A stretch of DNA of 62,273 nt from the IMG/VR virus record IMGVR_UViG_3300046054_000005, positions 1 through 62,273 of that record. The stretch is one strand, 5' to 3'. The notes beneath the pieces were generated by a model. That model was not told where the DNA came from and made no database searches. It saw only the letters and a program-made list of their open reading frames with translations. The number at the start of each line of letters is the position of its first letter. Positions within the stretch are counted from its first letter, which is position 1. Positions 1 through 62,273 of the stretch are shown one piece after another. This DNA comes from a virus. A program made the position numbers and the translations under genes.

Positions 1-49
1 CGTTCGTCTTTGAGACAACGATTGACCTCTTTCCGCTCGAAGTCGATTA
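1..49. repeat. End overlap, copy 1. Identical to 62225-62273, so the window is one closed or circularly permuted genome of 62,224 bp plus overlap.
   Basis: Bases 1-49 (cgttcgtctttgag...gaagtcgatta) read identically at 62225-62273. Confidence 0.95.
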
Positions 50-1286
50 CGAAAACAGCAACGGTAACCAGGACACTTACTACCGTGCGCAACGCCCCTT
101 TATCTGCTCACTCCAAGCGGCAGAGTTCGACGACGAGGGGCAAGCGCTGGTTGAGCACACGTTGCCAAACTGGACATGCGAGGACCTCTACAAATTCCTG
201 CGCAACGTGACTGGCTTTCGGCTGCGCGCCGACTACGACCCGTTCCCGTCAGAGACGGTGCGCCTCGTAGAGATTGAGGGCGAGTACAACCCAGAAGGTC
301 CCGCGCTACCTTACCCTACGAATTTCAAAAAGGACGACCGCTACGACCTTTCCACCCGTCGCCCCGAAAAGAAAGATTTTGCGCTCTGGCTCGAAGGTCA
401 CACCCTTGGGGATACGAAGGCTCCGCCCGACGTGGCGACCTACGCTGCGTTCCGCCGTCGGGTCAACACGGAAGGTGAGCCGAATAACGAGAACGTACGG
501 GAGCTGGATATGCGCGCCCCTAAATACGAAGCGCGGACAAAGAACTCGTTTTCCGACGGCGATTTTTCAGAGCGCTATACGGCGGGTGAACCCCACATTG
601 ATACCGAACACAACTTTTGGGCGGCTGTGACGCAGGGGAATCCGACCGAGCTACGCGCTCGCGATTCGGGAAGTGGCGGCAAGCCCGACGTGTACAGCGA
701 GGTTTGGCTGAATGAACACTACTGGCGTCACGCGCTCGTTGCGGCCCCGCTGCACGAGGTGACCGGCACGTTTGACATTTCGGATTTGCCCCCGCTGAAA
801 GTAGGCGAAATTGACTCCGGCTTCAGACTGGAGGGAAAAGACTGGATCGTTCGATCAATCAAGCGCAACGAAGACAAAGAGGTGGCGCAGATCGTCGGAG
901 TGTGCCCGACGAACGAGTATAACCCCGGTCGCCTTGTCGGGTCGGTGCTTGGCTCACCGCAAAACGTCTTGCTACTCGGGGGCACTGAAGATACCGACCG
1001 TGACGGAGAGGTTGACCGTTACTCCTTGAGGGCCACTTGGGAACGAGGTACTGAACGTGGCATTCACCCGGCAGACTACCAGTGGGAGATTTATGACGAA
1101 AACGCCGCGCTTATTGCTGATGGGACGACGACAAACATGAATAGCGGGTGGGAAGACGTGACCGAAACCGAATACAACTCGGCCTCCTACGCAAGGGTGC
1201 GCGGTCGCTACACGCGCGCCCCAGAATGGGAAAGCTATTGGTCATACTCGCCTGGCGGCGGCATCGACCAAAGATACGAGGACTGA
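1..1286 (+). CDS. Tail protein following the tape measure. This is the C-terminal part of an ORF that starts at 61684 and crosses the window junction (about 608 aa in total).
   Basis: The frame of the ATG at 61684 is open to the window end. Through the 49-bp overlap it is the same frame as track ORF 162..1286. It lies directly after the tape measure gene. Confidence 0.6.
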   Translation, partial: FVFETTIDLFPLEVDYENSNGNQDTYYRAQRPFICSLQAAEFDDEGQALVEHTLPNWTCEDLYKFLRNVTGFRLRADYDPFPSETVRLVEIEGEYNPEGPALPYPTNFKKDDRYDLSTRRPEKKDFALWLEGHTLGDTKAPPDVATYAAFRRRVNTEGEPNNENVRELDMRAPKYEARTKNSFSDGDFSERYTAGEPHIDTEHNFWAAVTQGNPTELRARDSGSGGKPDVYSEVWLNEHYWRHALVAAPLHEVTGTFDISDLPPLKVGEIDSGFRLEGKDWIVRSIKRNEDKEVAQIVGVCPTNEYNPGRLVGSVLGSPQNVLLLGGTEDTDRDGEVDRYSLRATWERGTERGIHPADYQWEIYDENAALIADGTTTNMNSGWEDVTETEYNSASYARVRGRYTRAPEWESYWSYSPGGGIDQRYED

Positions 1287-1287
1287 T

Positions 1288-2220
1288 ATGCTTACTGGCC
1301 CCCCACGTGTCAACGACATCCTGTTCCCCTACCCGCAGTACGCGGGAGGCGGGGACGGGCGTATCGTGTGGGAGCCCGACCACCTGTACTTCGATGGTCG
1401 CGAGGGGCGCGTCATTCGGCAGACTCGCTACTACGGCGTCTACAACTTCGGGTACAACGCGCTGCCGACGAAAGACTACCGGAAGGTGATCGCCGCGCTC
1501 GACCTCGAAGACCCGGTTCGCCTCACGCTGACCCGCGCGAAGGGCGACCCCGACGACGTATCGGAGACGGAGCTACGGTGCGCACTGGAGAGCGTCGTCC
1601 CGGTCAGCGGATCTGGAGACAAAGCGCCGGGCGTGTACTCCCTTGAGATCAAGTTGCGCACGCTGGAGTGGCGCGCTACGCGGGACGGCGTGAGCGGGCA
1701 GGTGCTGTACCACGGGTTCGACTTTTCGCAGGATACGGATTTGCTTGGCGGGGTACAATATAGGAGCCGGTCGCCGAAGGTGTGGCGCACCTCGCTACCT
1801 TACCCAAAGCGCCTCGCGAAGCTGGAGGTGGTCGAGTCGGGCGACGTGACGGTGCGGTTCTACGACGCGCAAAAGGCGCAGATCGGTTATGACCGTACGG
1901 AGACGCTTGACGCCGGGGGGAGCATGTACCTCGAACTGCCGGAGGGGATGCGCGAGATCGAAGTCGAAACGAGCGGGTCGCGGCCCAGCCTTTACCTCGA
2001 CGACGACACCTTCGCGCTCGTGATGGTGCAGAACAACCAAGGCAGCATCCAGCTGCGCGCCTACGACACGGGTGCGAGTTGGCAGGAACACCCCATTGAC
2101 GACCTTACGTTCAAGGGCACGACGTACGGAATGCCGACGCAGGTCGAGATGCCGCCGCAGGCGCAAGATTACCTGCACGAGGTGCGCGCGACGAGCCTTT
2201 CCCTCACGCTCCAAGCCTGA
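1288..2220 (+). CDS. Hypothetical tail/baseplate-region protein.
   Basis: 310-aa ORF with an ATG 1 nt after the upstream stop, inside the tail module. Confidence 0.5.
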   Translation: MLTGPPRVNDILFPYPQYAGGGDGRIVWEPDHLYFDGREGRVIRQTRYYGVYNFGYNALPTKDYRKVIAALDLEDPVRLTLTRAKGDPDDVSETELRCALESVVPVSGSGDKAPGVYSLEIKLRTLEWRATRDGVSGQVLYHGFDFSQDTDLLGGVQYRSRSPKVWRTSLPYPKRLAKLEVVESGDVTVRFYDAQKAQIGYDRTETLDAGGSMYLELPEGMREIEVETSGSRPSLYLDDDTFALVMVQNNQGSIQLRAYDTGASWQEHPIDDLTFKGTTYGMPTQVEMPPQAQDYLHEVRATSLSLTLQA

Positions 2221-2221
2221 T

Positions 2222-3235
2222 ATGCCTACCGACAGCCCCTTACTGGAGAAGGCGAGCAGCGTGGACCGCTCGACGCTGCAAGAGCTGCTTGACCAAATCG
2301 AGCAGTCCGAAGTCACGACGACGGACGCGCGCGACGCGGCGAGCACGAGCGAGAGCAATGCTTCGAGCAGCGCGACGAGCGCTTCCAATTCTGCTACGTA
2401 CGCGGATGACTCTGCGCGGACGGCCAGCAACGAGGCAGACGATGCCGCCACCTCTGCTTCAACCGCGCAGGGCCATGCGCAAACGGCCAGTAGTGACGCC
2501 AGCGACGCGGCCACCAGCGCGGAGAACGCCAGCCAAAGCGCGTCGGATGCGGCGTCGAGCGCGGCGGCGGCCAGCAGCGAGGCAGACGATGCGGCGTCAT
2601 CGGCTTCCGCTGCACAGACCTATGCGCAAGCAGCCGAAAGCGAGACGAGCGACGCGCAGACAGCGGCGCAGAGCGCGGCGAATGATGCGCAGGCCGCTTC
2701 CGACTCGGCAACGGCGAGTGCTCAAAGCGAGGCGCTTGCCGATCAAAGTGAGACGAGCGCTGCGCAGAGCGCATCCGATGCGCAAGACTACGCGGAGACC
2801 GCAAGGCAAGAGGCCAGTGAAGCTGGCAATGCTGCTGTCAGGGCGGAGCGGGCAGAAGAAGCAGCGGAGGAGGTGGCTGCCCTCGCGCCGTTATCACGAA
2901 CCCTCGTGGTCGATGGCCGCTTCGATGGCAACGTTGGCAATGTCGCTTTCGGAACGGTGGAACGCGCGGTGCTCTACGCGCGCGGCGTCGTAGATCATAG
3001 CGGTGGCAAAGTGCTGATTCGGTGCTACCACGGAGAAGACGAAGAGCCGATCAGCGTAGACTTGAGCGATCACGATATTGCTCCCGACCCGCTGGACGAG
3101 GATATCCGCATCGTCAGCCCCATTTTCAGCCGCCAAAAACAGGAGCTGATGCTGTACGGGGAGGCCAATCACGCGAACCTCGCGGGCACAATCCGACACG
3201 ACGACCTCGCTATTTCTATCAACACCCCCTCTTGA
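2222..3235 (+). CDS. Tail fibre protein with a long Ala/Ser/Asp/Glu-rich repeat (coiled-coil-like) N-terminal half.
   Basis: ATG at 2222 right after the upstream stop, in the frame of track ORF 2072..3235. It contains SxAxxSAxxA-type repeats typical of phage fibres. Confidence 0.6.
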   Translation: MPTDSPLLEKASSVDRSTLQELLDQIEQSEVTTTDARDAASTSESNASSSATSASNSATYADDSARTASNEADDAATSASTAQGHAQTASSDASDAATSAENASQSASDAASSAAAASSEADDAASSASAAQTYAQAAESETSDAQTAAQSAANDAQAASDSATASAQSEALADQSETSAAQSASDAQDYAETARQEASEAGNAAVRAERAEEAAEEVAALAPLSRTLVVDGRFDGNVGNVAFGTVERAVLYARGVVDHSGGKVLIRCYHGEDEEPISVDLSDHDIAPDPLDEDIRIVSPIFSRQKQELMLYGEANHANLAGTIRHDDLAISINTPS

Positions 3236-3238
3236 CCC

Positions 3239-3739
3239 ATGTCCGGAATCGCATATGAACTCGTACCGGAAGCCGAAGCGCCTGACGAATTACAACCGGG
3301 CGTCACCCGGTATGTAGAGCAGCCAGACGGCGGGGTCGAGGAATACATCGGCGACGAGGATGGGAACCCGGTGCTCGTTTCGGGGCGCAGCCAGGTCCTC
3401 TTTGCTGCCGACCTTTACATCAATAAAAACAGCAGCAACAACCGAACAGTGTTTTGCGATGTTTTGGGGCTTACGAACGTGGAGTATGCATATAGTGAGC
3501 CGGATTACTACTATGGCGAGATTGCTTTTAACACCGAAAACCCCCCGAACAGCGCAAAGACTAAACTAAGGGTGCGCCACGCTACGCAAGGTGAACATTA
3601 TTCGGTTCAATACCGGCCACAAAGAGGCAATTATGAATATGGTGAGGTTAGTGTTGTGGCGTACGAAGCAGGAGTAGACGATTCGTTGGTCCTCGATCCA
3701 GGCAAATTTCACGTTTATGTCGAGATTGTCCAGTTTTAG
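3239..3739 (+). CDS. Hypothetical protein (fibre-associated position).
   Basis: 166-aa ORF, tightly packed after the fibre gene. Confidence 0.45.
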   Translation: MSGIAYELVPEAEAPDELQPGVTRYVEQPDGGVEEYIGDEDGNPVLVSGRSQVLFAADLYINKNSSNNRTVFCDVLGLTNVEYAYSEPDYYYGEIAFNTENPPNSAKTKLRVRHATQGEHYSVQYRPQRGNYEYGEVSVVAYEAGVDDSLVLDPGKFHVYVEIVQF

Positions 3740-3756
3740 AAGCTGACCTTTCACTC

Positions 3757-4974
3757 ATGCCTGACGTCCTCATTCCCGATTCCGGTAGCCACGGAAATAC
3801 GGTTTCCTACTACCTTCGCGAGACCCTCGCGCGCTACGACGTGGACGGCTGGACTGTGGACGTGCGCGACTTGAGCGCAATCGAAGCGGCGGACACAGCA
3901 CTCGCAGAGGGATACGCCCTGATTTCGCGCTCGAAAGTGCCACCCGACACCGACGCAACGCGCAAGGCGTGGGAGCAGGGGCACATTCCGTATCTACATG
4001 GCATCGGCACGGCAGATTTAGGCTACAACGAGCGTCCCCGCTTCGGCGAAGGATGGGGCCTGTACCTCTGGAGTGACCTGCCGACCGACGACGAGCCGCC
4101 CTCGCAGCGGGGTCCCGGGCTGGAGGCCACGTCGATCGCGTATGATGACGACCTCACGCCGTCGTACAATGTGCCGACCATCGGAGCCTTGCTGATATGG
4201 CTCTACGAGACGCGCACGGACACAGCAGCAGCAGACGAGCAGCGCTGGCTCGACGCACGCGCGCTGCTGCGCAGGATGGCGACGCGGTACGATCAAGGGT
4301 GGGACGAGGATTGGGGATACGGGAGCGTCTACGGCGCGGAACCCGGCGGCAGTGACACGTACAGCGCGGAGGCGCAGGCGCAGGTGGATCGCGTAGACGC
4401 CGCCACCGCGGGCGTGCAGCCGCCGATGGACGTGCGCGCGACCGATCAAGGGGGCGGCGAGATCCTCGTCAAGTGGCTGCCGTATCGCTCCAGCGCTTAC
4501 TTCCAGACGGTGATCAAGCGCGGCAGCGAGGAGGTGTACTACGGCGACCAAAAGCAAACGACGGTTGCCCACCTTCCCGATGCTGGCGAGACACTCACGC
4601 TGCGGAGCCAAGACACCCAAGACACGCGCTCTCGCACGCCCGGCTACGCAACGCTTGACCTGTCTTCGTACTCCTACGTGCCGACCGATCCGCCCAGGCC
4701 GACCGTGGCTCGCGAGGGACGCGAGGTGTCAGTCGCGGTAGCCCCTGTGCCGTACGATCGCGAAGTAGACGTGAGCACGTCGCTGGGGTCAGTGGATGGC
4801 ACGGCTTCACTCCCGGCAGGCGAGGAAGAGGTCACGCACACGCTCGCCTCGAAAGAGCAGTCCGCACGGTACCGCGTGGCGGTGCTCGCGGCGGACGGGA
4901 GCCGTCTTGGTACGGGGCCGTGGCGCTACGTGCCGGGTGAGCAGGACGTGGAGACGTCTGTCGCGGTGCGATGA
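3757..4974 (+). CDS. Hypothetical structural protein with FN3/Ig-like C-terminal segments.
   Basis: 405-aa ORF. The C-terminal half has beta-sandwich-like segments (e.g. GEILVKWLPYRSSAYFQTVIKRG). Confidence 0.4.
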   Translation: MPDVLIPDSGSHGNTVSYYLRETLARYDVDGWTVDVRDLSAIEAADTALAEGYALISRSKVPPDTDATRKAWEQGHIPYLHGIGTADLGYNERPRFGEGWGLYLWSDLPTDDEPPSQRGPGLEATSIAYDDDLTPSYNVPTIGALLIWLYETRTDTAAADEQRWLDARALLRRMATRYDQGWDEDWGYGSVYGAEPGGSDTYSAEAQAQVDRVDAATAGVQPPMDVRATDQGGGEILVKWLPYRSSAYFQTVIKRGSEEVYYGDQKQTTVAHLPDAGETLTLRSQDTQDTRSRTPGYATLDLSSYSYVPTDPPRPTVAREGREVSVAVAPVPYDREVDVSTSLGSVDGTASLPAGEEEVTHTLASKEQSARYRVAVLAADGSRLGTGPWRYVPGEQDVETSVAVR

Positions 4975-5034
4975 ACCTTTGGCGAAACGAGCGATAATAC
5001 CCACCCGCTCCCGCAACGCAATCGCCCCATTACC

Positions 5035-5607
5035 ATGAGTTGCGAAAAAACATCCGCCCTTGACGCTGCCCTTACGGAGTTGTTGAGCGTGGAGGGCGAC
5101 TTTTCCGACCACGAATTCGATTCGGGCGGTGCGACGCGCTTCGGCATCACACGGCAGGTCGCTCGCGAGCACGGGTACACGGGTTCGATGCGCGATCTTC
5201 CGAAGCAAACGGCGCGCGAGATTTACCGCACCGCCTACTGGCAACCCAGCGGCGCAGAGGAACTCGCAGAAGAACACCCGCAGTTGGCGTTCGAACTTTT
5301 CGAGTACGGCGTCAATGCAGGCGTGTCGAGGGCGGTGCGCGACCTGCAAGAAATCTGCAACGCCGCCAACCGCAACGAAAGTGACTATTCCGACATTGCC
5401 GAAGACGGAGCGTGGGGGCCGCAGACACGCGGGGCCGTGCGCGCCTACGCCGATGAGCGCGGTGACGTAGGCGTGCTGGAAAAGGGACTGGACGGGCAGC
5501 AGGCGGCGTTCTACCTCTCGCTCGCGCGTCAGAACCCCCGCAAGTACGAGAATTTTTACGTCGGGTGGGTGGACAAGCGTATCGGTACTGACGCGGTGTT
5601 TTCGTAA
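5035..5607 (+). CDS. Endolysin: GH108-type lysozyme domain plus a PG_binding_3-like domain.
   Basis: The N-terminal motif VEGDFSDHEFDSGGATRFGIT matches the GH108 signature EGG..D..D.GG.T..GIT. DGAWGPQTRGAV is peptidoglycan-binding-like. Confidence 0.75.
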   Translation: MSCEKTSALDAALTELLSVEGDFSDHEFDSGGATRFGITRQVAREHGYTGSMRDLPKQTAREIYRTAYWQPSGAEELAEEHPQLAFELFEYGVNAGVSRAVRDLQEICNAANRNESDYSDIAEDGAWGPQTRGAVRAYADERGDVGVLEKGLDGQQAAFYLSLARQNPRKYENFYVGWVDKRIGTDAVFS

Positions 5608-5616
5608 TGATCTTTC

Positions 5617-5991
5617 ATGGTTTCGATGATTGCTTCTATCCTGACGCCAATCGGCCTCCTTGTCGGGGCCGTGATCGGGTACTTTCTCAAACGCTTCGTC
5701 GCACAGAGTGACAAGACGATGGATGAGCTGAACGAGCGTATTGAGCAAGTACACCAGCGCAGCCTCGAACGTGACGATGAGCACGACGAGGAGATCCGAC
5801 AGCTACGCACGGACCTCAACAAAAACGTCGTTCGCAACAGCGACCTCGACCGTTTCGAGGACCGAATGAATCGTCGGCTCAAGCAGAGCAGACAGGAGAC
5901 CCTTGAGCGGATAGACACGTTGGAGGACAACGTGTCGCGTCAGATCGAGACGATGATTAGCTTGGTCAACGAACTTCCCAACCTCGGCTAA
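5617..5991 (+). CDS. Membrane-anchored coiled-coil protein (holin or i-spanin-like lysis candidate).
   Basis: N-terminal TM helix (IASILTPIGLLVGAVIGYFL) followed by a charged coiled-coil. It is adjacent to the endolysin gene. Confidence 0.5.
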   Translation: MVSMIASILTPIGLLVGAVIGYFLKRFVAQSDKTMDELNERIEQVHQRSLERDDEHDEEIRQLRTDLNKNVVRNSDLDRFEDRMNRRLKQSRQETLERIDTLEDNVSRQIETMISLVNELPNLG

Positions 5992-6356
5992 TGGAAGACC
6001 CTCCCGACAAAGTTCATACGGTCGATCCCAGCGCGACCGACCCCCAAACGCCGGACACGTTTCCTTCCCCACAAGAAAACTCCGATCAAATGGCAGACGA
6101 ACGAGGCATCACAGAGACGAAGCAGGCAGTCACTGGCGCCGTCCAGCTCATCGAAGCGACTATCCGTGCCGGGGCGGATGGTTTCGAAATAAGCGACGCG
6201 CGGGTGGTCATTACCGACCACGACATGCGGCAGGCCGTCCAGAAGGCCATCGAGGGCGCGTCGGAGATTCCGAATGAGGTGGCGGATCTCTCCTTTTCAG
6301 AAGGGGCGGACGTGGCCGCTCACACGGTGAGCGAGATTCGCGACATTCTCTCCTGA
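5991..6356 (+). CDS. Hypothetical protein.
   Basis: 121-aa ORF with a TAATG overlap onto the upstream gene. Confidence 0.4.
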   Translation: MEDPPDKVHTVDPSATDPQTPDTFPSPQENSDQMADERGITETKQAVTGAVQLIEATIRAGADGFEISDARVVITDHDMRQAVQKAIEGASEIPNEVADLSFSEGADVAAHTVSEIRDILS

Positions 6357-6360
6357 CGCT

Positions 6361-6600
6361 ATGCTATCGTCTACGACTAACGGAAGGACGTCAAACAGGA
6401 CAATGGGTGAGCGAAACTCTGCCCCTTCTATCGCCCCGCTTTTCTTAGTTTTCACCGTGACGGCCATCACGGTCGCTATACTGGTGACGGAGCAAACGTT
6501 GCTCGCTAAGCTGGGCTGGAGCCGCGCGACCACCGGGCACTTGCTCTGGTGGTACTCTGAAAAGCAGAGGTACTCCGAGGGGCAGCGGACTGCCCGTTAG
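6361..6600 (+). CDS. Small membrane protein (lysis-cassette position).
   Basis: 79-aa ORF with one clear TM segment (APLFLVFTVTAITVAILV). Confidence 0.4.
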   Translation: MLSSTTNGRTSNRTMGERNSAPSIAPLFLVFTVTAITVAILVTEQTLLAKLGWSRATTGHLLWWYSEKQRYSEGQRTAR

Positions 6601-6722
6601 CAGGCACGTAGCAGCAACACCGAGACCGACCGCCTCGCTCGCAAGTAGGTGGGCCGCTGCATCGAAGAGTGCGAGCAGGTCAAGGTAGCCGCGCGCATCA
6701 TCGAACAAATCCCAAAAATGAG

Positions 6723-6824
6723 ATGAAGTGGCTCATCATCATTCTACTTCTGCCGTTCGTGCTGGTAGCGCTGCGCTTCGCGCCTCTCGTGCTCGAAATT
6801 TACCTTGGAGGCTGGTACGACTGA
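6723..6824 (+). CDS. Possible 33-aa hydrophobic peptide (MKWLIIILLLPFVLVALRF...).
   Basis: Short ATG ORF read by eye, below the track cutoff. It is entirely hydrophobic at the N-terminus. Confidence 0.25.
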   Translation: MKWLIIILLLPFVLVALRFAPLVLEIYLGGWYD

Positions 6825-6849
6825 TACCCAACGAGCCTCACGCTACGCC

Positions 6850-9800
6850 ATGAGCAAGACCCGTGAAGACATAGAGGTTACGGCAGGCGACACGTGGCTG
6901 CGCCGCGTGCCGGTGCTGATGAATGGCGAGAAGCCGGAGGGCGGCATCGCAGGATGGGCCGTGACGATGACCGTCAAGGCCCGCCGCTCTGACGACGAAG
7001 TGATCGCCCGCCGCATCGTAACGGATCACTACGACGATGCGGAGGCGATCACGGCGCTCTTCCTCACGAGTGACGAGACGCGCGCAGTAGCCGATGCGCG
7101 CTACGGAGGGGCGCACTACGATGTGCAGGTCGAGACGCCTGCCGGAGACGTGCAGACGGTACGTGAGGGGCGCATCACTGCACGGGGGGATGTAACGCAG
7201 CAGACGCAGTTGGAGACGAGCGGGGTGCCAGTAGACATTGCTGAAGCGGACACGCTCACGCTGGCCCTCGATGGAGCCTTTCGCGGCCCGGTCGGCCCGG
7301 CGGGCGAAGGCGGACGCTACGTGAACGTCCAGAGCATGGGCGCGGAGGGCGACGGCATGAGCGACGACACCGCCGCGATTACCAGCGCCATCGAAGAGGC
7401 GAACCGCCAGCAGCGGGGCGTATACTTCCCCGGCGGCGACTACTACATCACCGGGGCGCTTCCCATGTACTCCGACATGGCGTGGGTAGGGGATGGCATG
7501 GCATACCAGCAGACGCACTTCCTCAAGATCCTGTCCATCGAGCCGAAGGGTTACGGCGAGGCCGAGGTATTCGTCGAGGACCCAGAGGGGCGCGTTACAC
7601 ACCGCATGATGGATGGCGACCCGGTCAAAATCTCCGGCTGTGCGGAGAGCGGTAACAATGGCATCCACAGCGTGGACCGCGTCGAGCCGGGTAACGACAT
7701 GGTGCGCATCAACAACGCGGCTGCCGTCAGCGAGTCTCCAGCCAATGCGGAGATTCGTGTTGCCTATCCGATGGGAGGGTCGCTCATTCGGTTTCAGAAC
7801 GTTGGGGATGGGTCGCTCAATACAGGCGACCGCTTCATCGAGGAGCGTGGCCTGCGGCACCTCAAGATGCATGACATCGGTTTCGTCGGACCCGGCATCA
7901 ACTCCGTCTACGGCGGCGGCCTGCGCTTCAAGCGCGAGGAATCGGGCCGGGCCATCACGGGCTACGACTTCAAGAACGTCTCGCTGGAGCACGTGGCGAT
8001 GGACGGGTTGCGTTTCGACCAACTCATTCACTCGACGCTCTCGCACCTGTACATCAAGCGGTGCGTCGGAGACGGGCTTCTCTTCGAAGGCGGCCCCGTG
8101 GCGGGCGGCACGACGACGAGTGTACATATCGAGGCTCCCTACATCCAGAACGTCAAGCGCGGCATCGCCTCATACACGAGCGCCTACTGTTCGGTCACCA
8201 ACCCTGTGATCGAGGGTACGTCGATTGGCTACTACTTCGAGCGCGCCATCGGGCTGACGCTCGATTCTCCCGCCTCCGAAACAATCAAGTTCGACGAGGT
8301 CGGTGCCGGGTGTGGCGAGACGCTGCGCCTGATCGACTGCTACGGCACGACGATCAACAGCCCGACCGTCTACTACAACCCACAGGAGACCGCGTGGGCA
8401 AAGTGTGCGATCATGGCGGTCGATCCCCAGCGTCGTGTAGAGAGTCCGTTCGGCGCAGTCAGTGGTGGGCACATTCATTGGTCGGTGGGGAGCAAGATCC
8501 CGGCGGTCGCTACGCGCTGGGACGGCCCGACCAACGAGGGGCGTGTCTATGTAGACGTAAGCGAGGACTACGGGTACCGACCGCCCAGCGGATCAACCTC
8601 GTCGAGCTGGGTCGGCAATAGTTATTGGGACGACGACATTCAGATCAAGGGCACGGGCTTCGAGCGCGACGAGCGCTTCAACGAGCGCTACAAGGTCACC
8701 TCCATCGAGAAGGTGACCTACACGTCATCGGATGCGACCGAAAAGGACAGGCCGCCCGGCCCGCACGACGACGCCGAGCAAGGGTTCGCGTTCGGTTCGG
8801 GGTGGAAAGATACGACGCTCCCGACGCGCGAGGGGCGCTGGTTCTGCCTCGACGCTACGGAAGGGGCGGCGCGGTGGACCGATGCGGAGGCTCTTTTCGA
8901 GATCGAGTTCGAGGGGCGCGACGGCAGTCCGCTGGACAAACAGGCGGTGTCGCGCAGTACAGATGCCTACCTGATCCGCGCGGGGCGCAACTATGGTGCC
9001 GACGTAGCCACCGATATAGTGTACCGCGTGCTGGAGACGGCCACTAACCAGAGCGGCGACTTGCTCGCGTGGCTCGACATTTCGGAATGGCTCCCCGTCC
9101 GGTACATCGCGAAGGTCGAGTACGATCCGTTCACGGGGTACTCAAGACGCGGGTACGCCATCCAAAGCCAAGACCTCTACACTCACAGCGACGGCACGAC
9201 GTACCTGCAAACGACGTATATCGTGCCGTCTACCGTTACCGATGGGCACGACTGGAAGGACGGCCTCCTTGACCCGCAGGCCGAAGAGGGGCACCCCATC
9301 CACGTCACCTTCGACGAGTTGGGCATCGAGCACGAGGTGCAGGTGGACTACGTCGAGCAGGACGAGTCCGACACCTCACTGCGTACCTACGTGCCCGTCG
9401 AGGAGTTCTTCCGCGCGGGCGAGCAGCTGCACATCGAGCAGACGATGCTTTCGGAGATGGAAGGCGACTGGACGGTCGATGCTGCCGTCTTCGACGAGAC
9501 CACCGAAGGAACGCCCTGCGTGAAGGTGACGTGTTCGGACCGGACGCTCCGCAACGAAATCGCGCGTTCGGTAGACTACGGCCTGTACACCCACCCGCGC
9601 ACGTCGGCCCCACTGTCCACTGGCATGAGCGTCACCGGCCTCGACGCGCTGTTCATGTACGACCCCGGCGATGCCGTCACGATGGAGGGCGGGCGTTCCT
9701 TCGAGGTCGCCTTCGCCAGCGGAGAGCTGGAGGCCACCGCGCGCGTGCCGGGAGCGTCGAACTTCAACTTTACCCCGTCAATCTCCGGCAGCTTCACGCG

Positions 9801-9993
9801 AGTGCGTCACGCCGGAACGGGGGCGCGCACCGCCTCCTTTGAGCGCGACGACGACACGGAGGCGGAGACGGTGCAGGTGCGGGCGGTGCGGAAGAAAAGC
9901 CCCGGCTTCGAGGCCATCTACGACCGGAATCCCGCGACGGAGCTTCGACCGGAGGTCACGGAGAACGCTGGCTCGATCACGCTTGACTGGTAG
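6850..9993 (+). CDS. Tailspike / receptor-binding protein with a pectate-lyase-type right-handed beta-helix domain.
   Basis: ATG at 6850 within track ORF 6805..9993. The motif VQSMGAEGDGMSDDTAAITSAIEEA resembles the Pectate_lyase_3 signature (GAKGDG.TDDT.AIQ.A). Confidence 0.7.
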   Translation: MSKTREDIEVTAGDTWLRRVPVLMNGEKPEGGIAGWAVTMTVKARRSDDEVIARRIVTDHYDDAEAITALFLTSDETRAVADARYGGAHYDVQVETPAGDVQTVREGRITARGDVTQQTQLETSGVPVDIAEADTLTLALDGAFRGPVGPAGEGGRYVNVQSMGAEGDGMSDDTAAITSAIEEANRQQRGVYFPGGDYYITGALPMYSDMAWVGDGMAYQQTHFLKILSIEPKGYGEAEVFVEDPEGRVTHRMMDGDPVKISGCAESGNNGIHSVDRVEPGNDMVRINNAAAVSESPANAEIRVAYPMGGSLIRFQNVGDGSLNTGDRFIEERGLRHLKMHDIGFVGPGINSVYGGGLRFKREESGRAITGYDFKNVSLEHVAMDGLRFDQLIHSTLSHLYIKRCVGDGLLFEGGPVAGGTTTSVHIEAPYIQNVKRGIASYTSAYCSVTNPVIEGTSIGYYFERAIGLTLDSPASETIKFDEVGAGCGETLRLIDCYGTTINSPTVYYNPQETAWAKCAIMAVDPQRRVESPFGAVSGGHIHWSVGSKIPAVATRWDGPTNEGRVYVDVSEDYGYRPPSGSTSSSWVGNSYWDDDIQIKGTGFERDERFNERYKVTSIEKVTYTSSDATEKDRPPGPHDDAEQGFAFGSGWKDTTLPTREGRWFCLDATEGAARWTDAEALFEIEFEGRDGSPLDKQAVSRSTDAYLIRAGRNYGADVATDIVYRVLETATNQSGDLLAWLDISEWLPVRYIAKVEYDPFTGYSRRGYAIQSQDLYTHSDGTTYLQTTYIVPSTVTDGHDWKDGLLDPQAEEGHPIHVTFDELGIEHEVQVDYVEQDESDTSLRTYVPVEEFFRAGEQLHIEQTMLSEMEGDWTVDAAVFDETTEGTPCVKVTCSDRTLRNEIARSVDYGLYTHPRTSAPLSTGMSVTGLDALFMYDPGDAVTMEGGRSFEVAFASGELEATARVPGASNFNFTPSISGSFTRVRHAGTGARTASFERDDDTEAETVQVRAVRKKSPGFEAIYDRNPATELRPEVTENAGSITLDW

Positions 9994-9996
9994 CCC

Positions 9997-19081: not shown

Positions 19082-19127
19082 AGGGGTGTTTTGTCTACGG
19101 GGCTGGGAATCTCGTTAGGCGGGTTCT

Positions 19128-19460
19128 TTAGAAGTCGCGTCCCACCACGGTCTCGCGCGCCCGCCGCTTCTGTGCTCGCGTTGCGCCGGGGCCGGCCTGC
19201 TGACTGACCATCGAATCGATGGCGCGGTCGTTCTTGCACTGCGGGCAGTCGTCTTGGTAAGAGCGCTCATGCTTATCGCAGTATCCGGTTTCTTGGCGGC
19301 GCTGGAGTTCTTTGTGCGCCTGCTTCAAGAGCTGGCAGTTACGCTTGAGCATAAGGCTATCGTCGTCTCGCTTCCTCTCCAACTCTTCGACGCGCGCTTC
19401 AAGGCGCGTCACCCGCCTAAAAAGCTGGAGGAGCGTTATTTCTTTGAGGGCAGAGGTCAT
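19128..19460 (-). CDS. Hypothetical coiled-coil / Cys-pair protein.
   Basis: 110-aa ORF containing CDKH...CPQC. Confidence 0.5.
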   Translation of the reverse strand: MTSALKEITLLQLFRRVTRLEARVEELERKRDDDSLMLKRNCQLLKQAHKELQRRQETGYCDKHERSYQDDCPQCKNDRAIDSMVSQQAGPGATRAQKRRARETVVGRDF

Positions 19461-19502
19461 GGCAATTTGGGGGTTTGGGGGTGTGTTTGGTTTCGGCAGG
19501 TA

Positions 19503-19709
19503 CTACTGCGTTGCAGTGTCCAGAATATCGTGAGCGATGTGGGCGGGCAGGTAGCCGCTCAACGCGAGGCGCGCTTGCTCACGGGTGGTAAAGTCGGAAA
19601 ACCCAGTGAGCACGCCCAGCGACTCCAGAGCGTCCTCTTTGTCGCTCTGGCTAACGTGGGTAAGGTTGCGGATACCTTGTCGGACGGAGGTGACGTTGAC
19701 GTTTTTCAT
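19503..19709 (-). CDS. Hypothetical small protein.
   Basis: 68-aa ORF. Confidence 0.45.
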   Translation of the reverse strand: MKNVNVTSVRQGIRNLTHVSQSDKEDALESLGVLTGFSDFTTREQARLALSGYLPAHIAHDILDTATQ

Positions 19710-19743
19710 GGCAGGTAGTGTCTGGTGAGTGAGCGTGTTTGGT

Positions 19744-19805
19744 TACTGCGACTGCGCCCGCGCCGCGCAGTTTCGGCCCCAACCAAAGGGCCTCATCAGG
19801 CAGCA
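19744..19805 (-). ncRNA. Hammerhead ribozyme candidate, type I.
   Basis: Minus-strand RNA: UGCUGC CUGAUGA GGCCC-UUUGGUUG-GGGCC GAAA CUGCGC-GGCGCGG-GCGCAG UC^GCAGUA. The core UGA is the stop of ORF 19796..20050. Confidence 0.75.
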
Positions 19806-20050
19806 TATGCATATACTTTATCGTGGTCAAGGTCGCCCTCGTTAAGGAACGTCATGAAGACGACGTGCTCAACCGCTTCTTCCCTATTCTTGTAGTAGAA
19901 TACCTTACGCTTTCCATCGTGCCGCGTGAAGATCAGCTTGCCACAGTGCGACCAATAGTTGAAGTTGTCGCCATGAACGAGAACGCGGAAGTCGCCATTC
20001 TCGCAAGTCCGAACTGTGGCGTCGAAGATTTCGCGGGTGCAAGTGTCCAT
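19796..20050 (-). CDS. Hypothetical small protein.
   Basis: 84-aa ORF. Confidence 0.5.
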   Translation of the reverse strand: MDTCTREIFDATVRTCENGDFRVLVHGDNFNYWSHCGKLIFTRHDGKRKVFYYKNREEAVEHVVFMTFLNEGDLDHDKVYAYAA

Positions 20051-20174
20051 CGTATTGAGGGAGTGTGAGTGAGCGTGTTTGGCGCGTTGTGTTAGGGTAA
20101 AGGCACTAAAAGCACAGGGGTTTCTTGGGGAAAGCCATTTAATACACTCTTTACATTCTATTCAAGGCGGTGCT
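20051..20174 (-). promoter_or_regulatory. Conserved early promoter/leader module, copy 1.
   Basis: Minus-strand TTGAAT-15/17 nt-TATTAAAT, then the GGCTTTCCCCAAGAAACCCCTG and TTTACCCTAACACAAC blocks, then a CA-rich leader to the ATG. Homologous to five other copies. Confidence 0.6.
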
Positions 20175-20585
20175 TTACTTCGCCCAGAGGTCGAGACCCA
20201 GCCCGTGGCGCGCGCACGCCCGCCGGAACGCCTGCGCCTCGCTATTCGAGAACGGGTCTCCGAACCCGCTCCCGTCGAAGTCGGCTTCGCCCACGCCCTC
20301 GCGGGACACATCGTGATCGGCGCATCGCAGGACGACGCGCACTTTCGTACGCACTTTGCCGATGGCTTCGAAGGCTTCGCACTCGATTACGTAGAAGTCG
20401 AAGTGCCCGTTCGTGTAGAAGTCCAGCATTTTCTGGAGCGAGTACCAAGGCACGTAGTCAGCTTTGCGCCCGTTGCCAACCTTTTTCTGGTGAATCAGGC
20501 GGTCGGGGATCGGCTTCTGCAAGTCGGTGCGCACATCGGCATAGGGGCGCTGTCCCTTGCGGTCTTCATTTTGTTCGTCAGACAT
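20175..20585 (-). CDS. Rad52/Sak-like single-strand annealing protein.
   Basis: YVPWYSLQKML ... SNSEAQAFRRACARHGLGLDLW resembles the Rad52-family C-terminal A.K.A..DA.KRA...FG.G..LY motif. Confidence 0.55.
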   Translation of the reverse strand: MSDEQNEDRKGQRPYADVRTDLQKPIPDRLIHQKKVGNGRKADYVPWYSLQKMLDFYTNGHFDFYVIECEAFEAIGKVRTKVRVVLRCADHDVSREGVGEADFDGSGFGDPFSNSEAQAFRRACARHGLGLDLWAK

Positions 20586-20629
20586 GGGTTGTTAGCGCGT
20601 TTAGTGAAAGGCACGAAGAGTGGTTCTAC

Positions 20630-21016
20630 TCACATCTTGAATTCAATACGATGGAGGGCCTTTCGGCACATCCTGCGCACGGACTTTTCCACATCCCATT
20701 TGCCTACGTCGCGAGGACGCTCCGCCCCGGGAATGTAGTGGCGAACCGTGCCGCAGGACATAGCGAGGCGGACCGGGTCATCAAGGCCCATCTTGTGACC
20801 AAAGCAGGCTGCTGAACGGCCCGGCGTGGCGTAGCCGCTGACGGCAAACATCTCGTCGGGAACGGTCTCGTTGGTCACCTCGCCGTCGAACCGTACAGAC
20901 CCGTGGTCGCTGTACCTCTCCAGTTCTAATCGTGCTTTCCAATCGGTGCCTTCGCGCTCGCATTTGAGGCCGAGGGTCAGGTTGTGGTCTTTACCGGAGA
21001 CGTCGTCAAAGGTCAT
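20630..21016 (-). CDS. Hypothetical protein.
   Basis: 128-aa ORF. Confidence 0.45.
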   Translation of the reverse strand: MTFDDVSGKDHNLTLGLKCEREGTDWKARLELERYSDHGSVRFDGEVTNETVPDEMFAVSGYATPGRSAACFGHKMGLDDPVRLAMSCGTVRHYIPGAERPRDVGKWDVEKSVRRMCRKALHRIEFKM

Positions 21017-21306
21017 GATGAGGTGAGGGGGTGTGGTGCGTCGTTAGCTCGCGGGTCGTAGATGTCCGCCGGTTCGATCCTTTCGAGGCGGTACGTGTAG
21101 TCGCGGCGGTCGGGGTCGTAGCCGTTTTTGCGAAGAGCCATTTGGTACTCCTGTTCAGCGTAGAAGGCAAGTGTGCCCCTCCCGGCAAGCTCTTGCGCTT
21201 TGAATCGCACCTCCGCCTCGGTTTCCGCATTGATGTGGAATTCGGCCCAGAAGAAGGCATTAGCCATTCTGACGGTGTAGGTCGAGCGCGTGTTCATTTC
21301 ATTCAT
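21013..21306 (-). CDS. Hypothetical protein.
   Basis: 97-aa ORF with an ATGA overlap onto the next gene. Confidence 0.45.
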   Translation of the reverse strand: MNEMNTRSTYTVRMANAFFWAEFHINAETEAEVRFKAQELAGRGTLAFYAEQEYQMALRKNGYDPDRRDYTYRLERIEPADIYDPRANDAPHPLTSS

Positions 21307-21334
21307 AACCTGTGATCGAGAACGTCAATGCGGG

Positions 21335-21730
21335 CTACAAGGAAGCCGCCTCAAGCTCGCGGTTCAAATCTACGCAAGCTCGTTCGAGCGCATTTGTCGA
21401 GTACCCGCGACGGGGAGGGTGGCTGGGGATCCCAGCGATTTCTTCAAGGCGCTTTTCGGAGAGGTCGAGCCGGGGCGTAATGTCGCCCCGGCGCATCCAG
21501 ACCGCATTTCCCATGAGTATACGCGCAGCAAGCACCTGTGCGGAGAGGTCTTTCGCTTCGCGATAGTACATTTCCGGTCGGGGAATCCGAGTGCCGTTGC
21601 TCACCAGCCGCACCTCTTCGTACAGGTCCGAAAGGTAGGCCGTCCAGAACGAATCCAAGCGACCCGCGCGAGCACCAGCGCTCACCTTGCGAACCTTTTC
21701 AATTTTTGACGGCGGGATGAAAATACGCAT
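21335..21730 (-). CDS. Hypothetical protein.
   Basis: 131-aa ORF. Confidence 0.45.
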   Translation of the reverse strand: MRIFIPPSKIEKVRKVSAGARAGRLDSFWTAYLSDLYEEVRLVSNGTRIPRPEMYYREAKDLSAQVLAARILMGNAVWMRRGDITPRLDLSEKRLEEIAGIPSHPPRRGYSTNALERACVDLNRELEAASL

Positions 21731-21760
21731 AGCAGCACCGGAGATGAAGAACGGCTGGAA

Positions 21761-21808
21761 GGCCCCGGCAGCGGGATCGAACCGCTGCTTGCCCGTCCAG
21801 GCGGGGCG
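21761..21808 (-). other. tRNA-like minihelix (acceptor-like stem plus canonical T-arm) in an intergenic spacer.
   Basis: Minus-strand RNA GCCCCG-CCUGGACGGGCAAG-CAGCGG-UUCGAUC-CCGCUG-CGGGGC-C. There is no D arm or anticodon arm. Confidence 0.35.
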
Positions 21809-21814
21809 GTCTTT

Positions 21815-22129
21815 TCAGGCACGTTCGATGCGGTCGGCGAAGTGCTCGCGCGCCACGTCCACCTTGCCCTTCCGCTGGCACCAGTCGAAGGCGTCCGCTT
21901 CGGAGAGGGCATGGATGGCGGACCCCCAGCCGCGCATTCCGTCGGACGTAGTGGACCCGTAGTGCGTCTTCGCGTGACCCTCTCCGGCAAGGAACCAGCG
22001 CCCCTTTTCAGTGCGGTAGAGCGTCTCGCGATAGTAATCGAAGTCAGTGGTGCTACCACCGGTTGAGTAGCTGGCAATTTCTTCGGCGGTGGCGGTGTCG
22101 TAGAGTTTGCCGTCAATGAGGTCTTGCAT
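21815..22129 (-). CDS. Hypothetical protein.
   Basis: 104-aa ORF. Confidence 0.45.
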   Translation of the reverse strand: MQDLIDGKLYDTATAEEIASYSTGGSTTDFDYYRETLYRTEKGRWFLAGEGHAKTHYGSTTSDGMRGWGSAIHALSEADAFDWCQRKGKVDVAREHFADRIERA

Positions 22130-22161
22130 GGTACTGGTGTATTGGTGAGTGTGTGAGTGCG

Positions 22162-22248
22162 TCGGACAGAGCGTCCGGCGGGCTGTACCGCGACGCCCCC
22201 TTCACGGAGAGGGCGTTTCGGGTGCGGCCAACACCCTCATCAGGCAGC
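22162..22248 (-). ncRNA. Hammerhead ribozyme candidate, type I, followed by a 3' flanking hairpin.
   Basis: Minus-strand RNA: GCUGC CUGAUGA GGGUG-UUGGCCG-CACCC GAAA CGCCCUCU-CCGUGA-AGGGGGCG UC^GCGGU, then hairpin CGGAC-GCUCU-GUCCG. The core UGA is the stop of the 22240..22500 gene. Confidence 0.75.
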
Positions 22249-22500
22249 GAACCAATCGTCGAGTGCGGTAGTCATGTCTTTGTCGGTGGCAGGCAGGTAC
22301 ACTTCAAGCTCGCCATCTCGAAAGCGCTGGACGAGGAAAACCCGTGGCGTGCCCCCTTCGTCAATGCCGGAGACCATGTGAATGACGGGGTATCCGTCTT
22401 CCTCGGTGTCATACTCACCATTCCCGTACTCATGGGTGACGATCTTGTCGTTTTGACCGCTGCCGATATCGTATGTGAGGTGCTTTTGGGTCAAGGTCAT
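22240..22500 (-). CDS. Hypothetical small protein (86 aa, MTLTQKHL...).
   Basis: Internal ATG of track ORF 22240..22785. The longer version would overlap the upstream gene and the leader. Confidence 0.5.
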   Translation of the reverse strand: MTLTQKHLTYDIGSGQNDKIVTHEYGNGEYDTEEDGYPVIHMVSGIDEGGTPRVFLVQRFRDGELEVYLPATDKDMTTALDDWFAA

Positions 22501-22594
22501 AGTGTCGAGGGGGGGGGGCGGTGTGAGTGTGAGTGCAGACCCCACTGCGGGCGATGATCCCGCTGCGGCCTCACCGGGTGGGGCGCGTGAAAGA

Positions 22595-23155
22595 TCACAC
22601 GGCTTCGATAACCGCGCGGCGGCGTTCTTCCGGCAGGTCTGCGAGGCTGTCCGCCAGCGCCTGCTCCTGCGGCGTGAGGCCGCCCTCATCGTCCCGTTCG
22701 ATGATTTCCGTGTCCCACCCCATGACGCTTTCCTCCGCAAGCGTAACGGGCACGTCGCGGACTTCCAGCACGGCGTTCTTGGCATTCCATTCGGGGTACT
22801 TGCGCGAGCCGCCGCCTTTCAGGGTGCCTTCGATGAGGGCGACCCCTTCACCGAGGTCAGGCTTTTCATCGCGGGAGCGGAGGCGCAGGACAACCCGCCC
22901 GAACGCCGTCAGGTCCTCGCGGTCGCTGTCCTTGTCGGTCGTCATCCGCACGTCTACGGTCGCCACGTCACTGCCATCGGTGCCGTAGACCTCGAACAGC
23001 TTTTCCCGAACGCGCTCCTCGTCGCGGCAGTCGAACGCCCAGACCTCGCCGGTCCAGTTGCCGTTCAGGTTGCGTGCGAAGTTGACGAACTTCTCGTGGT
23101 AAGGCGAGTCAACGTTGATTTGGCCGTTGTCGGTGGTGATGCTTACGTTGCTCAT
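22595..23155 (-). CDS. Hypothetical protein.
   Basis: 186-aa ORF, first gene after promoter copy 2. Confidence 0.5.
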   Translation of the reverse strand: MSNVSITTDNGQINVDSPYHEKFVNFARNLNGNWTGEVWAFDCRDEERVREKLFEVYGTDGSDVATVDVRMTTDKDSDREDLTAFGRVVLRLRSRDEKPDLGEGVALIEGTLKGGGSRKYPEWNAKNAVLEVRDVPVTLAEESVMGWDTEIIERDDEGGLTPQEQALADSLADLPEERRRAVIEAV

Positions 23156-23286
23156 GGTAAAGAGTGGTGTGTTTTGGTGATGAGTGCGAGTGTGTTTTCC
23201 CTTCCCCCTTGTTGTGTTGGAATAAAAGCATTAAAGGGACAGGGGTTTCCTCGCAATACCCTTTTAATAAGCGCTTAACATTCTAA
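23156..23286 (-). promoter_or_regulatory. Conserved early promoter/leader module, copy 2.
   Basis: Minus-strand TTGATT ... TTATTAAAAGGG ... GAGGAAACCCCTG ... CA-rich leader. Aligns with the other copies. Confidence 0.6.
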
Positions 23287-25290
23287 TCAAGCGGGAAGCT
23301 GTTCCCCAAGCGCCGCCTCCACGACCCCGTCGTTGAGCTGGCGCCGGTACTTGCGCACCAGCTTGCGCGCGTAGTGGGCCTGCTTATCGGTGAGGCTCTC
23401 GTACCCGGCGAGCGAGTGACCGAATTCCGTATCCGCCTTGTTGAAGCCCATACCATCCAGCGAGCGCGCCCCATCGCAGTAAGCGGAGAGCGTCTTCACG
23501 CCTTTCAGGATAGCTTCTTTTTCCTCGTCGGTAGTCTCGGTGATCTCCTCGCGCGTCGAAGAGGCGACACTGTCGTTCAACTCTTCGTCCGCGCCGCTCG
23601 GCACGATATCGAGGTCCACCTCGTCGGCCTCATAGAAGCCGTCCTCGAAGTCTTCGTTCATGGCGGCGTCGATGTTTTTCTGCTTGCGCACGTTTTTCTG
23701 GGCAATGCGGGCTTCGAGGCTCTCGTTCACAACGAGGTACTGGACGTGCACCGTGTCGTCCTGTCCTATCCGGTGGCAACGGTCCTCGCACTGGCGGTTC
23801 ACAGAGGGCGTCCAGTCGATCTCCGCGAAGACGACGTGCGAGGCGGCGGTGAGCGTGATGCCCGTCCCAGCAGCGTGAATGCTCCCGATGAAGACGCGCG
23901 TATCGGGGTCCCCCTGAAAGCGGTCAACGACCTGCTGCCGCTCCTTCTGCGGCGTGTCGCCCGTGAGCGAGACGGCGCGCTCCCCGAATTCGTCCTGGAG
24001 CCGAGCGATCACGTCCTTGTGGTGGGCGAAGACGACGACCTTTTCTTCCGACTCGAGCACAGAGTTGACGTGCTGGATGACGTGCCCCGCCTTCTCAACG
24101 GCGATCTTTTTACGGATCTCCGCGATGCGCTCAAACGCCACCTTGCGGGCCTCTTTGAGCTTCTCGACGGCCTCGCGGTACGCCTCGTCGTCGTCGTTGA
24201 CTTCGGCGCGAGCCTTCCGGCGCTTGAGATCGGCGATGCGGTCCTCGTGCTCCTCGTATGCTTCGCGTTCTTCCTGAACGAGGCCGCCCATGCCGTTCTG
24301 CGCAAGCGGGATCACCTGCCGCATCTTATCCGGCAGGTCGGTGAGCACGTCCTCCTTCTGCCGCCGTACCATCACCGACGAGCGCAGCCGCTCCTGAAGC
24401 TCGCCCAGATTGGTCGCGCCGTCCATGTCCCAGCCCCAGCGCGTCTTCTTCGCGCCGCAGTACGTCTTGGCGTAGGACCAAAAGTCGAACTCGTCGGTGA
24501 GTTCGGAGACCTGCTGCCAGAGTTCGATGGGACGATTCTTGATCGGCGTCCCGGTCAGGAAGAGGCGGCGGTCGGCCTCGATCTCTTGGGCCGCCTGTGT
24601 GCGCTTCGCCTTCCGGTTCTTGATGAAGTGTGACTCGTCGAGGACGAGGAGTTCGGGACCGTGCTCGTTGATGATGGCGGGCACTTCATTACGGGTGGAC
24701 AGCAGCGCGTAGTTAACGATCTCGACGTCAGCGGTCATGGGTCCCTCATCGTAGACATTGACTTCCAAGTCGCCCGTAAGCCACGTCCGCGCCTCGCGCG
24801 CCCAATTCTGCTTCAACGAGGCGGGGCAGACAACCACGACCGTATCGAGACCCAATTTATTGACAGTGCCCAGCGCCTGAATCGTTTTACCCAGCCCCAT
24901 CTCGTCAGCGATCAGCACGCCGTCCTCGCCGCTTTCGTACTTCTCGACCGCATACTGGATGCCGGCACGCTGGAAGTCGTAGTATTCGAGGTCGTCGGGG
25001 GCGGGCACCTCGTAGTCGCTATTTTCGGCCCGCGAGAGGTCCTGAAAGTGCGCGGCCTCTTCGAGCTGCTCTTCGAACTCGGCCCGCAGCCAGTCGAGGT
25101 TTTCCGCCCCGATTTCGTCGAGCATATCGACAATCTCCGGTCGGTAATCGACCGTCCAGTGATCTCCGGTCCAGCTTCGGTGCGTTTCTTCCCACGGCAG
25201 AGACTTGATAGCGTCCTTATCCTCGTAGTCGGAGTCAAGGATGACTTTAAGGCCGTATTGGGTCTCGGTGATGCGCTTGGCAGTAATCAT
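23287..25290 (-). CDS. SNF2-family (SF2) helicase / ATP-dependent translocase.
   Basis: Motifs DEMGLGKT, LVLDESHFIKN, LTGTPIKN and the helicase-C block GTGITLTAASHVVFAE..W.P....Q..DR.HRIGQ. Confidence 0.85.
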   Translation of the reverse strand: MITAKRITETQYGLKVILDSDYEDKDAIKSLPWEETHRSWTGDHWTVDYRPEIVDMLDEIGAENLDWLRAEFEEQLEEAAHFQDLSRAENSDYEVPAPDDLEYYDFQRAGIQYAVEKYESGEDGVLIADEMGLGKTIQALGTVNKLGLDTVVVVCPASLKQNWAREARTWLTGDLEVNVYDEGPMTADVEIVNYALLSTRNEVPAIINEHGPELLVLDESHFIKNRKAKRTQAAQEIEADRRLFLTGTPIKNRPIELWQQVSELTDEFDFWSYAKTYCGAKKTRWGWDMDGATNLGELQERLRSSVMVRRQKEDVLTDLPDKMRQVIPLAQNGMGGLVQEEREAYEEHEDRIADLKRRKARAEVNDDDEAYREAVEKLKEARKVAFERIAEIRKKIAVEKAGHVIQHVNSVLESEEKVVVFAHHKDVIARLQDEFGERAVSLTGDTPQKERQQVVDRFQGDPDTRVFIGSIHAAGTGITLTAASHVVFAEIDWTPSVNRQCEDRCHRIGQDDTVHVQYLVVNESLEARIAQKNVRKQKNIDAAMNEDFEDGFYEADEVDLDIVPSGADEELNDSVASSTREEITETTDEEKEAILKGVKTLSAYCDGARSLDGMGFNKADTEFGHSLAGYESLTDKQAHYARKLVRKYRRQLNDGVVEAALGEQLPA

Positions 25291-25420
25291 GGCGTGTGTG
25301 GTGTGTTTGGTGATGAGTGCGAGTGTATTTCCCCCTCGTTGTGTTAGGGTAAATACACCTAAGGCACATGGGTTTCCTTGAAAAAGCCCTTTAATATTTT
25401 CTTTACAACCTATTCAAGCC
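25291..25420 (-). promoter_or_regulatory. Conserved early promoter/leader module, copy 3.
   Basis: Minus-strand TTGAAT-AGGTTGTAAAGAAAATATTAAAGGGC ... GGAAACCC ... TTTACCCTAACACAAC ... CACCAAACACACC-ATG. Confidence 0.6.
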
Positions 25421-25435
25421 GGGACCCCGTATTTT

Positions 25436-25459
25436 TGAACGGTTATTCAGAACCGTTCA
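25436..25459. promoter_or_regulatory. Perfect palindrome TGAACGGTT-N6-AACCGTTCA (operator or hairpin) between the HTH gene stop and promoter copy 3.
   Basis: 9-bp arms read directly from the sequence. No U-tract follows on either strand. Confidence 0.4.
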
Positions 25460-25465
25460 CATGGA

Positions 25466-25885
25466 TCAGTTACGACGGCGGGCGAGGGCGAGCGCAGCGT
25501 CTGCTACGTCACGGGGGTTTTCCATAACGTGACGGTGTAGCAGCCGGAGCGAAATAGCATACTTAGCGCTCACCTCGGCACTCCCCGATTCGTATTGAGT
25601 GACGCGGTTGCTACTATAACTAAGGGCAGGCGCGAACTCCGTCTGCCGTATGATTTCGCCGTGCCCGTGACGATCTGCCATGACCTCGTAATACTCTTTT
25701 TCGGTCATAGTCTCCGCCACAGCGTCGTTCATTTCCTGCCGGATTCGAGACACGTCTTCATCATCCATCGGAGAGGTATCCACAACTCCGTCGAACACAC
25801 TCTCTTCGATTTGTGGTTTGCTTCTGGAGATAGCCATTTCGGGGGGCGATTCGTTTTTTGGAAAAGGGGTAGCAGTAAATGGCAT
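25466..25885 (-). CDS. HTH (XRE-like) transcriptional regulator candidate.
   Basis: The C-terminal half LSYSSNRVTQYESGSAEVSAKYAISL is HTH_3-like. The gene is divergent from the replication operon. An alternative start exists at 25837. Confidence 0.45.
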   Translation of the reverse strand: MPFTATPFPKNESPPEMAISRSKPQIEESVFDGVVDTSPMDDEDVSRIRQEMNDAVAETMTEKEYYEVMADRHGHGEIIRQTEFAPALSYSSNRVTQYESGSAEVSAKYAISLRLLHRHVMENPRDVADAALALARRRN

Positions 25886-25965
25886 TCTCTATAAAAGGTT
25901 TCCCTATGAAAAAAATATCCGGTGCGATGAAACCTTTCCAAACGGGATGGATTTGTAAGATTGAA

Positions 25966-26088
25966 CGAGACACAGCAGCCTACTTACCGATCATTCCCTT
26001 GGCCCCACCGGGCTGACAGGGTTGCAGCTGCTGTGTCTCGGCTTGTAACCAACGCAACCCTCCAGCACCCGGTGGGGCTTCTTTATTC
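25966..26088 (+). promoter_or_regulatory. Interleaved inverted repeats in the divergent control region. The outermost stem is followed by a T-rich run.
   Basis: Three pairings: 25966-79 with 26027-40 (14 bp), 26003-12 with 26068-77 (10 bp), and 26018-25 with 26054-61 (8 bp). The sequence cttctttatt follows. Confidence 0.45.
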
Positions 26089-26105
26089 AATCTCCCTCTT
26101 TACCA

Positions 26106-27284
26106 ATGAGTAACGCTCCCGGCTATGCCCTCGACAATAACGAGGCTGTTCAGAAAATGAGCTCGCTCCGCATCACGGGCAACGTCGTTCCCGGCATATG
26201 GTGGCAACGCCTCCAGCGCGAGAGCGGGACACCGCACTGGTTAGCGATCATGATCTTGGCAGATACGGTCTACTGGTACCGCCCGATTGAGTACCGCGAC
26301 GAGCAAAGCGGGCGGTTCGTCGAGTACCGAAAACGGTTCGAGAGTGACCTTCTGCAACGGAGCTACGACGCACTGGCCGACCGCTTCGGCGTCAGTAAAT
26401 CAACCGTTAAGAAGGCGGTCGTTTTTCTCGAAGATCAAGGGTTAGTAGAGCGCCACTTTCGCGAAATCGAGGTGCGCGACCTCAAACTGAATAACGTACT
26501 ATTTCTGGAGCTAAAGCCGGATGCAGTGGAGGCGTTGACCCACGGAGACGACTGGAACGGGAACCCACAGCGCGAACGGGGGGAACCCCCAGCAGAGGGG
26601 GGGGCAACCCACAGCGGGACGGAGGGGGTGCGCGATGGTAAAGGAGGCGGTCCCACAGGGGGGTACACAAATACAGGGGGTACACGTAAGACTACACAAG
26701 GGGGTACACAGGGGGAAGGCACCTCACTGCGTGAGGTGGGCACGCCCACGTGCGCGCGTAAGGAGGACCCCCCAGGGGGGTTAACACAGCCCGTAAGCCA
26801 GAGGGGGGATGGGGCAACAACGGAGGAAGCGGTGGAAGTCGAGGTAAACGAGGGGGGTTACGACGGCGGGTCGTTAAGTCAGGCGCTCGAAGACCTGGAG
26901 TCGTGCGACAACCTCGGTGCAGAGAACTGGCATTTAGCGACTGTCTTTCGAGACTTGTTCGCACCCGCAGACGGGCCGCGCGCGTGGGTCGGGCGCGTGG
27001 GGAAGCTCCGCAAGAAGCTCGTCGGGATGGATCTGGGTTCGGGGACGCCGCTCGGCGAGCGCGGGGCGTCGCAAGCGTTCCTGTGCAGCCTCTACGACAT
27101 GGTGCAACGCGAAGAATTCGCCCCCCAACCCGACAACGAAGCCTACACCGAAGCGCTCCCAACGCGCGTGTTGAACTACGTCACCAAGACCATCCACAAT
27201 CGCCAGCAGGAAGATGAGCAACTCACCAAAGCAGAGAGACGAGAACGCAATTTCGCAAAAGCTCGCGCGGACCTCGGGATCTAA
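26106..27284 (+). CDS. Replication-initiator / replisome-organiser-like winged-helix protein.
   Basis: The N-terminal third is wHTH-like (DRFGVSKSTVKKAVVFLEDQGLV). It is the first gene of the operon that contains DnaB, and it has internal iterons. Confidence 0.5.
   Translation: MSNAPGYALDNNEAVQKMSSLRITGNVVPGIWWQRLQRESGTPHWLAIMILADTVYWYRPIEYRDEQSGRFVEYRKRFESDLLQRSYDALADRFGVSKSTVKKAVVFLEDQGLVERHFREIEVRDLKLNNVLFLELKPDAVEALTHGDDWNGNPQRERGEPPAEGGATHSGTEGVRDGKGGGPTGGYTNTGGTRKTTQGGTQGEGTSLREVGTPTCARKEDPPGGLTQPVSQRGDGATTEEAVEVEVNEGGYDGGSLSQALEDLESCDNLGAENWHLATVFRDLFAPADGPRAWVGRVGKLRKKLVGMDLGSGTPLGERGASQAFLCSLYDMVQREEFAPQPDNEAYTEALPTRVLNYVTKTIHNRQQEDEQLTKAERRERNFAKARADLGI
26658..26865 (+). repeat. 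Iteron cluster inside the initiator gene (candidate origin).
   Basis: GGGGGTACAC at 26659, 26676 and 26700. Related GGGGGGTTAACAC (about 26775) and GGGGGTTACGAC (about 26853). Adjacent palindrome cacctcac-tgc-gtgaggtg. Confidence 0.5.
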
Positions 27285-27699
27285 CTCGCTCCGCAACATC
27301 CTCGGGGACGACCTCGATTGGGCGAAGCAAGAGAACCTGCTGGGTGAACACCTCGACGCCGTGCAGGGCGTTGCTGAACATTTTGGGTTGGACCTCGAAC
27401 CGGAGCGCGTCAAGACGCTCGTTCGGGGCCTCTCCCTGCACAAACTCACGAAGCGCCAGACCGTGAACGCAGTGCGCCTCCTGCTGCATGACACCGATTT
27501 CAAAGAGGGCCTGCGATATGGGGCGACCTTGCAGGCGCTTGACTTCGTGATCGTATTGCCGGAGGACGGAGCCTACTACACCGAACGACAGGTGGACCGC
27601 TTCGACCGCCTGACGGACTACGAGAAAAGCGTAGACTTTCACAAGGTCGGAGGCCCCGGCGAGAGAGACTGGATCTTCGATGCACCAAACACACCATGA
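27214..27699 (+). CDS. Hypothetical protein (helicase-loader position).
   Basis: 161-aa ORF with a single ATG, overlapping the initiator gene by 71 nt. Its ATGA overlaps the DnaB start. Confidence 0.4.
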   Translation: MSNSPKQRDENAISQKLARTSGSNSLRNILGDDLDWAKQENLLGEHLDAVQGVAEHFGLDLEPERVKTLVRGLSLHKLTKRQTVNAVRLLLHDTDFKEGLRYGATLQALDFVIVLPEDGAYYTERQVDRFDRLTDYEKSVDFHKVGGPGERDWIFDAPNTP

Positions 27700-29069
27700 G
27701 CAAGCCTGACCTGCACACCGCGAATCCCAAGATCGAGCGGATGGTGCTCGCTACGCTGATGAACGAATCGTGGGCCGCTTCGGTCGTGATGCAGGTACTT
27801 GATGCCAACGCGTTCGACGTAGACGAACACCGACACATCTTCGAGGCTGCCGAATCGGTTGTGGACGAGGGCAAGGGCGTCGCGCTGGACACCGTGACGG
27901 CTGCGCTCGACAATAAGGCGCTTTCTACCGACGCGACAGATGTATATACGTCAGAGGTAGTGCCGTCCCGCGACCGCCTTCACGACCTGTGCCTGATCCT
28001 TCTGGAGCACCAGACGGGACGAAGGCTGGCCGACACGGTCCATCACGGAGAGGAGCTTCTTCGACAAGATTCAGTGGACTACCTCGACGTGCAGGCGAGG
28101 CTACAAGACCTCGTGTCTCGAAGTTTGCCGACAGAAAGCCAGCGCGGGCTGCACAAGATCAGTGAGCACTACGCCCGAATGAAGGACCGCTCCGAACGCG
28201 CTGCTGACGGGGCGGGCGTATTCATCACGACCGGGCTTCCGACACTGGACGAGCAGATCGGCGGTGGATACGAGGCAGGCACCTACGTTGCCGTAGGCGC
28301 AGATTCTGGGATAGGAAAAACCTCGCACGCGCTGGGGGCTATGCGCCGCCACGCTCTGCGAAAGACGGAGGACGGGTACGAGGCGAAGGAGGACAACACC
28401 TGTGCTCTTTTCTCGACCGAAATGAACGGCGAGCGGTTACTGCGGAGGGTGGTCGGTCCGATGGCGCGCGTCGAGCCGGGCGACATTCGTAAGGGCACGC
28501 TGACAGCGCAGGAATGGAAACGGCTGGACGAAGCGAAAGGCGTGCTCGACGAGGCCGACCTATTCCTCGACCACTGCCCCGGCATAACGGTTGAGCGGCT
28601 CTGTCAGCGCGTGCGGCGCGGGGCACAGCTATACGACCTCGACGTCGTGTACATCGACTATCTGCAAAACCTCCATTCCGAAGACTACTTCGGCGGTAAT
28701 AAGGAGCGCTTCGACTACGTCAGCCGCACCTTGAAACGCACGGCAGAGGAGACAGGGGTGACAGTGTGCGTATTGAGTCAGGTGAGCATCCCCGATGACG
28801 GCGATCGCCGTCCCGACGTGGACAGCCTGTATGGAACGACAATGATTCGCAACGATGCCGATGTGGTAGTGACGATCTACCGGGCAGAGCACTACGGCTT
28901 CGAGCGCAGCAAAGCGCTCGATTTATCCGCCGACCGCCTGGCCGAGTTCACGGTGGGCAAGGTGCGCGACAAGCACTTAGGTTCCTTACGAGAGCGCACC
29001 GTACTGGCGACGTGGCATCCGGCCTATGCGACCTTCACCGATGGCGCACCGGAAGACGCGCCTTTTTAA
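27696..29069 (+). CDS. dnaB: Replicative DNA helicase, DnaB family.
   Basis: N-terminal DnaB-like domain plus a RecA-type core: GLPTLDEQIGGG, Walker A GADSGIGKTS, DVVYIDYLQ. Confidence 0.85.
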   Translation: MSKPDLHTANPKIERMVLATLMNESWAASVVMQVLDANAFDVDEHRHIFEAAESVVDEGKGVALDTVTAALDNKALSTDATDVYTSEVVPSRDRLHDLCLILLEHQTGRRLADTVHHGEELLRQDSVDYLDVQARLQDLVSRSLPTESQRGLHKISEHYARMKDRSERAADGAGVFITTGLPTLDEQIGGGYEAGTYVAVGADSGIGKTSHALGAMRRHALRKTEDGYEAKEDNTCALFSTEMNGERLLRRVVGPMARVEPGDIRKGTLTAQEWKRLDEAKGVLDEADLFLDHCPGITVERLCQRVRRGAQLYDLDVVYIDYLQNLHSEDYFGGNKERFDYVSRTLKRTAEETGVTVCVLSQVSIPDDGDRRPDVDSLYGTTMIRNDADVVVTIYRAEHYGFERSKALDLSADRLAEFTVGKVRDKHLGSLRERTVLATWHPAYATFTDGAPEDAPF

Positions 29070-29140
29070 AGAATGCTTTTTTTGCGAAACAACTTCTACC
29101 AAGTCACATTTACCCTCTCGCAGAAACGCCAAACACACCA

Positions 29141-29386
29141 ATGCGCTACCCCGTCACGACACCCGACCAAATCAACGTCAGCACTAAGCTGGCGCTGGCT
29201 CAATGGTCGGACTTCATTTACTCCGATCCCGAATGGGAAGGGAAAGGAGACGTGGTTCGCCGTCACGACATGCCGGGTGGTGTATCGTGGTACAGCGTCG
29301 GGGGTATCGTGGCGCTATGCGACCGCCCGCTTGTGGCAAGCGCCCGCGAGTTACGCATCATCAACGTACCCATCGGCGTAAATTGA
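29141..29386 (+). CDS. Hypothetical small protein.
   Basis: ATG at 29141 preceded by the leader caaacacacca, inside track ORF 29012..29386. Confidence 0.45.
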   Translation: MRYPVTTPDQINVSTKLALAQWSDFIYSDPEWEGKGDVVRRHDMPGGVSWYSVGGIVALCDRPLVASARELRIINVPIGVN

Positions 29387-29417
29387 ACGGCCATTCAAAA
29401 CTGTTCACCTGTTATTC

Positions 29418-29618
29418 ATGGAGGATGCGCTTGACGTGCTGTACGTGCAACGAAAACTCACCCGCTGGGACGACCTTGAGATTCGCCTTCCGGTAGGCGA
29501 CCACCTGTCGCTAAACGGGCCGGAAGGGTCGTGTGGGTGCATACTGGCGTACCCGACCCGCGAGGCTTTCGACGAAGCGCACCCCGGCGAAGAACCGTTC
29601 ATCTTGAAAACAGAGTGA
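29418..29618 (+). CDS. Hypothetical small protein.
   Basis: 66-aa ORF. Confidence 0.4.
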   Translation: MEDALDVLYVQRKLTRWDDLEIRLPVGDHLSLNGPEGSCGCILAYPTREAFDEAHPGEEPFILKTE

Positions 29619-29619
29619 C

Positions 29620-29913
29620 ATGACGAATCCCCCTACCGAAGTCGAACCCGATACAAAGTGGGTCTCCAGAGCGGCGCTGGAGCGTGCGCAGCACGACGGC
29701 GACGAGTGGTACGACCCGCTCGACGAGGCCGGGTATGTAGAACGGTGTCGCGAGGAGGGGCTGGAATGGCTTCGCAAGAACTGGCACGAGTTGCCCCCCG
29801 GCGAGCGCGATGCGCTCAAGCACTACCTAAACGAACTGTGCCACGACGCGGAGGACGTGGCCGCGTACCGCCGCTACCTCAAAAAGCTGATCGCGAAGAT
29901 CAGGTGCACCTAA
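29620..29913 (+). CDS. Hypothetical small protein.
   Basis: 97-aa ORF. Confidence 0.45.
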   Translation: MTNPPTEVEPDTKWVSRAALERAQHDGDEWYDPLDEAGYVERCREEGLEWLRKNWHELPPGERDALKHYLNELCHDAEDVAAYRRYLKKLIAKIRCT

Positions 29914-29917
29914 CGCC

Positions 29918-31054
29918 ATGAGCAAAGAATCGACATACGGTGATTCGCAACTGCCCGCCGTCGCGGACATGCGTGAGCGGATACAGTCTCACGCGCAGAG
30001 GGGTATCGACGCCCTGCCGGAGACGCTGACGATGGACGAGGCCGAACCCTTCATTCGGTATTACAACAGCCTGTCAGAGGTCGGGCAGGACCTCGACTGG
30101 ATAGCGCGTTTCGTGCTCGGAGAGGCGACTCGCCGCATACGAGCAGGGACCCCCCACGGCGAGGTCGGGGCCATGCTGGACGAGGTAGGGCAGCGGTTCG
30201 ACATTCACCCGCGCACAATCCGCTACGCAATGGGGTGCGCTGAAGCCTTCAATGGCAATCTAACAATGTTCGTGCGGTGGCTCGACAGCGGCGACTTTCA
30301 GAAGCGCTGGCACCACATCAAGACGATCGTTCGCAAGAAGGTCGACGTGCGGGAACTCGGCATCGGTAGTCTGAACGAGGAGATCACGCGCAAGGTAGAG
30401 GGGGCAGCAGAGGATCTCGAACAGATCAACGACGAGGCCGACAAGCGAGACGCGGAGGGCGCAGCGCAGCAACTCGTCACGGAGGCGGACCGATACCGAC
30501 AGCAGAGCAAAAATGCTCGCGCCGAACAGAAGGAGGACGTTGCGCTCTCGCACTTCGACCGCTGGCTGGCGGAGCTTGACTGCGCGGGGTGTGGAAAGCC
30601 CGCCGAACCGGGGCAGGACGAGCATCGCAGCATCCGCAAGAATGACCCTCATCACCTTGCCCCAAGCGCCACGGCACAGAAGCAGTCAGAGTGGGCGAAA
30701 GTGCCGCTCTGCCGCGAGTGCCACACGCGCATCCATAAGGGGTACACGGCCTTCAAGGAAGAGACGGGCGTCGATGTGCGATACGCGCTGGCCGACGTAC
30801 TGCACCGTTGGATCAGCGACGGCGAGCGGCTACGACTTCCCGCCGGGCTGGAAGGTCACTACGAGAACCCCGCCCCATCCGACGACCTGGAATCGTTGCT
30901 AGAGCGGCACAGCGAAGCGCTGAATGGTGAACCGCCCACCATGCGAGGTACGCCCCTTCCGAAAAGCGTTCGCGCCGTGTGGGACGAACTGGACGCCGCA
31001 GCAAAGGCGGCATTGAAGGAGACTGTCGAAGCAACCCCTCAACCAGACCAATGA
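29918..31054 (+). CDS. Protein with a C-terminal HNH-type nuclease motif.
   Basis: CAGCG ... DPHHLAP ... VPLCRECHTRIH near the C-terminus. Confidence 0.5.
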   Translation: MSKESTYGDSQLPAVADMRERIQSHAQRGIDALPETLTMDEAEPFIRYYNSLSEVGQDLDWIARFVLGEATRRIRAGTPHGEVGAMLDEVGQRFDIHPRTIRYAMGCAEAFNGNLTMFVRWLDSGDFQKRWHHIKTIVRKKVDVRELGIGSLNEEITRKVEGAAEDLEQINDEADKRDAEGAAQQLVTEADRYRQQSKNARAEQKEDVALSHFDRWLAELDCAGCGKPAEPGQDEHRSIRKNDPHHLAPSATAQKQSEWAKVPLCRECHTRIHKGYTAFKEETGVDVRYALADVLHRWISDGERLRLPAGLEGHYENPAPSDDLESLLERHSEALNGEPPTMRGTPLPKSVRAVWDELDAAAKAALKETVEATPQPDQ

Positions 31055-31731
31055 CCGTTCAAGCAAAAGAGCGCCCGGCTATCTTTAGCGGGTGGTCCGT
31101 CTGCCGCATGTGGGCGGACGAAAAGATCCAGACGCGGCGGATCATCAAGCCGCAGCCGCCCAGCGATGTGTTCTCTGTGATGCGGGATAGCATGGGTGAC
31201 GATTGGATCGGTACAATTGGTTTTCGTGAGGACCCGATAAGGTGGAGTGCAGAGTGTCCGTTCGGCAAGGCTGGCGATATTCTGTGGGTGCGCGAGGCGT
31301 TCCGGTTGCCCGCCTCGTTTGACGATAAGACACCTCGCGAGTACGTGGACATGTGGGACCACGCGGAAGCTGCTATCGCGAATACCCACTACTGTGCGGA
31401 CCGTCGCCCCGATTCAGAAAAAGGCGTGCTGGGCCGCAAGCGTCCCGCGATTTACATGCCGCGTGAGCTATGCCGCCTGCGCTTACGCGTGCAGAGCATT
31501 CGGGCGGAGCGGTTGCTGGAAATTGACGAAGTCGACGCGATGGCGGAAGGCGTAGAGCCGGTCACGCGCCGGAGCGCCAGTGTCCACGGCGGCGATACGA
31601 GAAGTGCGGTAATCGCTTTTAAAGAACGCTGGAACGAAATTCACGGCAGGGGGTCGTGGCAGAGGAATCCGTGGGTCTGGGTCGTTACCTTCACAAAACT
31701 CGATGAGCAACCGTGGCTGTTCCTCAACTGA
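31051..31731 (+). CDS. ASCH-like domain protein.
   Basis: Start at MTVQAK gives an ATGA overlap. KIQTRRIIKPQP ... GDILWVREAF resembles the ASCH pattern. Confidence 0.4.
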   Translation: MTVQAKERPAIFSGWSVCRMWADEKIQTRRIIKPQPPSDVFSVMRDSMGDDWIGTIGFREDPIRWSAECPFGKAGDILWVREAFRLPASFDDKTPREYVDMWDHAEAAIANTHYCADRRPDSEKGVLGRKRPAIYMPRELCRLRLRVQSIRAERLLEIDEVDAMAEGVEPVTRRSASVHGGDTRSAVIAFKERWNEIHGRGSWQRNPWVWVVTFTKLDEQPWLFLN

Positions 31732-31796
31732 AATCTGACTGGCCGATTCGCGGTCGCTTTCGAAAGCAACACCAGCCGTACGCTGTGCGCATTTGC

Positions 31797-32015
31797 ATGG
31801 CGACACTGAACGAAATTGGCAAGTACCATGACTGCGAAGTTGTAGTGGCTGGCCCTGAACATGAGAAGAAAGACGGGGCGTTCCTTTACATCGTTGTTAA
31901 GACGACGGAAGGCACGCTTACGATCAAGGACGGATGGATCGCCGAAGACTCGCAGGGGGAGCATTACCCGATCTCTCACGACGAATTTCGCCGCATTTAC
32001 GAACCCGTCGAATAA
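31797..32015 (+). CDS. Hypothetical small protein.
   Basis: Internal ATG of track ORF 31713..32015. Confidence 0.4.
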   Translation: MATLNEIGKYHDCEVVVAGPEHEKKDGAFLYIVVKTTEGTLTIKDGWIAEDSQGEHYPISHDEFRRIYEPVE

Positions 32016-32018
32016 GAT

Positions 32019-32216
32019 ATGGACACGCGAGTTCGCTGCGTAGGTTGCAACCGCACGGTCAATGACTGGATCGAGGTCGATGGCGTGCAGTGGGAGCCGA
32101 ACTTTCGAAAGGTGCGCGGCGAGTGGCGATGCTGGGCGTGCCGAAAAGAGCAGAGACACCCGTCGATGCGGGAGGCATACATGCCGGAAGGCTTCAAAGT
32201 CAACGAGCAATCATGA
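32019..32216 (+). CDS. Small zinc-ribbon protein.
   Basis: CVGC ... CWAC Cys pairs. Confidence 0.45.
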   Translation: MDTRVRCVGCNRTVNDWIEVDGVQWEPNFRKVRGEWRCWACRKEQRHPSMREAYMPEGFKVNEQS

Positions 32217-32237
32217 ATAAGCAAGACGCTCGACCAT

Positions 32238-32507
32238 ATGGAACCCGAAGACGTTCCAGAATGCGACGACCTTTTCGGCTTTCCCGAACCGGAGGAGGAG
32301 CCGCGAGAGTTGGCCTATCGGCGCGGTTACCGTGCCGGCTGGATTCACGCTCATAATCAGGTTCGCGATTTGATGTTCAAGCATGGACACACACGAGAGG
32401 AGGCCGTGGCAAAACTTTTTGCGCATTGGCACAACGAACTACTGCGCTGGAAGCATCGCGGCGAGGATGGCAAATTCGAGGTGCCACCACCAGTTGATTC
32501 CTCTTGA
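32238..32507 (+). CDS. Hypothetical small protein.
   Basis: 89-aa ORF. Confidence 0.45.
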   Translation: MEPEDVPECDDLFGFPEPEEEPRELAYRRGYRAGWIHAHNQVRDLMFKHGHTREEAVAKLFAHWHNELLRWKHRGEDGKFEVPPPVDSS

Positions 32508-32531
32508 CTTCTACACACACCAAATAGACCA

Positions 32532-32696
32532 ATGAGTGAGCAATGCGAGGCTATTACGACGGAGGGCGTGCGGTGCAGGAGGAACGGCACGCGGTGGAAG
32601 CTCGACGCGACGGGCCGTATCCGGTGGGTATGCAAAGAGCACGACGACCCTCGCCAGCACTTTTTAACAGACCCCATGACGACAGCCAATGAGTGA
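32532..32696 (+). CDS. Possible 54-aa Cys/His zinc-ribbon peptide.
   Basis: ATG ORF read by eye, below the track cutoff: CEAITTEGVRCRRNG...WVCKEHD. Leader is accaATG. Confidence 0.35.
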   Translation: MSEQCEAITTEGVRCRRNGTRWKLDATGRIRWVCKEHDDPRQHFLTDPMTTANE

Positions 32697-32934
32697 TCGT
32701 GAGACTCAAGAGGCCATTAATGAGACGCTTCGCGAGATCGTGGACCGTCTGGACGAGAAATGGAAACAAGAGCGTCGCAAGCGTGAACTAAGCCAGGATC
32801 GCCATTTCAGGTGCTATCACTGGATGCTGTTGGGGGACGAGAATTTCTGTTGTGAGGGAAAGATCCAGACATATTTCCACGCAAAGAAAATCGTGCGCGA
32901 GTACATTGAGCACCTGCCTCTCCCCAAAGAATGA
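32689..32934 (+). CDS. Hypothetical protein, paralogous to the N-terminus of 37051..37680.
   Basis: ETQEAINETLREIVDRLD compared with ETQKAINETLREIAERLD. Confidence 0.45.
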   Translation: MSDRETQEAINETLREIVDRLDEKWKQERRKRELSQDRHFRCYHWMLLGDENFCCEGKIQTYFHAKKIVREYIEHLPLPKE

Positions 32935-33362
32935 GCACGCCAGACGCCGACTTTGCCCTTGACCTTCGCGATCTCGTGCCGCAACCGGACACGTGCGAGA
33001 TGCTGGACGAGCGTGGGTTCGACATGGTCACCCATTTTTTCTGGGATCACGACCGTCTTTTGCGTGCGGAGAGGGGGTACCAGCCGTCTCCCAGCGCGGC
33101 GCGGTTACCTGCTCCGACCGCTGCGGAGTTGGGGCGGGTGCTGCCGCGAGAAGTCAGGTACGAGGGCGTACCGTATTCCGTTCGTGTAGAATTAGGGTTT
33201 GTGTACTACACTGTGTTTTACATCACTGGCGACGAGCGGATGATGTTTGGCTACGAAAGCGCAAAGACCGAAGCGGAGGCCCGTGCGCGGTCCTGGCTAC
33301 GTCTCGAATCGGCGGGGTTGCTTGATCAAGATTTTTCATCAGACACTAAACGCCAACCATGA
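32931..33362 (+). CDS. Hypothetical protein.
   Basis: 143-aa ORF with an ATGA overlap. Confidence 0.45.
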   Translation: MSTPDADFALDLRDLVPQPDTCEMLDERGFDMVTHFFWDHDRLLRAERGYQPSPSAARLPAPTAAELGRVLPREVRYEGVPYSVRVELGFVYYTVFYITGDERMMFGYESAKTEAEARARSWLRLESAGLLDQDFSSDTKRQP

Positions 33363-33781
33363 GCTACCAAGCGAGCGAGCCAAACGTCAAACTTACAGCC
33401 GGGCCGTGGAGCTGGACGTCGCAGATGGGCGAACCGCCAAGCTGCTATCGGGCACGGGTGTGGGATGACGAGGGCGAACTTTTGGCAACGCTGGAACCTA
33501 CGCCCGACCCGGTGGAGGCAGGGGATACCGCGCGCTTCATCGCGGTAGCGGGCACCCTCGCGAGCCAGCTTCCCGAAGGCTGCGACCCCCTCGGGACGGT
33601 AAAGGCGCTGCCGAAGATGGCGAATGCCCTGGTTCGGGTGCGACATTACTTGGTCAAGCTGGAGCGCGATGGAGACCTGGGTCCGCAACAGCGTTCGCTT
33701 CTTGCCGACGTTGACAAGGCCCTCAATGCCACAGAGACGCCGCTGACCGATCGACTTTCTCAACAAATACAAGCCGACTGA
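33359..33781 (+). CDS. Hypothetical protein, paralogous to the C-terminus of 37051..37680.
   Basis: ARFIAVAGTLASQLPEGCDPLG compared with ARLMAVAGTAVSKLPEGCDPIT. Confidence 0.45.
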   Translation: MSYQASEPNVKLTAGPWSWTSQMGEPPSCYRARVWDDEGELLATLEPTPDPVEAGDTARFIAVAGTLASQLPEGCDPLGTVKALPKMANALVRVRHYLVKLERDGDLGPQQRSLLADVDKALNATETPLTDRLSQQIQAD

Positions 33782-33785
33782 AACG

Positions 33786-34076
33786 ATGACAATGAACTAC
33801 GAGAACCTACCCGGCCCGGTCGATCCAATCTGGGCGGGTGACTGCACTCGTCGAGTGGTGCCCTACCTTCCTCCTCGCGCAGAGGTATTGGCGGTGAAGC
33901 AGAAGGGGCCAAGCACGGCAGTGTACATCAACTGCACTCCGGCTCTTGGCGAAGGCGCAACTCGACGTCTCGCCAGTGCCCTCCAGCACGATCCGGCGTT
34001 TAAAGAGCTATTCCACTTCACGCAGGGTCGCGAGATGGCCGTATATTTTACCACACCCAGCGGGGTGAAGCTCTGA
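33786..34076 (+). CDS. Hypothetical protein.
   Basis: 96-aa ORF. Its last 17 nt overlap the tRNA-like gene. Confidence 0.45.
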   Translation: MTMNYENLPGPVDPIWAGDCTRRVVPYLPPRAEVLAVKQKGPSTAVYINCTPALGEGATRRLASALQHDPAFKELFHFTQGREMAVYFTTPSGVKL

Positions 34077-34134
34077 TGGTACGAGCGCTGGCCTTCCAAG
34101 CCAGAGGTTGCAGGTTCGACTCCTGCCCCCCGCT
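34060..34134 (+). tRNA. tRNA-Gly(UCC)-like gene with an irregular acceptor/D junction.
   Basis: Manual cloverleaf. D stem gctc/gagc with GG in the loop. Anticodon stem ctggc/gccag with loop cTTCCaa. Variable loop aggtt. T arm gcagg-ttcgact-cctgc. The acceptor has 6 GC pairs plus one extra or mismatched nucleotide. No CCA is encoded. Confidence 0.5.
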
Positions 34135-34146
34135 CCCCATAAAACC

Positions 34147-34392
34147 ATGAGCCATTCTTGGCGCGAACGTGCGATTCGGGAAGCCTTCAAGCGCGCGGGC
34201 GTGAGAAAGAAAAACCTTTACGCTGACGTCGGCCCCGACTTCGCTCGGGTTTGCGTTTACACCTCGCTCGGAAAAGTCAAAACAGATGCCATGCGCGAAC
34301 TGATTTATCGGCTCGACCTCTTTACTGGCGACCGTCATGTTCTCGTCACCGAAGGCCGCCGTCAAATGCCCCGCATTATCATCGAAGCGTGA
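34147..34392 (+). CDS. Hypothetical small protein.
   Basis: ATG at 34147 (MSHSWRER) within track ORF 34108..34392. Confidence 0.4.
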   Translation: MSHSWRERAIREAFKRAGVRKKNLYADVGPDFARVCVYTSLGKVKTDAMRELIYRLDLFTGDRHVLVTEGRRQMPRIIIEA

Positions 34393-34423
34393 ACGGCCTT
34401 TTTCACTTTTCCAACCTTCGCCA

Positions 34424-34627
34424 ATGAGCAGCAACGAACGCCTCAACCGCCGCGTCGAGGAAGAACGCCAGCACATGAGGGCGAACGGCGCTCCACCTGA
34501 CCCAACGTGGAGCGAGGCGCACGAGTCGCTAATGGCGCAGTGCGGGTATCACCCTGATACGGGTCTCTGTCAGAAGGCGGGGACCGAGTATTGCGATTGG
34601 GAATGCCCGTTCACATGGGACAAATAA
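34424..34627 (+). CDS. Hypothetical small Cys-containing protein.
   Basis: ATG at 34424 (MSSNERL), leader gccaATG. Confidence 0.4.
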   Translation: MSSNERLNRRVEEERQHMRANGAPPDPTWSEAHESLMAQCGYHPDTGLCQKAGTEYCDWECPFTWDK

Positions 34628-34639
34628 CAGCCTTCTATT

Positions 34640-35065
34640 ATGCCGATCCGCTTCTACACTACATCAGTCGATGCCGGGAAGACAGCCCGCGAAATGCAAC
34701 AGGTCCTTGCCCGGGCGGATGCGAGCCGCGTGGCAATGGACTACGGTGCAGAGGGGCACCCGATTGCCGTTCAGTTCGTGCTTGAACTGGACGGTCGCCC
34801 TTTACCTTTTCGGATACAGCCCGATGTGGCGGGGATGAAAAGAGCCTTGAATGAAGACGAGGATACGCCCGGCGACTTCGACGTCAAGCAGGCCCGCCGT
34901 GTAGCGTGGCGTATCTGGAAAGAGTGGCTCAACAGCGTACTCGCATTCCGAAAGACCCGGCAGGCACAGTTGGATCAGCTTCTGCTTGGGTTCGGCCTCA
35001 CCCCAGACGGGCGCACCGTCCACGAACGACTGCTCGACGACAAACGACTTCTCGACACCTCGTGA
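34640..35065 (+). CDS. Hypothetical protein.
   Basis: 141-aa ORF. Confidence 0.45.
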   Translation: MPIRFYTTSVDAGKTAREMQQVLARADASRVAMDYGAEGHPIAVQFVLELDGRPLPFRIQPDVAGMKRALNEDEDTPGDFDVKQARRVAWRIWKEWLNSVLAFRKTRQAQLDQLLLGFGLTPDGRTVHERLLDDKRLLDTS

Positions 35066-35071
35066 CTTCCC

Positions 35072-35329
35072 ATGCGATCTGACTTACAGATAAAAAACGG
35101 TGACGTAGCAGAGTGGGTGGACCCGCTGGACAAGTGGGTATGCGTCACGGACAGGTACAAGATCGAAATTCTTCCGGCAGGCAGAAAATACGACTTTCCG
35201 CGCGCTGACGGGAAGCTGAAAAAGACGATCCACGACGACCCAGAGAGAGACCTCCGTTTCTTCGAGAAGGTGCGGTACGAGTTCTTGAAAGAAGCAAGGC
35301 TGAAAGTATCCCTTCCCCTTCAAAAGTAG
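35072..35329 (+). CDS. Hypothetical protein.
   Basis: 85-aa ORF. Confidence 0.45.
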   Translation: MRSDLQIKNGDVAEWVDPLDKWVCVTDRYKIEILPAGRKYDFPRADGKLKKTIHDDPERDLRFFEKVRYEFLKEARLKVSLPLQK

Positions 35330-35331
35330 CT

Positions 35332-36081
35332 ATGCTTACCGAGATAGACGTACAGTTCTATATCGGGTTGCACCACGTCTGCGACGCACAGCACTTCGCT
35401 CGGTGTATGTTGAGCGTCAACGCACTGTCCCGGCGGAAGTCCGACTTCGAAGCTGGGCAGTGGGTGATGGACAGTGGAGCCTTTACGGAGGTATCCCGGC
35501 ACGGCACACATCGCCGCAGCGTCAAGGAATACGCCGCTCAAGTCCGGCGGTGGAGCCGGTGCGGTGATCTTTTGGCGGCGGTATCTCAAGACTGGATGTG
35601 CGAATCGTTTGTCCTCCAGAAGACGGGGATGACCACCGAGGAGCACCAAGCACGCACAGTGGACCGATACGACCGCTTGATGAGCGCCGATACCGGAGAG
35701 GTCTACATCATGCCTGTACTGCAAGGGTATGAGCCGGAGGAATACGTGCGAAACGTTCGGCAGTATGGCGGGCGGTTGTCAGAAGGCGCGTGGGTGGGTG
35801 TCGGCTCTGTGTGCAAAAGGAACGGCAGCATCAAGGCGGTAGAGGCGGTACTGTCGCGGATACATGCCGTACGCCCCGACTTGCGCCTGCACGGGTTCGG
35901 GCTGAAAAAGACCGCGCTGCGGTCCCATCTGGTGCGCAAGTGCCTGTATTCGGCAGACTCGATGGCGTGGAGCTACCGGGCTCGCAGGCAGGAGGGCAGA
36001 GACGCGAACGACTGGCGAGAAGCGCGCCGGTACTTGCGCGAGATCGAATCCATGCCGCTCCAGACCAACCTTTTCGCGTGA
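35332..36081 (+). CDS. dpdA: DpdA-like (TGT-fold) DNA guanine transglycosylase candidate (7-deazaguanine DNA modification).
   Basis: Ordered motifs VMDSGAF, MPVLQGY, GVGSVCKR, LHGFGLKK and ADSMAWSY, as in TGT/DpdA-family proteins. Confidence 0.55.
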   Translation: MLTEIDVQFYIGLHHVCDAQHFARCMLSVNALSRRKSDFEAGQWVMDSGAFTEVSRHGTHRRSVKEYAAQVRRWSRCGDLLAAVSQDWMCESFVLQKTGMTTEEHQARTVDRYDRLMSADTGEVYIMPVLQGYEPEEYVRNVRQYGGRLSEGAWVGVGSVCKRNGSIKAVEAVLSRIHAVRPDLRLHGFGLKKTALRSHLVRKCLYSADSMAWSYRARRQEGRDANDWREARRYLREIESMPLQTNLFA

Positions 36082-36106
36082 CCGATTCTAAACAAGCTAC
36101 TAACCT

Positions 36107-37018
36107 ATGCCTGACACGGTATCTCAAGACACCTGGGCGAACGGTTCTTACGTGGGCATCCCTGCTGAAAGGTACCACGCCATCGACCGTTGTTCGAACA
36201 GCCGGCTCTCGCTATTGAAGCGTAGCCCGGCGCACGCGAAAGAGGCCATGGACAATCCGAAGCCGTCCACGAAAGCGCAGAAGATCGGCACGGCTACCCA
36301 CACGGCTATCTTGGAGCCGGACCTGCTCGATGAGAACCTGGCCGTAGCCGGTCGGTGTAGTGCGACGACCAATAGTGGCAGTCAGTGCAGCTACTCCGGC
36401 AAGGTGCGGCGCGGCGGAGAGTGGTACTGTGGCACGCACGACCCCGGCGAGGAGGAAGCGTATGACGGTCTCGTCGTGAGCGAGGATCAATACGAGGGCA
36501 TCTGTCGAATGCGCGATAGCGTGTACGGGCACCCGGCGGCCTCCGACTTGCTGGAAGGGGGCACCGCCGAACTGACGGAGCTTTTCGATCACGCTTACAT
36601 AGACACCGACACCGGCGAGATAGGCGAGCTGGCGTGCAAGGCGCGCATCGACTACGTCCGTCAAGAAAAAGACGTGCTGGTAGACCTCAAGACCACGCGC
36701 AACGCCAGCAAGGAACGCTTCCGGCGCGACGTATGGCGGAACGGGTACTTTCACCAGCTTTCGTTTTACCGCTACGCGGTCGGCCAGTGTGCAGATGGCA
36801 GGGGGGAAGGCAGCAGTTACATCGTAGCGGTAGAAAAGACGCCTCCGCACGCGGTGGCCGTCTACGAACTGACCGAAGCAACGCTGCGGGTCGGGTGGCG
36901 CCAGCTTCGAGACCTGCTCGTTCAGTACGCGAAGTGCGAGCGGACGGGTCATTGGCCCGCCTACCCTGACGAGGCGCAGGCCCTTAGCTTACCACGTTGG
37001 GCGTGGGACAAGTTGTAA
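36107..37018 (+). CDS. PD-(D/E)XK exonuclease (RecE/YqaJ-like) with an inserted Cys/His zinc-ribbon.
   Basis: RIDYV...VLVDLKTT is a D...(D/E)xK core. Insertion CSATTNSGSQCSYSG...WYCGTHD. A Rad52-like annealase is encoded elsewhere in the genome. Confidence 0.6.
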   Translation: MPDTVSQDTWANGSYVGIPAERYHAIDRCSNSRLSLLKRSPAHAKEAMDNPKPSTKAQKIGTATHTAILEPDLLDENLAVAGRCSATTNSGSQCSYSGKVRRGGEWYCGTHDPGEEEAYDGLVVSEDQYEGICRMRDSVYGHPAASDLLEGGTAELTELFDHAYIDTDTGEIGELACKARIDYVRQEKDVLVDLKTTRNASKERFRRDVWRNGYFHQLSFYRYAVGQCADGRGEGSSYIVAVEKTPPHAVAVYELTEATLRVGWRQLRDLLVQYAKCERTGHWPAYPDEAQALSLPRWAWDKL

Positions 37019-37050
37019 CGTATCCTTTTTAATCGTTCCCCTAACTAACG

Positions 37051-37680
37051 ATGGACATTCAAAAGCAAGACCACGAGACGCAAAAGGCAATCAACGAGAC
37101 GCTGCGCGAGATTGCAGAGCGCCTGGACGCGCACTTCGAGGCGGAGCGGCATCAGTGTGCAGAAGAGTGGCGTCCACTTCGCGGAGACATAGGTGGCGGG
37201 CCGATTCGTTTCGAGCGCATGGATACGTACATGCGGGCGAAGGACGTCGTGAAGCAGTTTATGAAGCCCATTCCTGACGACAGCAGCCAATCTCGAAAAG
37301 AAGAGGAGGATAACCCCGACGGGTCGACGCCGGGGCAGTGGGGGTGTAGTTCGCAGGGGGATGAGGCCAAAGTATGGGGGCCGGACGGCGACGTATTGGC
37401 GACGGCCAAAAGTAGACCCCAGCCGGGTGAGGCGAATGCGAACGCCCGTCTCATGGCCGTTGCGGGTACCGCCGTGTCGAAGCTGCCGGAGGGATGTGAC
37501 CCAATAACGTTGCTGAAGCTGCTGCCAGAAATTTACCGCGTAGCGGATTGGGCCGTCGGGTCCACGAAGTTTCGCGACGAAGACGGCATAGCGCATCCGC
37601 CGGACCGTGAGTTCATCGTTCAGCTACGCGAACTGCTCAACGATACACGCGAAGACTGGCTGGCCGAAGGGCGTGATTAG
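37051..37680 (+). CDS. Hypothetical protein that looks like a fusion of paralogs of 32689..32934 and 33359..33781.
   Basis: See the two paralog alignments listed for those genes. Confidence 0.45.
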   Translation: MDIQKQDHETQKAINETLREIAERLDAHFEAERHQCAEEWRPLRGDIGGGPIRFERMDTYMRAKDVVKQFMKPIPDDSSQSRKEEEDNPDGSTPGQWGCSSQGDEAKVWGPDGDVLATAKSRPQPGEANANARLMAVAGTAVSKLPEGCDPITLLKLLPEIYRVADWAVGSTKFRDEDGIAHPPDREFIVQLRELLNDTREDWLAEGRD

Positions 37681-37766
37681 ACTGCAAAGCAACCTTTTCT
37701 TGCGAAACCGCAAGGCCCTGTTCGCATTGAACGAACAAGTCATTCTTTCCCACTCCCCACGCTACC

Positions 37767-38240
37767 ATGCCCGGCAAAGATTTCACGCTCATCAAGTTCA
37801 GCAGAAGCGGCAACGTAACGCTCAAGTACAAGGAAGACGGTCACGTTGGCGGAGAGGAAGAGGTCAAGCGCAAGAGCGACGAGGCCCCGCTCGACAGCTT
37901 CCGCCGGAAGTTGCAAAACCTTCGCCCGAAGGCGTTAGAGATCGCAGAGCTTGGCGAGGCCGAACACGGCGGCCACCCGTGGGCCGACGAGGTCGAAATG
38001 CTGTCCGCCAAGATCAAGCGCGACGGTGACGAGGTGAAGGCGGTCTTTAGCTTCAAGCGGCCTGTCGAAGCCTGCGACAGTCCGCTGAACGTTAGCACAC
38101 CGCTCACCGTTTTAGACGAGGAGGCCGTAGGGCTGGTAGAGGAACTTGAGTGGGAGGCGGAGAGCTACCTCGACGGCGAGCGCAAACAGGGCGAACTCTT
38201 CGACGAGGACGAGATGGAAGCCGTTGCCGAACCCGCCTGA
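37767..38240 (+). CDS. Hypothetical protein with an acidic C-terminus.
   Basis: 157-aa ORF. Confidence 0.45.
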   Translation: MPGKDFTLIKFSRSGNVTLKYKEDGHVGGEEEVKRKSDEAPLDSFRRKLQNLRPKALEIAELGEAEHGGHPWADEVEMLSAKIKRDGDEVKAVFSFKRPVEACDSPLNVSTPLTVLDEEAVGLVEELEWEAESYLDGERKQGELFDEDEMEAVAEPA

Positions 38241-38264
38241 TTTGGTCACACAACCTCATCACCG

Positions 38265-38411
38265 ATGAGCCTGACTGGAATGACAGAGTGGTTGTTCGAT
38301 GCGGCTCTGTTCGTGTGGGCGCTGGCGTTCCTGATGCTTGCGCTCTTGGCACTATGGGTGATGGCGTCCACGATCGAAGGGATGATTCGCGGCGAGGACG
38401 AAACCTTGTAG
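38265..38411 (+). CDS. Possible 48-aa membrane peptide.
   Basis: ATG ORF read by eye with one TM segment (LFDAALFVWALAFLMLALLALWVM). Confidence 0.3.
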   Translation: MSLTGMTEWLFDAALFVWALAFLMLALLALWVMASTIEGMIRGEDETL

Positions 38412-38515
38412 GCGCTTCGCCGTGACACCGTACGTCACACGATGGCCACGGGGCGGCCTCTCCAGTCGGATGCTGTGCCCCACGGTGGTAGTGTGTTTGG
38501 TGATAAGCACGGAAC

Positions 38516-38555
38516 GCAAAAGGCCGATGCCGGGGTGGTGCCCAGCATCGGCCTT
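38516..38555 (-). terminator. Intrinsic terminator after the UvrD-like gene (minus-strand sense).
   Basis: Perfect 11-bp stem aaggccgatgc / gcatcggcctt. On the minus strand it is followed by UUUGCGUU. Confidence 0.6.
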
Positions 38556-38564
38556 CCGTGCGTG

Positions 38565-40028
38565 TCACGAGCAGATCACAAGCTCGCGTTTGGTGCGGCT
38601 CTCCGCGACGTAGAGCAGGTTCCTTTCCTGCTTAAACTGCCACGCTTTTTGACCGGGCCATTCGAGCGGCAGCTTGTCCGGCTCGATGATGATAACGCGG
38701 TCATTCTCCAGCCCCTTCGCGCGGTGGACGCTGGAGAAGTAGACGCCCTCTTCGTCGTCGCTAAAGAGGCCCTTGATCTCGTGTTTGAGCATGGTAATGC
38801 TCGCGGCGTCGAACCCTTCGTAGCAGGCTTCGATGCACTGGACACGGTCGTCAAGCGCCCGAAACTGCGCCTTACTCGCGTCCTTTGCCTTGAGGTACTC
38901 CTTCCGGTCGGAGTGGTAGGTATGGAGGGCCGGAATTAGGTCATCGTAGCTGAACCCGGGGTCGTCGCTAACCTCGTCGAGAATATCGGTGAGTTTATAG
39001 GAGACGTCGCGACCCCGAATACGGGCAGGGATTTGCTTGCGCACGAGTTCGATGCATCGGCGGATGAGCGGCGCGTTCGTGCGAGACAGCACGAGGTCAC
39101 CGGGCCTCACCCTGTCCACGAACTGGCTTTCGCGCCAGTAGGCCACACTTCCCTCGTCGGCGTTCGGTGCAGCCTCGATGTGGGAGACAACGCGCTGGAG
39201 GCGCTCGACAACGCGCGTGGGGCAGCGGTACGTGACTGAAAGAGGGAGCCGGGTAGCGTCGGTGCGCTCGATGATAGTCGAGTAGCTGTCGGCGTCCGCC
39301 CCGCAAAAGCCGTAGATGGCCTGCCGCCGGTCTCCGACGAAAAGCATCCGCCCGTCATCGGCGCAGGAGCGGAGTGCTACCTCCAGCTGGCAGGCGTTCA
39401 GGTCCTGCGCCTCGTCTACCATGACGAAGGGGAACTCTTTGTAGTGAAGGTTCCAGTAGACAGGCAGGTAGATCATGTCGTTGAAGTCGATCTCGCCGCT
39501 CTGTTCGGCGATGGCGCGGCCCTGCTTGAGTACACTGCCCAACTCGCGCAGGTAACCGTTCGGCGGCAGGTCGTGCTTGGCGCAGAGGCGGAGCAGACCT
39601 TCCCGGTCGTCGGGATCCACGAGTTCGAGGCGGGCCATGTCCACAAGTTTCTTGAGGTTCTTGCGCGTCTCGGCGCGTTGGTCGTGCGGCAGGCTCATTT
39701 GCTTGACGTGCTCGCGGACGATATTCGTATACTTGCGCTTCTGCACGTCGAGCCGACCGATCATCCCAGCGAGGACGCCGTAACTGACGGAGTGGATCGT
39801 GCGCGCCCCCAGCGGGGTTTCGGTCAGGCGTTCGTTCAGTTCTTCGGCGATGTGTTTGTTGAAGGCGACGAAGAGGCCGTCTTCGTCGATGTGGTGAGCG
39901 GCCTCAACGAGGATCGTTGTCTTGCCGGACCCGGCGACCGCATCTACAACGGCGTGGCCGGAGCCGTTGTTGATCCAGTCAATGATACCGCGTTGGTACT
40001 CCGACGGTTCGTGTTCGAGCGTGTACAT
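38565..40028 (-). CDS. UvrD/PcrA-type SF1 helicase.
   Basis: AVAGSGKTT (Walker A), MVDEAQDLN, VGDRRQAIYGF, VHRAKGLE. Confidence 0.8.
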   Translation of the reverse strand: MYTLEHEPSEYQRGIIDWINNGSGHAVVDAVAGSGKTTILVEAAHHIDEDGLFVAFNKHIAEELNERLTETPLGARTIHSVSYGVLAGMIGRLDVQKRKYTNIVREHVKQMSLPHDQRAETRKNLKKLVDMARLELVDPDDREGLLRLCAKHDLPPNGYLRELGSVLKQGRAIAEQSGEIDFNDMIYLPVYWNLHYKEFPFVMVDEAQDLNACQLEVALRSCADDGRMLFVGDRRQAIYGFCGADADSYSTIIERTDATRLPLSVTYRCPTRVVERLQRVVSHIEAAPNADEGSVAYWRESQFVDRVRPGDLVLSRTNAPLIRRCIELVRKQIPARIRGRDVSYKLTDILDEVSDDPGFSYDDLIPALHTYHSDRKEYLKAKDASKAQFRALDDRVQCIEACYEGFDAASITMLKHEIKGLFSDDEEGVYFSSVHRAKGLENDRVIIIEPDKLPLEWPGQKAWQFKQERNLLYVAESRTKRELVICS

Positions 40029-40058
40029 AACAGGGGGGGTGTAGTGTGTTTGGCGGTT

Positions 40059-40122
40059 GCCGTGACCGGAGGGGAGTGCCCCCCCCGGTTTCGCCTCGTT
40101 CCCGCGAGGCTCGTCAGGCGGC
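40059..40122 (-). ncRNA. Hammerhead ribozyme candidate, type I (A.C mismatch at the first stem I pair).
   Basis: Minus-strand RNA: GCCGC CUGACGA GCCUCG-CGGGAA-CGAGGC GAAA CCGGGGGGG-GCACU-CCCCUCCGG UC^ACGGC. The core UGA is the stop of ORF 40114..40500. Confidence 0.6.
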
Positions 40123-40500
40123 TTTCGCGCGGAGCTTCACGAAGTCACTGGTGTCGTAGCTTCCGAACGACGAGCCGTAGGGGTACTTGTCGTACGCCTT
40201 GCAGGCGCGGCGCTGCGCGTGCCACTTAGCAACGGCGAACGACTCGCGCTTCTTGCCCGCGTAGCGGATGGCCTTTTCGCCCTTGCCGCCGGCCATCGTC
40301 ATGCCCTTTTCGGGGCTGACGGGCTTGTGTCCACGGCTCTGCACGCGATTGTCAGCGTGGTTCACGAAGTAGACGTACGAGGCGCCATTGTCGAGTTTGC
40401 GGGCGCACACGTCTACGTGACGGCTGATCGGGAAGGCGAAGAAGTCTTCCTCGTCAGTGATGCGCTCTTCGTTGAGAAGGTGAAGTCGAGTGTAGACCAT
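40114..40500 (-). CDS. Hypothetical protein.
   Basis: 128-aa ORF. Confidence 0.5.
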   Translation of the reverse strand: MVYTRLHLLNEERITDEEDFFAFPISRHVDVCARKLDNGASYVYFVNHADNRVQSRGHKPVSPEKGMTMAGGKGEKAIRYAGKKRESFAVAKWHAQRRACKAYDKYPYGSSFGSYDTSDFVKLRAKAA

Positions 40501-40526
40501 TGGACTGGTGTGTGTTCGTTGAAAAT

Positions 40527-40599
40527 GGTAGCGAGGTGCTACCGCGACCGGGGGAGTGTCCCCCGGTTTCGCCGCGCTTTCAGCGGCTCATCAGGCGGC
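40527..40599 (-). ncRNA. Hammerhead ribozyme candidate, type I, with a conserved 3' flanking hairpin.
   Basis: Minus-strand RNA: GCCGC CUGAUGA GCCGC-UGAAAGC-GCGGC GAAA CCGGGGG-ACACU-CCCCCGG UC^GCGGU, then GGUAGC-ACCUC-GCUACC. It starts directly after the TAA stop of ORF 40600..40818. Confidence 0.75.
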
Positions 40600-40818
40600 T
40601 TACGAACGGCGCTCAAGCTCCTTGCGGCAGGCTTCCGACTTGTCCCAGAAGTGGCGAGCCCATTCCATCTTTCCTTCTTTGATGTGATCGTTGTCGGTCT
40701 CGTTGGCCTCAAGGATAAGGTCTTGAGCCTTATCGCCAAATTCGTCGTGACGGCGACGAAGTTCATTGTCGGAGAGTTCGCGAAGTTCGGCTTCGGAAAG
40801 CTTGCGGACGTTGTCCAT
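40600..40818 (-). CDS. Hypothetical small protein.
   Basis: 72-aa ORF. Confidence 0.5.
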   Translation of the reverse strand: MDNVRKLSEAELRELSDNELRRRHDEFGDKAQDLILEANETDNDHIKEGKMEWARHFWDKSEACRKELERRS

Positions 40819-40945
40819 TGGACTAGAGTGTGTTTGGTGTGAGAGTGTGTTTTCCCTTCCCCCTTGTTGGGGTAGGGTAAAGCCCTTAAAAGCGCAGGGG
40901 TTTCCCTCGAAAAGCCTTTTAATGCTTTCTTTACAATCTATTCAA
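40819..40945 (-). promoter_or_regulatory. Conserved early promoter/leader module, copy 4.
   Basis: Minus-strand TTGAAT-AGATTGTAAAGAAAGCATTAAAAGGC ... AGGGAAACCCCTG ... TTTACCCTACCCCAAC ... CACCAAACACAC. Confidence 0.6.
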
Positions 40946-41261
40946 GCGCGGATCCCTTTTCTTCGGGGGCTACCTCGGGGATCAAGACACGGACTGCTTT
41001 TTCAGCGACGGGGCGGAGGTCTTCGTAGCCGTCAGGACAAGATTGCTTCATGCCTTCGGAGCCGTTCAGGTAAAGCACCTGGCGCACGGAGTCGAAGATG
41101 CCGTCGCGCGTCGGAGGGGGCCTGTCTACCAGCGGGTCTTCCTCACACCATACAAGGACGCAGGCGAAGCAATGCACGAGCCGTTTGTAGGTCAGGTCGT
41201 GCGAGACAGTTGTGCGCAGGTAGGGTGTTCCGTCGGGGTGGTAGCGGAGCTTGCGGGGCAT
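40938..41261 (-). CDS. Hypothetical protein.
   Basis: Start taken at MPRKLRYH inside track ORF 40938..41441. Confidence 0.4.
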   Translation of the reverse strand: MPRKLRYHPDGTPYLRTTVSHDLTYKRLVHCFACVLVWCEEDPLVDRPPPTRDGIFDSVRQVLYLNGSEGMKQSCPDGYEDLRPVAEKAVRVLIPEVAPEEKGSALE

Positions 41262-41338
41262 AGGAAGATGCAGGGAAAAGAAAAGCCGCCGCCCCTTAAA
41301 GCAGAGCGGCGGCGATATTACTAGCGAATGGGAGGGCG

Positions 41339-41692
41339 TTAGGTCGTAGCGCCAATGTACGAGGCGGGCGTATCGTGGTCGTTCAGGTAATCGACAAGCC
41401 ACGTAACATCGTCGGCGCGACCGAGGGTAAAGACGCGCCACGTCTTGGCCGTGTGCTTGTCGGAGAGGCGGCTCGTGCCACGGTCGGGCCTGTTCGTGAT
41501 CATAAGGTAGTTGCCTTCGGCGTCACGCAGAAAGAACCGGGCGTGATCGCCGTTGTCGAAAGTGGGTTGGCCGAATAAGTCCGTCAGGTCGTCGAACGTC
41601 GTGCTGATCGAGCCACGGTAGGCAAGGCCGTTTGCTTTGAGGGGGAGCGCTACGGGCGAAAGAGAGGCTTCGCAGGTGAGGGGCGCAGTCAT
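41339..41692 (-). CDS. Hypothetical protein.
   Basis: 117-aa ORF, first gene after promoter copy 6. Confidence 0.45.
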   Translation of the reverse strand: MTAPLTCEASLSPVALPLKANGLAYRGSISTTFDDLTDLFGQPTFDNGDHARFFLRDAEGNYLMITNRPDRGTSRLSDKHTAKTWRVFTLGRADDVTWLVDYLNDHDTPASYIGATT

Positions 41693-41830
41693 AGGAACAA
41701 GGTGGGTGCTTGGTGAGTGTTTGTCGAGCGGACAAAGGCTTTTTGCCTTGTCGGGAGTTATAACCCCCTACCGCAAGTAAGGGTTTCTTAGAAAAACCTG
41801 TCTTATGTAGTCTTTACATTTTTTCAAGAG
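41693..41830 (-). promoter_or_regulatory. Divergent copy of the early promoter/leader module (copy 6), in the divergent region shared with the + strand late operon.
   Basis: Minus-strand TTGAAA-AAATGTAAAGACTACATAAG ... AAGAAACCC ... CA-rich leader. Only partial similarity to copies 1-5. Confidence 0.45.
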
Positions 41831-41847
41831 AGAGAGAGTACTGCATC

Positions 41848-42644
41848 ATGGCGAGTGACGTACCCTTTGAAATCGAGTTCGTCGCAACAGACGACCTCAA
41901 AGATCACCCTCGCAATTACCGCAAGCACCCGTCGTCGCAGATCGACGAGATTATACGCAGCATCGAGAATCACGACGTATATCGCAACGTCGTCATTTCA
42001 GCAGACGGGTATATCTTAGCAGGCCACGGTGTTCGTGAGGCTATGAGCCAGATGGGTAGAGACGTCGTGCCCGTCTACCGGATGGGGTACGATCATGATT
42101 CTCCAAAGGCGATCAAGCTGCTGGCTGGTGATAATGAGATCGCGAATCTTGCAGAGAACAGCCACGAGCAGTTGGTAGAACTACTGCGAGAGATTCACGA
42201 GAGCAACGAGGGGGGGGGCTATCAGGCACAGGGTATAACGCTGACACACTGGCTGACCTTCAGGAAGAGGTCGCAGGTGAAAGCGAAGAAGTAACGTATT
42301 CCCGTAAGATCGACACGCCGGTTTACGAGATACGCAGTGATCAGCCCGAGGTGCAAGAACTCTACGATAGTGAGAAGGCCGATGAACTGAAAGCAGAGAT
42401 TGAAGAAGCCGACGTACCGCAGGAGGTGGCTGCCTTTCTCACAGTCGCAGCAGAGCGCCACACAAAGTTCGACTTCGAGAACATCGCGGAGTTTTACGCC
42501 CATGCGTCTGCCGACGTACAGCGGCTTATGGAACGGTCTGCCCTCGTCGTGATCGACTTCGATCAGGCTATCGAAGAGGGGTACGTTCAGGTATCCGAAG
42601 AGCTTCTTGCCCAGGCAGCAGCAACTAAAGATGAAAATGAATAA
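41848..42644 (+). CDS. ParB-like nuclease-domain protein split by a frameshift at a G9 tract (42210-42218).
   Basis: Track ORF 41848..42294 carries ParB N-domain motifs (HPRNYRKH ... ILAGHGV). After the G9 run the -1 frame stays open to 42644 and reads GTGYNADTLADLQEE..., a typical continuation for ParB-domain proteins. Confidence 0.55.
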
Positions 42645-43500
42645 CTTTTGCGCGGTGATCGTCACGTATGACCGCGCCGACAACGTGCGGACTTACGATA
42701 CGCTGAAACGTCTCGGCTACACGGGCGATATTATTCTGCTCGTAGACGACGAAGACCCGCAGCTCGAAGAATACCGAAAGCAGTTCGGTGACGAGGTATA
42801 CGTGTTCTCGAAAGAAAAAGCAGCGCAGCACACCGATGCTGGTACGAACAGCGGCCAACGTAACTCGCCCTTATTCGCCCGCAACGTGATCTTTGACGCC
42901 GTGCGCGAACGGGGTTACGATTACTTCGTCATGCTCGACGACGATTACAGTGCCTTTTATTATCGCTTCGCAGGCGAGGGTAAATACGGCTTCTGGATGG
43001 CCGAAGACCTGGACGGCCTGTTCTCCTCGTTAGTCAACTACCTTAAAAGTGCGGAGGCGATTACGTGCCTCGCTATCTCGCAGGGAGGCGATCACATCGG
43101 CGGTGGCGAGAACACACGTAATCAGATGATCGGGCACGTGCGAAAAATTATGAATACCTACATCTGTTCGGTAGACCGTCCGTTCAGGTTTAAGGGCATC
43201 CTGAACGACGACGTGAATACGTACGTTAACCTCGGCAACAAGGGGCACGTCTTCTTGTCGTTGCAAGCGGCGCAGATTACACAGAGCATGACGCAGCAGA
43301 ACGAGGGCGGCCTTACGGACCTCTACATCGACGTAGGGACGTACGTGAAATCATTTTTTACCGTTATGTACGGACCAAGCTGCACGAACATCAGGCACCT
43401 GTGCGACGCACGAGGAAACAGCGCTGGCCGTTTACACCATGAGATCAGATGGCGCTACGCCGTCCCAAAGATCATCCGCGAGAAGCACCGCAAAACCTAA
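42631..43500 (+). CDS. GT-A-like glycosyltransferase candidate.
   Basis: The N-terminal CAVIVTYDRADN ... ILLVDDEDP ... FVMLDDDY (DxD) layout is Rossmann-like. The start is ambiguous (42631 or 42637). Confidence 0.4.
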   Translation: MKMNNFCAVIVTYDRADNVRTYDTLKRLGYTGDIILLVDDEDPQLEEYRKQFGDEVYVFSKEKAAQHTDAGTNSGQRNSPLFARNVIFDAVRERGYDYFVMLDDDYSAFYYRFAGEGKYGFWMAEDLDGLFSSLVNYLKSAEAITCLAISQGGDHIGGGENTRNQMIGHVRKIMNTYICSVDRPFRFKGILNDDVNTYVNLGNKGHVFLSLQAAQITQSMTQQNEGGLTDLYIDVGTYVKSFFTVMYGPSCTNIRHLCDARGNSAGRLHHEIRWRYAVPKIIREKHRKT

Positions 43501-43549
43501 GGGGAAGCCCATAGGCTATGGGGGAAGGTCATCAAGATCCGTTAAAGCT

Positions 43550-44386
43550 ATGTCACGAGTAAGTCCCATTGCAGAAGGGGAACCACGCGGCGCCCCATAC
43601 GGCGAGCCGCGTCCTGATGACCACCTATACTTCAACGAGGAGGGTGAGTACTGGGTGCGGGGCAAAGGCTACGAGACAGAGACGGACTTGAAGCAACCCG
43701 CCGTAGGCGAGCGGGTGTGCGGCAGCAAATTGAGCGGGCGGTGGCATGACACCTGGCGACGTTGTGCCTCTACCGGTATCAAGAAGAACGGCAAGTGCTA
43801 CCTTCACGGCGGCGCGAGCCTCGAAGGGACGGCGCATCCGAACTTCGAGACAGGGCTGTACAGCAAGGCGCTCGACGGAAAGATGCTGTCGGAGTTCAGT
43901 CGCTACCGCGAGCATCAGGAAACGCTGCACCTACGCGACGAGATTACGCTGCTGACCGTGCATATCAGCGAGCAGGTACAGCAGATGAGCGAGGCGGGCG
44001 GCTTCAATGTACTCGGTCAGATCGAAGATCAGTGGCGCGAGGTGCAGGAGGCCCTCCGCAACGGCACGACAGCCGAACTGAACGCCACGCTTGAGGTACT
44101 CGGAGAGCTGATCGAGCAGGGCGGGGAGCGGGTCGAAGAGCTAACCGAACTGCAAGAACTCATAGACACGAAGCGCAGGCTCGTCAAGGACGAAGCGAAG
44201 CGTGTGAAGGACAGCCAAGAAATGCTTCGTCAGAGCGAGATCGACGTCCTACGAATGAGTATGATCAACCATGCCCGTACCGTCTTCGAGAAGCATGACG
44301 TCCCGCGAGCGGCGCAGCAGGAGTTCGCGGAACGCCTCGTTAAACAACTTGCGGAGGCAGATCAGCAGCGCCTTGATGCCGGGTGA
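43550..44386 (+). CDS. Terminase small subunit candidate (Cys/His HGG zinc-ribbon plus coiled-coil).
   Basis: Lies immediately upstream of, and overlapping, the large terminase gene. Contains CGSKL...RRCAS...GKCYLHGG. ATG at 43550 inside track ORF 43439..44386. Confidence 0.4.
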   Translation: MSRVSPIAEGEPRGAPYGEPRPDDHLYFNEEGEYWVRGKGYETETDLKQPAVGERVCGSKLSGRWHDTWRRCASTGIKKNGKCYLHGGASLEGTAHPNFETGLYSKALDGKMLSEFSRYREHQETLHLRDEITLLTVHISEQVQQMSEAGGFNVLGQIEDQWREVQEALRNGTTAELNATLEVLGELIEQGGERVEELTELQELIDTKRRLVKDEAKRVKDSQEMLRQSEIDVLRMSMINHARTVFEKHDVPRAAQQEFAERLVKQLAEADQQRLDAG

Positions 44387-45866
44387 CACCCGCATCGATG
44401 AGGGGGATTGGCGCGATTGGGTGCCCAAACTTTTCGGCTGGGAGCCGGAGAGTTTTGCGAAGTTCCACAAGGACTTCTACGAGCATATCAGCCGTTTCGA
44501 GGAAGGCGTGCGGTCGCGGCCCCGCGTGAACCTGTGGCCGCGCGACTTTGCGAAGTCGTCGTGCCTTGAGCAGAGCGCGGCGTTTCTTGGAGCAAGCGAC
44601 CGCGTGAACTACTGTCTGTACGTATGCGAGACACAGGCGCAGGCGAACAATCACGTCGATCAGATCAAGACGCACCTCGTGAGCGAGCCGTTCGAGCGGT
44701 TCTACCCAGCGCACGCGGAGCGCGCGATGACCGAATTCGGCTTCTCGAAGGGGTGGAATCGCCAGCGTGCGCGGACCGCCGGAGGATTCACTATCGACGC
44801 GCTGGGGCTGGACACGGCAGCACGCGGCATCAAGCTGGACGACGTGCGACCGGATCTGCTCATCCTAGACGACATTGACGACGAACTCGACACGGAGCGC
44901 GCCAGCGACAAAAAGATTCGGCGCATCACGCGCAAGGTGCTTCCGACTGGAGGCGGGCAGGCGTCCGTGCTGGCCGGCCAGAACGTTATCAGCAAGCATG
45001 GGCTGTTCACGCGCTGGGCGAAGGGCGAGAGCGACGTACTGGCGGACCGCAAGGTGAGCGGCCCGTTCCCCGCCATCAGAGACATGGAGTTCGCGTATAC
45101 CGACGAGGGTATTACGGTAACGGCGGGGGAGCCGTCGTGGGCACTTCGCGACTTGGATTGGGCCACGCGCAAGATTCGAGACTGGACCCTCCGTGTATTT
45201 CGCACGGAGGCGCAGCAGCGTCTCCAAGAGCCGCCCGGCGGGCTGTTCAGCGACCTAGACTTCGAGAGCCTGCGGGTGTCGCGCGACAAGGTGCCAGAGC
45301 TTGTGCGGGTAGTATGCTGGATCGACCCGGCCATCACGGAAACAGGCGACTGCAACGCGATTCAGATCGATGGGCTGGGGGTAGACGACCGGATCTACCG
45401 CCTGTTCAGTTGGGAGCAGCAGGACCGCCCGCTGGAGACGTTCAAGCGCGCGTTCAGGGCGTGCCTGCGTCACGGAGCGACGACCCTCGGCGTAGAGACG
45501 GATCAGGGCGGGCAGGCGTGGGAGAGCGTATTCAACCGGGCGTGGGAGGCGCTCGTGAGAGACCCTGATTGGTCACACATTACCAAGAACACGCGCAGGC
45601 CACAGTACGACAGCGACAAGGCAGGGGCTGGAAAAGGCAACAAGGTCCACCGCTGGAACCAGATGCTCGGAGACTACGAGGACGGACGCTTTCGTCATGT
45701 AGTCGGGACGGCGGACGCGCTGGAATCGGCGCTTCATCGCGTCCCGGTCACGAAGCCATTCGACCTCGCCGACGCAGCATACTGGAGTTGGCACGATCTC
45801 GACAGTGGTACAGCGGGGCGAAGATCACCGCTGCCAAGCTCCAGCAGCCGCCAGAGCGGGCGCTGA
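44376..45866 (+). CDS. terL: Terminase large subunit.
   Basis: ATPase-like WPRDFAKSS and LLILDDIDD, then a nuclease-domain-sized C-terminus. Start taken at MPGDTRIDEG. Confidence 0.8.
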   Translation: MPGDTRIDEGDWRDWVPKLFGWEPESFAKFHKDFYEHISRFEEGVRSRPRVNLWPRDFAKSSCLEQSAAFLGASDRVNYCLYVCETQAQANNHVDQIKTHLVSEPFERFYPAHAERAMTEFGFSKGWNRQRARTAGGFTIDALGLDTAARGIKLDDVRPDLLILDDIDDELDTERASDKKIRRITRKVLPTGGGQASVLAGQNVISKHGLFTRWAKGESDVLADRKVSGPFPAIRDMEFAYTDEGITVTAGEPSWALRDLDWATRKIRDWTLRVFRTEAQQRLQEPPGGLFSDLDFESLRVSRDKVPELVRVVCWIDPAITETGDCNAIQIDGLGVDDRIYRLFSWEQQDRPLETFKRAFRACLRHGATTLGVETDQGGQAWESVFNRAWEALVRDPDWSHITKNTRRPQYDSDKAGAGKGNKVHRWNQMLGDYEDGRFRHVVGTADALESALHRVPVTKPFDLADAAYWSWHDLDSGTAGRRSPLPSSSSRQSGR

Positions 45867-46092
45867 CGAGGGGAACGCCATCCGTAAGGGGTGTGGCTCA
45901 TCTGCTGGGGCGTTCGCCTTTCTGTGCGCCCGTGTGCGGTCCAGCCACACGCGCGTTGCTTGCAGCAGACCGAACTGCGTTCCGGCGAATCCCCGGGATT
46001 ACCCTTACACAGACTACGCAGACGCCGATTGCCGTGTCCCAAACGAGCGGCGTCTGAACAGCGTGAGGGGCACATTGCAGAGAGACAAAGCG

Positions 46093-46737
46093 TTAGCAAT
46101 ACCCGTCGGGGAGCTTATGGATCCGGTTAAAGGCAGTCGGGCGGCTGGCGCTCGACGTGTGGAGCTGGCGCACCAGCCAGGAGCGGAAGTGTTCGGCGCT
46201 ACGAAAGCCGCGCCCGTAGTCTTGCTCGGCAATATGGTTTTGAAGCTCGCCGTCGTCGTAGTACGGCCACCATTCAGGGGGTTGCCGCTCGTTACTCCAT
46301 TCGGCGATTTCGTATTTATGCGTCATGTAGTACACGCGGAATAAGAGTACGCGCGGCAGGTCGGTCTGGTAGACCTTGAGTTCGTCGGGCACCGTGGCAG
46401 GCGGGCGGCGGAACCCGACGAACGGTTGCGGGACCGGGTTCTCGCTAAACGACTCGATGACGCGGTGACTCTCGTGCTTCTCTCCATAGCGGCGCGTATA
46501 TTCTTCGCCCAGCGCCATTCCGTGATTCCATAGCCAGCGGTAATGCTTACGCCGCCCCTGTGCCCAATGAACGACGGGGTGGTTGCGGTGCGTGGGGTCG
46601 TAGGGGGCATCGTAACCGTGGTAGTGGCGAGCGGTGCAGAGGACCTGCGCGGTCTCCAGCACCATCTTGCCGACGTGCTTGTCGCACTGCGCGATGGCGG
46701 CGCGTCTTAGGTTGCGGTGCAGGTAGAAGAGGTTCAT
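46093..46737 (-). CDS. Conserved hypothetical protein (N-terminal CDKHVGKMVLETAQVL motif).
   Basis: 214-aa ORF. I recognise the motif as recurrent in phages but cannot name the family with confidence. Confidence 0.5.
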   Translation of the reverse strand: MNLFYLHRNLRRAAIAQCDKHVGKMVLETAQVLCTARHYHGYDAPYDPTHRNHPVVHWAQGRRKHYRWLWNHGMALGEEYTRRYGEKHESHRVIESFSENPVPQPFVGFRRPPATVPDELKVYQTDLPRVLLFRVYYMTHKYEIAEWSNERQPPEWWPYYDDGELQNHIAEQDYGRGFRSAEHFRSWLVRQLHTSSASRPTAFNRIHKLPDGYC

Positions 46738-46742
46738 CGGTG

Positions 46743-47183
46743 TTAGGGGGTGTTCTGCTTGTGGAATCGAATCAGCCGTCGCACACCCGTCGTAGCGCTG
46801 TCCCCGCCAACGTCTTCTACGTATTGCTTTTGGGCAGGCGTCAGGCTGGCCGTTAGGTGGACGCGCGTGCTGCCGCCCCGCTTCTTCCGGCCCGCGCCCT
46901 CACGCTCGCCCCCGTGGTTCGTGTCGGGCATAGGTGGGGTCTCTATCGTGACGGCCCCCAGCCTATCACCACGGTGTATAGCAACACCGCGGTGTACAGC
47001 AACAGTCAACGTATCGCCGGGGTCAGCTGCGTTCAAGGCATCGCGCCACTTCATAGGGTCGCCTTGCGGCTCGTCGCCAAAGTAAGCGCGGTACGTATAC
47101 CCGGCGCCGTGCGAAAGACCCGCCTCTTCGCACGCCTCTTTAAACCGGGATCGTATTTTACGTTTGAGGGCGGTACGGCTCAT
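46743..47183 (-). CDS. Hypothetical protein with a basic GAGRKKRGG segment.
   Basis: 146-aa ORF. Confidence 0.5.
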   Translation of the reverse strand: MSRTALKRKIRSRFKEACEEAGLSHGAGYTYRAYFGDEPQGDPMKWRDALNAADPGDTLTVAVHRGVAIHRGDRLGAVTIETPPMPDTNHGGEREGAGRKKRGGSTRVHLTASLTPAQKQYVEDVGGDSATTGVRRLIRFHKQNTP

Positions 47184-47413
47184 GAGATGTAGTCGTCGAG
47201 TGCGTCAATGGTCTTGTCCACGCTCAAGCCGCCGTGCGCTTGCACGAACACCTCGAACCCGGCGTCGTCAGCGTATTCGAGGATGACGATCTGCTGGCCG
47301 GGGTGGGCCGGGGAGACGTAGTAGTGCGTCCGATTTCCAGTGCCGTCGTCGTGCACGGTCTTCTGCGTGAAGTCGTTCTCGTGAAGCCAGTCCTTGAGGA
47401 TCGGCGTAATCAT
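47180..47413 (-). CDS. Hypothetical small protein.
   Basis: Start taken at MITPILKDW (47413), downstream of the ribozyme and the CA-rich leader. Confidence 0.45.
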   Translation of the reverse strand: MITPILKDWLHENDFTQKTVHDDGTGNRTHYYVSPAHPGQQIVILEYADDAGFEVFVQAHGGLSVDKTIDALDDYIS

Positions 47414-47439
47414 GGTAGTGTGGTGTGTTTGGTGAAAAT

Positions 47440-47509
47440 GGTAGCGAGGCGCTACCGCGACGCGCACCCACCTGCGCGTTTCGCCTCTCGCGGAGGCTCA
47501 TCAGGCGGC
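47440..47509 (-). ncRNA. Hammerhead ribozyme candidate, type I, with a conserved 3' flanking hairpin.
   Basis: Minus-strand RNA: GCCGC CUGAUGA GCCUC-CGCGA-GAGGC GAAA CGCGC-AGGUGGGU-GCGCG UC^GCGGU, then GGUAGC-GCCUC-GCUACC. The core UGA is the stop of the 47501..47980 gene. Confidence 0.75.
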
Positions 47510-47980
47510 TTCGAGCGATACATCGCTCGGCTTGTGGGGTCCCCATTCGCCTACCTTGATAGAGAGCGCCTTTTCCACGCGCTCCTCGTCGAGGTCGAGT
47601 TCGTTGGCGATCCTGCGGACAGTAGCAGCGAGGTCCTTGATGGCCGTCCGGCGACCTTCCTCCACGTCTTCCTCCATGCCTTTGGGCGCTTCGGCGGGCG
47701 CTCCCCGCAGCGCGGCGACCATTTCGCGGCGGTAAAGGCTGGCGGCGTGCTCGGCCAGTTCGATGAGGTCGTCCCGGCTGGACACGTCCACGTCGTCAGC
47801 GGCGTTGATAACACTCTGCATCGAGCGGTTGCGCTGCGACTCGCGGACGGCGGCAGCACTTTGCTGACGGAGAGCGTCAATGACGTGGAAGTCATTGAGC
47901 TTGTCCTGGAGCGCCTCCTTCTTATTGGTACGGAAGGTGAGGTAATAGTCGATGGTAGAGTTGATGGCTTGAGTGTCCAT
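47501..47980 (-). CDS. Hypothetical protein.
   Basis: Start taken at MDTQAINST inside track ORF 47501..48079. Confidence 0.5.
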   Translation of the reverse strand: MDTQAINSTIDYYLTFRTNKKEALQDKLNDFHVIDALRQQSAAAVRESQRNRSMQSVINAADDVDVSSRDDLIELAEHAASLYRREMVAALRGAPAEAPKGMEEDVEEGRRTAIKDLAATVRRIANELDLDEERVEKALSIKVGEWGPHKPSDVSLEAA

Positions 47981-48115
47981 TGTAGGAAAGGGTGTGAGTG
48001 TGTTAGTGAGAGTGCGAGGGGCGGTTCCCCTTTGTTGTGTTAGGGTAAAGGCATTATGACAGAAGGGGTTTCCCTGCAAAAGCCTTTTAATACACTCTTT
48101 ACATTCTATTCAAGT
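47981..48115 (-). promoter_or_regulatory. Conserved early promoter/leader module, copy 5.
   Basis: Minus-strand TTGAAT (48113-48108), 17 nt, TTAAAA (48090-48085), then GGCTTTTGCAGGGAAACCCC and TTTACCCTAACACAAC. Confidence 0.6.
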
Positions 48116-48231
48116 GAAACCTCTGGCAGCCTTATTTTGCGTACGGTGCTCCAGCGGGGCATTTCTTGTGAACCCTCAACGTTAGTCATGCTTACACAAC
48201 GTCGAGCATCTGCTGAAAGCATCACCATCCC

Positions 48232-49848
48232 ATGCTCCGCCCGGCCAATTCCAGCGCCAACGATTTCACGTCGCTGATTGCCCCGCACGAGGACTGGGGC
48301 GAGAACCGTCTCTTCGTCAAGGGCGACCACTGGCAGGACGGTGACGGGTGGCCCGGTACTTTTCCTGCTGAAGAGAAGCAGGGTAAGGACTACATGGAGG
48401 CTAAGAAGCGGATCAAGTCGTCTTTTATCAGCCAGAACGCCGTCAAGGAGGTTGTGCGTCGCCACATGAGCGGCGTCATCGGCAGGGAACCGTCGTGGGA
48501 ACTCGTCCCGATGGGCCGCGACGAGGCAGAGGAGGGCGTGGCCGACCGCGCGCATCGCCTGTTGCGCGACTGGCTACGGCGACGCGATGGGTTGAACGCG
48601 CTCCAAAAAGCGACCGAGCGAGCGCTGTGGGGAGAGGATGGCCCGCTGCGGCTCTTTGTACCACAGGGCAGGTTGCAAGGCAACGAGGAACTTAGCGTCC
48701 CGGCGAACTTGGGGGTGGAGGATGCGATGGACCTGCTTTTCGTCGAGTCGGTCCCCGCCAACCGATGCACCGTCCACACGATTCGCTCGCACATGAAGCC
48801 GGTCGGCATTTACCGAAGTGTGGACGACGACGCAGAGAGTGCTGTCGAGGTGAGCTACCTCGACGACGAGAACCGCACCGTCCTTCGCTTGCTGGAAGAG
48901 GGCGGCGACGAGATGACGGTCGCACCTATTAACATGGGCGGCTACCTGACGCACCATAACCTCTCGCTCGAACCGATCATCACGCCGCAGGTGCGTCAGC
49001 AGCAGCGCTTCCTAAACAAGAGCCATACGATGAAGAATGTGAACCTCGATTGGTCCGGCTTCTTGGAGCGCATATACTTGAACGCGCAGGAACCGGGGCA
49101 CTACGAGGACGACGAGGGCAACATCTACGGCGAGGGCGGGCCGGGGCGTCACTGGGTCAACGAGGGGCACGACGTCGGCCACGGGACCGTCCAGCACCTG
49201 GCAGGCGTGGTAACACAAGATCGCGACGGCGGTGAGACAGTCGCGCGCCCAGAGGTCGTCTTTCGCCACCCAGAGCCGACCGACCTGTTCGACCAAGCCA
49301 TTCAGGGGGCCTACACGACGATCCTCAAGGAGTGCGGGCAGGTACACGCTGCGCAGGGGTGGAGCGCCGATGCAAGCGGCGAGGCCATCCGCCAGCACAT
49401 GGCCGACTACATCGTGATGCTATACCTGTCGCGCCCCGCCGTAGAGCGAGCGGCAGAGTGGATGATGTACGGTGTGCTGCGCCTCGCCAGCGCGTTGGCG
49501 GGAGAGGCGGGCAAGTACGACGGGTATCGCCTTTCCGTAGAGGCTCGCCTGAATCCCGGCCCGGTACCCGCCCAAGAGATTGAGGCCATCGTGTCGTTGG
49601 TGAAGAACAAGCTGATGAGCCACCCGACAGGCATGGAGCGGGCAGGCATCGAGGATGCGGATGCAGAGATGGATCGTTTGCGCGCGGATCTTTACTCGCA
49701 ACTGGACGTGGACGTGCAACGCAGCGAACTGGCGGGCAACTTCTCGCAGGCCGGAATGCCGCTCGTCAATGCTCTGAAGGCCGCCGGGTTCGACGACAAC
49801 CGAGCCGAAGAACTGGCGAGTTTCTCAACGAACCCGCCCGAACCATGA
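48232..49848 (+). CDS. Portal protein.
   Basis: 538-aa ORF, the first large + strand gene after terminase, followed by a MuF-like gene. Confidence 0.65.
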   Translation: MLRPANSSANDFTSLIAPHEDWGENRLFVKGDHWQDGDGWPGTFPAEEKQGKDYMEAKKRIKSSFISQNAVKEVVRRHMSGVIGREPSWELVPMGRDEAEEGVADRAHRLLRDWLRRRDGLNALQKATERALWGEDGPLRLFVPQGRLQGNEELSVPANLGVEDAMDLLFVESVPANRCTVHTIRSHMKPVGIYRSVDDDAESAVEVSYLDDENRTVLRLLEEGGDEMTVAPINMGGYLTHHNLSLEPIITPQVRQQQRFLNKSHTMKNVNLDWSGFLERIYLNAQEPGHYEDDEGNIYGEGGPGRHWVNEGHDVGHGTVQHLAGVVTQDRDGGETVARPEVVFRHPEPTDLFDQAIQGAYTTILKECGQVHAAQGWSADASGEAIRQHMADYIVMLYLSRPAVERAAEWMMYGVLRLASALAGEAGKYDGYRLSVEARLNPGPVPAQEIEAIVSLVKNKLMSHPTGMERAGIEDADAEMDRLRADLYSQLDVDVQRSELAGNFSQAGMPLVNALKAAGFDDNRAEELASFSTNPPEP

Positions 49849-50051
49849 ATCTGCCTGATACGCCCGCGTTCGACTTTCGCAAGCACGGCTTCGACTTCTA
49901 CCGTGTCCAGATGGTTAAGCTCGCGACTGATACTCGCCAAATGCCCCCAGCGAAAAGAGTTATTGATGGGCGTCCAGCCTGCGTCTCGCTCATTACGCAC
50001 CGCATAGCGAAGACTCGGTGCGGTGAAATCATCACGCTTCACGACTGCTGA
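49845..50051 (+). CDS. Hypothetical small protein.
   Basis: 68-aa ORF with an ATGA overlap. Confidence 0.35.
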   Translation: MNLPDTPAFDFRKHGFDFYRVQMVKLATDTRQMPPAKRVIDGRPACVSLITHRIAKTRCGEIITLHDC

Positions 50052-50052
50052 T

Positions 50053-50253
50053 ATGCCACAGGGCGAAGCGCTCGACCAAAGCAACGAAGAGATCAACGAG
50101 GCCGCCCTCGTCGGAGAGCAGGACGTGGCCGAAGCCCAAGTGTGGGCGCGAGAGCACCTTCCCGGCTTTCTCGAAGGGCTGGCAGAGGCCGATACGATCA
50201 CCGTCGCCGAAGTGAAAGAACTCCGCAGAGAGAATGACCGATCCCGACTTTGA
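50053..50253 (+). CDS. Hypothetical small acidic protein.
   Basis: ATG at 50053, 1 nt after the upstream stop. Confidence 0.35.
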   Translation: MPQGEALDQSNEEINEAALVGEQDVAEAQVWAREHLPGFLEGLAEADTITVAEVKELRRENDRSRL

Positions 50254-50437
50254 CAAGACGCGCATCAAACTGGCCGTCTGCCAACACCCAGAGAACGGTC
50301 ACTTAATGCTGTACGACATTTTGACGGGGCGTGTGGTGGCGCACCAGTGCAAACTCGACGTGCGGGGGCCAGACTTCTCCGGCGATTCGGTCGAGGTAAG
50401 CGATCTTGAAGTCATCACCGACCGGCGCATTCACTGA
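50234..50437 (+). CDS. Hypothetical small protein.
   Basis: 67-aa ORF. Confidence 0.35.
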   Translation: MTDPDFDKTRIKLAVCQHPENGHLMLYDILTGRVVAHQCKLDVRGPDFSGDSVEVSDLEVITDRRIH

Positions 50438-50438
50438 T

Positions 50439-51194
50439 ATGGAGGACCTGTCCCCCGAAGAGCGCGCCGCGCAGCGTCAGCAGACGCGCGACGAGCAGCT
50501 GAAAGAGGCTGAATTAGCATCTGTATCGGGCACGTACTACTGGAACGAAGCGGCTGCTCGCTACATCGACGCACAGGGCCGGTTCGTGTCTGAACAGGTC
50601 GTTCGGGCAGCGGTAGACGAAGCATTGCTCACGGCCAGTCAAGACGCGATAGCCGATTTCGAAGCGATGCGCAAAGGAGAGATCACGGTCGGAGAGTGGG
50701 AGCGTCGTATGCGGCGTCACATTAAAAACTCTCACCTCACGAATGCGCGCCTCGCCAGCGGAGAGATTTCGGGTGGCACACGTCGTCGCGTCGAGGGCGT
50801 GTTGAGTGGACAAGACGGTGAGTTTCAGCGGCTGCATCGCTTCGCGCAGCAGGTAGCCGACGAAGAAATCCCGCTCGATGGTCGCGCGAGGCAGCGAACG
50901 CAAGGGTACGTTCAGAATGGGCGCAGCACCTACCACGCAGAGCAGCGCGTCGCAAAGCAGAAAAATGGGTACAACCAAGAGCGTAACCGCCTCGGCATTG
51001 CAGAGCACTGCGATGAGTGCGTCGAGATCACGGGCAAGGGGTGGTCACCGACGGGGAGCCTCGTTCTCATTGGGAACCGCACGTGCCTATACAACTGCAA
51101 GTGCCGAATCGAATATCGCTCTACGGAGTCTTCCGACGCCGACCCCTTCCCTTCAATCAAAGGTACCCCGCAACAAAAGTCCCCGTATCTGTGA
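50439..51194 (+). CDS. Head morphogenesis protein, MuF / SPP1 gp7-like.
   Basis: C-terminal CDECVE...GNRTCLYNCKCRIEY resembles the MuF-family Cys/His tail. Lies after the portal gene. Confidence 0.6.
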   Translation: MEDLSPEERAAQRQQTRDEQLKEAELASVSGTYYWNEAAARYIDAQGRFVSEQVVRAAVDEALLTASQDAIADFEAMRKGEITVGEWERRMRRHIKNSHLTNARLASGEISGGTRRRVEGVLSGQDGEFQRLHRFAQQVADEEIPLDGRARQRTQGYVQNGRSTYHAEQRVAKQKNGYNQERNRLGIAEHCDECVEITGKGWSPTGSLVLIGNRTCLYNCKCRIEYRSTESSDADPFPSIKGTPQQKSPYL

Positions 51195-51445
51195 AAGCTG
51201 CCACGATCACTGTTCCGGTCCTCGTGAATGCCGAAGGCACCGAAGAGGCGCGCACCCTCGGCATCGAAGAGCCGGAGGGTGAGTTCGTAGACACGGTGCT
51301 GTTCATCGACAAGATCGAGGCGTACCACGCTTCCCAGAAGGAAAAGGGGCAGTCAGCCGTGTATATGGACAGTTCGTCATGCATCACCGTAGACGCGAGG
51401 CCGGAGGAAATAAGCGCTCGCATCAGGCGAGCCAGAAAAAAATAA
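51191..51445 (+). CDS. Hypothetical small protein (GTG start).
   Basis: GTG overlapping the upstream stop, in the frame of track ORF 51017..51445. Confidence 0.3.
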   Translation: MKAATITVPVLVNAEGTEEARTLGIEEPEGEFVDTVLFIDKIEAYHASQKEKGQSAVYMDSSSCITVDARPEEISARIRRARKK

Positions 51446-51452
51446 GGCTGGC

Positions 51453-51481
51453 TTGAAACTTTGTTTTCTCCGCCGTATATA
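51453..51481 (+). promoter_or_regulatory. Sigma70-like promoter TTGAAA-17 nt-TATATA.
   Basis: TTGAAA at 51453-58 and TATATA at 51476-81, read directly. Confidence 0.5.
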
Positions 51482-51488
51482 GAGGACC

Positions 51489-51641
51489 GACACGCTTGCA
51501 AGAGCGTGGCCTTCCAAATCGTGGACGCGGGCATGTTCTCGCGCTGTGGCAGTTGCCACGGCGCCTGAATGCTCGCCTCCCGGCTGCGTAGGGCGCGGCC
51601 ATCCGTTGGGATTCCTAACGGGTTGGCCGCGCCCTTTTTTT
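51489..51641 (+). ncRNA. Candidate ~150-nt small RNA bracketed by a promoter and a terminator.
   Basis: No ORF longer than 10 codons apart from an unlikely N-terminal extension of the scaffold gene. Internal hairpins cacgct-tgcaag-agcgtg and gtggca..tgccac. Ends in the terminator listed next. Confidence 0.4.
51591..51641 (+). terminator. Strong intrinsic terminator.
   Basis: Stem gggcgcggcc / ggccgcgccc with an inner ccgtt..aacgg helix, followed by T7. Confidence 0.75.
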
Positions 51642-51664
51642 GTTCCCTGACACCAGCAAGCACA

Positions 51665-52420
51665 ATGACCCTCAAGCGCCTATCCGACCGGCGAATCGCC
51701 TACAACAACAACGGTGGCGGTAGTGGTGGAACGCCCGACAACAACGATTCCACCGAACAACAGCAGGGCGGCCCGCACCCGGCAGACGTGAGCGAAGAGG
51801 TCGAGAAGGAGGTGCGCCGCTTCATGCAGAAGAACGGCGGCGGTGGCTTTAGTACGGTCCACCAGCTACTCCAGAAGACGGAACGGCTGGCGGCAGAGCG
51901 CGACGCCTACAAGGAGCGCGTACCGCCCGAAGATGCAGTCGTCTTGACCGGGCAGGACGCCGAAGACTACAAAAAGTACCGCCAGTTCGGGGAGCCAGAC
52001 GAGGTCGAAGAGGGGCTGGAAGAGCTTGACGAGTACCGCGAGCGGGAGCAGAAGGAGAAGGAGCTTGCCGCACTCGACAAGGCGGCCCAGATCGCGGGCT
52101 TCGACTCCGATGCGTTTCGCGAGATCGCCGCGCCGCGCGACCTCGACGTGCAGTTTCGGGTCGTGGGCGACAGCGAAGAGGAGAAGGAAGAGCGCCCGTT
52201 CGTCGTCGTGCAGTCCGGCGATGAAAAGGAGCGCGTTCCGCTCGAAAAGTACGTCCAGCAGAACATGGCGTGGGCCGTACCATCGCTGACAAGCAAGGAC
52301 GACGACGAGGAACGCGAGTTTCTCCCGCAGGAGGGCGACCCCGACGAAGACGACAACGACACCGGCGATGAACTCGGTGCCGGATTCATGAAGAACCGTT
52401 ACAGCCCGGCCCCCGCGTAG
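51665..52420 (+). CDS. Scaffolding protein candidate.
   Basis: Acidic, coiled-coil-rich 251-aa protein lying upstream of the capsid gene (one ORF in between). ATG at 51665. Confidence 0.55.
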   Translation: MTLKRLSDRRIAYNNNGGGSGGTPDNNDSTEQQQGGPHPADVSEEVEKEVRRFMQKNGGGGFSTVHQLLQKTERLAAERDAYKERVPPEDAVVLTGQDAEDYKKYRQFGEPDEVEEGLEELDEYREREQKEKELAALDKAAQIAGFDSDAFREIAAPRDLDVQFRVVGDSEEEKEERPFVVVQSGDEKERVPLEKYVQQNMAWAVPSLTSKDDDEEREFLPQEGDPDEDDNDTGDELGAGFMKNRYSPAPA

Positions 52421-52461
52421 GCTCCCCTTTCGTACTCTATTCCAGAAACGACGCATCTATT

Positions 52462-53175
52462 ATGCCGCTCGCCGTCTTCACGCTTTCGTTCTTCGGAGCC
52501 GCCGCCGCCCTTCTGCTCGTCGGGATGGCGATTGGCGTCGATTCCACGCATTGGTCACAGACGAGCGACCCCGTTTGGATTGGTGACGACCTGAACCGCG
52601 AGCACGTCATGCCCGGCGGCGCGGTCGTGGACGCCGATGCGGTGGAGACCATCGCGGGCGTTGACGTTACCGCGGCCACGGCTGCTTCCGCCGGTGACAC
52701 CAGCGTAGACATTGAGCCGCTCGACCCGGAGATCGACAATGAGGCAGGCCGCCCCCTTATCCCACCGGGGGCGACGCTTCGTTTCGCTTCGGGCGAGTAC
52801 GCCACGTTGAGTGCTGCGGCGTATTCAGGCGACGGCACGCTGGAGGTCGAGGCACTGGACAATCCGGTATCTTCGGGCAACACTGCGACGCACAATCACC
52901 TCGGGCGCATCCAGATTAGCGCAGGCACGCCGCTGGGTCGCACGCAGAGTGAAATGGAGAACGACGAAGCGTTCACGCCTGCCGACCCCGCCAATGACGA
53001 CGAGATTTACCTGACTGTCTACTCGAAGTTCGACTTGCGCGACGACCCCGGTGTGGAGCTTCTGCGCCCCGGCACGCTGATTTACTACAATCACCTGCCC
53101 GGCTGGGATGGGTTCAGCGCCGACCTCCAGTCCGCGCTCCGTGACCGGTACGAGGTTCAGAAAGGCGTAGCGTAG
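52462..53175 (+). CDS. Hypothetical head-module protein with a hydrophobic N-terminus.
   Basis: 237-aa ORF between the scaffold and capsid genes. Confidence 0.45.
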   Translation: MPLAVFTLSFFGAAAALLLVGMAIGVDSTHWSQTSDPVWIGDDLNREHVMPGGAVVDADAVETIAGVDVTAATAASAGDTSVDIEPLDPEIDNEAGRPLIPPGATLRFASGEYATLSAAAYSGDGTLEVEALDNPVSSGNTATHNHLGRIQISAGTPLGRTQSEMENDEAFTPADPANDDEIYLTVYSKFDLRDDPGVELLRPGTLIYYNHLPGWDGFSADLQSALRDRYEVQKGVA

Positions 53176-53223
53176 ATCCTTCGTTTTTGCTTCTCAATCG
53201 CCCGTTGATCGGGCTTTCCTGAC

Positions 53224-54345
53224 ATGGACGTTTACACACTGCTTAGCCGCCTGCAAGAGCAGGGCCGGTTCGACAACATCGCTGGCTCGACCGTGGCGCA
53301 GTTCGGCACGCCCGAACGCCAGTACCTCGGAGCGCGCTTCATGCCGGAGCAACTCGTTGCCAACCACGGGCGCGAGGATCAGATCCGCTACCGCACGGTC
53401 GTTGCCTCGGCAGGCACCCGGTTCAGCACGGCGACGAAGAAGTCGCAGGGGCAGATGGTCGGCGGCTTCCGCTACGAGCTGGGGCACTCCGACATCGAGC
53501 GGGACATGACGTCGCAGGACTACGACGCCGTCATCGAGCACCTGAATCAGGGCGGCGACTTTCAGCAGGCAGCGGCCAACACCGTGCTGGACTTTACCGA
53601 CACGGCCATCAACCGCGCGCTCGTCGAGTTCAACGAGATGCAGCGCTGGATCTATTGGGAAACGGGGCAGGTGACGATCCAGCTTCCGCGTGGGGGGCAA
53701 GAGGTCGTCGACTACCCACAGCCGGACGGGGGTGGACACCGCCTAACGGCGGGTGGCCCGTGGAGCGACGACAGCTACGACGCCATAGCTGACATTGAGC
53801 GCGCTGCCGATGTGCTGCGCGATAAGGGGTATCGCGTGGACAACATCGTTCTCTCGAACCGGGTGCTCCGCATCCTCTCCAACCGCGACGACATTCGCAA
53901 GCTGGGCGGCACGGCGGTCACGGTGCCCGACGACAGCAGTGCTCCCGGTTTCAGCATTGCCGCCTTTCGTGCGGATCGGAACGTAGTCGCCAACGCCTTC
54001 GACGCGCTCGGCCTTCCGGCCCCGCTCCGGTACGACCTTCACTACTGGAGTCAGAACGGGCAGGAGCGCTTCATGAGCGACGACGTGGCCGTATTCATCG
54101 GAGAGGCTACGTCGGGCCGCGAGCGTATCGTCAACAACGAAAAACCCGAAGACGTGCGCGTCTTGCCCAACACGCTCGGCTACGTCGGCGTGGGTCGTGC
54201 AGCGGGCCAGTCGAGCCGGGGTCGTGCCATCGACGTTCAGCAGTTCACCAACAAGCCGCCCCGCGTGCAGATGGAAGGCTGGCAAACGTCGCTGCCCATC
54301 CCGCAGGAGCCGGAATCCACGTCTGTCATCGACGGCATCGAGTGA
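53224..54345 (+). CDS. Major capsid protein, lambda gpE-like family.
   Basis: 373 aa. Resembles Phage_cap_E at the N-terminus (FMPEQL...IRYRTV) and C-terminus (VLPNTLGYVGVG ... W.TS.P). Sits in the expected position. Confidence 0.7.
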   Translation: MDVYTLLSRLQEQGRFDNIAGSTVAQFGTPERQYLGARFMPEQLVANHGREDQIRYRTVVASAGTRFSTATKKSQGQMVGGFRYELGHSDIERDMTSQDYDAVIEHLNQGGDFQQAAANTVLDFTDTAINRALVEFNEMQRWIYWETGQVTIQLPRGGQEVVDYPQPDGGGHRLTAGGPWSDDSYDAIADIERAADVLRDKGYRVDNIVLSNRVLRILSNRDDIRKLGGTAVTVPDDSSAPGFSIAAFRADRNVVANAFDALGLPAPLRYDLHYWSQNGQERFMSDDVAVFIGEATSGRERIVNNEKPEDVRVLPNTLGYVGVGRAAGQSSRGRAIDVQQFTNKPPRVQMEGWQTSLPIPQEPESTSVIDGIE

Positions 54346-54776
54346 TCCCCAACGCAGACGTTCCCAATCCTATGCTTTCCCCAGCCCTTCTCTTTTTCGC
54401 CCTTCTCGCGGGACTGACGCTCCAGCGCTCCTACGTTTACGAAGGCAAGCGCCTGCGCCCGTCCGGAAACGAGGGTACCGCGCTGGACGACGACGACGAA
54501 GAGGTCAAGATCCCCTCGCGCCTGCGCAAGCGCCTCGAAAAACAGGAGCGCGAGCAAGGCGAACTCACGTCGGACACGCCGATCCCCGATGACTTCCCGC
54601 ACGCAGACATTTTGAAGGAGAACGGTTTGGAGGTACTGGAAGGCGTCGCAGAGATCGAGGACTTTACGGAACTCGACGGCATCGGCGACAGCGAGGCGGG
54701 GCAGGAAAAAGCCAACGCCATCAAGACGGGCTTGACGTCGGCCAAGTTGAACCGGAAGCCCGCCAATGACGAGTGA
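54342..54776 (+). CDS. Hypothetical head-proximal protein (start 54342 GTG or 54372 ATG).
   Basis: 144-aa ORF. Confidence 0.4.
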   Translation: MIPNADVPNPMLSPALLFFALLAGLTLQRSYVYEGKRLRPSGNEGTALDDDDEEVKIPSRLRKRLEKQEREQGELTSDTPIPDDFPHADILKENGLEVLEGVAEIEDFTELDGIGDSEAGQEKANAIKTGLTSAKLNRKPANDE

Positions 54777-54779
54777 TCT

Positions 54780-55148
54780 ATGCCGCCCGATCACTTCATC
54801 TTTCCGAATGGAGAGTTGCGAGAGGCGTGGTTTCCAGACCACGACCTTTCCATAGAGGTGCTGCGACCGAAACTCGACGCGGCTCGCGAACGGTACCCCG
54901 ACCGGCCCGACGCACGAGAGGCGTGGGTGTACGCCGAACTCTACGAGGCGGTGTACCTGCGCAAGAGCGACGAGCCGGTGAGCGTGACGGAAGACGGCGA
55001 GGGCCGGACGCAACACAAGGCCGAACAAGCAATCCGTTTTTTAAGGAAGGCAGAGCACTGGCGAGAGCGCTTGGACTCGCTCCTTCCCGACACGTCTCGC
55101 AAGCCGCGCACTCCACGCAGCAGCAACGCTCGCGCGCACCGCGTCTGA
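54780..55148 (+). CDS. Head-tail connector candidate.
   Basis: 122-aa ORF, assigned by position only. Confidence 0.4.
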   Translation: MPPDHFIFPNGELREAWFPDHDLSIEVLRPKLDAARERYPDRPDAREAWVYAELYEAVYLRKSDEPVSVTEDGEGRTQHKAEQAIRFLRKAEHWRERLDSLLPDTSRKPRTPRSSNARAHRV

Positions 55149-55177
55149 CCGTTCTTTCACATGTTGACCACGCCAAC

Positions 55178-55558
55178 GTGGACTTTGCCGCTTCGCACAC
55201 GCAGACGTTGCGCGACGTGAGCCGGGAACGCCACAACGCAACCGTGGACATTGTCGAGCGCCCCGAAGACGACCGGGGCGGCATTGGCCCACCGCAGATC
55301 GTCGCCAGCAATGTGAGTTGCCGGATGCGGGCGATGGATGTGGACGAGGCGGAGCGCTTGATCGGCGGGGGGCAGAGGGACCGCCAGCCGTATCTATTCC
55401 ACTTCGCGCATGACGAGGACCGCGTGAGCACAACGTCTCACCTCCGGTGGGGCGACCGCCTCTTTGAGGTACAGAGCGCGCCTAACGACTACCCTGACCG
55501 CTCGAAGGTGCGGGTGGTGGCCGTCGAGGCTGATGAATCACTTGAAGGACGCCTATGA
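55178..55558 (+). CDS. Head-closure / adaptor candidate (GTG start).
   Basis: C-terminal part of track ORF 54773..55558. The upstream part of that ORF overlaps 54780..55148 in another frame. Confidence 0.4.
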   Translation: MDFAASHTQTLRDVSRERHNATVDIVERPEDDRGGIGPPQIVASNVSCRMRAMDVDEAERLIGGGQRDRQPYLFHFAHDEDRVSTTSHLRWGDRLFEVQSAPNDYPDRSKVRVVAVEADESLEGRL

Positions 55559-55929
55559 AGAAACGAAATCAGCCGAACGTCAAGTGGGTCATCCCGAAGC
55601 GGGAGCAGCGAAAGCTGAACCGTGCCGCGCTACTGTGGAGCGCCGAAAAGCGGACGCGCGTCAAGAAGGTGAACCGCAAATACGCCGACCTCATCTTCAA
55701 AGAGGCCATCGACAGATGCCCCGTGGACACGGGCAACCTTCGTTCTACAATCGAGGAGATCGTTGAGGCTGCGGGGATGAGAATCCTGATCGGGACCCGA
55801 AAGACGACCTACGCCCTCTACGTCGCACTTGGGACGAAGAATATGGACGCGCAGGCATTTCTGCGGCCCGCGTTCGAGATGTACGCTGCCGACTGGCTGC
55901 GGGACGTGAAACGCGCCATACGCAAATAG
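55555..55929 (+). CDS. HK97 gp10-family tail-connector protein.
   Basis: CPVDTGNLRSTI ... YALYVALGT ... AFLRPAF matches the P.DTG.L..S ... YA..VE.G ... PFL.PA pattern. Confidence 0.65.
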   Translation: MKKRNQPNVKWVIPKREQRKLNRAALLWSAEKRTRVKKVNRKYADLIFKEAIDRCPVDTGNLRSTIEEIVEAAGMRILIGTRKTTYALYVALGTKNMDAQAFLRPAFEMYAADWLRDVKRAIRK

Positions 55930-55932
55930 CCT

Positions 55933-56376
55933 ATGCCCGCCGATGCTTTCGACTACACAGAGGACTGGACAGATGCCGTACTGGTGGCGGTTTACGAGCG
56001 TCTCGACGAAATCGAAGTTTCTGTTGACGGGACAGATCGTGTTATCCAGTGCTACACGGCGGTGGTACCGAACGCTAAGCTCCCATACTACCGGCTTTCG
56101 AACCCGCGTATGGTAGAGGACGGGGCGCAGCAGGGCGCATCATACGGCGGCGCGCAGGAGGTTCGCATTCAGCTTGACGCCTTCTCGTGGGACGGCGACA
56201 CGGAGACGGTCGGGGCGCTGAAAAGCGCCGCCTTTCGGCAACTCGCCGCCAGCCCGCTCCCCCTTGACGGTGCGACGGTCACATTTGCAACGATGGAGGG
56301 GAGCAGCAGCCCGCCCGACGAAGACGCAGAGCACGGCGTGGTCGATCTCTACTTTCGCGTTCAGCCGGGAATCTGA
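55933..56376 (+). CDS. Tail completion / terminator candidate.
   Basis: 147-aa ORF, assigned by position. Confidence 0.45.
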   Translation: MPADAFDYTEDWTDAVLVAVYERLDEIEVSVDGTDRVIQCYTAVVPNAKLPYYRLSNPRMVEDGAQQGASYGGAQEVRIQLDAFSWDGDTETVGALKSAAFRQLAASPLPLDGATVTFATMEGSSSPPDEDAEHGVVDLYFRVQPGI

Positions 56377-56412
56377 ATTGCCATTCACTTTTCTTCACAA
56401 TCCTCTCGTGCT

Positions 56413-56712
56413 ATGTCCGACCCGCAGCAAAAGGCCGTATCACAGAACCAATTCGACTTCGACGGCGAAGAGGTCCGTCGCGGGCAGGTCATTGTCGGTG
56501 CCCCCGACCGGATTCGTGGCCTGATCGAAAGCGGGCTGGCGGTGAAGGCGAACGAGATGCACAAGGGCATGGTCAAGGAAGGCGAGTTTCTGTTGCACCA
56601 CAAGGGGGGTGGGCATTACGACGTGCTGGACGGCGAGGGGGCCGTCCTGAACGACGAAAAGCTGCGTGGTCGCGAGCAGGCCACCGACTTCATCGAGAGC
56701 ATGACCGGATAG
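56413..56712 (+). CDS. Hypothetical protein.
   Basis: 99-aa ORF. Confidence 0.4.
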   Translation: MSDPQQKAVSQNQFDFDGEEVRRGQVIVGAPDRIRGLIESGLAVKANEMHKGMVKEGEFLLHHKGGGHYDVLDGEGAVLNDEKLRGREQATDFIESMTG

Positions 56713-56757
56713 CACGACGGTTCATCATTTTTCTGATTCAAGCCCCTCTTTTTCGTC

Positions 56758-57195
56758 ATGGCAACTTCCGAAACCAAAGGTATCGCCATCGGCCTGTACG
56801 TCGATGTGGAAGACGGCAGTGGCTCTGTCGTGCAGACGCTCGTTGCGGCGCGGCGCGGTCTCTCCCTCGAAGAGACGTTGGAGTTGTTCGACGCCTCAAC
56901 CGCTGACAACCGCGCGGACGGCCCGGCGCGCGTGCCCGACATGAACGATTGGTCCGCCAGCATCGACGGCCTTCTCCTATTCGACGAGGGAACGGGGTCG
57001 ATGGACGCGACGCAGCGCCGTCTCCAAACAGCGGTGCGCGAAAAGGAGGAGGTCACCGTCGAGGTGCAGTACCCCGGTGGCTATGTCGATGAGGGTACGG
57101 CCTTCGTAGAAACGTTCTCGTTGGAGGCCCCGCACGATGACCTCTCGACGTACAGCGCCGACCTCTCTGCCGCGTCGCCGCTCACGGAACAGTAA
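56758..57195 (+). CDS. Major tail (tube) protein.
   Basis: 145 aa, immediately upstream of the chaperone pair and tape measure. Confidence 0.6.
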   Translation: MATSETKGIAIGLYVDVEDGSGSVVQTLVAARRGLSLEETLELFDASTADNRADGPARVPDMNDWSASIDGLLLFDEGTGSMDATQRRLQTAVREKEEVTVEVQYPGGYVDEGTAFVETFSLEAPHDDLSTYSADLSAASPLTEQ

Positions 57196-57218
57196 TCTCT
57201 CTTTAGCCAGTCAAAAAC

Positions 57219-57716
57219 ATGTCCTCGCTCGTTCAGAACGCGATTCCGTTCACGTTCCGCTACCTGGATTTCAGCGGAGGGGAGCCGAAAGAGCGCGAAG
57301 AAAAGCGGCACTTCTACTTTACGATGGGGTCCGTCAAGCGCATGTACGAGGTGGCGGAGGTGGACGAGGACGAGATGGAAGAAGCCATCGAGAAGGGCGA
57401 GTTGGATCAGGGCGACCCGCTGCCCCGTGCCGACGACGAGGAGGAGTCGATGGGGGCCGAAGAGCTTCAAAAGAACTTCGACGTAGGCATCAAGATGATG
57501 TGGGCCGGGTTGCTCGCAGAAGCGGAGGCGCGCGGGGAGGTACTGACCGTCGAGCACGTCGGCCACATGGTCGGTGCCGGTGACGAACTCGAAGACGCGA
57601 TGACGGCAGCAGCGAAAGCGCTCAACAAGTTTTTGTCGGGGCTGTCTGACGAGCAGCAGTCCGACTTGGCTGGCGACCTCCAAGAAGCGGGAAAGCCCCA
57701 GAGCCAGACCGCGTGA
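57219..57716 (+). CDS. Tail assembly chaperone (G-like).
   Basis: Position, acidic composition, and a slip site near the 3' end. Confidence 0.6.
   Translation: MSSLVQNAIPFTFRYLDFSGGEPKEREEKRHFYFTMGSVKRMYEVAEVDEDEMEEAIEKGELDQGDPLPRADDEEESMGAEELQKNFDVGIKMMWAGLLAEAEARGEVLTVEHVGHMVGAGDELEDAMTAAAKALNKFLSGLSDEQQSDLAGDLQEAGKPQSQTA
57689..57695 (+). promoter_or_regulatory. -1 programmed frameshift heptamer G GGA AAG.
   Basis: The zero-frame codons are GGA AAG. The -1 frame continues open to 58093. Confidence 0.65.
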
Positions 57717-58093
57717 CGCTTCCGCCGATCAATATCCGTGGGCTTTTCGGCGAGTGCTGCGGGTTGTTAGGCTGGGAGCCGGAAGCGTTCTGGCAGGCCC
57801 AATATTGGGAGTGCGAGCGGGCGTTGCGCCATCATCGGCAAGAGCAGCACGAGCAGCGCCAGTTCGAAGCACGGAAGGCTTCATTCATGGCAGCCCACTT
57901 CGGCGCAGCGTTCCGCGCGGAGGATTGGGCACCGCCGGAACCGACCGACTTGTACGACGCCGACGCCTTCACACGAGAGGCGAAACTCCAAGAGGAGCGC
58001 TTCGAGAAGCAGGAACGCGAGTACCTCCAAGAAGAGAAAGAGGCGCTGCGCAAGATGTTTGACCTTCACCGCCCACCCTTTGCCGAAGCGTAA
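57713..58093 (+). CDS. T-like extension of the tail chaperone, expressed as a G-T fusion by the -1 frameshift.
   Basis: The ORF lies in the -1 frame relative to 57219..57716 and ends at the tape measure start. Confidence 0.55.
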   Translation: MTLPPINIRGLFGECCGLLGWEPEAFWQAQYWECERALRHHRQEQHEQRQFEARKASFMAAHFGAAFRAEDWAPPEPTDLYDADAFTREAKLQEERFEKQEREYLQEEKEALRKMFDLHRPPFAEA

Positions 58094-61000
58094 TGGCCAG
58101 CTTTGGTGAGAAGCTACATAGCCTAATGGTCGAGCTTGAGGTGGACCCCTCTGGCTTGAACAGGATGGGCAAGTCGATAGACCGCGCCCTGACGAAGAGC
58201 GGCAAGCTGCGCAATTTCGGCAAGAGCATGACCCGCAATGTCAGCGCACCGTTGGCGGCGGTGGGCGGGCTGGCGACGAAGGCGTTCAGCGACTTCGACT
58301 CGGCGTTACAGCAGAGCATTTCCATCATGGACGACACGGCGCAGTCGATGCGCGGGGAGATGGCGTCGGCAGCGCGCGAGGTCAGCCAAGCGACCACGAC
58401 GTCAAGCCGGGATGCGGCGAAGAGCTTCTACTATCTGGCGTCGGCAGGACTTGACGCGAAAGAGAGCATCGCGAGCCTACCCGATGTGGCAAAGTTTGCG
58501 CAGGCGGGCATGTTCGACATGAAGAGGGCGACCGACCTCGCCACGGACGCGCAGTCCGCGCTGGGGCTGAAGGTGGAAGACACCCAGAAGAACGCAGAGA
58601 ACATGCGCAAGGTGATGGACAACCTTGTGCGGGCAAACCAGTTGGCGAACGCCAGCGTCGAGCAGTTCAGCGAGGCCCTCACGAACCGCGCGGCGGCGGG
58701 GTTAAAGGTGGCGAACAAGAGCATCGAAGAGGGCGTGGCGGTGCTGGCCGCTTTTGCCGATCAGGGCACGAAGGGGCGGCGCGCGGGGATGCGCCTATCG
58801 CAGATTCTACGCATATTGAGCAAGTCCGCGTCGGAGAATACGGAGCGCTTTCGCGAGCTGGGGCTGGTAGACACGGAGGGCAACCTTAAAAGCATGAGCA
58901 CGATCATCCGCTCGCTGACGGATGAGCTGGGCGGGTTGAGTGACGCGGCGCTATCGGCGGAGCTTGATCAGTTGGGCTTTACCGCCAGAGTTCAGCAAGC
59001 GATCAAGCCGCTGCTGGGCCAGGCCGACGCTATCGAGAACTACCGGAAGGAACTCGAAGAAGCGGGCGGAGCCGTGGACGAGGTCGCCCAGAAGCAGCTG
59101 AAATCGTTGCAGGCGCAGTTCAAGCTGACCTTCAATGCGATCACGAACGCGGCGCAGGAGTTAGGCGCGGCGATGGCCCCCGCCGTGCGCCCCGTGCTTG
59201 ATGCCGTTCGGGACGTAGTGCAGGCGTTCAGAGAATTACCCGACAGCGTGAAGAGGACTATTGCCATCGTGGGCGGCCTCGTCGCTGCCGTGGGACCATT
59301 GCTGGTGGTAATCGGGGCGATTGCGCCTGCTATTACGAGTGCGATCGGTGTGTTCGGCTCGCTGGCGAGCGCAGGCGGTACGCTGGCGGGCGTTCTGTCT
59401 GGTTTGGCAAGCGGGAGCATGAAGCCCCTGTTCCTCGCCCTGCGCCCGATTCTGCCGCTCCTGAAAGGCATGGCGGGCGTCCTAAGCGGCCCCTTTGCAG
59501 CGGCGGCGGGAGTAGCAGCGGCTGCGGGGAGCTTCATCTACGCGCGCTGGGACGACCTACGGGCAGCCCTCGCCGGGCCGATCATCCGCGTATGGGAGGC
59601 CCTGTCGGAAACGGTCGGCAGCGTCATGTCGTCCATCGGCGATAGCGTTGGAGACGTGCTGGGTGAGATTCAGAAAATCTGGGAGGGGGTATTCGGTGAT
59701 GCCGTTGTCGCCGCCGTTGGAGTCATGGCTGACGTAATTGCTACGGTTGCGGTCCCCGCCATCGAGAGTATCGGGCGGGTTGTCGAGCACACGGTGCGAA
59801 CGGTCAAGAACCACCTCGGCTTGATCATAAGCGTGTTACGCGGTGATTTTACCGGGGCGCTGGACTACATCGAGGCCGAATGGAAGCGCTCCTTCGAGTT
59901 CATGAAGGAGTCCGTTGTAGAACTGACGGATGCCAGCGAGCGCGAGTTGACGGACTTCGAGAAGGCAGCCTACGTCGTATTCAGTGACATACGAGATGTA
60001 GTTAAGGGGTGGGCTAACGACGTAGTTTACGAAGCCCGGTGGGCATGGGCACGTTTCCGCACGGAGGTGAAGGACGCTTGGCCCAAGATTGAGGCCCGCA
60101 TCGAAGAGGGGGCCGCCAAAGCGTGGAAAGCGTTCAAAAAAGGATTCTTCGACCTGCTTCCCGACGCCCTCGAAGACGCGCTGAAGGCGGTTCGGGATTG
60201 GGCGGCGTCGGTAGGAAAGGCGGTTCGGGACGGCGTCAGCGGGGCCGTGTCTGACATGAAAGCAGAGGTAGACCGCTTGGCAGGGGAGTACAACATTCGC
60301 TTCAACACGGAGGCCACCGGTTCCGCAGCCAGAATCCTTACCGGGGAATCTTTGGGCGGGGACCCCGTGAGGAGCTTGATGGTGAAGGTTGGCGGGTCGG
60401 CGGGTGCGGAAAAGGTGGAGGACACTAAGAAGGAAATGACCGAATTGCAGAAGACGATCAACGAGACGATGGGCAACCTGCGCTCGTCGTTGGACGAAAT
60501 CGGGCGCAAGACGGAGTTCTGGAATACGCCGTTAGAGGGGGCCAAGAACCGCGTCAGGACCATTAAGCGGACCATTGACAAGCTGCTTACGGAAGGCATG
60601 AACCCCTCCGGCGCGGCAGCGGCGCGGCTACGCGATCGGCTTTCCGAAGCGAGGGATAAGGTGCGGGAACTGCTGATAAAGATGAGGGACATTCCGAAGG
60701 CGGCTTCGGCTGACCTCGACTTGAAGGGCCTCATTCCGGAATCTATCGAGGTACCGGATACGGTGTTTACGTCTTTTCAGAAGTTAGCCGACAAACTCGG
60801 CACGACGAAACGGAAAGTAGAAGAGCTTCCTCCAGCCTTTCGTCAAAGCATGACGCGGGTGGCTATACATTCACAAGAATATGCACAAGCGGCCACCGAA
60901 GCCTTCTTCAAGATAAAAAAGCAGGTCCAGAAGCTGGGCAAGGACTTGCTAAAGTCCTTCGCGCTCGACACGGGGAAGGCTATCGGTCGGGGGGTGGCGC

Positions 61001-61680
61001 GCATGTTCGGCGCGATGACGGAGCAGCAGGCCCGGCTGAAGCAAAAGATCAAGAGCACACAGAAGGAGCTTTCGGCGGCGCTCGAAGAGGGGGCAAGCGC
61101 GCAGGTCGAGCGGCTGCGTAGCCGCCTCGGGCGGTTGCGTGACGAGTTCGAGAAATCTAAGTTTGGCCTGGTAGACATAGGTAAGGGGCTGATAAAAACG
61201 CTCGTTGATGCGCTGGGCAAGATCGGGGAGATCCTTATTGGCGCTGGTTCGGCGATTGCTTCGCTGGGCGGGCCGGGCGGCCTCGTTGGGGCTATTCTGT
61301 CGAACCCGCTCACTGCTATCGCTGCGGGCGTCGCGTTGACAGCATTGAGCGCGGGGCTGGGCATGGCGGCCAAGAGCCCACCGGAACCCGTCGGCAGCGG
61401 CGGCGGGGGTACCGCCAGCTTCAGTGGCAACCCCGGCGGCGGCTATCGAAACGGGTCTATGAACAGCGTCTCGCAGAAACTCACGTACATGAAGCGTGAA
61501 CAAGAAAAGACCAACGAGCGCCTCGCTCGCAATCAAGAGCAGACCAACCAGCGCCTCGACAACGTAGAGAGCGCCACGCGCGAAGGCCGTGCCGTGCGCG
61601 AGGGCGAGAGCCGCCAAGTGCTTCGTCGCGCCCGCGCCGAGCAAGCCGCCAATGACGCCTCGACTTCCGACAAGATTTAA
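58093..61680 (+). CDS. Tail tape measure protein.
   Basis: 1195 aa. Alpha-helical and Gly/Ala-rich with TM-like central segments, in the canonical position. Confidence 0.85.
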   Translation: MASFGEKLHSLMVELEVDPSGLNRMGKSIDRALTKSGKLRNFGKSMTRNVSAPLAAVGGLATKAFSDFDSALQQSISIMDDTAQSMRGEMASAAREVSQATTTSSRDAAKSFYYLASAGLDAKESIASLPDVAKFAQAGMFDMKRATDLATDAQSALGLKVEDTQKNAENMRKVMDNLVRANQLANASVEQFSEALTNRAAAGLKVANKSIEEGVAVLAAFADQGTKGRRAGMRLSQILRILSKSASENTERFRELGLVDTEGNLKSMSTIIRSLTDELGGLSDAALSAELDQLGFTARVQQAIKPLLGQADAIENYRKELEEAGGAVDEVAQKQLKSLQAQFKLTFNAITNAAQELGAAMAPAVRPVLDAVRDVVQAFRELPDSVKRTIAIVGGLVAAVGPLLVVIGAIAPAITSAIGVFGSLASAGGTLAGVLSGLASGSMKPLFLALRPILPLLKGMAGVLSGPFAAAAGVAAAAGSFIYARWDDLRAALAGPIIRVWEALSETVGSVMSSIGDSVGDVLGEIQKIWEGVFGDAVVAAVGVMADVIATVAVPAIESIGRVVEHTVRTVKNHLGLIISVLRGDFTGALDYIEAEWKRSFEFMKESVVELTDASERELTDFEKAAYVVFSDIRDVVKGWANDVVYEARWAWARFRTEVKDAWPKIEARIEEGAAKAWKAFKKGFFDLLPDALEDALKAVRDWAASVGKAVRDGVSGAVSDMKAEVDRLAGEYNIRFNTEATGSAARILTGESLGGDPVRSLMVKVGGSAGAEKVEDTKKEMTELQKTINETMGNLRSSLDEIGRKTEFWNTPLEGAKNRVRTIKRTIDKLLTEGMNPSGAAAARLRDRLSEARDKVRELLIKMRDIPKAASADLDLKGLIPESIEVPDTVFTSFQKLADKLGTTKRKVEELPPAFRQSMTRVAIHSQEYAQAATEAFFKIKKQVQKLGKDLLKSFALDTGKAIGRGVARMFGAMTEQQARLKQKIKSTQKELSAALEEGASAQVERLRSRLGRLRDEFEKSKFGLVDIGKGLIKTLVDALGKIGEILIGAGSAIASLGGPGGLVGAILSNPLTAIAAGVALTALSAGLGMAAKSPPEPVGSGGGGTASFSGNPGGGYRNGSMNSVSQKLTYMKREQEKTNERLARNQEQTNQRLDNVESATREGRAVREGESRQVLRRARAEQAANDASTSDKI

Positions 61681-61683
61681 CCG

Positions 61684-62273
61684 ATGCCGCTTCTCGACGC
61701 GACATTGACAATTGCAGACGGTGACGGGGGAACCTATGTCTATAACAACGCGAAGTTTGCCAAAAGCCAGCTGGAAAGCAGGGTTCAACTCACCAACGAC
61801 GGGCGAATCGAAAAAGACGGTTTCACGGTTGATCTCCGAAGCGCTTCGTTTATGGGGGCGACTTCACCGATTACTATCGACGGCGGGTGGTTTGGCAATC
61901 CGTTTCAGCCGCGTGCCACCGTCGAGTTGGGCGGCGAGACCGTGTTCGAGGGGCGCATCTCGAAAGCAGATGTAGCCAGTGACCCCGAAGATGCAGAGCA
62001 AGCGCGCGAGTGGACCGTCACGGTGCAAGGTTTTGCCTTTGCCGATGTGCTCGACGAGCTTTCGACAACCAGTGTTTTTGATGACGAGATTTTAGATTCC
62101 TTCGATTCTTATAAAGAGTTTCCCACGCGCTGGACCGACGAAGAAGGAACGAGGCAGGGGCCACAAGACCTACGCTGGTACGATATTGTTGAACTCTGGC
62201 GAACGGCAGTCGAGGCTATCGGCCCGTTCGTCTTTGAGACAACGATTGACCTCTTTCCGCTCGAAGTCGATTA
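61684..62273 (+). CDS. N-terminal part of the tail protein that continues at position 1 (see feature 1..1286).
   Basis: ATG at 61684. The frame is open to the window end and is absent from the track because no stop lies inside the window. Confidence 0.6.
   Translation, partial: MPLLDATLTIADGDGGTYVYNNAKFAKSQLESRVQLTNDGRIEKDGFTVDLRSASFMGATSPITIDGGWFGNPFQPRATVELGGETVFEGRISKADVASDPEDAEQAREWTVTVQGFAFADVLDELSTTSVFDDEILDSFDSYKEFPTRWTDEEGTRQGPQDLRWYDIVELWRTAVEAIGPFVFETTIDLFPLEVD
62225..62273. repeat. End overlap, copy 2.
   Basis: Identical to bases 1-49. Confidence 0.95.

Follow-up and report, generated by a model that had tools for sequence, protein, structure and literature searches.

The question raised by this locus is whether a short G+C-rich element lying between two small ORFs of a viral genome, at 19744-19805 on the minus strand, encodes a self-cleaving hammerhead ribozyme, and what its cleavage would do to the transcript that carries it. 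The whole stretch of DNA analysed, hereafter the window, is 62,273 nucleotides long. Its bases 1-49 are identical to bases 62225-62273, and this 49-bp terminal direct repeat implies a complete circular (or terminally redundant) genome of about 62.2 kb; the window encodes a large terminase subunit, a major head protein, a DnaB-like helicase, a SNF2-type helicase and other phage proteins, so that the genome, of about 62.2 kb, is assigned to a tailed phage. The element, here called copy E, fills the gap between an ORF of 84 aa and one of 68 aa, and it is composed of the following parts.

19744-19805, minus strand: hammerhead copy E, whole element, type I (open at stem I), identified from its sequence, its MFE fold and its match to the covariance model R2 described below.
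19800-19805, minus strand: 5' strand of stem I, UGCUGC, in which the 84-aa ORF has its final two codons, GCU GCC (Ala-Ala).
19793-19799, minus strand: core positions C3 to A9, CUGAUGA, whose UGA at 19798-19796 is the stop of ORF 19796-20050.
19775-19792, minus strand: stem II hairpin, with strands GGCCC (19792-19788) and GGGCC (19779-19775) and loop UUUGGUUG (19787-19780), closed by the pair G10.1-C11.1 and supported by sequence, fold and covariation.
19771-19774, minus strand: core positions G12, A13, A14 and A15.1 (GAAA), read from the sequence.
19752-19770, minus strand: stem III hairpin, with strands CUGCGC (19770-19765) and GCGCAG (19757-19752) and loop GGCGCGG (19764-19758), supported by sequence, fold and covariation.
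19750-19751, minus strand: U16.1 (U 19751) and C17 (C 19750), with the predicted scissile bond at 19750/19749, from the sequence and standard numbering.
19744-19749, minus strand: 3' strand of stem I, GCAGUA, with which the predicted downstream product begins (5'-OH).

Both ends of the element lie in stem I and loops cap stems II and III, which gives a three-helix junction. The core has the consensus base at every position (C3 U4 G5 A6 U7 G8 A9, G12 A13 A14 and A15.1-U16.1), with a C as H17, and a second in-frame UGA follows the first, as a tandem UGA-UGA; the stems also have their closing pairs, G19792-C19775 (10.1-11.1) and C19770-G19752 (15.2-16.2). In hammerhead numbering the scissile bond directly follows position 17; because C17 is 19750, the cut is placed between 19750 and 19749, in agreement with the cleavage site predicted by the initial annotation. 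The minus-strand RNA given there was recovered base for base when 19400-20150 was read again on the minus strand, and its other statements on the element held as well: the reading of the ORF confirmed the core UGA at 19798-19796 as the stop of the 84-aa ORF 19796-20050, and stem I does have 6 bp, one of them a G.U pair. The hammerhead three-way junction is also the MFE fold of 19725-19815 on the minus strand; the tail is unpaired in this fold, consistent with the earlier remark that copy E has no extra 3' hairpin. The folding energy of this G+C-rich segment is ordinary when compared with shuffled sequences (z = -0.34). All the sequence-level features that define a type I hammerhead are present in copy E, and this reading is supported.

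Regarding the frequency of such motifs, a loose pattern of the form CTGATGA...GAAA...TC had 10 matches in the window (shuffles: 1.0 on average, at most 9), while a strict descriptor that included the core, the three stems, the GAAA and the UH had 4 matches, as opposed to 0 in each of 200 dinucleotide-preserving shuffles. Rfam 15 reported no hammerhead family at its gathering score in the window, and RF00163 had no match in the Rfam searches of the window. For copy E, the best sub-threshold matches were with RAGATH-1-hammerhead (RF03152; 16.7 bits, cut-off 56.3), covering model positions 22-77 and leaving positions 1-21 without alignment, and with Hammerhead_3 (RF00008; 16.5 bits, cut-off 48.5); the sole hammerhead entry in a whole-window scan by E-value was a 25-bit Hammerhead_3 match at another copy. 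The failure of copy E to attain an Rfam gathering score reflects the make-up of the Rfam models and no feature missing from the element.

Because Rfam gave no match at a gathering score, dedicated covariance models were built from other viral contigs. Type I hammerheads were collected from IMG/VR with a DNA pattern, which yielded at least 118 contigs (loci L001-L118); the pattern was anchored on GCCTGATGAG, and the set is therefore biased. The models were derived from N-padded alignments based on the descriptor, plain MAFFT having misplaced the GAAA; R1 included the copies of the window, whereas R2 excluded them and was built only on 55 hammerheads of other viral contigs. At 19744-19805 on the minus strand, R2 gave a full-length match (model positions 1-81) of 48.2 bits, with an E-value of about 3e-12. 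On the window, R2 found exactly six copies, all on the minus strand, and the next-best match, at background level, had 12 bits. The five sisters of copy E, none of which has an Rfam gathering score, are listed here.

22186-22249, minus strand: sister hammerhead in the same operon, upstream of copy E; R2 43.6 bits; its core UGA is the stop of ORF 22240-22497.
18554-18608, minus strand: sister hammerhead in the same operon, downstream of copy E; R2 34.1 bits; its core UGA is the stop of ORF 18599-19081.
40058-40123, minus strand: sister hammerhead with a CUGACGA core and a C.A mismatch at pair 1.1/2.1; R2 36.7 bits; its core UGA is the stop of ORF 40114-40500.
40540-40600, minus strand: sister hammerhead with a 3' hairpin, GGUAGC-N5-GCUACC, overlapping the 3' strand of stem I; R2 48.2 bits.
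47453-47510, minus strand: sister hammerhead with the same 3' hairpin, GGUAGC-N5-GCUACC; R2 49.1 bits.

The copy at 18608 has a CUGAAGA core and an extra U ahead of stem II, and for this reason its activity is less certain. Two further occurrences of the core motif were considered and rejected: the seventh CTGATGAG on the minus strand, at 17250, lacks the GAAA and the stems, and CTGATGAG at 49612 lies inside an ORF of the plus strand.

The six paralogous copies of this one genome, fitted to the model, were used as the alignment for covariation. Over the 13 modelled pairs, 97.4% of the cells are paired, and both sides have changed in 7 of the 13; the covariation score was reached by none of 500 shuffles, and controls in which the partner strand was slid pair at 25-57%. 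Stems II and III covary freely over the six copies, while stem I is nearly constant, with GC[CU]GC on one strand and GC[GA]GU on the other.

As for the hairpins GGUAGC-N5-GCUACC, they occur at 40526-40543 and 47439-47456 (minus strand), directly after the cut sites of the copies at 40600 and 47510, and their GGU is shared with the 3' strand of stem I. As an alternative fold, each could draw the 3' product away from the ribozyme once the RNA is cut, or could compete with stem I while it is still uncut. The two copies also have in common CAUUUUCA, located after the 3' hairpin, which in the copy at 40600 is complementary to loop II (UGAAAG).

Copy E has a further element that is absent from the initial annotation, namely a predicted 7-bp pseudoknot between loop II and the 3' tail.

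19738-19744, minus strand: pseudoknot partner AACCAAA, which pairs with UUUGGUU of loop II (19787-19781) through seven Watson-Crick pairs.

The final base of stem I is also the first of the partner, which overlaps the leader motif ACCAAACAC. The probability of seven contiguous Watson-Crick pairs with a random 12-mer of the window is about 2.5e-4. Among the matches listed, 18% of 99 distinct phage hammerheads have a loop II/tail helix of 5 bp or more, versus 7.4% with permuted tails, and 0 of 200 tail permutations reached the 18%; in 15 of the 18 the partner begins 0-2 nt beyond stem I, its sequence varies between hammerheads, and an architecture like that of copy E is found in 13 other phage hammerheads (again, among the matches listed). 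The predicted pseudoknot is probably the tertiary contact that would make copy E fast. Two points on folding accompany it. In a context of 241 nt, the nested MFE fold picks the pseudoknot helix and gives up stems I and II, so misfolding of copy E is possible. The computed energies are about -6.5 kcal/mol for stem I and about -6.4 kcal/mol for the pseudoknot, together about 13 bp of product binding, which could keep both products associated after cleavage.

Regarding known systems, the closest likeness is with the clustered type I, II and III hammerheads of phages and prophages described by Perreault et al. 2011 (PMC3088659): these share the canonical core and the use of pseudoknots instead of loop-loop contacts, and they too occur as several copies that flank single genes or short blocks of unknown function within one transcript. 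That work described and tested pseudoknots replacing loop-loop contacts in all three hammerhead types; it found that clustered prophage hammerheads cleave in vitro, one cluster also in vivo in E. coli, and it proposed as their role the processing of long phage transcripts into gene-length mRNAs (PMC3088659). Copy E does not differ in kind from these ribozymes, and it belongs to the clustered phage/prophage hammerhead class known since 2011. Three traits were not found in that paper (PMC3088659): the core UGA as a stop in five of six copies, the leaders of 35-62 nt, and a pseudoknot partner that overlaps a leader motif. The use of the core UGA as a stop together with the regular leader adds modestly to what is known of the class rather than of copy E itself.

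Two other families are related in part. With the RAGATH-1, or pseudoknot, hammerhead (RF03152; PDB 8YDC, Zhan et al. 2024, PMC11300833), copy E shares the core, the type I connectivity and the presence of a pseudoknot; however, in RAGATH-1 a pseudoknot takes the place of helix II, its partner being the loop of helix IV, an extra hairpin on the 5' side (PMC11300833), whereas copy E has a regular stem II hairpin of 5-6 bp and no 5' hairpin, and pairs its loop II with the 3' tail to form the pseudoknot. The same topology and core are also found in the type I hammerheads of the extended form (RF00163), from Schistosoma and newt satellites, in which loop II contacts an internal loop of stem I and which occur within tandem satellite or retroelement repeats (PMC11300833); copy E differs from these by its uninterrupted stem I, its pseudoknot and its context between cistrons of an mRNA.

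The setting of copy E is that of its sisters. The six hammerheads are found in the two leftward blocks, composed mostly of small genes for which PHROGs, Pfam and the protein database gave no match, and R2 detected no hammerhead in the rightward blocks, which hold packaging, head and other replication genes. The operon of copy E is arranged, in this order, as a promoter-like repeat, the 84-aa ORF, copy E, ORFs of 68, 110 and 160 aa, and the hammerhead at 18608; it ends with a DUF932-like gene of 401 aa and a terminator-like hairpin. The immediate neighbours of copy E are as follows.

20086-20166, minus strand: promoter-like repeated intergenic element, 5' of the 84-aa ORF, one of five copies, found by self-BLAST and alignment.
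19796-20050, minus strand: upstream ORF of 84 aa, with the C-terminus ...YAYAA and gene-like codon-position G+C.
19503-19709, minus strand: downstream ORF of 68 aa, with an unstructured C/A-rich leader before its ATG, which stands 40 nt from the cut.

The last distance, from 19749 to the ATG at 19709, is the one given in the initial annotation, and the leader of the 3' product is nearly free of structure (-2.2 kcal/mol over 61 nt). The element at 20086-20166 is a putative promoter and the likely start of the copy E transcript. Regarding the genes, a search of 5.8 billion proteins gave no homologue of the 84-aa ORF; it was called as a gene on a Logan contig that is 100% identical and is the only other contig carrying it; the small ORFs flanking copy E have nothing in PHROGs or Pfam. 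No orthologous locus of copy E was present in the collections searched (viral contigs, proteins, Logan), a query of viral contigs for loci related to the DUF932-like 401-aa protein returned none, and no hammerhead was found at eight loci with four DUF932-like homologues of 37-46% identity. BLAST of 17500-25000 against GenBank phages gave short marginal matches only, with Salisaeta, Ralstonia and Microcystis phages.

From the motif, its covariation, the complementarity of loop II and the gene layout, all of which are observed, we infer transcription of copy E, its cleavage in vivo and the consequences downstream. Copy E is very probably a genuine type I hammerhead of an early or middle leftward operon of a tailed phage, by which a polycistronic transcript would cleave itself. 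The operon would be transcribed, probably from the promoter-like repeat 20166-20086, and the nascent RNA would fold stems I, II and III around the conserved core, with the 7-bp pseudoknot, formed by loop II and the seven nucleotides that begin at the last base of stem I, holding stems I and II parallel. The 2'-OH of C17 (19750) would then attack the neighbouring phosphate and produce the cut between 19750 and 19749. The upstream piece would contain the whole 84-aa ORF with its stop, the core UGA, and would end in the compact ribozyme with a 2',3'-cyclic phosphate; since a type I ribozyme is cut at its 3' edge, the upstream mRNA would keep its stop and gain a structured 3' end. The downstream piece would start with a 5'-OH and a 40-nt unstructured C/A-rich leader, followed by the 68-aa ORF. 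Between them, copy E and its sisters at 22249 and 18608 would cut the polycistronic transcript into gene-sized or block-sized mRNAs, and the stability and translation of the pieces would no longer be linked.

A protein-dependent intercistronic processing of phage transcripts occurs at the RNase III sites between the early genes of T7. Copy E is like these sites in being a structured intercistronic element at which a polycistronic phage RNA would be cut so that the upstream piece retains a 3' hairpin; it is unlike them in that catalysis is predicted to reside in the RNA itself, with a 5'-OH and a 2',3'-cyclic phosphate as ends instead of a 5'-phosphate and a 3'-OH. In Bacillus subtilis, the 5'-OH product of glmS ribozyme cleavage is degraded by RNase J1. 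Whether the stability of either piece of the copy E transcript goes up or down depends on the RNases of the host.

The most regular trait of the six copies is their relation to the flanking ORFs, and the alternative that survives best builds on it. All six are intercistronic, and the distance from the cut to the next ATG is 45, 45, 35, 62, 40 and 61 nt (range 35-62). In five of the six the core UGA is the stop of the upstream ORF, and in the remaining one a TAA occurs two codons earlier, in the same frame as the core UGA; that all six copies lie in the UGA frame has a chance of (1/3)^6, about 0.0014. The only tRNA of the phage is a tRNA-Gly with anticodon UCC, at 34059-34137 on the plus strand; it is no suppressor, hence the UGAs of the hammerhead cores are read as stops.

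The same relation is visible in other viral contigs, to different degrees according to how it is measured. Among the matches listed, 47 of 109 hammerheads (43%) have the core UGA as the end of the upstream ORF, a figure that uses a looser definition of the hammerhead than the set of 81 below, while in non-hammerhead CTGANGA decoys an ORF ends at the UGA in 60 of 318 (19%; odds ratio 3.3, p = 1.4e-6). In the set of 81 distinct hammerheads, where the longest upstream ORF of 50 codons or more was considered, the core UGA is its end in 35, and in 24 more it ends within the 12 nt before the core UGA. By codon-position G+C, a measure independent of ORF length, the upstream gene is in the UGA frame in 41 of 77 (p = 4e-4). 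A crude frame test on open frames of at least 50 codons gave a modest excess, 54 versus 38 and 37 of 126 (all among the matches listed). On the other side of the cut, the next ATG-initiated ORF starts at a median of 32.5 nt, and at 20-59 nt in 68 of 86 cases, among the matches listed. These figures on stop codons and leaders need an unbiased confirmation because the set is biased by its anchor pattern. Copy E therefore follows a common plan, in which an ORF ends in or at the ribozyme, and the ribozyme is followed by a short leader and the next ORF. The core UGA as a systematic upstream stop, combined with a regular short leader, was not found in the literature searched, including PMC3088659, and the phrase 'stop codon' does not occur in Perreault et al. 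2011 (PMC3088659).

With this plan, copy E might be coupled to translation: cleavage would report the translation of the 84-aa ORF, or the terminating ribosome would act as the helicase that releases the 3' product. Stem I being made of the last two codons and the UGA being the stop, a ribosome that finishes the 84-aa ORF must melt stem I and cover the core. The five core stops and the in-frame TAA of the sixth copy, the shared UGA frame, the excess over decoys and the G+C phase among the other hammerheads listed, and the product binding of about 13 bp by stem I and pseudoknot all speak for such a coupling. However, genome compaction explains the overlap equally well, the core offering a free tandem stop, and 57% of the other hammerheads (among the matches listed) do not use their core UGA in this way; no paper on the coupling was found in the literature searched, an absence that carries no weight. 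On balance, translation coupling is considered unlikely, albeit attractive. A stricter form of the idea, slightly less likely still, is that hammerhead and upstream ORF would constitute one integrated unit, in which the passage of the ribosome excludes folding, and cleavage or release of the 3' product is gated by translation; if true, phage hammerheads would be regulatory and not merely constitutive.

Four of the six ORFs located upstream of the hammerheads end in Ala-Ala, as YAYAA, DWFAA, RAKAA and SLEAA (19796-20050, 22240-22497, 40114-40500 and 47501-~48000, minus strand), because stem I reads GCN GCC before the UGA. A resemblance of these endings to the end of the ssrA degradation tag is speculation.

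That copy E is an inactive or decaying relic, preserved now only as a stable intercistronic hairpin, for example as a barrier to 3' exonucleases, appears improbable. Two of its sisters do have defects (the extra U at 18608 and the C.A mismatch 1.1/2.1 at 40123), and inactive hammerhead-like RNAs were listed by Perreault et al. (PMC3088659), but copy E itself has the consensus core at every position, its stems are kept by compensatory changes, and its 7-bp predicted pseudoknot is of the kind that enhances activity.

Quite improbable is also a role in excision and ligation, by which two successive hammerheads would free a fragment to be circularised or spliced, through the reverse reaction or an RtcB-type ligase. 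The idea was raised by Perreault et al. (PMC3088659), and it would fit a stem I that is near-identical in six copies while stems II and III vary; because of this near-identity, the 5' end left by the copy at 22249 (GCGGUA) can pair with UGCUGC of copy E. Yet the 3' strand of copy E, GCAGU, pairs poorly with the 5' strand of the next copy, UCCGC, the conservation of stem I fits a coding constraint (Ala-Ala-stop) as well, and Perreault et al. (PMC3088659) sought circular or spliced products and found none.

Finally, a chance motif, an intrinsic terminator or a promoter, with G+C-rich hairpins that merely resemble a ribozyme, has a negligible probability: the folding z-score is indeed unremarkable, and one sigma-70-like match (TTGACC-17 nt-TATGCT, 19830-19802, minus strand) overlaps the 5' strand of stem I, but the absence of the strict descriptor from all 200 shuffles, the E-value of R2 and the covariation among the six copies contradict chance, no U-run follows stem II or III and no terminator is called at 19744-19805, and the sigma-70-like match, the only one in the region 17000-25600, is probably fortuitous since shuffles have more (1.9). 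A transcript starting at this match, 19802-19830, would be devoid of stem I.

Copy E as a genuine hammerhead that cuts a polycistronic transcript is thus the reading retained. The function of the hammerheads encoded in bacterial and phage genomes is open according to a review (PMC6765202). Copy E itself is nothing unusual, being a well-formed member of a family on record since 2011; the value of the phage lies in being a compact test case, with six copies in two operons, all intercistronic and none detected by Rfam at gathering scores, and phage type I hammerheads are under-called by standard annotation. The layout (stop in the core, ribozyme, leader, ATG) holds statistically in more than 100 other viral contigs, and its regularity makes both 'mRNA punctuation' and 'translation-coupled cleavage' directly testable hypotheses.

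Some additional observations concern the surroundings of the hammerheads. The five copies of the repeat element, at 20086-20166, 23164-23295, 25298-25428, 40828-40956 and 47992-48114 on the minus strand, have 80-130 bp and 75-84% identity, with the conserved core CTTGAATAGAATGTAAAGAG..TATTAAAAGGCTTTT..GGAAACCCCTG..TTTACCCTAACACAAC; they probably are early promoters or operators of the phage, because each is found just 5' of a leftward gene. For three of the five elements, the first ORF behind is followed by a hammerhead; a duplicated cassette of promoter, small ORF and hammerhead was considered but rejected, the small ORFs having no mutual similarity. At the other end of the copy E operon, the intergenic region 17129-17292 (minus strand), after the DUF932-like gene, has complementary G-rich and C-rich runs and the lone CTGATGAG at 17250; the terminator-like hairpin, CCCGGCA-N12-UGCCGGG with a U-run, is located at about 17165-17200 (minus strand) and is followed by a transposase-like ORF, 16202-17128, matching phrog_4285.

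The leader motif ACCAAACAC has 8 exact copies in the window, and 21 matches with at most one mismatch as opposed to 9.7 expected; sites are found, for example, at 19735-19743, 18510-18518, 19483-19491, 25303-25311, 40830-40838 and 47425-47433 on the minus strand and at 27684-27692 on the plus strand. Most matches lie within about 35 nt 5' of start codons, in G-poor, C/A-rich leaders, and the motif may be a translation-initiation signal of a host that does not use Shine-Dalgarno sequences. As for other viruses, arrays of hammerheads between genes are common in viral contigs: among the matches listed, L084 (minus strand) has 11 in about 7.7 kb, L034 has six, and L010, L048, L108 and L109 have five each.

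What the first reader, a model, noticed from the sequence alone, without database searches (positions are those of the whole stretch)
22162..22248. Hammerhead copy D between two small early genes
The minus-strand RNA reads GCUGC-CUGAUGA-[GGGUG UUGGCCG CACCC]-GAAA-[CGCCCUCU CCGUGA AGGGGGCG]-UC^GCGGU. Cleavage is predicted between 22192 and 22191.

The core UGA (22242-22240) is the stop of the 22240..22500 gene.

The 3' product again begins with stem I 3' followed by a hairpin (CGGAC-GCUCU-GUCCG) and a CA-rich leader to the ATG at 22129. The helices are unrelated in sequence to copies A and B but remain paired.
Basis: partly seen in the sequence, partly recalled or inferred. Interest (0 to 1): 0.7.

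Follow-up and report, generated by a model that had tools for sequence, protein, structure and literature searches.

The report
Hammerhead ribozyme between two phage genes
This is a genuine self-cleaving hammerhead RNA motif, one of six in this phage, placed exactly between two genes so that a long messenger RNA can cut itself into single-gene pieces; this arrangement has been known in phages since 2011, but its purpose is still unproven.

Summary
On the minus strand, 22248..22187 is a complete type I hammerhead. It has the core CUGAUGA / GAAA / U-C, and stems I, II and III of 5, 5-6 and 9 bp. The predicted cut lies between 22192 and 22191. The core UGA (22242..22240) is the stop codon of the 86-aa ORF 22500..22240.

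It is not chance. A strict descriptor finds 4 copies against 0.01 expected. A covariance model finds exactly six, at 39-66 bits with the next hit at 14 bits. All six are on the minus strand, and each abuts a stop codon and precedes a G-poor leader plus ATG.

Two related metagenomic phages carry the orthologous ribozyme in front of the same 104-aa gene. Core and stem II are unchanged and stem III is rebuilt but still paired.

Across 23 distinct phage hammerheads, 98% of cells pair and 14 of 19 pairs show compensatory change.

Rfam misses all six copies at its thresholds.

Most likely it processes a polycistronic early mRNA in cis. Arrays of hammerheads flanking small phage ORFs were described by Perreault et al. 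(2011), so this is a new member of a known kind. The stop codon inside the core, and the way the ribozyme travels with the downstream gene, are modest additions. Cleavage itself is untested.

The parts
22187..22248 (-). Hammerhead copy D, type I (stem I open). Stem I 22248-22244 pairs with 22191-22187. Core CUGAUGA is 22243-22237. Stem II and loop are 22236-22220. GAA is 22219-22217. Stem III and loop are 22216-22193. C17 is 22192. The predicted cut is 22192^22191.
   Evidence: Orthologues.
22240..22242 (-). UGA (core positions U4 G5 A6) used as the stop codon of the upstream ORF. The next triplet, UGA at 22239-22237, is a second in-frame stop.
22240..22500 (-). Upstream ORF of 86 aa, ending ..DDWFAA*. 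No Pfam or PHROG family. Relative to L017 it looks like a fusion of the N-terminus of a 108-aa gene with the C-terminus of an 81-aa gene.
22163..22177 (-). Hairpin CGGAC-GCUCU-GUCCG near the 5' end of the 3' cleavage product. The stem is kept in L017 (loop GAUUC) and extended in L027.
22130..22186 (-). 5' leader of the 3' product: ACAGCCCGC, the hairpin, then a CA-rich, G-poor stretch with no Shine-Dalgarno sequence, up to the ATG. The part from the hairpin's 3' arm through ..CUCACCAA is identical in all three orthologues, and the rest up to the ATG differs at only a few positions.
21815..22129 (-). Downstream ORF of 104 aa. It has 17 metagenomic homologues. The ribozyme stays with this gene when the upstream gene changes.
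47454..47509 (-). Hammerhead copy A. The stop codon of ORF 47980..47501 (..SLEAA*) is the core UGA.
40541..40599 (-). Hammerhead copy B. The upstream ORF stops at a TAA two codons before the core UGA, in the same frame.
40059..40122 (-). Hammerhead copy C (core CUGACGA, C.A mismatch at the stem I pair next to the core). It precedes the UvrD-like helicase gene 40028..38565.
   Evidence: 48.9 bits; this copy was not in the model's training set.
19745..19804 (-). Hammerhead copy E. The stop of ORF 20050..19796 is the core UGA. Loop II UUGGUU is complementary to AACCAA just 3' of stem I.
   Evidence: Orthologue at L017:12337-12395.
18555..18607 (-). Hammerhead copy F (core CUGAAGA, extra U between A9 and stem II). 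The stop of ORF 19081..18599 is the core UGA. It precedes the 401-aa gene (phrog_1362).
   Evidence: The orthologue at L017:13541-13593 keeps the extra U.
23202..23287 (-). Nearest upstream copy of a conserved ~100-nt promoter-like element. It is the presumed source of the transcript that runs through the 186-aa and 86-aa genes into hammerhead D.
   Evidence: The promoter function is inferred.

Best explanation
Copy D is a functional type I hammerhead ribozyme within a polycistronic phage transcript read from the minus strand.

Proposed sequence of events:
1. As the RNA is made, stems II and III form first.
2. The 5-bp stem I then closes the three-way junction.
3. The RNA cuts itself after C17 (22192).

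The upstream product keeps the whole 86-aa ORF with its stop codon. It ends in the compact stem II/III structure with a 2',3'-cyclic phosphate. The downstream product starts with a 5'-hydroxyl at GCGGUA. It carries a small 5' hairpin and an unstructured, G-poor leader without a Shine-Dalgarno sequence in front of the 104-aa gene.

The effect is to uncouple neighbouring cistrons. Each gets its own stability and its own defined leader, without needing its own promoter or terminator. The six copies subdivide the minus-strand operons in this way.

Shown here: the motif, its statistics, its covariation, its orthologous conservation and its position.

Inferred: the cleavage itself, the chemistry of the ends and the consequences for expression.
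For: - All core positions are canonical and no mispair lies next to the core.
- There are four strict hits against 0.01 expected, and six model hits all on the coding strand with a 25-bit gap to noise.
- Every copy starts within 8 nt of, or contains, the stop codon of a long ORF, and lies 35-62 nt before the next ATG.
- Stems II and III have unrelated sequences among the copies but remain paired.
- Across 23 distinct phage hammerheads, 98.2% of cells pair. 14 of 19 pairs have double changes. No shuffle out of 500 reaches this, and slid controls give 34-50%.
- The orthologues in L017/L018 and L027 keep the core and stem II exactly. Stem III is rebuilt: 9 bp becomes 5 bp with C-G changed to U-A, or becomes 5+4 bp with a bulge.
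- Prefix folding gives stems II and III before stem I. The hammerhead fold is within 0.2 kcal/mol of the minimum at 37 C and is the minimum at 50 C and above.
- No promoter-like or terminator-like site lies between the upstream element at 23223 and gene 22129, so the downstream gene must be expressed from read-through RNA.
- Predicted accessibility of the start region of the 104-aa gene rises from 0.57 to 0.80 after cleavage.
- The literature reports several hammerheads flanking small ORFs in prophages, active in vitro and in E. coli, with processing of polycistronic RNA proposed (PMC3088659; PMC6155905).
Against: - No cleavage assay or transcript-end data exist for this sequence.
- Rfam's hammerhead models do not report D even at E<=10.
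- Stem I is only 5 bp with two G.U pairs. For D, a stabilising stem I/II tertiary contact is only weakly suggested (3-4 bp), so it may cut slowly at physiological Mg2+.
- At 37 C an alternative fold is marginally more stable, and in the 141-nt context the minimum-energy fold is not the hammerhead.
- The accessibility gain after cleavage is clear for only 2 of the 6 copies (D and A), small for E and F, and absent for B and C.
- More distant homologues of the 104-aa gene have no hammerhead upstream, so the ribozyme is not essential to that gene.
Confidence: 0.72

Rival explanations
1. The ribozyme mainly marks the 5' edge of a portable gene module (hammerhead + hairpin + leader + gene). The module can land behind any ORF and still express itself. 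Its conserved ends may also act as short homology patches for recombination between phages. Cleavage still happens, but the selected property is modularity and mobility rather than tuning of this particular operon.
For: - In L027 the same hammerhead, leader and 104-aa gene follow directly after the SNF2 helicase. The helicase C-terminus is altered to end ..KAA-UGA inside the core, and the 186-aa and 86-aa genes are absent.
- Sequence similarity between the window and L027 begins at the 5' edge of stem I.
- L017 has about 770 nt more between the 186-aa gene and the ribozyme.
- Stem I (CCGC/GCGG) is nearly the same in unrelated phage contigs.
Against: - Only three arrangements are available.
- The conserved patches are very short (5-13 nt) for homologous recombination.
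- This idea is compatible with the main explanation rather than exclusive of it.
- The IMG/VR set was partly selected by a pattern that fixed stem I.
Confidence: 0.12
2. Pairs of hammerheads excise gene-length RNAs that are then circularised, either by reverse hammerhead ligation or by an RtcB-type ligase. The near-identical stem I strands would let the 5' end made by one ribozyme pair with the next ribozyme downstream.
For: - Stem I strands are nearly interchangeable among copies: GCYGC or UCCGC on the 5' side, and GCRGU on the 3' side in five of six copies (copy C has ACGGC).
- The 5' end released by copy B (GCGGU) would pair perfectly with the 5' strand of copy C (GCCGC), whereas C's own partner has a C.A mismatch next to the core.
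- The cleavage ends are the substrates of such ligations (established chemistry).
Against: - Perreault et al. looked for spliced or circular products from prophage hammerhead arrays and found none (PMC3088659).
- The 5' end from E (GCAGU) pairs poorly with F (UCCGC).
- The D-E interval is 2.4 kb and holds seven ORFs, so it is not a compact unit.
- Conservation of stem I is also explained by the need for a strong short helix and by the coding constraint GCN-GCC-UGA.
Confidence: 0.05
3. The site is a translation-gated switch. Because the stop codon lies inside the catalytic core, a ribosome terminating on the upstream ORF melts stem I and part of stem II. Ribozyme folding, product release or re-ligation would then depend on how heavily the upstream ORF is translated.
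For: - In 5 of 6 window copies, in all L017 and L027 orthologues, and in several unrelated phage contigs, the stop is the core UGA. Otherwise it lies 7-10 nt before C3 (one exception at -29).
- When the upstream gene changes (L027), the new ORF again ends in the core.
Against: - Tight packing of phage genes could produce the same geometry without any regulatory meaning.
- In copy B and in many other phages the stop precedes stem I.
- No direct evidence bears on kinetics.
Confidence: 0.08
4. It is a chance match or a decayed relic with no activity, or simply GC-rich hairpins acting as a terminator or attenuator.
For: Rfam does not call it. The minimum-energy fold at 37 C is not the hammerhead.
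Against: - 0.01 strict matches are expected per window against 4 found.
- All six are on one strand at gene boundaries.
- The core is invariant while the helices covary.
- No U-tract follows the hairpins, and no terminator-like site is called there.
Confidence: 0.02

Closest known systems
Arrays of hammerhead ribozymes flanking single genes or short gene blocks in prophages (Perreault et al. 2011, PMC3088659; e.g. the triple hammerhead around ardA in Agrobacterium tumefaciens)
   Same: Several hammerheads on one strand, between small and mostly uncharacterised ORFs of a phage. The core is canonical. The proposed role is cutting long phage transcripts into gene-length mRNAs.
   Different: The window's copies are all type I with a short, nearly constant stem I. 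They sit with the upstream stop codon inside or a few nt before the core, and they precede leaders without a Shine-Dalgarno sequence. The phage itself has no close relative in INPHARED. The published paper does not mention stop codons.
Type I hammerheads with a long helix III in bacterial and phage DNA genomes (De la Pena reviews, PMC6155905; noted again in bioRxiv 10.1101/2024.05.16.594327)
   Same: Type I topology, a long stable helix III (9 bp in D), and monomeric self-cleavage expected. These contrast with eukaryotic satellite type I hammerheads, which have a very short helix III.
   Different: No published alignment was available to check whether this stem I (CCGC/GCGG) subgroup is already catalogued. 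Rfam release 15 models do not reach threshold on any of the six copies.
Intergenic hammerheads of fusari- and chrysoviruses that create the 5' end of a downstream ORF (bioRxiv 10.1101/2024.05.16.594327)
   Same: A type I hammerhead fills a short intergenic spacer and cuts a few tens of nt (or fewer) before the next start codon. No classical loop-loop contacts are evident.
   Different: Those are eukaryotic RNA viruses, in which the ribozyme is proposed to promote cap-independent translation. Here the genome is a dsDNA phage of a bacterium.
RiboJ-type synthetic insulators (hammerhead plus a following hairpin placed before a ribosome-binding site). Cited from my own knowledge (Lou et al. 2012), not checked here.
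   Same: The order of parts is the same: self-cleaving hammerhead, small hairpin, then the translation-initiation region. The expected effect is also the same: the downstream gene gets a fixed 5' end independent of upstream context.
   Different: RiboJ is engineered from a type III satellite hammerhead. The natural element is type I, so almost all of the ribozyme stays on the upstream product.
RNase III processing sites between phage T7 early genes. Cited from my own knowledge, not checked here.
   Same: Intercistronic cuts in a polycistronic early transcript leave a stable hairpin at the 3' end of each mRNA.
   Different: That is protein-catalysed cleavage of long duplex hairpins, yielding 5'-phosphate and 3'-OH ends. 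Here the cut is RNA-catalysed and yields 5'-OH and cyclic phosphate. Some distant relatives (L030, L019) have a long GC hairpin with a U-run at the equivalent place.

Membership tests
Hammerhead ribozyme class (consensus criteria of Perreault et al. 2011) | Core C3 U4 G5 A6 N7 G8 A9, G12 A13 A14, A15.1-U16.1 pair, H17 (not G) | tested here: met
   CUGAUGA, GAA, A(22216)-U(22193) and C17 (22192) are all canonical.
Hammerhead ribozyme class (consensus criteria of Perreault et al. 2011) | Three helices around the core, with no mispair directly next to the core | tested here: met
   Stem I is 5 bp (two G.U, with C-G next to the core). Stem II is 5-6 bp beginning with G10.1-C11.1. Stem III is 9 bp.
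Hammerhead ribozyme class (consensus criteria of Perreault et al. 2011) | Helices supported by compensatory change among relatives | tested here: met
   23 distinct sequences give 98.2% paired cells, 14 of 19 pairs with double changes and 0 of 500 shuffles reaching this. D's orthologues rebuild stem III and change C-G to U-A. The alignment was fitted to the structure, which favours it somewhat.
Hammerhead ribozyme class (consensus criteria of Perreault et al. 2011) | Tertiary contact aligning stems I and II (loop-loop contact or pseudoknot), needed for fast cleavage at low Mg2+ | tested here: inconclusive
   Across the family, complementarity between loop II and the 7 nt 3' of stem I gives permutation p of about 0.001, but the 7-nt window was chosen after looking, and p is 0.12 for 14 nt. 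It is strong in E (6 bp) and F (5 bp) but only 3-4 bp in D. In D's orthologues loop II and the tail are invariant, so no covariation is available.
Hammerhead ribozyme class (consensus criteria of Perreault et al. 2011) | Site-specific self-cleavage giving 2',3'-cyclic phosphate and 5'-OH ends | not testable with these tools
   Needs in vitro transcription or end-specific RNA-seq.
Type I topology | Stem I open; stems II and III closed by loops; linear order stem I 5' strand, CUGANGA, stem II, GAAA, stem III, UH, stem I 3' strand | tested here: met
Rfam hammerhead families (RF00163 Hammerhead_1, RF00008 Hammerhead_3, RF02275-RF02277) | Covariance-model score at or above the family's gathering threshold | tested here: not met
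   D has no hammerhead match even at E<=10 on a 701-nt slice. In the whole window only copy B gets a mis-permuted Hammerhead_3 match of 25 bits against a cut-off of 48.5. The L027 orthologue is also not reported. This reflects the seed alignments, not the core criteria above.
Phage/prophage multi-hammerhead arrangement (Perreault 2011) | Several hammerheads on the same strand flanking single genes or short blocks in a phage genome | tested here: met
   Six copies on the minus strand between ORFs. Phage identity rests on the terminase large subunit, helicases and PHROG hits.
Intrinsic (Rho-independent) terminator | GC-rich hairpin followed directly by a U-tract | tested here: not met
   No U-run follows stem III or the 22177-22163 hairpin. 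No minus-strand terminator-like site is called at 22100-22300.

The most novel reading that the evidence does not exclude
In phages of hosts that do not use Shine-Dalgarno sequences, type I hammerheads with a universal stem I may form the 5' boundary of promoter-less, self-insulating gene cassettes. The upstream ORF is made to terminate inside the catalytic core. Translation termination and ribozyme folding would then be mutually exclusive, so the ribosome gates cleavage or product release. The fresh 5'-OH end next to an unstructured G-poor leader would be what allows the internal cistron to be translated. A bolder variant is that the interchangeable stem I lets excised gene-length RNAs be ligated or circularised.
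Probability: 0.15. Interest if true: 0.7.

Novelty: new member of a known kind. Interest (0 to 1): 0.4.

Why it matters
What bacterial and phage hammerheads are for remains an acknowledged open question (PMC6155905, PMC6765202). This locus does not answer it, but it offers an unusually clean test case.
- It has six copies in one small, novel phage, all at stop-codon/leader junctions.
- Orthologues show which parts are constrained: the core, stem II with its loop, the 3' tail and the leader. Stem III is free to vary.
- One natural rearrangement (L027) shows that the ribozyme travels with the downstream gene.

The locus also shows that Rfam's current hammerhead models miss this whole subgroup, so routine annotation under-counts phage hammerheads.

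Tried and rejected
- **Rfam scans** at gathering and at E<=10 on the window, on a 701-nt slice and on relatives found no usable hammerhead hit. I rejected this as evidence against the motif because the consensus criteria, custom models and covariation are all met.
- **Known phage relatives.** Megablast of 7 kb against INPHARED gave nothing, and neither did tblastn of the terminase. The SNF2 helicase is only about 36% identical to Thermus and Rhodothermus phage helicases, so the host remains unknown.
- **IMG/VR searches** with the 186-aa and 104-aa proteins found no relatives.
- **Exact look-up of the helicase** found no record.
- **Metagenome scan with the helicase** returned one contig, L016 (75% identity). 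Its downstream genes are not syntenic and it has no hammerhead.
- **MAFFT alignment of the four copies** was structurally wrong. I replaced it with model-guided alignments.
- **Minimum-energy folding of a 141-nt context** did not give the hammerhead and was not more stable than shuffles, so it is uninformative.
- **Pseudoknot between loop II and the 3' tail.** This has family-level support only with a flank window chosen after looking, and it is weak for D.
- **C-terminal Ala-Ala as an ssrA-like degron.** I rejected this as the primary meaning. The last codon GCC is forced by stem I plus C3, and other phages end in T-A, S-A or P-V.
- **The ~100-nt conserved upstream element as another ribozyme or structured RNA.** Alifold support is weak and there is no Rfam hit, so I treat it as a promoter/operator.
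- **More accessible start region after cleavage.** This is clear for D and A, slight for E and F, and absent for B and C, so it is only weak support.

Full report
**1. The observation**

Read on the minus strand, 22248..22187 is GCUGC-CUGAUGA-GGGUG-UUGGCCG-CACCC-GAA-A-CGCCCUCU-CCGUGA-AGGGGGCG-U-C-GCGGU. Every position that defines a hammerhead is canonical. These are C3 U4 G5 A6 U7 G8 A9, G10.1-C11.1, G12 A13 A14, the A15.1-U16.1 pair, and C17 in a GUC triplet. Stem I is 5 bp including two G.U pairs, stem II is 5-6 bp and stem III is 9 bp. Stem I is open and stems II and III are capped, which is the type I topology.

UGA at 22242-22240 terminates the minus-strand ORF. GC by codon position supports the ATG at 22500 as its start, giving 86 aa. 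The hairpin at 22177-22163, the CA-rich leader and the ATG at 22129 are all present.

**2. More than chance**

A strict descriptor finds four sites in the window: CUGANGA, stem II of at least 3 bp, GAAA, stem III of at least 4 bp closed by A..U, H, and stem I of at least 3 bp. All four are on the minus strand. Two hundred dinucleotide-preserving shuffles give a mean of 0.01.

A covariance model built from D alone recovers those three other sites plus two variant copies:
- F, at 18607..18555, has core CUGAAGA and an extra U after A9.
- C, at 40122..40059, has core CUGACGA and a C.A mismatch next to the core.

A family model (R2) gives six hits of 38.9-65.9 bits, all on the minus strand. The next best hit scores 14 bits. 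Copy C was not in the training set and scores 48.9 bits.

Five of the six isolated sequences fold into the three-way junction as their minimum-energy structure. For D the hammerhead fold is 0.2 kcal/mol above the minimum at 37 C and is the minimum at 50 C and above. Prefix folding forms stems II and III first.

**3. Context**

The window is a phage.
- It has a terminase large subunit at 44271..45866, an SNF2 helicase at 23287..25290, and a UvrD-like helicase at 38565..40028.
- It has no close relative in INPHARED. The best helicase matches are Thermus and Rhodothermus phages at about 36% identity.
- Hardly any gene in the window has a Shine-Dalgarno sequence. Leaders are G-poor and rich in C and A.

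In five of the six copies the upstream ORF ends with the UGA of the core. In copy B a TAA lies two codons earlier in the same frame. The next ATG lies 35-62 nt after the cut.

Five copies of a roughly 100-nt AT-rich conserved element, probably a promoter/operator, precede other minus-strand genes. Each is followed by the same kind of CA-rich leader. No such element and no terminator-like site lies between the one at 23223 and gene 22129. The 104-aa gene must therefore be expressed from RNA that reads through the ribozyme.

**4. Relatives**

The 104-aa protein has 17 metagenomic homologues.

- **L017.** This 62-kb contig is syntenic, at roughly 80-95% amino-acid identity in most aligned coding segments. 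L018 is a shorter contig with the same sequence here. They carry orthologues of D, E and F at the same places.
- **D's orthologue in L017.** It keeps the core, stem II and loop II exactly. N7 changes from U to C. Stem III shrinks from 9 to 5 bp, with C-G changed to U-A at the pair next to A15.1-U16.1. The stop codon of its upstream ORF is again the core UGA.
- **F's orthologue.** It keeps the unusual extra U.
- **L027 (86% identity).** It has the ribozyme with yet another stem III, of 5+4 bp with a bulge. Here the upstream ORF is the SNF2 helicase itself, whose C-terminus now ends ..KAA-UGA inside the core. The 186-aa and 86-aa genes are missing.

So the ribozyme, the small hairpin and the leader travel with the downstream gene. 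Most of that leader, from the hairpin's 3' arm through ..CUCACCAA, is identical in all three orthologues.

More distant homologues (68-74% identity) have no hammerhead upstream. They have either another conserved element or a long GC hairpin with a U-run.

**5. The wider class**

A pattern scan of IMG/VR found 15 contigs. Scanning them with the model revealed further copies, including a group of related contigs with five or six hammerheads within about 2 kb.

On 23 distinct sequences, 98.2% of cells pair and 14 of 19 pairs show changes on both sides. No shuffle out of 500 reaches the observed values, and slid controls pair at 34-50%.

In these phages too the stop codon is either the core UGA or lies 7-10 nt before C3, with one exception. 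A start codon follows within about 16-40 nt in most cases.

Stem I is nearly always NCCGC/GCGGN. Part of that set was selected with a pattern that fixed it.

Complementarity between loop II and the first 7 nt after stem I exceeds permuted pairings, with p of about 0.001. That window was chosen after looking, and for D only 3-4 bp are possible.

**6. Mechanism**

The best-supported reading is cis self-cleavage of a polycistronic early transcript.

Because the ribozyme is type I, almost all of it stays on the upstream mRNA. That mRNA keeps its stop codon 48 nt from the new 3' end and ends in two stable hairpins with a cyclic phosphate. The downstream mRNA begins with a 5'-OH, a small hairpin and an unstructured leader.

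For D, predicted accessibility of the start region rises from 0.57 to 0.80 on cleavage. The effect is not general across the copies.

Cleavage, the chemistry of the ends and any effect on stability or translation are inferred, not shown.

**7. Comparison with what is known**

Perreault et al. (2011) described several hammerheads flanking single genes or short blocks in prophages. They showed activity in vitro and in E. coli, proposed processing of long phage transcripts, and looked for circular or spliced products without finding any. Later reviews repeat that such motifs flank small non-conserved ORFs and that their role is open.

The present case fits that description and is a new member of a known kind. 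The following do not appear in the papers read:
- the stop codon lying inside the catalytic core;
- the ribozyme behaving as the 5' edge of a gene module;
- the association with leaders lacking a Shine-Dalgarno sequence;
- the failure of Rfam release 15 to detect this subgroup.

**8. Verdict**

Confidence that this is a selected hammerhead motif is about 0.95. Confidence that it self-cleaves in vivo and serves intercistronic processing is about 0.7. Interest is moderate (0.4).

Noticed in passing
window 12750-16180 (+ orientation): A ~3.4-kb stretch with no long ORF is built of the octamers GGCGCGCT and GGGTTGCT, alternating about every 18 nt with variable 10-nt spacers. The motif GGNNNGCT occurs 19-25 times per kb on the + strand there, against about 1.5 per kb elsewhere and none on the - strand there. 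Tandem Repeats Finder misses it. Relative L017 (about 17237-17660) has a matching region. Function unknown.
   Followed up: partly
window 25414-25329, 23287-23202, 40942-40857, 48110-48025, 20162-20086 (all - strand): There are five copies of a ~100-nt conserved AT-rich element (CTTGAATAGAATGTAAAGAG.GTATTAAAAGGC...TTTACCCTAACACAACAAGGGGGAA), each followed by a CA-rich leader and an ATG. It is probably the phage's early promoter/operator. It is conserved at the same places in L017. Evidence for RNA structure is weak.
   Followed up: partly
window 47454-47509, 40541-40599, 40059-40122, 19745-19804, 18555-18607 (all - strand): There are five further hammerheads. Copy C has a C.A mismatch at the stem I pair next to the core. 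Copy F has an extra U between A9 and stem II; the same extra U is seen in its L017 orthologue and in L014:10490-10548. Copies A and B share a downstream hairpin GGUAGCNCCUCGCUACC that overlaps the 3' strand of stem I.
   Followed up: partly
whole window (upstream 25 nt of about 60 ORFs): Almost no gene has a Shine-Dalgarno-like sequence. Leaders are G-poor and rich in C, A and U. This suggests a host that starts translation without Shine-Dalgarno pairing (Bacteroidota-like?). The host was not identified.
   Followed up: partly
L001, L003, L004, L008-L011, L013 (IMG/VR contigs), e.g. L001:6029-8036: A group of related viral contigs carries five or six type I hammerheads within about 2 kb, one between almost every pair of small ORFs. 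Each is followed by a conserved CUGCAAUGGAG leader and an ATG.
   Followed up: partly
L028:700-745 and L029:598-643 (approximate); L030:600-680; L019:2205-2345: In more distant relatives the spot upstream of the homologous 104-aa gene holds no hammerhead. L028 and L029 share CCCCACCCUGGACGCAGAGUGGAUCGUGCCCGCUCGUGGGGCCGAC behind different upstream genes. L030 and L019 have a long GC hairpin followed by a U-run. No Rfam family matches in the loci scanned (L026-L030; L019 was not included).
   Followed up: partly
window 22240-22500 (-) versus L017:8855-9898: The window's 86-aa ORF matches the N-terminus of L017's 108-aa gene and the C-terminus of its 81-aa gene. This implies a ~770-nt deletion or fusion in the window (or an insertion in L017) just upstream of hammerhead D.
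   Followed up: no
window 16202-17128 (-) and 34059-34137 (+): An ORF with weak IS110-family transposase similarity (PHROG 4285, E 2e-28) ends the minus-strand block. A tRNA-Gly(UCC) sits in the plus-strand block.
   Followed up: no

Follow-up and report, generated by a model that had tools for sequence, protein, structure and literature searches.

Does the minus strand between positions 40599 and 40527 of this phage DNA encode a self-cleaving RNA and, if so, does the hairpin that follows it belong to the ribozyme or to the mRNA that cleavage would release? These questions were addressed by analyzing the entire 62,273-nucleotide stretch in which the locus resides, hereafter called the window. 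The evidence favors a functional type I hammerhead ribozyme at 40599–40541 that is predicted to cleave and thereby to process its own polycistronic mRNA, with the hairpin serving as an accessory of the downstream message. We give this interpretation a probability of about 0.7. The locus, termed copy B, is one of six hammerheads that lie within polycistronic units on the minus strand of the phage, an uncultured virus with double-stranded DNA.

From 40599 to 40527, the minus strand reads GCCGC-CUGAUGA-GCCGC UGAAAGC GCGGC-GAAA-CCGGGGG ACACU CCCCCGG-UC/GCGGU-AGCACCUCGCUACC, where the slash denotes the predicted cleavage site. In its canonical type I reading, the hammerhead spans 40599–40541 and carries stems I, II, and III of 5, 5, and 8 pairs, respectively. 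The family consensus comprises C3 U4 G5 A6 N7 G8 A9, G12 A13 A14, the A15.1–U16.1 pair, and H17 (PMC3088659). Copy B presents these as CUGAUGA, GAAA, and UC within 40594–40546, with U16.1 paired to A15.1, such that 13 of 13 consensus core positions are present together with the three helices. Stem I is open and loops close stems II and III, which is the type I topology. When the 59-nucleotide element is folded alone, the minimum free energy (MFE) structure has the hammerhead shape (−32.7 kcal/mol, z = −3.0). A first-pass annotation had read this strand as a type I hammerhead located directly after a TAA codon. Both the letters and the fold are exactly as it described, the TAA touches the first base of stem I, and C17 is found at 40546, as expected for the scissile bond it predicted from sequence at 40546/40545. 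Coordinates of these and the surrounding features are collected in Table 1.

Table 1. Coordinates of the six hammerhead copies and of the features in the transcription unit of copy B
Feature	Position in window	Strand	Remarks
Stem I 5′ strand (GCCGC), copy B	40595–40599	−	Sequence reading
Core C3–A9 (CUGAUGA), copy B	40588–40594	−	Between the two phages, N7 alone varies
Stem II (GCCGC/GCGGC), loop UGAAAGC, copy B	40571–40587	−	Sequence, covariation, fold
Core G12 A13 A14 plus A15.1 (GAAA), copy B	40567–40570	−	Sequence reading
Stem III (CCGGGGG/CCCCCGG, loop ACACU) plus U16.1, copy B	40547–40566	−	Sequence, covariation, fold
C17, copy B	40546	−	Predicted cleavage 3′ of C17, between 40546 and 40545; from family consensus
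Stem I 3′ strand (GCGGU), copy B	40541–40545	−	5′ end of downstream RNA after predicted cut
Accessory hairpin GGUAGC-ACCUC-GCUACC	40527–40543	−	First 3 nt common with stem I; fold prediction
Unstructured leader	40501–40526	−	AUUUUCA, then CA-rich, to ATG; without Shine–Dalgarno motif
Upstream cistron, 72 aa	40600–40818	−	TAA stop (40602–40600) abuts stem I; ORF call
Downstream cistron, 128 aa	40114–40500	−	UGA stop is U4–A6 of copy C core
Promoter/leader-like repeat	40828–40948	−	Heads unit 72 aa, copy B, 128 aa, copy C, helicase; putative promoter
UvrD-like helicase gene	38565–40028	−	Downstream of copy C
Terminator-like hairpin plus UUUUG	38517–38566	−	After helicase gene; likely unit end
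Hammerhead copy A	47454–47509	−	Same hairpin as copy B follows at 47440–47456
Hammerhead copy C	40059–40122	−	A·C mismatch at pair 1.1–2.1; upstream of UvrD-like helicase gene
Hammerhead copy D	22187–22248	−	Descriptor and covariance model
Hammerhead copy E	19745–19804	−	Descriptor and covariance model
Hammerhead copy F	18555–18607	−	Extra U between A9 and stem II, kept in relative phage

The 5′ strands of stems I and II of copy B (window 40583–40599) are identical (GCCGC), and thus misfolding is possible. When the hairpin is included, the 3′ strand of stem II is paired in the predicted MFE structure with GCCGC of stem I. Stem I is short, at 5 pairs, and a search for contacts between it and stem II gave no convincing candidate.

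The window holds exactly six hammerheads, all on the minus strand, with C17 of copies A to F at 47459, 40546, 40064, 22192, 19750, and 18560, respectively. A descriptor encompassing the core and three stems finds these six minus-strand sites and none on the plus strand of the window. The corresponding chance expectation, derived from 200 dinucleotide-preserving shuffles searched on both strands, has a mean of 0.02 and a maximum of 1. A covariance model run with filters off gives six matches at 31 to 53 bits, and the next best match in the window scores 11.6 bits. The model was built from trimmed seeds and its seed contained all six window copies, so this gap indicates that there are no further copies and is not independent proof of the six. 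Descriptor and model agree with the count of six that had been claimed earlier. Copy F was missed by the first strict pattern because of an extra U after A9, and it was recognized when the sequence upstream of the recurring leader motif was read. In copy C, the stem I pair adjoining the cleavage site is an A·C mismatch (window 40059–40064; 3′ strand ACGGC), whereas a relative phage has a perfect GCGGU as the 3′ strand of stem I in the same slot. Given this difference, copy C may be weakened in the present genome.

Sequence variation points to selection on the RNA structure. When 25 distinct phage hammerheads were aligned to the model, 97.3% of cells were paired, although this percentage is inflated because the set was gathered with pairing-based descriptors and tools and then fitted to the model. 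Changes on both sides occur in 10 of the 15 pairs, slid controls are 31%–48% paired, and none of 500 shuffles reaches the observed values for pairing or covariation.

A cleaner test than this set of 25 is provided by a close relative of the phage, JGI contig Ga0496807_00036 (62,193 bp; segments L035 and L042). Its 128-amino-acid protein and SNF2 helicase are 86% and 94% identical, respectively, to those of the window, and six hammerheads reside in matching gene slots. Copies A and B were paired between the two phages by cassette type (common upstream gene), and copies C to F were paired by position. The cores of the two phages differ only at N7, the free position, in three of the six pairs. 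Between the two phages, a pair in stem III of the A-type cassette changes from A–U to G–C, and the first stem III pair of copy D changes from C–G to U–A in a shorter stem. Compensatory changes in the stems, another of the original claims, are thus seen both in the alignment of 25 and in this comparison.

Rfam does not recognize these elements. At Rfam gathering thresholds, no hammerhead is detected in the window or in its relatives, and the same thresholds also miss all IMG/VR examples and the hammerheads of the relative phage. The best Rfam match is Hammerhead_3 (RF00008) at 25 bits versus a gathering score of 48.5, which is an operational cut-off and not a biochemical criterion. No type I model is among the matches listed in an E-value search of the window. 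Within Rfam clan CL00010 (Hammerhead_1 RF00163, Hammerhead_3 RF00008, and others), the core and stem II of copy B match Hammerhead_3 locally, but the match is below threshold and its alignment is forced into a type III topology, which is wrong. As read from its letters, the motif carries every sequence and structure hallmark of the hammerhead family, and it falls short of the Rfam score cut-offs alone. A whole group of phage hammerheads is missed by standard Rfam annotation.

It had been reported that the 3′ flank of copy B is nearly identical to that of copy A, and indeed the two 26-nucleotide flanks (copy A flank, 47458–47433) have only one difference, an A versus a G in the hairpin loop. 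The 19-nucleotide 5′ end of the predicted product (40545–40527) folds at −8.4 kcal/mol (z = −3.5), and the same hairpin within the 45-nucleotide product folds at −9.6 kcal/mol. Four of the six window copies lack this hairpin. In the relative phage, the B-type cassette retains it with the loop AACUC, and the A-type cassette, which lies ahead of the gene for the 128-amino-acid protein, has UUUUUCAUCACCAAACACAC directly after it and no hairpin.

Three nucleotides of the hairpin, GGU, are part of the 3′ strand of stem I, and so the hairpin competes with the active fold and does not support it. When the hairpin is included in the folding calculation, the MFE structure forms the hairpin and loses stem I. 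By explicit energies, the full-hairpin state lies 1.7–2.0 kcal/mol below the state with stem I formed, a gap no larger than the error of the energy model when applied to three-way junctions. The stem-I-formed state admits just three to four hairpin pairs, which are those that do not overlap stem I. The loss of stem I from the predicted MFE structure means that the hairpin could inhibit cleavage.

The first-pass annotation offered two roles for the hairpin. The first, a tertiary contact within the ribozyme, is disfavored by the competition with stem I and by the absence of the hairpin from the A-type cassette of the relative and from most window copies. The second, a structure that stabilizes the 5′ end of the downstream mRNA, agrees with the predicted cleavage product and is a plausible role. 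The predicted 3′ product of copy B, which begins GCGGUAGC, consists of 2 free nucleotides, a 6-bp hairpin, and a fully open leader extending to the ATG (z = −3.6; −4.7 for the product of copy A). As in RiboJ, a hairpin therefore occurs within a few nucleotides of the processed 5′ end and is succeeded by an open leader. Phage hammerheads in general do not pair the first 5 nucleotides of their 3′ products beyond shuffles (0.71 versus 0.65). The hairpin is real, yet it is probably not part of the ribozyme but an optional accessory of the downstream mRNA.

All six copies reside in minus-strand units, where each is preceded by a stop codon and followed by an ATG that begins 35 to 62 nucleotides past the predicted cut. 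For copy B the ATG (40500) is 45 nucleotides past this site, and copies B and C flank one gene. Genes in these units, some of them for DNA metabolism, include those for UvrD-like and SNF2 helicases, a weak match to a pyrimidine-dimer glycosylase, DUF932, and many small ORFs that have no match. The unit of copies B and C probably terminates at the hairpin of 38517–38566, which is GC-rich, has 12 bp, and was not flagged by a strict terminator scan. This hairpin was also scored as a weak false match to FinP.

Repeats of ∼115 nucleotides occur in five copies on the minus strand (about 48125–47991, 40948–40828, 25419–25301, 23293–23167, and 20166–20073). They contain CTTGAATAGAATGTAAAGA..ATTAAAAGGCTTTT..GGAAACCCCTG..TTTACCCTAACACAAC..GGGGGAA.., and each copy ends in a CA-rich leader and an ATG. 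These repeats look like a phage promoter plus a common 5′ UTR heading each minus-strand unit. The leaders that would follow the ribozyme cuts are likewise CA-rich (CCAAACACAC or near variants), and no obvious Shine–Dalgarno motif is present in those that were read. Across the window, CCAAACACAC with up to one mismatch occurs at 13 sites versus 2.9 expected (for example, 40828–40837, 47423–47432, 25301–25310, and 27685–27694), mostly 10 to 25 nucleotides before an ATG and with no Shine–Dalgarno sequence visible. Its recurrence suggests that the host starts translation without Shine–Dalgarno pairing. A gene for tRNA-Gly (UCC) is present on the plus strand at 34059–34137, and a tRNA is also located at the corresponding site in the relative.

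The stop codon of the upstream gene is the UGA of the hammerhead core (U4-G5-A6) in five of the six copies (47501–47503, 40114–40116, 22240–22242, 19796–19798, and 18599–18601), and the JGI gene calls in the relative phage stop at the same core UGA. Thus, in these five copies the 5′ strand of stem I is translated. Copy B is the exception. The TAA of its 72-amino-acid ORF is located two codons earlier, in the same frame as the GCC GCC UGA that runs into the ribozyme core. The five proteins whose stop is the core UGA all end in Ala-Ala, and the preceding codons are GCC GCC, GCU GCC, or UCC GCC.

A stop codon in or next to the core could also indicate a translation-gated switch, wherein a ribosome at the stop occupies the 5′ strand of stem I, the hairpin captures the 3′ strand, and cutting is confined to messages whose upstream cistron goes untranslated. 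The same phase relative to the upstream ORF is maintained in all six copies, and hairpin and stem I are mutually exclusive structures of near-equal energy. However, no other phase would terminate the ORF as early as the observed one, which may thus be a consequence of tight gene packing, and four of the six copies lack this hairpin. We consider this explanation unlikely. If true, a phage operon would have a natural means of coupling mRNA scission to translation status.

Alternatively, the hairpin and the AUUUUCA sequence after it might constitute a weak intrinsic terminator or attenuator that fixes the relative amounts of the upstream and downstream cistrons without involving the ribozyme. The arrangement of a 6- to 7-bp stem, one base, and then four U residues resembles such an element, the likely genuine terminator after the helicase gene also has just UUUUG, and the hairpin-less cassette of the relative has UUUUU directly after stem I. 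The stem is weak, however, by the folding energies given above, there are only four U residues and these come after an A, the tract in the relative is CUUU, and the terminator scan did not flag the hairpin. Moreover, stopping about 30 nucleotides past the cleavage site would yield a useless fragment. These considerations make a terminator quite unlikely.

A third explanation would return the hairpin or its flank to the ribozyme, as a scaffold on which loop II (UGAAAG) forms a pseudoknot with the YUUUCA immediately beyond the hairpin, so that stems I and II are kept in parallel. All hammerhead types commonly contain pseudoknots (PMC3088659). In copy B, loop II can form five Watson–Crick pairs with UUUCA (p = 0.05), the same cassette in the relative can form six between UGAAAG and CUUUCA (p = 0.007), and UUGGUU of copy E is able to pair with AACCAA. 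Yet UUUCA also follows copy A and the A-type cassette of the relative, whose loops II (CGCGA and CACGA) are unable to pair with it. The statistics are weak, no compensatory change accompanies the pairing, and the full hairpin excludes stem I. On balance, a pseudoknot of this kind is very unlikely.

A-type and B-type cassettes do not occupy the same slots in the two phages. In the relative, it is the A-type cassette that precedes the 128-amino-acid gene, and the B-type cassette precedes another gene. A gene for 72 amino acids is called upstream of this B-type hammerhead (L035 2161–2379), and its DNA is 82.6% identical to that of the window. The homology partner switches exactly at the 3′ edge of two hammerheads (window 47454–47461 and 40510–40515 versus L035 2069–2107 and 9969–9986), and the two genomes have exchanged the genes that follow the A-type cassette and the B-type cassette. 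The two cassettes thus sit at mosaic joints. As judged from the homology map, one inversion between two hammerheads fails to reproduce the gene order of the relative.

These switches and slot changes could suggest that the hammerheads serve mainly as portable junction cassettes or as linkers for recombination, whose common stem I, core, and leader sequences would allow gene modules to be exchanged, with any expression effect secondary. However, mosaic joints in phages usually fall at gene boundaries in any case, and the strict conservation of the core, together with the compensatory changes in the stems, indicates selection on the RNA fold and not on DNA homology alone. This explanation, too, is very unlikely.

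Hammerheads of this kind are present in other viruses. A pattern scan of IMG/VR identified 15 viral contigs whose hammerheads have the same stem I (CCGC/GCGG) and are often clustered. In an unrelated phage lineage (IMG/VR contigs L001 and L003), seven type I hammerheads occur within about 5 kb (L001 5678–10567), each preceding a gene, and a conserved CUGCAAUGGAG motif resembling a ribosome site comes after each. In several of the 3′ flanks of this lineage, ACCGC, the sequence of the stem I 5′ strand, recurs and could pair with the new 5′ end. The cultured Pseudomonas phage phita81A (PQ738200.1, about 54351–54399; segment L166 1499–1547) has an unannotated hammerhead-like type I motif (23.4 bits, model R1) that is intergenic and about 240 nucleotides upstream of a tRNA-Thr gene.

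Searches for more distant kin were largely negative. No hammerheads were found in the parts examined of two SNF2-helicase relatives (L044 and L045; 65%–66% helicase identity) or in helicase relatives L016–L034. Since the examined parts of L044 and L045 are without a hammerhead, the elements seem confined to a narrow lineage. A megablast of 14 kb against known phages produced no match. No relatives of the 128- and 401-amino-acid proteins were found in IMG/VR and none of the latter in metagenome contigs, a search of contigs carrying DUF932 homologs gave nothing useful, and the exact pattern of the stem I 3′ strand plus hairpin was absent from IMG/VR. The metagenome pattern GTCGCGGT-N0-30-CCAAACACAC had more than 120 matches, which were rejected as chance matches because none of the 80 that were fetched has a hammerhead.

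Most likely, the ribozymes function in the self-processing of early mRNAs, dividing polycistronic messages into individual cistrons. Transcription would begin at the repeat of 40948–40828, proceed through the 72-amino-acid gene, copy B, the 128-amino-acid gene, copy C, and the helicase gene, and end at the hairpin of 38566–38517. Once stems I, II, and III and the core have been transcribed and are free of ribosomes, the RNA would cut itself 3′ of C40546. The upstream fragment would retain its stop codon, and stems II and III, both GC-rich hairpins, would form its terminus together with a 2′,3′-cyclic phosphate, an end that should resist 3′ exonucleases. The downstream fragment would start with a 5′-OH, and the short 5-bp stem I would dissociate, whereupon its GGU could be incorporated into the hairpin. 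This would leave 2 free nucleotides and a terminal hairpin followed by the 26-nucleotide unstructured CA-rich leader ahead of the ATG. In copies A and B, the hairpin might thereby trap the product, prevent reversal of the cut, and cap the new 5′ terminus in the manner of RiboJ.

These steps agree with the finding that cleavage by the tandem hammerheads of polycistronic prophage RNAs occurs both in vitro and in vivo in E. coli (PMC3088659), and with the proposal that cistrons come to differ in stability or translation efficiency through the action of such ribozymes (PMC6765202). Formation of a circular mRNA from the cistron flanked by copies B and C was judged unlikely, because the hairpin would oppose re-pairing of the ends.

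The role of hammerheads in bacteria and phages is still called largely elusive (PMC6765202). This locus is a compact natural test case, as it comprises a short operon with two hammerheads around one gene, one of which has a competing 5′ hairpin and the other none. The sister phage, with no hairpin ahead of the same 128-amino-acid gene, offers a contrast for any effect of self-cleavage on the stability or translation of a cistron.

Among known systems, RiboJ consists of the sTRSV hammerhead followed by a 23-nucleotide hairpin and raises mRNA and protein levels; the leftover hairpin is proposed to stabilize the message and expose the ribosome site (PMC6206723). Copy B shares the order of a hammerhead (here predicted to self-cleave) and then a hairpin at the downstream 5′ end before the translation start region. 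However, RiboJ is engineered and its hairpin uses no ribozyme bases, whereas copy B is natural, with an optional hairpin that overlaps stem I by 3 nucleotides.

The closest parallel is provided by the type I hammerheads described in 2011 in phage and prophage polycistronic transcripts, where they occur in multiple copies between genes (Perreault et al. 2011, PMC3088659). The core consensus, open stem I, location between cistrons, and presence of several copies per operon are all alike. In contrast to those examples, the elements described here have other stem sequences, a stop codon in the core in five of six copies, a hairpin overlapping stem I in two copies, and a CA-rich leader without a Shine–Dalgarno motif, and none of the six is detected by Rfam models. 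The stop codon in the core, the hairpin that overlaps stem I, and the homology breakpoints at hammerhead 3′ edges may be previously undescribed. These three details leave the category of the element unchanged: since hammerheads between phage genes have been known since 2011, copy B is a further example of this group and not a new kind of element.

Follow-up and report, generated by a model that had tools for sequence, protein, structure and literature searches.

Type I hammerhead ribozyme candidates between the genes of an uncultured tailed phage, with upstream stop codons in or beside the predicted catalytic core

Described systems and the array in the window

Hammerhead ribozymes carry out site-specific, Mg2+-dependent self-cleavage that leaves 2',3'-cyclic phosphate and 5'-OH ends, and a tertiary contact between stem I and stem II permits fast cleavage at physiological Mg2+ concentrations. 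A protein-based counterpart is found in phage T7, where RNase III cuts between the early genes, so that the upstream mRNA is left with a structured 3' end and neighboring genes have separate fates. These cuts require a host protein and produce 5'-phosphate and 3'-OH ends, whereas a hammerhead is autonomous and yields the 5'-OH and 2',3'-cyclic phosphate ends given above, and so the resemblance between the two is a functional analogy.

The closest described systems are the clustered hammerheads of types I, II and III from phages and prophages reported by Perreault et al. 2011 (PMC3088659). As described in the available text of that paper, these RNAs combine a consensus core with variable stems, and several copies can flank single genes or short blocks, as in the triple set around ardA in Agrobacterium tumefaciens. 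Self-cleavage of the examples given there was seen both in vitro and in E. coli, and the role proposed for them is the conversion of long phage transcripts into gene-length mRNAs. The same source describes HHphage from haloviruses HF1/HF2, located 13 nt upstream of an early ATP-dependent DNA helicase gene, for which a transcript 5' end was mapped to within 3 nt of the cleavage site. HHphage belongs to an archaeal virus, has a variant core, needs high Mg2+ and occurs as a single copy, and the available text reports no overlap with a stop codon. More generally, that text uses the term 'stop codon' 0 times and makes no mention of ORF stops located in the core. A 2019 review (PMC6765202) concluded that the purpose of bacterial and phage hammerheads needs more work.

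The DNA analyzed here (the window) is a stretch of 62,273 nucleotides whose hammerhead copy A belongs to an uncultured tailed phage of ~62 kb. The phage encodes a portal-like protein (with homologs on viral contigs), a helicase, DnaB and DpdA. Comparison of the flanking proteins with Pfam and PHROGs assigned no function to most of them, and a megablast search of the copy A region against INPHARED returned no match. The nearest cultured phages (Thermus MN1 and phiLo, and Rhodothermus RM378) share ~36% amino acid identity, and this in the SNF2 helicase only. A sister genome, JGI contig 3300046055 Ga0496807_00036 (62,193 bp), was found by using the protein encoded upstream of copy A.

An initial annotation, made from the letters of the window, had proposed six hammerhead copies (A through F; Table 1), and this count is confirmed by our motif scans and covariance model. 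Under strict rules (core, GAAA and UH present, and each of the three helices unbroken over 3 bp or more), four complete type I motifs were found in the window, all on the minus strand; copy C came in with relaxed rules. These five copies (A-E) served to train a covariance model, which was run on the window without filters and recovered its training sequences at 65-79 bits. It also identified the untrained sixth copy, F, at positions 18553-18609 with 34.8 bits (E = 1.5e-7), where the next best match in the 62 kb reached 12.9 bits.

For all six copies the minus strand is the coding strand, the element occupies a stop-to-start spacer, and the next start codon follows 35-62 nt on. This arrangement of six minus-strand copies in the spacers of a phage corresponds to the arrays of Perreault et al. 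2011 (PMC3088659) as far as these are described in its available text, and the same role is proposed here. The window copies differ in being new sequences from an uncultured phage that are known here from sequence alone. Copy C can be likened to HHphage, with a UvrD-like helicase gene that begins 35 nt past its predicted cleavage site. Judged by sequence and placement, the window array is a well-supported case of the known class of phage intercistronic type I hammerheads.

Table 1. Positions in the window of the six predicted hammerheads and of the features surrounding copy A.
Feature	Position	Strand	Details
Hammerhead copy A, type I	47454..47509	minus	core start 47504; supported by core, fold, motif scan, covariance model and covariation; upstream ORF end GCC GCC UGA, UGA = U4-G5-A6
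Copy A stem I 5' strand GCCGC	47509-47505	minus	
Copy A core CUGAUGA (C3-A9)	47504-47498	minus	
Copy A stem II hairpin GCCUC-CGCGA-GAGGC	47497-47483	minus	5 bp
Copy A GAAA (G12-A15.1)	47482-47479	minus	
Copy A stem III hairpin CGCGCA-GGUGGG-UGCGCG	47478-47461	minus	
Copy A U16.1	47460	minus	
Copy A C17	47459	minus	predicted cleavage between 47459 and 47458
Copy A stem I 3' strand GCGGU	47458-47454	minus	
UGA stop (U4-G5-A6 of copy A core)	47501..47503	minus	second in-frame UGA at 47500-47498
Gene upstream of copy A, 159 aa	47501..47980	minus	ends ...SLEAA-stop; no family match
3' hairpin GGUAGCG-CCU-CGCUACC	47440..47456	minus	5' end of predicted 3' cleavage product
CA-rich leader	47414..47439	minus	carries CCAAACAC motif (47432-47425); ahead of ATG 47413
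Gene downstream of copy A, 77 aa	47180..47413	minus	ATG 47413; no family match
Promoter-like repeat	48025..48079	minus	TTGCAGGGAAACCCCT-N7-TAATG then AACACAACAAAGGGGAA; related copies elsewhere in window
Hammerhead copy B	40541..40599	minus	core start 40594, C17 40546; TAA stop (40602-40600) of 72-aa ORF, then GCC GCC UGA in frame
Hammerhead copy C, core CUGACGA	40059..40122	minus	core start 40117, C17 40064; core UGA 40116-40114 ends 128-aa ORF (GCC GCC UGA, UGA = U4-G5-A6)
Hammerhead copy D	22187..22248	minus	core start 22243, C17 22192; core UGA 22242-22240 ends ORF ...DDWFAA-stop (GCU GCC UGA, UGA = U4-G5-A6)
Hammerhead copy E	19744..19805	minus	core start 19799, C17 19750; core UGA 19798-19796 ends 84-aa ORF (GCU GCC UGA, UGA = U4-G5-A6)
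Hammerhead copy F, core CUGAAGA with extra U after A9	18556..18606	minus	core start 18602, C17 18560; core UGA 18601-18599 ends 160-aa ORF (UCC GCC UGA, UGA = U4-G5-A6)

Copy A and its surroundings

The minus-strand sequence that the initial annotation gave for positions 47509-47440 is exact to the base. As it had also stated, every invariant core position is present (CUGAUGA ... GAAA ... U-C), stem I is open and formed by pairing of GCCGC with GCGGU, and the position of C17 places the predicted cleavage site exactly where it had been drawn. One correction concerns the helices. Stems II and III had each been assigned 5 bp, which holds for stem II, whereas stem III has 7 bp when A15.1-U16.1 is included, and is capped by a 6-nt loop. 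The order of elements (stem I 5' strand, core, stem II, GAAA, stem III, UH, stem I 3' strand), with stems II and III as closed hairpins, is that of a type I hammerhead. The pairs adjoining the core are C-G at 1.1-2.1, G-C at 10.1-11.1 and A-U at 15.1-16.1. Pairs that directly flank the core served as a filter in the work of Perreault et al. 2011 (PMC3088659), according to its available text. The hammerhead junction is the minimum free energy (MFE) fold for each of the five copies folded (A-E). The proposed type I assignment is therefore in agreement with the core, the three helices, covariation, the MFE fold and the orthologs in the sister genome, and copy A is a type I hammerhead by every in silico criterion of sequence and structure.

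Stem I of copy A is short, with only 5 bp, and a search for complementarity to loop II uncovered no convincing tertiary partner for this copy. In copy E, loop II (UUGGUU) is complementary over 6 bp to AACCAA, located right 3' of stem I. Complementarity between loop II and the 3' tail also amounts to 5 bp in copy F and 6 bp in copy B. In the sister genome, the orthologs of E and F keep it in a displaced position, and that of B pairs perfectly over 6 bp.

The gene that ends on copy A is the first cistron of a promoter-led unit, and the promoter-like repeat upstream of it is presumed to mark the start of the copy A transcript. This repeat (TTGCRNGGAAACCCCT-N7-TAATG then AACACAACAARGGGGAA) is found at 48079-48025, 40911-40857 and 23256-23202, while only its downstream half is present near 25345-25329. 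The first cistron behind such a repeat is followed by a hammerhead in two cases, copies A and B. The claims that the UGA at 47503-47501 terminates the 47501..47980 gene and that the stem I 5' strand encodes its last two alanines both hold. A homolog with 73% identity to the encoded protein is present in the sister genome, where its gene likewise ends on the core UGA of a hammerhead. The homolog of the downstream gene is placed differently in the sister genome, since it comes after the copy B ortholog instead.

Past the predicted cleavage site, the hairpin, the CA-rich leader and the ATG at 47413 were all located in the order first described. To this we add that the hairpin and the stem I 3' strand have three nucleotides (GGU) in common, and thus the two structures compete. 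The predicted 3' product of copy A folds with -10.8 kcal/mol (z = -3.87). Copy B has a 3' hairpin and leader of the same type, with a hairpin also formed by the first 19 nt of its predicted 3' product (z = -2.9). In a 126-nt uncut context of copy A, the MFE fold carries the downstream hairpin in place of stem I, suggesting that activity would depend on co-transcriptional folding.

The CCAAACAC motif of the leader occurs 12 times in the window, compared with 1.6 occurrences expected. We considered whether it is part of a ribozyme cassette and rejected this, as the motif also precedes the minus-strand starts at 25290, 40818, 20050 and 19460, which lack a hammerhead. Its presence before starts of both kinds indicates a translation or leader signal of the phage rather than a component of the ribozyme.

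Covariation, orthologs and predicted self-cleavage

The covariance model identified orthologs of all six hammerheads in the sister genome. In the copy A ortholog, loop II is changed from CGCGA to CACGA and one A-U pair of stem III is replaced by G-C. Copy C has a C.A mismatch in the window at stem I position 1.1/2.1, adjoining the core, and its ortholog has C-G at this site. Stem III of the copy D ortholog is wholly replaced by a shorter helix (UGCC/GGCA). Copy F, whose stem I has 4 bp, shares its inserted U after A9 only with its sister ortholog, in which N7 is altered and a G.U pair has become G-C. The copy B ortholog reads TAA ACC GCC UGA, preserving the arrangement seen in the window. A third relative, L029, has ~80% DNA identity and carries a copy D ortholog with further compensatory changes.

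An alignment of 10 paralogs and orthologs has standard pairs in 96.6% of its cells and changes on both sides in 11 of 18 pairs, and RNAalifold likewise reports 18 pairs, 11 of them compensatory. The covariation score for the 10 sequences is 0.598, versus 0.175 when partners are shuffled (0/500 shuffles reach 0.598) and no more than 0.279 after sliding the partners. Nucleotides G5, A6, G8, A9, G12-A14 and C17 are invariant in 10/10 sequences, N7 varies, and the stems change freely. An invariant core combined with covarying stems is, at the level of sequence, the signature of a functional hammerhead and not of a plain hairpin.

Some observations would also suit elements that do not cleave, such as structured RNAs that act as 3' stabilizers or as barriers in translational coupling, or DNA homology tracts that serve the exchange of modules. 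The GC content of the stems is high, copies C and F deviate from the strict consensus, and module swaps between the window and the sister genome lie beside hammerheads and in the shared CA-rich leader. Specifically, copies A and B differ between the two genomes by an exchange of their downstream modules. In the sister genome the homolog of the copy A upstream gene is followed by a hammerhead, a 128-aa gene, a second hammerhead and the helicase gene, and elsewhere a 72-aa gene is followed by a hammerhead and an 80-aa gene, whereas the pairs are reversed in the window. The leader of copy B in the window is a chimera whose junction falls inside the shared CA-rich leader. However, this sole traceable recombination junction is in the leader and not in the ribozyme, and a core that is invariant in every sequence while its stems change freely is the pattern expected for catalysis. 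We therefore regard non-cleaving elements as very improbable.

Comparison of the whole window with Rfam revealed no family at its gathering score. The best permissive matches were to RF00008 (Hammerhead_3), with 16.9, 25 and 16.7 bits for copies A, B and C, respectively, relative to a gathering score of 48.5. Gathering and E-value modes, applied to the whole window and to two sub-regions, produced sub-threshold type III alignments only. The initial annotation had held that a sub-threshold covariance-model score would count against the ribozyme, and scores of 16.7-25 formally fall into this range. We nevertheless judge the shortfall uninformative because the reported alignments are only to the type III model, which forces the wrong topology. 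In these alignments the core (CUGANGA...GAAA) and stem II match well, but the type III stem is invented from the flanks. Within Rfam clan CL00010 (RF00008, Hammerhead_1, Hammerhead_II, HH9 and HH10), the core and stem II of the window copies resemble the RF00008 consensus, although this type III model cannot place their type I stems I and III. Given the strong structural and comparative evidence, the low scores are treated as a limit of the library models; phage type I hammerheads of this group fall below the Rfam thresholds.

The same scores are what might be expected if the motifs were chance resemblances in GC-rich sequence. This explanation is effectively refuted. In 200 first-order Markov simulations, complete motifs arose at a rate of 0.02 per window (both strands), compared with four strict and six model-supported motifs that are all intercistronic and on the coding strand. 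Moreover, covariation supports the structure and all six copies are conserved in the sister genome.

We consider it probable that copy A is a genuine self-cleaving type I hammerhead, one of six paralogs that would separate the cistrons of promoter-led operons on the minus strand. Its role is most likely the cutting of polycistronic mRNA, by analogy with described cases. This role had already been suggested in the initial annotation, and our analysis bears out the positional part of the claim, namely that copy A is intercistronic within a promoter-led minus-strand unit. The separation of cistrons by cleavage is inferred from established hammerhead chemistry and from the available account of Perreault et al. 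2011 (PMC3088659).

According to this model, the ribozyme would fold once the stem I 3' strand has been transcribed and would cut after C17 (47459). The type I topology implies that the upstream RNA would retain the stop codon together with the complete ribozyme. Ribosomes could still terminate normally on this RNA, which would end in the ribozyme with its two stable hairpins and a terminal 2',3'-cyclic phosphate. A 5'-OH would open the downstream RNA, which for copies A and B would also begin with a terminal hairpin and CA-rich leader. One transcript might thereby yield mRNAs that are separately stable and separately translated. Because the hairpin out-competes stem I in the uncut 126-nt RNA, a kinetic order can be suggested in which the ribozyme folds and cuts, and the 3' hairpin forms afterwards, freeing the product.

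Relatives of the flanking genes point to a restricted distribution of the array. Portal relatives with 27-37% identity from IMG/VR, JGI metagenome contigs and GTDB genomes included none with a hammerhead. Homologs of the DUF932-family gene that follows copy F were found on three contigs, again with no hammerhead, and homologs of the 104-aa gene downstream of copy D (48-70% amino acid identity) carry none in the upstream spacer. Thus, the array appears to be confined to a narrow clade, and is either young or quickly turned over.

Stop codons in and beside the hammerhead core

The initial annotation described a fixed register between the hammerheads and the upstream stop codons. This is the case for copies A, C, D, E and F, whose core UGA is the upstream stop, but not for copy B, where TAA (40602-40600) terminates translation 9 nt earlier in the same frame. 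For the ORF that ends on copy D, the most likely start is ATG 22500, which lies behind a CA-rich leader. The genes upstream of the six copies are mutually unrelated and differ among relatives, and the register persists nonetheless. In L029, for example, an SNF2 helicase gene ends AAA GCC GCC UGA on the copy D ortholog; at this position the window contains an insertion of a promoter-like repeat plus two further genes. A suppressor tRNA that reads UGA was ruled out, the sole tRNA of the phage being Gly(UCC).

To place this layout in a wider sample, two pattern scans for type I-like hammerheads were run on IMG/VR, yielding at least 199 distinct complete motifs. The register statistics rest on simple ORF rules and not on gene calls. 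Among the matches listed, the longest upstream ORF stops on the core UGA in 23/97 and 20/102 cases in the two scans. Forty-four of the listed matches are clear cases, with one frame open for at least 100 codons and the other two for at most 40. Of these 44, 12 have their upstream stop on the core UGA (offset 0), 23 have it 8-13 nt upstream, where it abuts stem I, and six have it further upstream (>15 nt), whereas in the remaining three the upstream ORF reads into the ribozyme. As judged from these ORFs, translation of the upstream gene terminates at the 5' edge of the ribozyme or shortly ahead of it and hardly ever continues through it, and this layout is recurrent.

Several of these features might be a passive by-product, in which case the ribozyme is active but the stop in its core reflects compaction and reading frame and has no functional consequence. 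The sequence CUGAUGA contains two in-frame UGA triplets, making termination automatic, and phage spacers are generally short (among the IMG/VR matches listed, the next ORF starts a median of 31 nt past the cleavage site). The persistence of the register while upstream genes change, as with the SNF2 helicase gene of L029, is also compatible with this reading, which we hold to have nearly an even chance of being correct. It does not readily account for the choice of frame. Random frames should read into the ribozyme in two thirds of cases, corresponding to a ratio of 1:2, but frame 0 is used in 12/15 of the clear cases among the matches listed (12 core UGA stops versus 3 that read in; P = 2.9e-4). 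This bias implies at least one constraint, which is that ribosomes do not traverse the ribozyme.

With its known footprint, a ribosome halted on the core UGA must open stem I and the core as well as part of stem II. Since both stem I and the core would be covered, ribosome-dependent control of cleavage or of product release is plausible. We tentatively propose that the stop codon in the core lets the terminating ribosome exert such control, although we think this is rather unlikely. Two variants, which are included in the same low estimate, are that heavy upstream translation delays cleavage, or that the 3' product is displaced by the terminating ribosome, which renders cleavage irreversible. 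Consistent with gating by ribosomes, the stop falls exactly on U4-G5-A6 in five of the six window copies as well as in the 12 clear cases noted above, and in the 23 further listed cases with a stop 8-13 nt upstream, this stop lies within a ribosome footprint of stem I. The register is also kept in the sister genome despite the reshuffling of genes, and copies A and B lie directly behind the first cistron that follows the promoter-like repeat. However, genome compaction alone would also give tight abutment, and the six listed cases with a stop more than 15 nt upstream indicate that ribosome contact is not obligatory. In addition, if folding and cleavage are faster than the arrival of the ribosome, the overlap would have no kinetic effect.

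We found no description of a hammerhead core UGA that serves as the stop codon of a phage gene in openly searchable full texts and key papers. A 2026 preprint goes only as far as noting an enrichment of stop triplets in the cores of ribozymes. It is conceivable, if doubtful, that phage type I hammerheads widely share a design, apparently not described before, in which a stop codon in or against the core makes the terminating ribosome part of the mechanism. If ribosome gating does occur, upstream translation would set the fate of the downstream mRNA. Independent of this possibility, the sample suggests a simple rule, that upstream translation stops at or before the ribozyme, by which the vague notion of 'processing of polycistronic RNA' is made directly testable. 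In the window and its sister genome, six clean orthologous examples are available that covary and whose promoter-like elements and leaders are defined. The array is of value as a clean test system for the interplay of ribosome and ribozyme and not as a new kind of element.

The occurrence of six in-register copies in one genome had initially been considered unusual, but the IMG/VR matches listed often show the same layout, and arrays occur among them as well. We therefore view the layout of the window, as read from sequence, as typical rather than exceptional for a phage type I hammerhead. Among the matches listed, 20/237 sampled IMG/VR stretches carry 3-11 hammerheads on one strand. The core-UGA register is used by 4/4 copies in one of these arrays (L014), by 3/3 in a second (L045) and by most of the 11 in a third (L092). 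In another listed stretch (L182), five of the six copies exhibit the '-9' register of copy B.

Possible loop II contacts and a denser hammerhead array

Copies E and F of the predicted type I hammerheads carry complementarity between loop II and the RNA directly 3' of stem I. The pairing partners are UUGGUU and AACCAA in copy E, and GUGAU and GUCAC in copy F. The orthologs of both copies in the 62,193-bp sister genome keep 5 bp of this complementarity in a shifted register. The complementarity in copies E and F, together with its retention in the sister, suggests that a pseudoknot between loop II and the 3' tail may provide the tertiary contact in these two ribozymes.

An array denser than the six copies of the window was found on the minus strand of L092, a viral contig recovered by a pattern scan for type I-like hammerheads. 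Among the IMG/VR matches listed, it has 11 complete type I hammerheads in 13.6 kb by pattern match, and at most of these the core UGA terminates a long open frame.

Gene exchange and insertion next to hammerheads

Relative to the sister genome, the genes that follow hammerheads A and B have traded places with each other in the window. The copy B leader of the window looks like a chimera whose junction lies inside the shared CA-rich leader. A second rearrangement is apparent relative to L029, a third relative with about 80% DNA identity, in which the SNF2 helicase ORF continues directly onto the core UGA of the hammerhead. In the window (region compared, 23286-22249), an insertion separates the helicase gene from hammerhead D. 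It carries a promoter-like repeat together with two genes, one of PHROG 18108 (23155-22595) and one for an 86-aa product.

Promoter-like repeat and leader motif

The promoter-like element, composed of TTGCRNGGAAACCCCT-N7-TAATG followed by AACACAACAARGGGGAA, recurs upstream of four minus-strand gene blocks in the window, and probably represents a class of phage promoter. A separate motif, CCAAACAC, occurs at 12 sites in the window versus 1.6 expected, a count reached in 0 of 100 shuffles. Start codons lie about 10-25 nucleotides downstream of several minus-strand copies, and the surrounding leaders are CA-rich and carry no obvious Shine-Dalgarno sequence. The motif may be an unusual translation-initiation signal.

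Coordinates of the features discussed (window positions unless a sister sequence handle, L246 or L251, is given)
Feature	Position	Strand	Remark
Promoter-like repeat	48079-48025; 40911-40857; 23256-23202	minus	both halves
Promoter-like repeat, partial	about 25345-25329	minus	second half alone matches
CCAAACAC examples	47432-47425; 40837-40830; 25310-25303; 20082-20075; 19490-19483	minus	motif match
CCAAACAC examples	27685-27692; 29129-29136	plus	motif match
Regions compared for swap	47413-47180 and 40500-40114; L246 2378-2620 and 10562-10948
Copies E and F	19749-19735 and 18559-18545		loop II complementarity
Sister orthologs of copies E and F	L251 about 12390-12410 and 13590-13610		loop II complementarity
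tRNA-Gly(UCC)	34059-34137	plus	sole phage-encoded tRNA
DNA hypermodification genes (DpdA, TET-associated glycosyltransferase)	35332-36081, 42607-43500	plus

Phage tRNA and DNA modification genes

A UGA suppressor tRNA is ruled out, as the single tRNA of the phage is Gly(UCC). The window also codes for DpdA, of the 7-deazaguanine-in-DNA transglycosylase family, and for a TET-associated glycosyltransferase. A Tet_JBP domain protein is likewise present in the sister genome (L246 6925-7854). Heavy modification of the phage's DNA is probable.
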